Positions 1 through 20,994 of a stretch of DNA of 20,994 bases are shown here, piece after piece. The notes below the pieces were generated by a model. It worked only from the letters and a program-made list of their open reading frames with translations, searched no databases and had not been told where the DNA came from. This DNA is from Candidatus Thalassarchaeaceae archaeon (GTDB lineage: Archaea > Thermoplasmatota > Poseidoniia > Poseidoniales > Thalassarchaeaceae). The translations under genes were made by a program, and so were the position numbers. Numbering within the stretch: the first letter of the stretch is position 1; every line of letters begins with the position of its first letter. The stretch is from the NCBI GenBank assembly GCA_030747675.1, contig JASLKH010000019.1, positions 1-20,994 on the forward strand. Reading direction: 5' to 3'.

Positions 1-2
1 AA

Positions 3-77
3 CTACCGGGTGATGGCACCATCAAGATTTTTCCAGGTAACTATACTGATTACCTTCGGCGCAAGGGCCCGGGGTGA
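3..77 (+). CDS. 3' end of an upstream gene (5'-truncated), probably an ABC-F family ATP-binding protein
   Basis: Not in the ORF track. Frame 3 reads LPGDGTIKIFPGNYTDYLRRKGPG* (TGA 75-77). (F/Y)xGNYxxY is the typical motif after the nucleotide-binding domains of ABC-F proteins. The stop lies within the GGGGTGA SD of the next gene. Confidence 0.6.
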   Translation, partial: LPGDGTIKIFPGNYTDYLRRKGPG

Positions 78-81
78 AAAT

Positions 82-801
82 ATGCTTGATGTGTTGGGAG
101 CCGCAAAGAAATTACGTGATGAGGCAACTAATTTGATTCCAGCGTTGTTAGCTGATTGCAAGCAAATTGATTGGATATATAACCCACTTGATTATGCATG
201 GGAGCCTCATTCAGAATGGATTCGGCGTTTCTCAATAAATGGAGCCAGCACCCTACTCGTCGGAATGAATCCAGGTCATGGAATGGGGAATACCGGAGTG
301 CCATTTGGATGTCCTGAACAAGTACGAGATTTTCTATCAATTACTGGCTTCGAGGTACACCAACCCCCACGAACGCATCCAAAACGGACCGTTTATGGTC
401 TGGATTGCCCCAAACCGGAGGTTAGTGGACAAAGGATCTGGTCGTTTCTAGCTAAGCATTATGGAACACCCGAAGAAGTTAGTGAACACATCTACATCGT
501 GAATCACTGTCCACTCTGGATGTTCAATGAAGCAGGGCAAAATATCACTCCAGACAAATTGACTGGAGATGCTGCAAAGCGACTCAAAGAAATCTGTAAT
601 GAACACCTGCGTTCAATTGTAAAAATAATGGATATCAAGCGAGTGATTGGAGTGGGACGATACGCGCAAAGGCAAGCCGCGGCATTATTCAATGAAATTG
701 ATGTTGACTGGGTACCTCATCCAAGCCCTGCGTCTCCTTTTGCAAATCGCAATGGTGGAGCCGATTGGAGAGTTGCTTTCTCCGAAGTATTGAGGATTTA
801 A
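82..801 (+). CDS. SMUG1-like (family 3) uracil-DNA glycosylase
   Basis: Motifs GMNPGHGMGNTGVPFG (SMUG1 GMNPGPFGMAQTGVPFG), EVSGQRIW, VNHCPL (Asn) and HPSPASP (catalytic His). Start moved from GTG at 10 to ATG at 82 because of the SD GGGGTGA at 71-77 and the upstream gene ending at 77. Confidence 0.88.
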   Translation: MLDVLGAAKKLRDEATNLIPALLADCKQIDWIYNPLDYAWEPHSEWIRRFSINGASTLLVGMNPGHGMGNTGVPFGCPEQVRDFLSITGFEVHQPPRTHPKRTVYGLDCPKPEVSGQRIWSFLAKHYGTPEEVSEHIYIVNHCPLWMFNEAGQNITPDKLTGDAAKRLKEICNEHLRSIVKIMDIKRVIGVGRYAQRQAAALFNEIDVDWVPHPSPASPFANRNGGADWRVAFSEVLRI

Positions 802-855
802 AGGCTCAATACGCAAGGGAGAATGTTAAGAGAGGCCTTCTAGCCTACGCAATCC

Positions 856-2646
856 ATGATAACACCTCAGTACCTGTTTTATAATGCCGAAAAATATGGT
901 AATATGCCGGCGATGTCGACAAGAAAAGGAGAAGCACAAAGAGACGTCCCTTGGGAATGGAATACCGATACATGGTCAGATGTTCTTTCCAAGACTTTAG
1001 CCATTGCCAAATCACTGCACGCGATGGGTTATGAAAAACATGACAAACTCAGTATATACTCATACAATAGACCTGAGTGGTTTCTGCTATATGCGGCTTC
1101 ACAAATGCTCAATGGTGTCGCAGTTGGCGTATACCATACTTGTTCTCCTGAAGAAGTTGAATGGGTTGTCGGCAACTCTGAATCAAAGTTTGTCTTTGTC
1201 GGAACCAACCCTCAGAGTGGTGGAGATTCCCAGAAAATGCCAAACACCCGAATGGACAAAATCATGGACAACCTTCCATTGATTGAAAATGCAATTGTTC
1301 TTGACAATTCTGGGTCAATGACACATGAAAATACAATCTCTTGGGCAGATTTCCTCGCCAAAGGAGAAGGTGTTGATGAAGCTGTGATTAAACAACGAAT
1401 GAATGCAGTTGATCCTCATGACACCTGTGCCCTAATCTACACTTCTGGAACCACAGGCAATCCAAAGGGAGTTGAATTGAGCTACGATAATTTCACATTC
1501 GAATTAGATGCCATCGAACAAGTAATCACTTTTTCACCAGGAGATTGTTATGTTTCATGGCTTCCTTTGGCTCACGTATTCGGCCAAGTCGCCGACAATC
1601 ACCTGTGGGTACGCGATGCTATGCACTTGCACGTGGTCGACAATGCATTACATGCAGTTGATTATGCAAAGAAGGTTCAGCCTGCATTATTTATTGGTGT
1701 CCCGCGTATCTATGAGAAGGTATACTCGAACCTCAAGAGTACCTTGGATTCCAAGGCAATCATCAGAATCGGACTCAAGATTCCAGGGTTGAAGAAGGTC
1801 TTGCAAAAAGCTGTCAAAAAGAAGATTGGGATGGTCAACTGCAAGTATGCCATTACTGGTGCAGCACCAATCAATCCAGATATTCTGAAGTTATTCCATC
1901 ACATTGGTGTCCCCCTCTACGAAGGATATGGGATGACTGAGACCACAGCTGGAGCTTCACTCAATTACAAGAACAATATGAAAATTGGTTCTGTTGGCCA
2001 GATGATGCCTGGAACTGAATTGAAAACGGATACTGATGGAGAAATCATGTTCAAAGGTCGCCACGTAATGAAGGGCTACTACAAGAATCCGGAAGCCACT
2101 GCAGAGGTTATGGATGGAGAGTGGTTACGTTCGGGTGACATAGGTAAGATTGATTCAGATGGATTCGTAAGTATCACAGGACGAAAAAAGGAATTGTACA
2201 TTAGCTCCGGTGGAAAGAATATCGCTCCCCTCGTAATTGAAGAAACTATGAAGGGCATCCCACTCATATCTCAATTCTTCTTAGTTGGAGATCAACGCAA
2301 GTTTTGTAGTGGCCTTGTCACATTAGATGTCTCGGCTATTTTACGAGACAAATTTGGTATGGATGGTGCTCATTTACCCAAGGATCCTGCCAAGCAAATT
2401 GCACTACTGAATGAGCAAGGACATCAGTTGTCAGAGTATACCGATAGTCCGGAAATTCATGCAGAAATTATGGCGCAAGTCGATGAATTGAACGACAAAT
2501 TCGCTCCGCCTGAACAGGTGAAGAAATTCACAATCTTGCCTAGAGACTTCACCGTTGACGATGGAGAGTTGACACCCACATTGAAGATTCGACGAATCCA
2601 AATTCGGGAAAATTGGGGTTCAGAAATCGAAGATATGTACGCATGA
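856..2646 (+). CDS. fadD: Long-chain-fatty-acid--CoA ligase (AMP-binding, FadD-like)
   Basis: AMP-binding signature YTSGTTGNPKG, plus YGMTE, SGDIG, GRKKE, GGKNIAP and C-terminal GELTPTLK. TTAAG about 30 nt upstream suggests a near-leaderless promoter. Confidence 0.88.
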   Translation: MITPQYLFYNAEKYGNMPAMSTRKGEAQRDVPWEWNTDTWSDVLSKTLAIAKSLHAMGYEKHDKLSIYSYNRPEWFLLYAASQMLNGVAVGVYHTCSPEEVEWVVGNSESKFVFVGTNPQSGGDSQKMPNTRMDKIMDNLPLIENAIVLDNSGSMTHENTISWADFLAKGEGVDEAVIKQRMNAVDPHDTCALIYTSGTTGNPKGVELSYDNFTFELDAIEQVITFSPGDCYVSWLPLAHVFGQVADNHLWVRDAMHLHVVDNALHAVDYAKKVQPALFIGVPRIYEKVYSNLKSTLDSKAIIRIGLKIPGLKKVLQKAVKKKIGMVNCKYAITGAAPINPDILKLFHHIGVPLYEGYGMTETTAGASLNYKNNMKIGSVGQMMPGTELKTDTDGEIMFKGRHVMKGYYKNPEATAEVMDGEWLRSGDIGKIDSDGFVSITGRKKELYISSGGKNIAPLVIEETMKGIPLISQFFLVGDQRKFCSGLVTLDVSAILRDKFGMDGAHLPKDPAKQIALLNEQGHQLSEYTDSPEIHAEIMAQVDELNDKFAPPEQVKKFTILPRDFTVDDGELTPTLKIRRIQIRENWGSEIEDMYA

Positions 2647-2670
2647 AACCAAACATCTCGCGTATGCGCC

Positions 2671-2689
2671 CGGTGGCCTACGGCCACCG
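2671..2689. other. Perfect 8-bp GC-rich inverted repeat (hairpin) between the acyl-CoA ligase and icmF
   Basis: CGGTGGCC-TAC-GGCCACCG read directly; function unknown. Confidence 0.6.
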
Positions 2690-2726
2690 CCGATGAACTC
2701 AAGGGCCAGTCATAGGTCCCCACAAC

Positions 2727-5700
2727 ATGGCAAGTAATACGGCCACAACACACTCTGGCCCAGAGGGTGGTGCATTTGATGCCACTGGGGTCCCATTACG
2801 CGTGATCACAGCTGCATCTCTTTTCGATGGTCATGATGCGGCAATCAATGTCATGCGAAGACTCATTCAAGCTGCAGGTTGTGAAGTAATTCATCTTGGG
2901 CATGATCGCAGTGCCTTAGATGTCGTTAAAGCAGCAATTGAGGAAGATGCGCATGCAGTTGCCTTGACATCTTACCAAGGCGGCCATATGGAATATTTCA
3001 CCTACATTCGAGAATTATTAGATGCTGCAGGTAGACCCGATATCAAAATCTTTGGTGGCGGTGGGGGGACAATAACTCCTCCAGAAATTCGCGATTTACA
3101 TGCTGCAGGAATTACAAGAATCTACAGCCCAGATGATGGGCGCCAAATGGGACTATTGGGTATGATTGACAATCTAGTAAGTTTAGCATCAGAATATGAT
3201 TTAATGTCTGGACCTTCGAACCTAGATGGCCCTGTTACACCAGAAAAACGTGAAAAAGTTGCGAGACTGATCAGTTTTGCTGAAAACGAAGATCCGGTGA
3301 AGTTTGCACAGATGCTCAAAACCTGCCGATCAAGACCGATTGAATCAAGAGTCCCTGTAATTGGATTTACTGGTACAGGAGGTGCAGGAAAATCGAGTTT
3401 ACTGGATGAATTAATGAGAAGAATTACTACCCAGAATCCCGAGTTAAACATAGCACTATTGTGTACAGACCCGACTAGAAAAAGAACTGGGGGGGCTTTA
3501 CTTGGAGATAGGATTCGGATGAACTCGTTGACAAGTGACCGAATATTCATGCGCAGTTTAGCCAGCCGGACAAGTGGTAAAGAAATCTCTGACAAAACAC
3601 GTGAAGCAATTGAAGTGTGCCAAGCAGTGGGTTACGACTTGATATTTGTTGAAACCAGTGGAATAGGTCAAGGAAGTGATGCAATTACTGAAGTCAGCGA
3701 TATCAGTCTTTACGTCATGACAAGTGAATTTGGCGCTCATACTCAGTTGGAAAAAATTGAGATGCTGGATGTTGCTGATATTGTGATATTGAACAAGTTT
3801 GAGAAACGGGGGGCAGAAGATGCACTGCGGGCTATTCGGAAGCAAGTTAAGCGAAATAGAAACCTATTCGATTTAGATGATTCTTCTCTTCCTGTCGTTC
3901 CCACAATTGCTAGCCAATTTGCAGACCCTGGTGTGGATCTATTGTGGGAAAGACTAGCAGCATTACTTGTTGAACGTAACAATATGGTCCTTGCCGCAAT
4001 GATGCCAAATCTACCTGAATCTGGAATGCCTGAGCCCAAACACATTATTCCTCCAGAAAGAATTCATTATCTTGCTGATATTTCACGAACAATTCGTGAT
4101 TATCATTCTCGAACTAATGAAATGACTCAAAAAGTTCGATTAGTTCAGCAATTGGAAGCAACGGCAACACATATGGCTGGATTAGCAGATGGTACTGGAA
4201 GCACTCTTTCAATGGGAGCCGCAAGTGCGGTTGCTGACATTAGAATGCAAGCAGAGGAAATTCGGAATACGATACATCCTATCGTTTGGAAAATGATAGC
4301 TGAGCATGAAGATAGGGTCAAACAATATCGATCTGGGACATATACTTACCAGGTCAGGGGAAGAGATTTTTCAGTAAATACAACCACTAAATCATTGGCA
4401 CACACAGCAATTCCGAGAGTGGCTCTCCCCAATTTTGCAGATGCTGGAGATTTACTAGGTTGGTTACGATGCGAAAACGTTCCAGGTTCTTTCCCTTACA
4501 CTTCGGGGGTCTTTCCATTCAAGAGAGAAGATGAGTTACCAACTCGAATGTTTGCAGGAGAAGGCCCTGCATCGAGAACCAACAAACGATTCCATTACCT
4601 ATCAAAAGGAGAAGATTATGCTAGACTTTCAACTGCTTTTGATAGCGTTACACTTTACGGCCGAGACCCCCACACTCGCCCAGATATTTATGGGAAGGTT
4701 GGAGAATCTGGCGTCAGTATTTACACTGTAGATGAAATATCTACATTGTTCGATGGGTTCGACCTCTGTGGTTCCAATACAAGCGTTTCAATGACAATTA
4801 ATGGACCTGCAGCAATCATCCTTGCAATGTTTTTCAATGCTGCAATCCGTCAACAAGTTGCCAAATTCAGGGGCGAAAAAAATCGAGATCCCAATGAAGA
4901 TGAGTACAATGAGATATCTAGACACACCCTTCAAACTGTTCGAGGAACTGTGCAAGCTGATATTTTGAAAGAAGATCAAGCACAAAACACATGTATTTTT
5001 TCAACTGAATTTAGCCTGAAACTAATGGGTGATGTACAGCAATTCTACATAGATAACAGTATTCGAAATCATTACTCAGTCAGCATCTCAGGATATCATA
5101 TCGCTGAAGCAGGGGCTAATCCAATTAGCCAACTTGCTTTCACCCTTGCAAATGGTTTCACCTATGTAGAATATTATCGAAGTAGGGGGATGAAAATCGA
5201 TGATTTCGCTCCTAATCTTTCTTTCTTCTTCTCGAATGGACTTGATCCAGAATATACAGTCATTGGTCGAGTTGCGAGGAGAATCTGGGCAGTTGCAATG
5301 CGAGACCTCTATGGTGGAAATGAACGGTCTCAGAAATTGAAGTACCATATTCAGACCTCAGGTCGATCTTTACATGCCCAAGAAATCGACTTTAATGATA
5401 TTCGAACTACCTTGCAAGCACTTTTGGCTATACAAGATCAAGCCAATAGTTTACACACTAACGCGTATGATGAAGCCATTACAACCCCCACAGAAGAGAG
5501 TGTGCGTCGTGCATTAGCAGTACAACTCATTGTCAACAAAGAAAGTGGATGGACTAAAACTGAAAACACACTACAAGGCTCTTTCATCGTTGATGAATTA
5601 ACGGAACTTGTAGAAGAAGCAGTCTTAGCTGAATTTGAGCGGATTGCGGAAAGGGGTGGCGTACTTGGAGCAATGGAAACCATGTATCAACGCGGGAAAA

Positions 5701-6059
5701 TCCAAGATGAATCTCTGTATTATGAAGAACAAAAACACTCTGGAGAATTACCAATAACTGGTGTCAATTTCTTTGAAAACCCAAATGCGGCATCCTTTGA
5801 TGAATCAAGTGCTGATGATTTCAACATGGAATTGGCTCGAGCAACGCCTGAAGAAAAGCAAGGTTGTCTTTCTCGCTTAGCACAGTTCCACAAAGAACAT
5901 GAAAAAGAAACGCCAGAGGCACTTGATCGACTTCAACAAGTCGCTAGAACGGGTGGAAATGTTTTCGCTGAATTGATGGAGACTGTGAAGGTGGCAAGTT
6001 TAGGCCAAATCACAGATGCTCTATTCGAAGTCGGTGGCCAATATCGACGCAATATGTGA
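2727..6059 (+). CDS. icmF: Fused isobutyryl-CoA mutase IcmF (B12-binding domain + MeaI G-protein + mutase barrel)
   Basis: N-terminal DGHDAAINVMRR...LGH cobalamin-binding motif; P-loop GTGGAGKSS, DPT, ETSGIGQ and NKFE; mutase TRMFAGEG with the ICM-type Phe (4551-4553) rather than the MCM Tyr; YHIQTSGRSL and HTNAYDEA. 1110 aa. Confidence 0.95.
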   Translation: MASNTATTHSGPEGGAFDATGVPLRVITAASLFDGHDAAINVMRRLIQAAGCEVIHLGHDRSALDVVKAAIEEDAHAVALTSYQGGHMEYFTYIRELLDAAGRPDIKIFGGGGGTITPPEIRDLHAAGITRIYSPDDGRQMGLLGMIDNLVSLASEYDLMSGPSNLDGPVTPEKREKVARLISFAENEDPVKFAQMLKTCRSRPIESRVPVIGFTGTGGAGKSSLLDELMRRITTQNPELNIALLCTDPTRKRTGGALLGDRIRMNSLTSDRIFMRSLASRTSGKEISDKTREAIEVCQAVGYDLIFVETSGIGQGSDAITEVSDISLYVMTSEFGAHTQLEKIEMLDVADIVILNKFEKRGAEDALRAIRKQVKRNRNLFDLDDSSLPVVPTIASQFADPGVDLLWERLAALLVERNNMVLAAMMPNLPESGMPEPKHIIPPERIHYLADISRTIRDYHSRTNEMTQKVRLVQQLEATATHMAGLADGTGSTLSMGAASAVADIRMQAEEIRNTIHPIVWKMIAEHEDRVKQYRSGTYTYQVRGRDFSVNTTTKSLAHTAIPRVALPNFADAGDLLGWLRCENVPGSFPYTSGVFPFKREDELPTRMFAGEGPASRTNKRFHYLSKGEDYARLSTAFDSVTLYGRDPHTRPDIYGKVGESGVSIYTVDEISTLFDGFDLCGSNTSVSMTINGPAAIILAMFFNAAIRQQVAKFRGEKNRDPNEDEYNEISRHTLQTVRGTVQADILKEDQAQNTCIFSTEFSLKLMGDVQQFYIDNSIRNHYSVSISGYHIAEAGANPISQLAFTLANGFTYVEYYRSRGMKIDDFAPNLSFFFSNGLDPEYTVIGRVARRIWAVAMRDLYGGNERSQKLKYHIQTSGRSLHAQEIDFNDIRTTLQALLAIQDQANSLHTNAYDEAITTPTEESVRRALAVQLIVNKESGWTKTENTLQGSFIVDELTELVEEAVLAEFERIAERGGVLGAMETMYQRGKIQDESLYYEEQKHSGELPITGVNFFENPNAASFDESSADDFNMELARATPEEKQGCLSRLAQFHKEHEKETPEALDRLQQVARTGGNVFAELMETVKVASLGQITDALFEVGGQYRRNM

Positions 6060-6062
6060 TAG

Positions 6063-6887
6063 TTACAAGTTACCAGTCATCTCAATTGCGAAAATGAAAA
6101 AGGCAAAGCCGACAAATGGGAATGAGGCAAGGGCAATTGCACCACCAACCCCCAACGCCTTTCTACCAGATGAGAAGCCAATAGCAGTCATTACGAGACC
6201 AATGACTGGGAAGCCGCAGCAAAGAATACCTGAAAATGCTTGAAGGGTACTTGCAGTGTTGTAATCATCATCTGCAGTATAATCAATTTCTCTTTCAATC
6301 GTAATTATACGTTCATCACCTTTGTCGTGCCCATCATCGTATTGCAGAATACCTGTTGAACGTGTCCAATTACCAACTACTCCTCCACACTCATCATCGT
6401 CTGGATCAGATTCGCACCTGAGTTCTAGAATGACCACATCTTGGTTCTCTGGCATATAATCCCCAGAATTACCAAAGTTTGCATCGTCATCAGTATGGCA
6501 GTAATAAAGAAGCAGTTTGTGCTCCAAACTACAACCTTGGATCCATTCATCATCTTCTAGAGTAATTGTCCCTTCATATGCTGTACCATTTACCTTATCC
6601 AATGTTACATCATGATACTCATAAGGGTCTCCAGGCATGATTGCACTTGCAATGATAATGAGAAGCATTGGCAAAATCATGAAAACCATTGGTACTCCAA
6701 AGCCGAGGAAAAATTGCTTCCAAACAAAGGGTTCCTTCTGTACTGCAACCATATTCCCATCCGGGCCCGTTACAAACTCTACATTTGATGAGTCAGTTGG
6801 TGTGTACCCTGACACAATTGGAGTTTCAATAGACGACGTTTCACCGCTAATTAGGATTGAAGCGGGTGGCGAGGATTCATCTTCCAT
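6063..6887 (-). CDS. Hypothetical membrane protein: one N-terminal TM segment, acidic Cys-containing extramembrane domain, two C-terminal TM segments
   Basis: Long ORF with hydrophobic blocks FFLGFGVPMVFMILPMLLIIIASAI, ILCCGFPVIGLVMTAIGF and ALGVGGAIALASFPFVGFAFFIFAI. ATG at 6887 preferred over TTG at 6899 because TTTTATG lies about 25 nt upstream. Confidence 0.75.
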   Translation of the reverse strand: MEDESSPPASILISGETSSIETPIVSGYTPTDSSNVEFVTGPDGNMVAVQKEPFVWKQFFLGFGVPMVFMILPMLLIIIASAIMPGDPYEYHDVTLDKVNGTAYEGTITLEDDEWIQGCSLEHKLLLYYCHTDDDANFGNSGDYMPENQDVVILELRCESDPDDDECGGVVGNWTRSTGILQYDDGHDKGDERIITIEREIDYTADDDYNTASTLQAFSGILCCGFPVIGLVMTAIGFSSGRKALGVGGAIALASFPFVGFAFFIFAIEMTGNL

Positions 6888-6943
6888 ACCTTTCGGCAAC
6901 AGTTACACCATAAAAGGGAAGGGCAACAAATGATTCAGAAAAT

Positions 6944-6985
6944 AAAAAAAAAAGTGATTCAAGGGCAACCGAAGTCGCCCTTGAA
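6944..6985 (-). terminator. Stem-loop plus T-tract terminator of the 7024-7647 gene
   Basis: Minus strand TTCAAGGGCGAC-TTCG-GTTGCCCTTGAA (12 bp, one G.U pair, C(UUCG)G tetraloop), then TCAC and T10. Confidence 0.8.
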
Positions 6986-7023
6986 CCACCCGTATGTTAT
7001 CTTGAGGGTTTGCCTAATTCGGC

Positions 7024-7647
7024 TCACTCTTCTTCGCCTAGAATCTGATCGCCGACCATCAATGCAGCTGCTGCACCGATACCACCAACAATCATGGTTC
7101 CTAGAATGTTAACGAAGTTGTCCTGGGTCCATGCAGACTCAACGATCATACCGCCAAGTGCACTAGCCGAGGATAGAGTAACACCTGCGAGGACTAGGAT
7201 TGCAGCGAAAGCTCCAGATTCCCAACCTGCTCCAAGGCGGTCCCATACAATCATCATCAAAAAGCCACCGACCAATGCAGTAACTGCACCAGTTGCTTCA
7301 AGCTTATCGGCGTCCGCGAAGGAGCTACCATCTAAGCTTTCAGCCTGCCAAAAGATGATGCCTGCAGCAATTAGACCACCAAGGATCTGCATGCTGAAGT
7401 TTGTTGCACCCTTCTGCCAGTCAGTTCGTCCTGAGGCCATGTTGCCGATTGTAAGTATTGGCAAAATTTCGGAGCCCTTGAAGGTCATCCACATTATTGC
7501 CAAACAAACACCAGCTGCACCAGCCATTGCTGCAGTTCCATGACCATCTTCGCCATTTGCTGCCATATCTCCAAACACCAATAGCGTAACAGCCAAGCTT
7601 CCTACAAACTCAGCCATCATGCTCTTTGTATCCATTCCATCCGTCAT
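7024..7647 (-). CDS. Divergent MIP/aquaporin-fold membrane protein lacking NPA motifs
   Basis: Collinear with the AqpZ pattern by eye: AEFVGS (AExxGT), GSEILPILTIG..ASGR (GGHFNPAVTIG..AGGR), MQILGGLIAAGII (AQVVGGIVAAALL), VTLSSASALG (TSVNPARST) and MIVGGIG (PIVGGII). About 207 aa. The ORF-track start at 7728 lies upstream of its own TATA box, so 7647 is used. Confidence 0.62.
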   Translation of the reverse strand: MTDGMDTKSMMAEFVGSLAVTLLVFGDMAANGEDGHGTAAMAGAAGVCLAIMWMTFKGSEILPILTIGNMASGRTDWQKGATNFSMQILGGLIAAGIIFWQAESLDGSSFADADKLEATGAVTALVGGFLMMIVWDRLGAGWESGAFAAILVLAGVTLSSASALGGMIVESAWTQDNFVNILGTMIVGGIGAAAALMVGDQILGEEE

Positions 7648-7697
7648 ATTTTCATATCCTGCTCTAACTATCGAGCGTGTTCGCCTTACTCGGTCAG

Positions 7698-7705
7698 TAT
7701 ATAAA
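7698..7705 (-). promoter_or_regulatory. Archaeal TATA box for the MIP-like gene
   Basis: TTTATATA on the minus strand, about 50 nt upstream of the ATG at 7647. Confidence 0.6.
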
Positions 7706-7760
7706 TGGCGCCCCCGGAAAATGTTCATAAATACTCATTTTTAGACACTTTTTAAGAATC

Positions 7761-7780
7761 CGGTGTAATTTACTACACCG
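7761..7780. other. 7-bp inverted repeat between mutM and the MIP-like gene promoter
   Basis: CGGTGTA-ATTTAC-TACACCG. Could be a terminator hairpin or an operator. Confidence 0.5.
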
Positions 7781-7816
7781 CCTTATTTCTTTTAAAATGG
7801 CTCGCAGTAAGCTGTT

Positions 7817-8641
7817 TTACCTTTGGCAACGTGTGCAATGGTATGTGGAACGACCCTGATGAATTGATTTTTTGATGATATTTGTGCAATTATTATTCTT
7901 ACACATCTCTCCTTCTCTGTCATAAACTGAAAACCCGTGTGAAAAATAACCTAATTTACCATTTACATCTACAAATTGGCCATCCTTCAGAGTTGAACCT
8001 CCTGAATCAATTGCTTCCTTGAGAACTTCAACTGTACATTTGTGAATACGATTTGCCATCGTAGAACTGACATTGGATGCCTTACGATTAGGGGATATCC
8101 CAGAACGATAAAGGATCTCACTAGCATAAATATTGCCAATCCCAACGACAACGTGTTGATTCATTAATACTGATTTGATTGCTGACTTTCTATTTTTGAT
8201 TGAAGAATGTAGTATCTCGCCATCCCAATTGCTTGAAAGGGGCTCAGGCCCTAATTTGATTAACAAAGGATGGTTTTGGCCCCTTTCAAAAAGGTCGATA
8301 ATTCCAAATCTCCTGGGATCTGTATATACTGCGGTTGAATTGTCATCAAGATGGATGACTACATGATCATGCTTTTCCGGTGTTCCTCTCAAATTTTCCA
8401 ACTTGAAACGACCGGTCATTCCAAGGTGAACAAGTAAAGTCGAATTATTTTCAAGTTCAATCAAGATGTATTTTGCTCTACGATTTATTGATTTTATTTT
8501 CAACCCCTCAATTGATTTCATGTTCGAAGGGAAGGGGAAACGTAAGCCATCTCTATTCAACTCAATCTTCACAATATGCTTACCAATCAAATGTCCTGCA
8601 AGCCCACGACAAACAGTTTCAACTTCAGGAAGTTCAGGCAT
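7817..8641 (-). CDS. mutM: Formamidopyrimidine-DNA glycosylase / AP lyase (Fpg/MutM)
   Basis: Invariant N-terminus MPELPEVE fixes the start at 8641. Also RRAKY, HLGMTG, DPRRFG, GPEPL, H2TH GIGNIYASEIL, and C-terminal Zn finger CKNNNC...RSTYHCTRCQ. Confidence 0.95.
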   Translation of the reverse strand: MPELPEVETVCRGLAGHLIGKHIVKIELNRDGLRFPFPSNMKSIEGLKIKSINRRAKYILIELENNSTLLVHLGMTGRFKLENLRGTPEKHDHVVIHLDDNSTAVYTDPRRFGIIDLFERGQNHPLLIKLGPEPLSSNWDGEILHSSIKNRKSAIKSVLMNQHVVVGIGNIYASEILYRSGISPNRKASNVSSTMANRIHKCTVEVLKEAIDSGGSTLKDGQFVDVNGKLGYFSHGFSVYDREGEMCKNNNCTNIIKKSIHQGRSTYHCTRCQR

Positions 8642-8645
8642 ATTT

Positions 8646-9341
8646 TCACAACCGGATGTGGAAAAGGACATGTTGATCTTCCCAACCAGCGAGATTAATT
8701 CGTTCAATTAATTCAAAACCGGCTTTTTGAATAGACGATTCGGCATGATCAAATTGGGCCATATCTCCTCCAGATATACGCCGTTCACTTGCTGCTTTCA
8801 ACGAAAGGATACCAGTGCCACCAGGTTCAAGGAATCGATTGCAAGACGCAATAAACAACTCAACCTGCCATGCTTGGCTTACATCCTGAAACAACCATGG
8901 AACTTTTGAATTCAAGAATGGTGAAATTAAGGATTCATTTCGAGCGTCGGCAAGAATTGGAATTAATCCTGGCCTTCTTTCAGATAACCGAATTAAATCT
9001 CTAATGCACCTTGGAGATAGATCAACGGCAATTATGGCACCACCCAAATGATTTTTTGAGCCACATAGATGGTCATGTAGATGACTAATCGTTGTTCCAT
9101 GTCCGGCTCCCAAATACAAACAAGTGTCACCTGGAGCCGGAACAAGAGTTTCTGGTTCAATATTAGCACGTAATATTCCTGCACCTAATTTAGAGGAGCG
9201 AGGGTCCCATTGACGCCATTCTTTTCTCCCATCACGCTTGAGCCTCTCTCCACGAATACTTACTCCTTTGACACCATTTCGTGACCAAAGTCCTCTACCT
9301 TCAATTCTAATACGCTCTGAAATATCACGTACACGTGCCAA
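8646..9341 (-). CDS. flpA: Fibrillarin-like rRNA/tRNA 2'-O-methyltransferase
   Basis: WRQWDPRSSKLGAGI, SAM-binding LYLGAGHGTTISH, AVDLSPR, PILADAR and FQDVSQ. Proposed TTG start at 9341, 4 nt after a perfect SD GGAGGTGA (9346-9353). This removes the long overlap with nop5. Confidence 0.92.
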   Translation of the reverse strand: MARVRDISERIRIEGRGLWSRNGVKGVSIRGERLKRDGRKEWRQWDPRSSKLGAGILRANIEPETLVPAPGDTCLYLGAGHGTTISHLHDHLCGSKNHLGGAIIAVDLSPRCIRDLIRLSERRPGLIPILADARNESLISPFLNSKVPWLFQDVSQAWQVELFIASCNRFLEPGGTGILSLKAASERRISGGDMAQFDHAESSIQKAGFELIERINLAGWEDQHVLFHIRL

Positions 9342-9345
9342 AAAT

Positions 9346-9353
9346 TCACCTCC
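9346..9353 (-). promoter_or_regulatory. Shine-Dalgarno site GGAGGTGA of fibrillarin, containing the nop5 stop codon
   Basis: Read directly. Its TGA (9348-9346) is the nop5 stop, which suggests translational coupling. Confidence 0.8.
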
Positions 9354-10356
9354 AACGGCTAGTGGGATTGGGGTATCTCTCACGGATTTCATAAACCAAA
9401 TTCTCAATTTTCCCGACCTGCTTAGAACCCCAGGTTTCTCCACCGAAATGATCTACTCTTGCAGCAATTGCTGCTTTAGAGGCAAGCATTCTCGAAATTT
9501 TTCCTCGAACCCATCTTGGGCTACGACAAATCCATGGATGCTGGAATATGTGCCCATGCTTTGGTGGATTAGTACCTTGACGTAAATGTGAGAAGAACGC
9601 CTTTTCAGCACCAAGAACTTGTATCGTACCTGCGGGAAAACGGGCTAATCGGGCACGCCCGTGTGCTGTAACACAAAGTTGTGCAGCTAATATCGGGCCA
9701 AGTAAAAGAGACAAGGAAGGTAAGTGTTCGGTTGCCAATTCGCGAACTGCTTCCTCTAAATTATTCAAACAATCAGCCTGTGATAATGTTGACACAGCCC
9801 AGCCATGTACTCCTTCCCATTCAGATAAACCAACTTCAGCATTTGTGGGTGTGACATCAAGAATTATGGCCAAATCATCTAAACTTTGAGATGATGTAGT
9901 AGCTTTCACAATCTCAGAACGCCTCTTATCTAAATCAAGACTCGATAAAAATAAACCAACCCATTCCACAATTCGTGATTCCAAAGTGTTGTGTGATGCA
10001 CGCATCTCATCCATAGCCCGAACAAGGTGTTCGAGACGACGATCTGGATCATGGGCTGCTGCAGCTACACCTAATTTGGCGAGAGATATGGAAGCGTTTT
10101 GCAACAATATCAACTCTTCATCGCTTAATTCAGGCCAATAAAAATCGCATTCAGATGGTGTACAGTACGTCGCTTCAGGAAATCGATTGGAAAGTTCTAA
10201 CGCTTCAGATGTCATACGTCCTTTCGCTATTGTTGAAAGACGATCTGTTGTTACACCAACTGTTCGTTGGGTCGTCCAAATTGACTCATCAATACAACGA
10301 CCTTCTTCGTCAAAGATTCGCGCTAAACGCCAATCCCAAACTAGTTGCATGTACAT
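9346..10356 (-). CDS. nop5: C/D box RNP core protein Nop5 (Nop56/58 homologue)
   Basis: Nop domain PSLSLLLGPILAAQL...GTIQVLGAEKAFFSHL...PPKHGHIFQHP...RGKISRMLASKAAIAARVD, coiled-coil RLEHLVRAMDE, and position directly upstream of fibrillarin. Start is ATG at 10356 or 10350; the ORF-track start at 10548 overlaps tfs and the promoter. Confidence 0.92.
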   Translation of the reverse strand: MYMQLVWDWRLARIFDEEGRCIDESIWTTQRTVGVTTDRLSTIAKGRMTSEALELSNRFPEATYCTPSECDFYWPELSDEELILLQNASISLAKLGVAAAAHDPDRRLEHLVRAMDEMRASHNTLESRIVEWVGLFLSSLDLDKRRSEIVKATTSSQSLDDLAIILDVTPTNAEVGLSEWEGVHGWAVSTLSQADCLNNLEEAVRELATEHLPSLSLLLGPILAAQLCVTAHGRARLARFPAGTIQVLGAEKAFFSHLRQGTNPPKHGHIFQHPWICRSPRWVRGKISRMLASKAAIAARVDHFGGETWGSKQVGKIENLVYEIRERYPNPTSRWR

Positions 10357-10425
10357 CGCAAGTACACATTCCCTTTCAATCAGTCCCAAAGCAATTGTAA
10401 AAAAAACAAAACAAAAGCATGGACA

Positions 10426-10433
10426 TATATAAG
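10426..10433 (+). promoter_or_regulatory. TATA box in the nop5/tfs divergent intergenic region
   Basis: TATATAAG 31 nt before the tfs ATG, with GGTGA (SD-like) at 10449-10453. The same bases read TTATATA on the minus strand toward nop5. Confidence 0.65.
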
Positions 10434-10456
10434 AGGAAAGATTCAGCCGGTGACGT

Positions 10457-10855
10457 ATGTTCTGCCCCAAGTGCGGTTCCCTCGCATATCCAAATGCGAA
10501 AGGTTTCATCCGTTGTCCAAATGGTAATTGCCTATACGACGGGCACATTTCAGGAAAAGATTCTGCAGATGTTGAAGATGGTGACAGCGCATATATCGAA
10601 GACCCAATTACTGGTAAAAGAGTCGATTTGATGAATTTTGATTCGGCCAGTAAAGCATCTTCAATGAAACATCTTACAGAGGTAATCGATGACTCTCAAC
10701 TCCAAAGAGGCGTGTTGACAACAAAAACCTACACTTGTCCGAAATGCGATTCTGATCAAGTCTTTGCCGAGTTACAACAAACTCGGTCATCTGATGAACC
10801 TGAAACTCGAATATTAACTTGCAAAGATTGTGGCAAAGGATGGCGAGAATACTAA
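10457..10855 (+). CDS. tfs: Transcription factor S (TFS; RpoM-like, TFIIS-type Zn ribbon)
   Basis: N-terminal MFCPKCG...CPNGNC Zn ribbon; C-terminal CPKC...QTRSSDEPET...CKDCGKGWREY with the acidic DE hairpin. Confidence 0.92.
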   Translation: MFCPKCGSLAYPNAKGFIRCPNGNCLYDGHISGKDSADVEDGDSAYIEDPITGKRVDLMNFDSASKASSMKHLTEVIDDSQLQRGVLTTKTYTCPKCDSDQVFAELQQTRSSDEPETRILTCKDCGKGWREY

Positions 10856-10939
10856 ATTCTACGCTGAATTACCTTCAATGTCTGATGTCAACCCTTTTGA
10901 GCCCCCTCAGTTCAGACGAATTTTGTAGGGGCGGTAAGT

Positions 10940-11683
10940 ATGTTGAACATCACTGCAAAGCAAGACACAATGCGCACAATCGTTGACATTCTGACTGTGT
11001 TAGTTGAAGAAGCGAAATTCAATTTTTCAGGCGACCATATTGAAGTGCGAAGTGTAGACCCTTCCCACGTCGCAATGATACGAATGGAAGTTGATTCAGC
11101 AGCATTTGAAGCATGGGAAAGCGAAGATTGTTCAGTTGGCTTTGAATTGTCAAAATTACGTGACCTTATCGGATTAGCAGGAGCAGAAGATCTAATTGAG
11201 CTGCAATATGATGAAAATGATGGGCGTGTTAATATTCAAGTTGGAGAAATCAATCGAGTGATTCGACCATTGGATCGGGCCGCGATGGTTGAGCCCCGGG
11301 TTCCTGAAGTTCCACTTACAAGTCGAGCAACTCTTTCCGGCATCAAATTTAGTCGGGCTCTTCGAGCTGCTAAGCAAGTAGGGGATTTGGTCACATTATC
11401 TCTAAATTCACAATCATTCAGCGTAAATGTGAGTGGAGATACGGATTCCGTGAATGTCACTTACGAAGCAGGAGAAATGGAAGAGTTAGTTTGCGACGGA
11501 CCCGTAAGAAGTCAATACAGTTTAGCCTACCTTCAACCATTAGCAAAGAGAATTGAAAACATAGTTGATAGTGTTGCAATCAATTTTGGAGAGAATTATC
11601 CACTGAAATTAGAATTTGAATTTGCCAATGGTGCAGGTAGATGTGTATATTTCCTAGCACCACGAATTGAAGGTGAAGCCTGA
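10940..11683 (+). CDS. pcn: DNA polymerase sliding clamp PCNA
   Basis: VEEAKF, SVDPSHVAMIRM, SQYSLAYL, GENYPLKLEF and YFLAPRIE; 247 aa. Confidence 0.95.
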   Translation: MLNITAKQDTMRTIVDILTVLVEEAKFNFSGDHIEVRSVDPSHVAMIRMEVDSAAFEAWESEDCSVGFELSKLRDLIGLAGAEDLIELQYDENDGRVNIQVGEINRVIRPLDRAAMVEPRVPEVPLTSRATLSGIKFSRALRAAKQVGDLVTLSLNSQSFSVNVSGDTDSVNVTYEAGEMEELVCDGPVRSQYSLAYLQPLAKRIENIVDSVAINFGENYPLKLEFEFANGAGRCVYFLAPRIEGEA

Positions 11684-11753
11684 AGTATCTATTAGTGATG
11701 TTCTTCACCATTTAACCCATCAGCATTGATAGATAATGAATTGTCGGCCCACC

Positions 11754-12854
11754 ATGGCGGATGATTCCAGAGTCTGCATATTAATCCCGACTCTGCGCAA
11801 CGCAAGTGAACTTGATATTACCCTTTCTGGGCTTAATTCACAGAATTGGGGGGGCGAATTACAAATTGTGGTTGTAGGGCCAACAGGCGACCCAGGAGAG
11901 TATATTTCTGAAAAACATGGGGCTCAATGGATTGATGATGCTGGGAGTCGTACTCGTGCTGATGCTTGCAATGTTGCATTGAAGGAAATAGATTCAGATT
12001 TTGTTTTCTTCACTGATGATGATGTATGGATTCCAGAAGATTGGGTTTCCAACCTTGTTCGTTGGTTCGAAAAAGATGAGGTCGCAGGAGTGGGTGGCCC
12101 CAATTTCGCCCCACCGGATGAAAGATCAACATTCTGGCAACGAGTAATTGATGTCACATTCTGCTCGAAATGGGTTACTGCTGGAACAAATTATGGAAAT
12201 CGTGGTGATCAGCAATTAACTCCTGCCAACCAATTGCCAGGGGTAAATGCTGCATATCGAAAAAGTGTGTTAGATGAAGTGAATGGATTTGACAAGGGGG
12301 CAATTGGTTGTGAAGATGCTATGATGGATTACCGTATTGAACAAGCCGGTTACAAATTATGGCAAGATCGTGATGCGATAATATGGCATAGAAGGCGAGA
12401 TCCTAAGCGCGTTCGAAAGCAGATCAGAAATTATGGGCTAGTGAGGATCCTAGCCTCTCATCAACATCAAGGAATGCATGCTTGGAGTCACACGGCTGTA
12501 GGTTTGTTCCCTCTTTTAGTTCTGACATCTCTACTTTCATTCGGAATTGGAGCAATGTGTGGAGGTATTGCATGGCCCGAGTTTTGGGACATTAGCACAA
12601 ATACCATCCCCATGGGGTGGGAACGAGTTGCAGTTCATACTCCAGTGTCATTAGCAGGGTTTTACATTGGATTATGTTGGCTAGGTGCTGTAAAAGGAAA
12701 TTCCCCTTCTCGCACATTTTCGACAATTATTTTCGCACCGATAATGACTTTCTTGATGCATTGGTCCTACGGCAGAGGGGTTCAAACAGCTTGGTGGAGA
12801 ATTTATGTCAGAAAAAAACCAGGGCTGCAAATTGACGATAAAAATCGAAACTGA
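11754..12854 (+). CDS. Family 2 glycosyltransferase with C-terminal membrane segments
   Basis: VCILIPT at the N-terminus, DxD-type FTDDD, GVGGP, PGVNAAYRKSVLDEVNGFD, CEDAMMDYR and WHRRR, plus hydrophobic C-terminal helices. Alternative start at 11736. Confidence 0.88.
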   Translation: MADDSRVCILIPTLRNASELDITLSGLNSQNWGGELQIVVVGPTGDPGEYISEKHGAQWIDDAGSRTRADACNVALKEIDSDFVFFTDDDVWIPEDWVSNLVRWFEKDEVAGVGGPNFAPPDERSTFWQRVIDVTFCSKWVTAGTNYGNRGDQQLTPANQLPGVNAAYRKSVLDEVNGFDKGAIGCEDAMMDYRIEQAGYKLWQDRDAIIWHRRRDPKRVRKQIRNYGLVRILASHQHQGMHAWSHTAVGLFPLLVLTSLLSFGIGAMCGGIAWPEFWDISTNTIPMGWERVAVHTPVSLAGFYIGLCWLGAVKGNSPSRTFSTIIFAPIMTFLMHWSYGRGVQTAWWRIYVRKKPGLQIDDKNRN

Positions 12855-13670
12855 TCACCTTACTCGTTTGACCTTACCACAATTGGTACCAATTCGGAAC
12901 GATGGAGTCTTTGGTCGCCAAATAAAGGCGGTCATCAAAGAAAAGAAAATACCTCCCACAGCAATGTTCAACCAACTATCAATCAAATAAGACCGGCTGG
13001 CATTAAACCAAGCCCATGTGAATGATGGAATAATACCAATCAATAATGCAATAATAGATTCACGCACTATTAACTCGGATTTTTTTTGTGACATGGGGAG
13101 GCGAGGTGGTTCCTCGGAATAGGGTTCTGGTTCTAATTTGACCAAACGGAAACCCATTTGAGAACGACTCACGCTCCGGGGAGTTGCACCACGAAGAGTT
13201 CTGTTAGAACGCCAAACACGAGTAATGTGAGCCGATGAATCTGAAACACCTCCTCCTCTAATTTGGGGTATCCAAGGGCGACCATCGCATGGAGCCCCCC
13301 AATATCCGCTGCGAGGGGGGCGATCTGATAGTAACTCAACCTCAACATCTCCTCTTTCAATCAAACCTTGGCTAGAGGCTAGCGACCACTCTGCCTCAGA
13401 TGGGGGACGAATTAGGTCAAGGCCAACTAAACCTGCATCTAGCATCAATGGTGTAAGACGATTGAGAGTATCATCAGATACAATCCCAGCAGCGGGTTGC
13501 CCCGTCAATTGAGCCCATTGAGAAAACGTAATTGGTGATTTACTAATTTCAAATGCTCTTTCAACTTTTATTTCATGATAAGGGCCATTAGCAGCATGCA
13601 TCAATGAACCTCGGGAATCTCCAAACCAAGTCCGACCTGGTTCAACTCGCAACCATTCAATTTCTGACAT
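12855..13670 (-). CDS. Divergent formylglycine-generating-enzyme (SUMF1/FGE)-fold protein with two C-terminal TM helices
   Basis: PYHEIKV..AFEISKSPITFSQW, RPPSEAEW (RLPTEAEW) and MGFRLV (GFR). No catalytic Cys pair. TM segments ESIIALLIGIIPSFTWAWF and WLNIAVGGIFFSLMTAFIW. Starts 2 nt after the ABC transporter stop. Confidence 0.6.
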   Translation of the reverse strand: MSEIEWLRVEPGRTWFGDSRGSLMHAANGPYHEIKVERAFEISKSPITFSQWAQLTGQPAAGIVSDDTLNRLTPLMLDAGLVGLDLIRPPSEAEWSLASSQGLIERGDVEVELLSDRPPRSGYWGAPCDGRPWIPQIRGGGVSDSSAHITRVWRSNRTLRGATPRSVSRSQMGFRLVKLEPEPYSEEPPRLPMSQKKSELIVRESIIALLIGIIPSFTWAWFNASRSYLIDSWLNIAVGGIFFSLMTAFIWRPKTPSFRIGTNCGKVKRVR

Positions 13671-13672
13671 AA

Positions 13673-15544
13673 TTAGGCCTCACGATTAAGAGAACCTGTT
13701 TGGATTGCCCACTGACTGGCGTATACTCCGTTGTTTGCAAGTAATTCATCGTGTACTCCTCGTTCTACAATTGCGCCATCGACCATGGCAAGAACTTCAT
13801 CAGCATTTCTGATAGTTGAAAGACGATGAGCAACTGCAATCGTGGTACGAGCACTTCCAGTTCCCATGAGGTTTTCCTGGATTCGACGTTCTGTTTCAGC
13901 ATCTAAGGCACTCGAGGCTTCATCAAGTATCAAAAAACTAGGTTTCTTCAATAATGCACGTGCGAGAGAAATTCTTGCTCGTTGCCCTCCAGACAACATG
14001 ACTCCTCTATCACCAACCATAGTATCTACACCATTTTCCATTTCATAAACAAATTCGTCAGCACCTGCAAGGTGGAGAGCTGCTTGAACTTCACTATCTG
14101 ACGATTCTCGTGAATAAACCACATTGTCTCTGACACTTCCATAGAATAAAAATGGATCTTGATTCACGAAACCTAATTGCTCTCGGACACTGTCTAAAGT
14201 AATGCTTTGTATGTCTCGGTTGTTAATCAAAATCTGACCTGAATCTGGCTCATAATATCGTAATATTAACTTAAGAATTGTTGATTTACCTGCCCCTGTG
14301 TGCCCCATCACACCCAAAAATTTTCCTTGAATTACATTGAATGAAATTTGATTTAAGACCGCTGTTTTTGTTCCAGGGTAAGTAAACACAACATCTCGGA
14401 ATTCTATACTAGTTATTGGTCCATCCAATGGAGTTGAATCATCTTGATCAACAATACTGGGCTCTAAATCAACCATATCGAAGACACGGCGTGCAGCGGC
14501 TTCTCCTCGCTGCAATTGATTTACTAACATCCCAAAAATAAACAATGGCATAGACATGCGAGTCATGATTAACAAAAACGTAACAAATCCTCCTGTTGAT
14601 ATTTCTCCTTCTTTCATCAACCACCCTCCAACTGAAACTAACAACCCGTATGCAATTCCAGCAACAGAGTAAAGCCCTGGAATGAACCGATTACGATCCT
14701 TACTTGCACCAATGGCTTGATTCCTATATTCTGCACTTTCATTTCCAACTCGATTAGTTTCCCAATTCTGCGCATTGTATGCCTGAACTACGGAAATTCC
14801 TGAAATTACATTTTCAAGAACTGCATTGATATCACCTGTTGATTCTCTTTGCTTTCTGTACTTTCTTTGAACTCTGGTTGAAAAAAAGTAAACCATTGGA
14901 AATATCAATGCCAAAGGTCCGAAGAGAACTAAAGTTAACTTCCAAGACATCATCATCAATATGAAAAAGGCAGTTACGAATGTTGTAATAATTCTAATAA
15001 TTGATGTCGAAGAATCTGATATCACATCTTCCAACTGATTGACGTCTGAAGATAAAATTGACATCAAGACCCCTGTTTGCCTCAAATCATAATATGAGGC
15101 TTCCATGCCAATGAGGCTCCGAGTGGCATCCATTCGAAGGTCATGCTGAACTTTGTATCCCAAAGTCTGCCATGAATATTCTGAAATTCCTTGGAAAATC
15201 GCAAGACCTGCGAATCCTAAGAAAATAAGGAATCCGTAAGAAATCGACTGATTAGTAGTAATTAGGTTGAGTAAATTTTCATCAAGAAAATCTCGTAAGA
15301 CCCCCAAGCTTCCCTCGGTTTCAGAATCACCATAATAATCAACAGCAAACCCGATGAAGATGAAAGGAATCAAATCAAAAACTCTGGCAAGCATATTAGA
15401 AGAAATTCCAACAAGTGCTCTTTTCCTATATGGACGGATATAAGGGACTATCCTCCATATTTTCCGACCAAGTATCTGCTTATCGGAATCTGCGGCAGAT
15501 GTTGCATCGGAACTGATGCTACGGGCAGCTTGCGCACGGGTCAT
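13673..15544 (-). CDS. ABC exporter half-transporter (TMD + NBD, MsbA/ABCB-like)
   Basis: Walker A GHTGAGKST, Q-loop VNQD, signature LSGGQR, Walker B LILDEASS, H-loop AHRLST, and six-helix TMD. ATG at 15544 is preceded by the SD GGAGGGTGAT. Confidence 0.93.
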   Translation of the reverse strand: MTRAQAARSISSDATSAADSDKQILGRKIWRIVPYIRPYRKRALVGISSNMLARVFDLIPFIFIGFAVDYYGDSETEGSLGVLRDFLDENLLNLITTNQSISYGFLIFLGFAGLAIFQGISEYSWQTLGYKVQHDLRMDATRSLIGMEASYYDLRQTGVLMSILSSDVNQLEDVISDSSTSIIRIITTFVTAFFILMMMSWKLTLVLFGPLALIFPMVYFFSTRVQRKYRKQRESTGDINAVLENVISGISVVQAYNAQNWETNRVGNESAEYRNQAIGASKDRNRFIPGLYSVAGIAYGLLVSVGGWLMKEGEISTGGFVTFLLIMTRMSMPLFIFGMLVNQLQRGEAAARRVFDMVDLEPSIVDQDDSTPLDGPITSIEFRDVVFTYPGTKTAVLNQISFNVIQGKFLGVMGHTGAGKSTILKLILRYYEPDSGQILINNRDIQSITLDSVREQLGFVNQDPFLFYGSVRDNVVYSRESSDSEVQAALHLAGADEFVYEMENGVDTMVGDRGVMLSGGQRARISLARALLKKPSFLILDEASSALDAETERRIQENLMGTGSARTTIAVAHRLSTIRNADEVLAMVDGAIVERGVHDELLANNGVYASQWAIQTGSLNREA

Positions 15545-15597
15545 TACATCACCCTCCAATCGGTGGTTTTTCAATACCACAGTAAAGAATTCAGGAG

Positions 15598-15669
15598 TGC
15601 GGACGACGGGATTTGAACCCGTGACATGAGGTTGGAAACCTCAGGTGATAACCCCTTCACTACATCCGC
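15598..15669 (-). tRNA. tRNA-Gly (anticodon TCC), no intron, CCA not encoded
   Basis: GCGGATG-TA-GTGAAGGGGTTATCAC-C-TGAGG-TTTCCAA-CCTCA-TGTC-ACGGG-TTCAAAT-CCCGT-CGTCCGC-A. All four stems pair; discriminator A; 72 nt. Confidence 0.97.
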
Positions 15670-15759
15670 GCTGAACTGCGGGGGGCATTGTCTCAGTCTT
15701 ATCCAATTCGGTCCGGGCCGTCCCGCAAATTGATGAAGTGCGGGCTTGTCGACACCTAC

Positions 15760-15969
15760 ATGCACTGGCAGCGAAGAGTGGGTATTTTGCTTATTTTTTC
15801 TTGTATGCCTGCAATGGCCCCACTATGGGCAATGTTAGGTGACAACCTAGGATTGTGGCCATGGACCATATCTGCAATGATTCGAGTTCTTACTCCATTT
15901 TTTGTCCTTGGATTAATCTTGACATTGGCCGGTGGATCAAATTCGACATCTGATTATGAGGAGGAATGA
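15760..15969 (+). CDS. Small (about 69 aa) two-helix membrane protein
   Basis: MHWQRRVGILLIFSCMPAMAPLWAMLG...IRVLTPFFVLGLILTLAGG...EEE*. Its TGA overlaps the MFS ATG (ATGA). The start codon is uncertain. Confidence 0.55.
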   Translation: MHWQRRVGILLIFSCMPAMAPLWAMLGDNLGLWPWTISAMIRVLTPFFVLGLILTLAGGSNSTSDYEEE

Positions 15970-17321
15970 ATATCACCTCCAACTTTGGTCTACAGATTGC
16001 CACTGTTGCAGCATCAGTTCTTCTTGCGGGGTGGTTAGGTTTCAGAATGGAGCGGCTCCTTGAAAAGGAACCTGGTACACGTGAAGATCTTGCGGCAAAG
16101 CGCTCATTTTGCTGGAACATGGTCGGACGTAGTCTGATGGATGCAAGTTATTTCATGCTAGGGTTTACCGTCTTCAGATTTCACGCAGAATATCTTGGAG
16201 CACCCGTATGGTTTACTCCACTGTATCTCGGAATTATTGTATTCACACAGGGAATCGGTTCATTGCTTTGGGGCGCTATTGCAGATCGATATGGAAGACG
16301 CAAACTTCTGTTGATTATTGGTTGTTCCCTGACATGTATTTTAATGGCTCCAATGCCATTTGTGGGTTTAATTCCATTCCTAATTCTCTCAATACTGCAA
16401 GTTCTATGTATTGGATCTACAAGAATACCTTTTGCTTTAGCAAGTGAGTGGATTCCAAAACATAGTGGTGAAGCGATTGGTTTGATGCATGCTACTGGTT
16501 GGATGCTTGCAGTGGGGCTGGGTGCTGTTGCAGGTGGTGTATACAGTGATCATGGTTTGATTCCAGTGGCTATTATTGCAATTTTATTCTATGCTACTGC
16601 TGTGATTTGTTTCTTGAAAATGACAGGGGATATTGTTGAACAAAAAAAGGTGTCAAGTCAATTGAAAGTCAAGAATATCTTTGCCTTCAATAGTCGCTGG
16701 CCAGTATTGATTATTGGAGTAATTCTCTTAATTTCAATACCAAGAGGCGCTATTGTACTTAACTCAATTAACTATATTGAAAAAATAGGATTTGATTTGG
16801 AATTCCTATTCATTCTGGAGGCTTGGGCACTTGCTCTAAATGTAATTTTATTCACATATGCAGGAGTTATTTGCGACAAATTCGGTTCGGAAAAAGTTCT
16901 CACTGCATCAGCTTTGATTTATTTTGTACTCTGGGCTCTTTTTGCAATTGGGATGCCCACATACATTTCTGTGGCAATATACCTGATTCCAGTAGTTGGC
17001 CTATTGTATACTTCAAGTGACACCATTTTAGCCCGACATACAACTATTGAAGAACGTAATCGAGGTATTGGGATGGCTGCAGCGGCTGTATTCATTGGAC
17101 AGAGTATTGGATCAGCAATAACATCAGGGATTATGGCTGTATTGGACAGCAGCCAGGGAGGGTTTTTTGGAATGATACCAGCAAATGCAGAAGAACAATA
17201 CTTGTGGTCATTTAGATTGTTTGTCCCAATACTAGCAATCGCTACAATTTGTGGCTGGAAGTTGACACAAATGATGGCCGCTGAAAGTGAAATCCAAGAC
17301 GCGATTATTGAAAGTGATTAG
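15966..17321 (+). CDS. Major facilitator superfamily transporter
   Basis: Motif A GAIADRYGRRK and second-half GVICDKFGSE; about 12 TM segments plus an apparent extra N-terminal hydrophobic helix; SD GAGGAGG. Confidence 0.88.
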   Translation: MNITSNFGLQIATVAASVLLAGWLGFRMERLLEKEPGTREDLAAKRSFCWNMVGRSLMDASYFMLGFTVFRFHAEYLGAPVWFTPLYLGIIVFTQGIGSLLWGAIADRYGRRKLLLIIGCSLTCILMAPMPFVGLIPFLILSILQVLCIGSTRIPFALASEWIPKHSGEAIGLMHATGWMLAVGLGAVAGGVYSDHGLIPVAIIAILFYATAVICFLKMTGDIVEQKKVSSQLKVKNIFAFNSRWPVLIIGVILLISIPRGAIVLNSINYIEKIGFDLEFLFILEAWALALNVILFTYAGVICDKFGSEKVLTASALIYFVLWALFAIGMPTYISVAIYLIPVVGLLYTSSDTILARHTTIEERNRGIGMAAAAVFIGQSIGSAITSGIMAVLDSSQGGFFGMIPANAEEQYLWSFRLFVPILAIATICGWKLTQMMAAESEIQDAIIESD

Positions 17322-18082
17322 ACTACCTCAATCACTCGAGAAAAACCAATTATGAACGAACGCCCACCAATTAATTCACTCCAATTACAAACTTCAAGCC
17401 GATATCCTCGGTTTTCATATGACAAAGTAACTTCTTCTTTATTCAATACTGAGAATGATTGGGGGGCAATATGCATCCCTAACCCACATGCTTTCTGAAC
17501 TGCTTCTTTTGCAACCCACGTTTTCGTTGTTTCTTGCATACCAATCTGCTCATCAATATCCCACAATTGGTCCAAATAATGGAATTCTTCACCACTCACC
17601 ATCATTGGAAGTAAATTTCTCGGACGAGGATAATCCAATGGCTCTGCATCAAGTCCAATCATGCACCCATCAACCGAAACTGCTGCAATTGCAACGCCAT
17701 TGGAATGACCCAGGGTAATTTCAGGTAATACAGGGCTGTGGACACCCCCGGCTCGAAGACGAGCGGTTTCATCACGCCACCCTAAAGTTGGCTTTCGATG
17801 TTGATCACGAATAATTTGTAAATCATATGGATCAAATCCGATGTCGCGTAGAAGTGTTGCTAATGCATAACGACCAGCAGCATGTTCCTCTACTCTTTTC
17901 GATACGACAAAAGTAGAGGCTTCAAAGGGATCAACTAAGGGGACTCTCGAAATATCGGATTTCGGACTATTGGGATGCACAGATCTTACCGGCATCCAAA
18001 CTGCAAATACTCGATCAGAACCACATACCTCTGGTAATGGTAAAGGGGATACGATACCTGCTGGAGACCACGGATTTGACAT
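17318..18082 (-). CDS. 4'-phosphopantetheinyl transferase (Sfp-type)
   Basis: AAGRYAL, RDQHRKP, ITLGHS, IGLDAE (metal-binding D-x-E) and WVAKEAVQKACGLG (WxxKEAxxKAxGxG). Lies 40 nt downstream of the PKS on the same strand. Confidence 0.9.
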   Translation of the reverse strand: MSNPWSPAGIVSPLPLPEVCGSDRVFAVWMPVRSVHPNSPKSDISRVPLVDPFEASTFVVSKRVEEHAAGRYALATLLRDIGFDPYDLQIIRDQHRKPTLGWRDETARLRAGGVHSPVLPEITLGHSNGVAIAAVSVDGCMIGLDAEPLDYPRPRNLLPMMVSGEEFHYLDQLWDIDEQIGMQETTKTWVAKEAVQKACGLGMHIAPQSFSVLNKEEVTLSYENRGYRLEVCNWSELIGGRSFIIGFSRVIEVV

Positions 18083-18122
18083 ATAAAAAACCAATTGGAA
18101 AAATGATTATTCAATTGAAAAA

Positions 18123-20994
18123 TTAACCCTTCCTCTGTAATTCGAATCTCAACTCTTCCGGCACTGGAGCCATTCCCTTCAATTTCAATCCTCTCAACAC
18201 CATTACTGGCTTTTGATTTCTATCGAAAATTGAGGCATCGTGAACTGTCACACCATCTTTCTCTGAACTTCTACGATAACTTCGAACGCGAAGATCATCG
18301 CGTGCCGCTGGATTTTTTAGAATCTCAACAGTTTCAATCCCCACTGGTAGACTGGAAATACCGTCGATTTCCATTGCCACTAAACCCGCATTTTGGAAAC
18401 AGGCCTCAACTAACATGGGTAAAGATTCAAGCAAAACGGTTCTTCCATCTTGGTCACTTGCAAAGAGTTTTTCATTAGGCAATTGACTTCTTAACAGCGC
18501 AATCCCATCAACACCAAAATCACCTCCATCCTTCACTCCCTTGATTAAGCCACCATGTACTTGGAATCGAGGGCCGTGGAAAAATCGATCATAAATGAAT
18601 CTTGATTGGAATGATGCCTTGCCCCTACTCGGGGGTGAATTCAGCGGTTGAACTGGGGGTCTTATTCCCCCTTCCTTCAACAATCGTACTATCCCTTGGT
18701 GATGGACTCTAGGGTTTCCAAATATCTCGCCTTTTGAATTCACTAAATCACTCTCAATGATACACTTTACCCTAATTTCTGCTTCATCTTGCTCAATGAA
18801 TTCAGCACGGATACGTAGTTTCATTTGATCTTTAATCAATTTAATCGGAAGGCCAAATTGGATTTCAGAAAAGCCCGATAGGGTACACATTGGATACAGT
18901 AAAAGAGCGTTTTCTGCAAACATTTCCATCGCCATAACGCCAGGGTGATAGGGTACCCCTTCAATTGAGTGATCAATTAAAAATGGGTAAACATCAATAT
19001 CAAGAGTACATTCTGTGACAATTTCCTCATAGGGTTCATGAGTTAATACACGATCAATGAAGGGGAAACGATCCGGATCTTCTAACATGGCTACTGTGTC
19101 TTCAGATAATTTTTGAGGCGGGTCACGTTTACTATCTTCGGAATCTAGCAATCCCAAAGCACCTGCTACTACTACTCGCCTTTTTCCACCAGAAAGAATC
19201 TCATCAACGAATATTTCTACACCTTTGTCCACTGGTATCATTTCGATTCCAGCTTGAGCGAAAATAGATTCAATTGAACCTTTAGTTGCCATTCCTACAT
19301 CCTTCCATCCAGACCATGCAATAGCTACGGCTCGCGGAGCATCTGAATGATGAGCAATCCGGCACATCTCTGCATCAAGAATATTATTTGCTGCAGCATA
19401 GTCAACTTGGCCACCATTTCCAAATCTACCTGCAACTGAAGTGAATGCGCAAAGTATGCGTAAATCATGGATACTGGAACCTAAACCATCAACCAAGGCT
19501 CGCCAACCATCGATTTTTACTGAAACCACATTAGAAAATGTCTCCCATGATTTATCTGCTACCAACTTTGAATCTTCCATGCCAGCTCCATGAATAATTC
19601 CAGTAATACCTCCATACTCATTATTCACAGCATTGAGTACTTTCTCCACTGATTTGGAATTAGTTACATCACATGCATCGTACAACGCATGATTTCCAGA
19701 AGAACGAATCGCCCGTAGTGTTTGATAAATCTCTAAACTACGCATTTGTTTATTCCATTCTGCTTCCCACTCAACCATCGTGACTTTTCCTAATTCGCTT
19801 GCAGCCATCATACTCTCGCGTAATGCTGTTTTCCTCGCCTTCAATTCATCCTCATCATCATAAATCCATTCTTCAATTGAACTATCAAGTCTTGTTCTTC
19901 CAAGGAGAATGAAAGTTGCCCCTGCATCAGGACTAGCTTGAGATACTCCGATTATACACTGCGCCGTTACACCACTACCTCCACCTGAAATAACCCATAC
20001 GTCATCATCCTTCAGAGGTTGACGAGCGTTTGCCAAGTTTTCTTCATACAATCTCATAGCCCAACGAGATCCATCGCGGGACAAACCAACTTCCAATGGA
20101 GATACGCGTCCAAATGCCTCCGCCCAAATTTGATGAGCTAATCCGGTAGGATCTGATAACATTTCAGGGTCAATGTCTACTGCTCTAAAACGCAAGTGGG
20201 GGTGTTCTTTCGCATATGACTTCACAATTCCATGGGAACCTGCCGCTAATGCATTGAACCTGTCACTAGCATTACCGTGCCGGCCATCCATTGCAGAAAC
20301 AGACATGATTGTACCATCGGAAATATTTGAGAAATGAGAATCTAGAGATTTTAGTAATCCAAATAAACCATGTGTAGATGATGCTAGGTGGGCTTCTTGA
20401 GTTTCACTTTCCCAACCCACGCCAGCAAGTCGTAAGGGGGCCAAATGTAACAATGCAGCCACTTCACCAACATTTGCAAGGTGTTGACTGACTTCAGAAA
20501 GTTGATTATGATTGTTGGGGTCAACTCGGATAATATCAACCGGACCATCTTTTTCAATTTTAATCTTAGAAACTATGCTAGGGTCGAGCATGATGCGGAC
20601 AGCGTCAATATCTGCGGCTTCTAAAATATGGCAAAGTGTGTCAGCTACTCCCCATGGGTCATCAGTAACTGCAATCACTTTGTTCTCGATATCCAAAGGT
20701 GTATGTGGTACAGCAGGGGACTCCTCAACTTCCACTTGCCATCTCCTTACACCTAAAGCAGAAGTATTGTTATGGGCTAATTTGTTATCTTCAGATACTG
20801 GCTCGAATTCACTATTTGGCTCTTTTTCTGAAACTTTAGAATCACCTTGACTGAGATAAGTAATCATGTGATTTAATGTCGGATGCTCTGACAACACAAA
20901 TGATTCATCCACAGGTAATCCGTAAAACTCTCGCAACTCAGCCATAATCTCTGCTTGCTTGACTGTGTCAATTCCCAACTCGCCCTCAAGGTCC
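18123..20994 (-). CDS. Type I iterative FAS/PKS megasynthase, PfaA/Pfa2/HglE-like; C-terminal ACP-KR-DH portion (5'-truncated at the window edge)
   Basis: The frame stays open to the edge (DLEGELGIDTVKQAEIMAELR... ACP). KR has ISGGGSGVT, HGAG, K, FTSVAGRFGNGGQVDYAAAN (Tyr 19398-19400). Double-hotdog DH has DHSIEGVPYHPG (His 18969-18971), FHGPRFQ and LVEACFQ. Confidence 0.9.
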   Translation of the reverse strand, partial: DLEGELGIDTVKQAEIMAELREFYGLPVDESFVLSEHPTLNHMITYLSQGDSKVSEKEPNSEFEPVSEDNKLAHNNTSALGVRRWQVEVEESPAVPHTPLDIENKVIAVTDDPWGVADTLCHILEAADIDAVRIMLDPSIVSKIKIEKDGPVDIIRVDPNNHNQLSEVSQHLANVGEVAALLHLAPLRLAGVGWESETQEAHLASSTHGLFGLLKSLDSHFSNISDGTIMSVSAMDGRHGNASDRFNALAAGSHGIVKSYAKEHPHLRFRAVDIDPEMLSDPTGLAHQIWAEAFGRVSPLEVGLSRDGSRWAMRLYEENLANARQPLKDDDVWVISGGGSGVTAQCIIGVSQASPDAGATFILLGRTRLDSSIEEWIYDDEDELKARKTALRESMMAASELGKVTMVEWEAEWNKQMRSLEIYQTLRAIRSSGNHALYDACDVTNSKSVEKVLNAVNNEYGGITGIIHGAGMEDSKLVADKSWETFSNVVSVKIDGWRALVDGLGSSIHDLRILCAFTSVAGRFGNGGQVDYAAANNILDAEMCRIAHHSDAPRAVAIAWSGWKDVGMATKGSIESIFAQAGIEMIPVDKGVEIFVDEILSGGKRRVVVAGALGLLDSEDSKRDPPQKLSEDTVAMLEDPDRFPFIDRVLTHEPYEEIVTECTLDIDVYPFLIDHSIEGVPYHPGVMAMEMFAENALLLYPMCTLSGFSEIQFGLPIKLIKDQMKLRIRAEFIEQDEAEIRVKCIIESDLVNSKGEIFGNPRVHHQGIVRLLKEGGIRPPVQPLNSPPSRGKASFQSRFIYDRFFHGPRFQVHGGLIKGVKDGGDFGVDGIALLRSQLPNEKLFASDQDGRTVLLESLPMLVEACFQNAGLVAMEIDGISSLPVGIETVEILKNPAARDDLRVRSYRRSSEKDGVTVHDASIFDRNQKPVMVLRGLKLKGMAPVPEELRFELQRKG

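What the first reader, a model, noticed from the sequence alone, without database searches (positions are those of the whole stretch)
20835..20994. Acyl-carrier domain with threonine at the phosphopantetheine attachment site
Seen: DLEGELGIDTVKQAEIMAELR. The codon is ACA (20966-20964), so the residue in the G-I-D-S motif is Thr. The rest of the ACP pattern (helix II, ...EHPTLNHMITYL) is intact and a PPTase is encoded directly downstream. Known: PPTases are described as modifying a conserved Ser. I recall similar GIDTVKQ motifs in uncharacterised bacterial Pfa-like synthases but cannot verify that here. Inference: either a Thr-linked phosphopantetheinylation system with a co-evolved PPTase, which would be new post-translational chemistry, or an inactive or structural ACP among tandem copies.
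Basis: partly seen in the sequence, partly recalled or inferred. Interest (0 to 1): 0.8.

Follow-up and report, generated by a model that had tools for sequence, protein, structure and literature searches.

The report
Threonine-type acyl carrier domains, archaeal synthase
A giant fatty-acid/polyketide-type synthase of a marine (Poseidoniales) archaeon has threonine where studied acyl carrier proteins have the serine that holds the phosphopantetheine arm. This is the norm in a large bacterial and archaeal enzyme family with its own activating enzyme next door, which points to a threonine-linked cofactor attachment that I could not find described and that remains unproven.

Summary
Window 20964-20966 (minus strand) is ACA, giving Thr in LGIDTVKQAEI, and it aligns with the Ppant serine of solved ACPs.

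It is not an error or a dead copy:
- The contig breaks inside tandem ACPs. It shares an exact 141-nt overlap with contig C47, which carries the KS-AT-KS'-ACP part of the gene. Same-genus genomes have an intact 2,764-2,766 aa gene with two Thr ACPs.
- Among 150 family representatives chosen by KR-DH similarity alone, sites were 317 Thr and 25 Ser.
- Ser appears at least 5 separate times inside Thr clades. One Heimdall-archaeon protein reads Ser-Thr-Ser.
- All four Thr codons are used at the site, and no other Ser in the domain is conserved.

An Sfp-type PPTase with intact catalytic motifs lies directly downstream in about 50 of 54 Poseidoniales genomes. Those genomes show no other carrier protein.

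Clostridial clusters with the published celluxanthene (cex) gene order also carry all-Thr ACPs. C. thermocellum CexF itself was not reached.

Best reading (about 0.7): Thr carries the Ppant arm, unproven without mass spectrometry. The enzyme class is Shulse and Allen's "Type R". I found no paper on Thr-linked Ppant. This scan has noted the same feature at least eight times on other DNA.

The parts
20964..20966 (-). ACA codon for Thr at the position of the phosphopantetheine-accepting Ser (LGID-T-VKQAEI)
   Evidence: aligned to the DS serine of solved ACPs; first residue of helix II in the AF2 model
20853..20993 (-). C-terminal two thirds of the last tandem ACP domain (helix II to helix IV), cut by the contig end
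   Evidence: PF00550 match. The AF2 model of the full copy from C47 has mean pLDDT 82.8, and its top Foldseek hits are all ACPs at TM 0.7-0.8
20854..20994 (.). 141-nt stretch identical to the 3' end of contig C47: an assembly break inside a tandem ACP repeat
   Evidence: Exact overlap. In the same-genus genomes G071 and G049 the two ACP copies are DNA-identical over about 200 nt and the intact gene is 2,764-2,766 aa, against 2,651 aa for a simple join here
18123..20993 (-). 3' part of the megasynthase gene: ACP, linker, KR, DH (P0001, 956 aa). The 5' part, KS-AT-(ACP-like remnant)-KS'-ACP, is on C47 (L001:14688-19910, P0003)
   Evidence: catalytic motifs intact
19299..19724 (-). Ketoreductase core (Pfam KR match, residues 424-565; GGGSG at residues 337-341 (SGGGSGVTA, 336-344); Tyr532 in VDYAAAN)
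   Evidence: PF08659 1.4e-24; motifs
18177..19061 (-). PKS-type dehydratase (double hotdog; HSIEGVPYHP at residue 675)
   Evidence: PF21089 and PF14765 matches; HxxxGxxxxP motif
17318..18094 (-). Sfp-type 4'-phosphopantetheinyl transferase, 28 nt downstream of the synthase stop and on the same strand
   Evidence: PF01648 3.5e-9. It is the only PPTase in the genome. A profile of it and its neighbours hits Sfp (1qr0, 4mrt) at 3e-15, with the His, GxDxE and WxxKEAxxK motifs kept. It is directly downstream in about 50 of 54 Poseidoniales genomes

Best explanation
The window holds the 3' end of a single-polypeptide, iterative fatty-acid/polyketide-type synthase of a Poseidoniales (Marine Group II) archaeon. 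Its layout is KS-AT-KS'-ACP(probably 2)-KR-DH. A FabI-like enoyl reductase gene lies upstream and an Sfp-type PPTase gene downstream. Its carrier domains belong to a large clade in which the cofactor-bearing residue is Thr instead of Ser. Most likely the adjacent PPTase transfers 4'-phosphopantetheine from CoA to the Thr hydroxyl, giving O-phosphopantetheinyl-threonine, and the holo-ACPs then carry malonyl and acyl thioesters through KS, KR, DH and ER cycles as in any type I FAS/PKS. Shown here: the residue, its conservation, the operon, intact catalytic motifs, the lack of other carriers, and Ser/Thr interchange among orthologues. Inferred: that Thr is actually modified, which enzyme does it, and the product (probably a fatty acyl chain, given the FabI neighbour).
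For: 1) Position. Thr aligns with the Ppant Ser of solved ACPs and is the first residue of helix II in a confident ACP-fold model.
2) Selection. Thr is in 401/401 ACP copies of 120 homologues. In 150 representatives picked by KR-DH similarity only, sites were 317 Thr, 25 Ser and 3 in decayed copies. All four Thr codons occur at the site. No other Ser of the domain is conserved.
3) Interchange. On a KR-DH tree built without ACP columns, Ser needs at least 5 changes and sits nested inside starred Thr clades. P0128 has a near-identical ACP with Ser. Heimdallarchaeal P0253 reads Ser-Thr-Ser in one chain. The Poseidoniales genera g5, g8 and g11 have Ser versions of the same operon.
4) The enzyme needs a carrier. 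KS1 Cys/His/His, AT GHSLG, KS' Cys, KR Tyr and DH His are all intact.
5) PPTase. It has Sfp-type catalytic motifs. It lies directly downstream on the same strand in about 50 of 54 genomes, and its presence tracks the synthase genus by genus. In 81 Poseidoniales genomes every PF00550 hit over cut-off lies inside the synthase ORF, so Thr-ACPs are its only visible substrate.
6) A working relative. Four clostridial clusters with the published cex gene order (KASIII-ACP-KASIII-ligase-hydrolase-PKS-PPTase) have the same PKS domain order and 12/12 Thr ACPs. In PMC12144888, deleting cexF abolishes celluxanthene, and most strains with that cluster layout make it.
Against: There is no direct chemical evidence: no mass, no holo-form. 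The one experimental precedent goes the other way. E. coli ACP S36T cannot be modified with 4'-PP and is non-functional (PMC3340395), though that involves AcpS, not an Sfp-type enzyme. I found no PPTase residue that distinguishes Thr-associated from Ser-associated enzymes. C. thermocellum CexF itself was not reached: the primer look-ups failed. The link from Thr-ACPs to a proven product therefore goes through cex-like orthologues identified by synteny. The own genome is 78% complete, so a missed free ACP cannot be excluded there, although near-complete relatives show none.
Confidence: 0.7

Rival explanations
1. The Thr-ACPs are never phosphopantetheinylated. They would serve as structural or docking domains, and the synthase would work on CoA thioesters or some other carrier.
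For: E. coli ACP S36T stays apo (PMC3340395). Archaea are reported to make fatty acids without ACP (bioRxiv 10.1101/2024.07.05.601840). No mass data exist.
Against: It would leave a conserved, catalytically intact PPTase beside the gene in about 50 genomes with no substrate at all. It does not explain tandem multiplication with within-genome homogenisation of the ACPs. It does not explain strict Thr retention through synonymous codon turnover, or free Ser/Thr exchange among orthologues and within one chain. Cex-like PKSs with only Thr cis-ACPs belong to a pathway that makes a polyene.
Confidence: 0.13
2. The Thr is modified, but not in the way proposed. Either another enzyme or a chemically different arm is used, or the PPTase is simply promiscuous for Ser and Thr, so there is no special co-evolved enzyme.
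For: Ser- and Thr-associated PPTases share all catalytic residues, and none discriminates them. P0253 mixes Ser and Thr in one chain, presumably served by one PPTase. Cex-like clusters hold a Ser-type free ACP next to Thr-type cis-ACPs with one cluster PPTase.
Against: Ser-type Poseidoniales operons carry PPTases far more diverged from P0002 (E 1e-8, 4e-4, or no hit) than Thr-type ones at equal synthase identity (1e-15 to 1e-28). No other transferase is conserved in the operon.
Confidence: 0.12
3. Sequencing, assembly or frame artefact: the true residue is Ser.
For: The site lies 29 nt from a contig end inside a repeat.
Against: The same ACA codon is read independently on C47 and C19. Thr is found in hundreds of independent assemblies.
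Confidence: 0.01

Closest known systems
'Type R' secondary lipid synthase cluster (Shulse and Allen 2011, PMC3098273): Koribacter, Solibacter, Elusimicrobium, Roseiflexus
   Same: One pfaA-like gene with KS-MAT-CLF-ACPn-KR followed by a PPTase gene. The domain order and the downstream PPTase are the same here.
   Different: That paper mentions neither threonine nor archaea. Here the second KS keeps its Cys, so it is not a classical CLF. There are probably 2 ACPs rather than 3-6, and a FabI-like ER gene lies directly upstream. I did not inspect the named Type R organisms' sequences.
CexF/CexG, the celluxanthene iterative PKS and PPTase of C. thermocellum (PMC12144888; 'Type T' of Shulse and Allen)
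   Same: Cex-like clusters found here have the same PKS domain order (KS-AT-KS'-ACP3-KR-DH), a PPTase directly downstream and all-Thr ACPs (ADLGIDTVKQATIF). They fall inside the same KR-DH family tree. The cexF deletion links this enzyme type to a product.
   Different: The cex partners (two KASIII, free ACP, AMP ligase, hydrolase) are absent from the archaeal locus, and there is no FabI in cex. The product there is an arylpolyene, not a saturated chain. The paper does not mention Thr. CexF's own sequence was not reached here.
PfaA of PUFA synthases (TIGR02813) with PPTase PfaE
   Same: It is the best NCBIfam match for both halves of the gene. Tandem ACPs are followed by KR and a PKS-type DH, and activation is by an Sfp-type PPTase.
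   Different: Scores of 562 and 218 bits are below the 1,010-bit cut-off. There is an extra KS' between AT and the ACPs, and no pfaB/C/D-like neighbours in L001 or the window. To my knowledge, PfaA ACPs use Ser in LGIDSIKRVEI.
E. coli ACP S36T with AcpS
   Same: The same Ser-to-Thr change at the attachment site.
   Different: There the change blocks modification and function (PMC3340395). Here Thr is the conserved native state with an Sfp-type, not AcpS-type, transferase.

Membership tests
Acyl carrier protein domain (PF00550, PP-binding) | Profile match over the curated cut-off | tested here: met
   38 bits for the C47 copy and 26 bits for the truncated window copy, against a 20.8-bit cut-off. 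The truncated copy scored 20.2 bits in hmmscan.
Acyl carrier protein domain (PF00550, PP-binding) | ACP helical-bundle fold with the attachment residue at the N-terminus of helix II | tested here: met
   AF2 mean pLDDT 82.8, with helix II starting at T51. The top Foldseek hits are all ACPs, TM 0.7-0.8, rmsd 1.4-2.1 A.
Acyl carrier protein domain (PF00550, PP-binding) | Conserved Ser in the D-S motif as the Ppant acceptor | tested here: not met
   Thr in every copy, and no alternative conserved Ser.
Acyl carrier protein domain (PF00550, PP-binding) | Is actually phosphopantetheinylated | not testable with these tools
   Needs mass spectrometry of the expressed or native protein.
Type R secondary lipid synthase cluster (PMC3098273) | A single pfaA homologue with KS-MAT-CLF-ACP(3-6)-KR | tested here: inconclusive
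   The domain order matches. However, KS' keeps its Cys, and the ACP number is probably 2 here and 2-4 in Poseidoniales.
Type R secondary lipid synthase cluster (PMC3098273) | PPTase gene immediately downstream | tested here: met
   Window 17318-18094(-); conserved in about 50 of 54 genomes.
PfaA, PUFA synthase subunit (TIGR02813) | Score over the 1,010-bit cut-off | tested here: not met
   562 bits (P0003) and 218 bits (P0001).
PfaA, PUFA synthase subunit (TIGR02813) | Partner genes pfaB, pfaC and pfaD in the cluster | tested here: not met
   The neighbours are FabI-like ER, TatD, TBP, MFS and ABC genes. The whole genome was not searched for pfaC/D.
Sfp-type (group II) PPTase | PF01648 match plus the catalytic His, GxDxE (Mg2+) and WxxKE(A/S)xxK motifs | tested here: met
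   PF01648 at 37 bits. H130, D149, E151, W193, E197 and K201 are invariant in the alignments. The profile hits Sfp 1qr0/4mrt at 3e-15 with the motifs aligned.
cex-type arylpolyene iPKS cluster (PMC12144888) | Two KASIII, a free ACP, an AMP ligase and an alpha/beta hydrolase upstream of the PKS | tested here: not met
   None of these lie next to the archaeal gene. They are present in L024-L027.

The most novel reading that the evidence does not exclude
O-phosphopantetheinyl-threonine is the native cofactor linkage of a very large family of type I synthases. The family counts thousands of clusters in bacteria, Asgard archaea and Poseidoniales, and includes the celluxanthene PKS type. That would overturn the textbook rule that carrier proteins are loaded on a conserved serine. 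It would also mean that abundant marine archaea run an ACP-dependent, bacterial-style fatty acid/polyketide synthase.
Probability: 0.62. Interest if true: 0.82.

Novelty: new variant of a known kind. Interest (0 to 1): 0.72.

Why it matters
Phosphopantetheinylation is taught and annotated as a serine modification. Prediction tools, active-site checks and 'inactive ACP' calls all rely on that. If threonine is a normal acceptor in a large enzyme family, the following would need revisiting:
- carrier-domain annotation rules
- PPTase specificity models
- engineering choices, such as which PPTase to co-express for heterologous production of cex-type or Type R products

It also bears on the archaeal 'lipid divide'. 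Poseidoniales, among the most abundant planktonic archaea, carry a complete ACP-dependent synthase set (KS, AT, ACP, KR, DH, FabI-like ER, PPTase). [quoted passage not shown]

Tried and rejected
- **Reaching C. thermocellum cexF.** I used published screening primers. JK620 gave no hit. JK621 gave two chance hits, in a Tepidanaerobacteraceae and a Sutterella genome, and none within 2 mismatches in the family of G188. None of the primers match the 2,754-aa ORF locus L027. The chance Tepidanaerobacteraceae hit served as an entry point to sample its phylum, which gave the cex-like clusters.
- **Order-level searches** around G188 and G467 added no further cex clusters.
Gene neighbourhoods come only from the genome search and the fetch from genomes.
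- **Single-sequence PDB search with the PPTase** gave only spurious HisF hits. The profile search was needed.
- **A first motif regex was too strict** and found nothing. It was corrected.
- **A PPTase residue that separates Thr- from Ser-associated enzymes** was not found. Only a weak W-[V/T] against W-[L/M] pattern appears, in too few and related sequences, and Sfp has W-S.
- **Rejected readings:** sequencing error, and an inactive copy among Ser copies.
Full report
**What is in the window.**
The minus-strand frame that runs off the right end of the window reads DLEGELGIDTVKQAEIMAELREFYGLPVDESFVLSEHPTLNHMITYLSQ.... The residue in the G-I-D-x position is Thr, codon ACA at 20966-20964. The stretch matches Pfam PP-binding. 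In phmmer alignments to solved ACPs the Thr pairs with the DS-motif serine (PigH LGIDSV, S. aureus LGADSL). The open frame (P0001, 956 aa) continues into a KR and a PKS-type dehydratase. An Sfp-type PPTase (P0002) follows 28 nt after its stop, on the same strand.

**Assembly context.**
- The window is a whole contig (C19) of a 1.68-Mb, 100-contig, 78%-complete genome.
- Its last 141 nt are identical to the end of contig C47.
- C47 carries the 5' part of the gene: KS, AT, a degenerate ACP-like remnant, a second KS that keeps its Cys, and an ACP (P0003, 1,741 aa).
- A simple join gives 2,651 aa. The same-genus genomes G071 and G049 have intact ORFs of 2,766 and 2,764 aa with two ACPs, both Thr.
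- The two copies within each of those genomes are DNA-identical over about 200 nt.
- The contig break is thus a collapsed tandem repeat, and the gene here very probably has two Thr-ACPs.
- A FabI-like enoyl reductase gene lies just upstream.
- TBP, PCNA, fibrillarin and Nop genes, plus names on close homologues, place the organism in Poseidoniales (Marine Group II).

**Is the Thr real and selected?**
- In 120 homologues found with the ACP region, 401 of 401 ACP motifs carry Thr. That search uses shared words and could favour Thr.
- As a control I searched 1.84 billion cluster representatives with the ACP-poor KR-DH protein and located ACPs afterwards with an HMM. Of 345 full sites, 317 were Thr, 25 Ser and 3 other. 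The three others lie in low-scoring, decayed copies.
- At the DNA level all four Thr codons occur at the site across loci. The amino acid is therefore held while the codon drifts.
- No other Ser in the domain is conserved; the best column has Ser in 294 of 398 copies and is replaced by A, R or K in the rest.
- An AlphaFold model built from 25 copies is a confident ACP fold with Thr as the first residue of helix II. Its top structural neighbours are all ACPs.

**Ser and Thr interchange.**
- On a tree of the KR-DH tails, with ACP columns not used, the Ser state needs at least five changes and sits inside well-supported Thr clades.
- P0128 has ACPs almost identical to the window's but with Ser.
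- A Heimdallarchaeaceae protein (P0253) has three good ACPs reading Ser, Thr, Ser in one chain.
- Within Poseidoniales, genera g5, g8 and g11 carry the same ER-synthase-PPTase operon with GIDSIKQAEIM.
- Thr is followed by Val in 94% of sites and Ser by Ile in 70%. This hints at volume compensation but is not an independent-lineage test.
- Such exchange between orthologous, otherwise near-identical domains is what one expects if both residues do the same job.

**The PPTase.**
- It is the only PF01648 match in the genome.
- A profile of it and its neighbours hits B. subtilis Sfp (1qr0, 4mrt) at 3e-15, with the ISHS histidine, GxDxE and WxxKEAxxK motifs aligned and invariant.
- Among 81 Poseidoniales genomes, the PPTase was found in 54 and the synthase in 56. 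The genus pattern is the same apart from the Ser-type genus g5, whose PPTase is too diverged for this query.
- In about 50 genomes the PPTase starts within about 150 nt of the synthase stop on the same strand. The exceptions are contig edges.
- A PF00550 search of the same 81 genomes found every over-threshold hit inside the synthase ORF. These archaea therefore have no other visible carrier protein.
- A conserved, intact PPTase whose only possible substrates are Thr-ACPs is hard to explain unless it loads them.
- PPTases of the Ser-type operons are much further from P0002 (E 1e-8, 4e-4, or no hit) than those of Thr-type operons at similar synthase identity (1e-15 to 1e-28). That is compatible with co-evolution but equally with cassette replacement.

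**A relative with a known product.**
I checked what I could.
- PMC12144888 describes the cex cluster: two KASIII, a free ACP, an AMP ligase, a hydrolase, the PKS CexF (8,265 nt) and the PPTase CexG. It shows that deleting cexF removes the yellow celluxanthene pigment, and that most strains with the same cluster layout make it. The paper does not mention threonine.
- I could not reach the C. thermocellum genome.
- Sampling 401 genomes of the phylum found three clusters, and a family search a fourth. All have exactly that gene order and a PKS of 2,694-2,736 aa with the domain order KS-AT-KS'-ACP3-KR-DH.
- All 12 ACPs read ADLGIDTVKQATIF. The free ACP of the one cluster checked (L026) has Ser.
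- These PKSs nest within the same KR-DH family.
- Thr-only cis-carriers therefore occur in an enzyme type that is genetically tied to a polyketide product. The last step, CexF's own sequence, remains unchecked.

**Known and unknown.**
- Shulse and Allen (PMC3098273) described the architecture as 'Type R' (KS-MAT-CLF-ACP3-6-KR plus a downstream PPTase) and listed C. thermocellum as 'Type T'. They mention neither threonine nor archaea.
- PfaA (TIGR02813) is the best named family, but the scores are below its cut-off.
- Full-text searches for threonine-linked phosphopantetheine found nothing.
- The only experimental precedent I found is negative: E. coli ACP S36T cannot be modified.
- This scan has recorded the same Thr feature at least eight times in other genomes. 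My counts and tests above are independent of those notes, except for the CexF lead.

**Verdict.**
The most likely mechanism is phosphopantetheinylation of Thr by the adjacent Sfp-type PPTase (confidence about 0.7). The remaining doubt is purely experimental. The enzyme class is known; a Thr acceptor is, as far as I could find, undescribed. I rate it a new variant of a known kind.

Noticed in passing
L001:17739-17830 (P0003 residues about 1018-1050); also G071 residues 1030-1079: A degenerate ACP-like half-domain (IVAAASGFPRRMVHGSVDLVSIGITQDQ) sits between the AT and the second KS. It lacks the D-S/T motif and looks like a decayed carrier domain or docking element.
   Followed up: partly
L005 and L009 (G071, G049), ACP1 against ACP2: The tandem ACP copies within one genome are identical at the DNA level over about 200 nt but differ between genomes. 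This indicates concerted evolution (gene conversion) of the repeats and explains why assemblies break here.
   Followed up: yes
The genome search, order level: The synthase-PPTase operon is present in all sampled genomes of one Poseidoniales family (39/39) but missing from five genera (g4, g6, g7, g9, g12; 25 genomes) of the window's own family, all with small genomes (1.2-1.6 Mb). The pattern is a patchy loss or gain.
   Followed up: partly
L006, L028, L029 (G009, G015, G061): Three Poseidoniales genera carry a Ser-type version of the same operon (DADMEGELGIDSIKQAEIM). Their PPTases are strongly diverged; in G009 the first K of WxxKEA is Ile (WMAIEAISK).
   Followed up: partly
family-wide ACP alignment: The residue after the attachment site co-varies with it: Thr-Val in 94% of Thr sites, Ser-Ile in 70% of Ser sites, including within the single Ser-Thr-Ser protein P0253. 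This may be volume compensation.
   Followed up: partly
L026:4798-5082: In this cex-like clostridial cluster the free ACP has a canonical Ser (LTVDSIAMVEL), while the three cis-ACPs of the PKS have Thr, and there is one cluster PPTase. That makes it a natural test case for dual specificity.
   Followed up: partly
window:2727-6059 (+) and window:856-2646 (+): A fused B12-binding/MeaB GTPase/methylmalonyl-CoA-mutase protein (IcmF-like, 1,110 aa) lies next to an AMP-binding acyl-CoA synthetase-like gene. This is acyl-CoA metabolism on the same contig as the synthase.
   Followed up: no
L001:5652-11564 (contig C47): A 1,970-aa protein has an N-terminal signal-like segment, a C-terminal membrane anchor and a charged tail. 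It is probably a giant surface protein typical of Marine Group II archaea.
   Followed up: no
window:12855-13670 (-): A 271-aa ORF matches only the first 55 positions of the FGE-sulfatase (formylglycine-generating enzyme) profile. It may be a truncated or divergent member.
   Followed up: no
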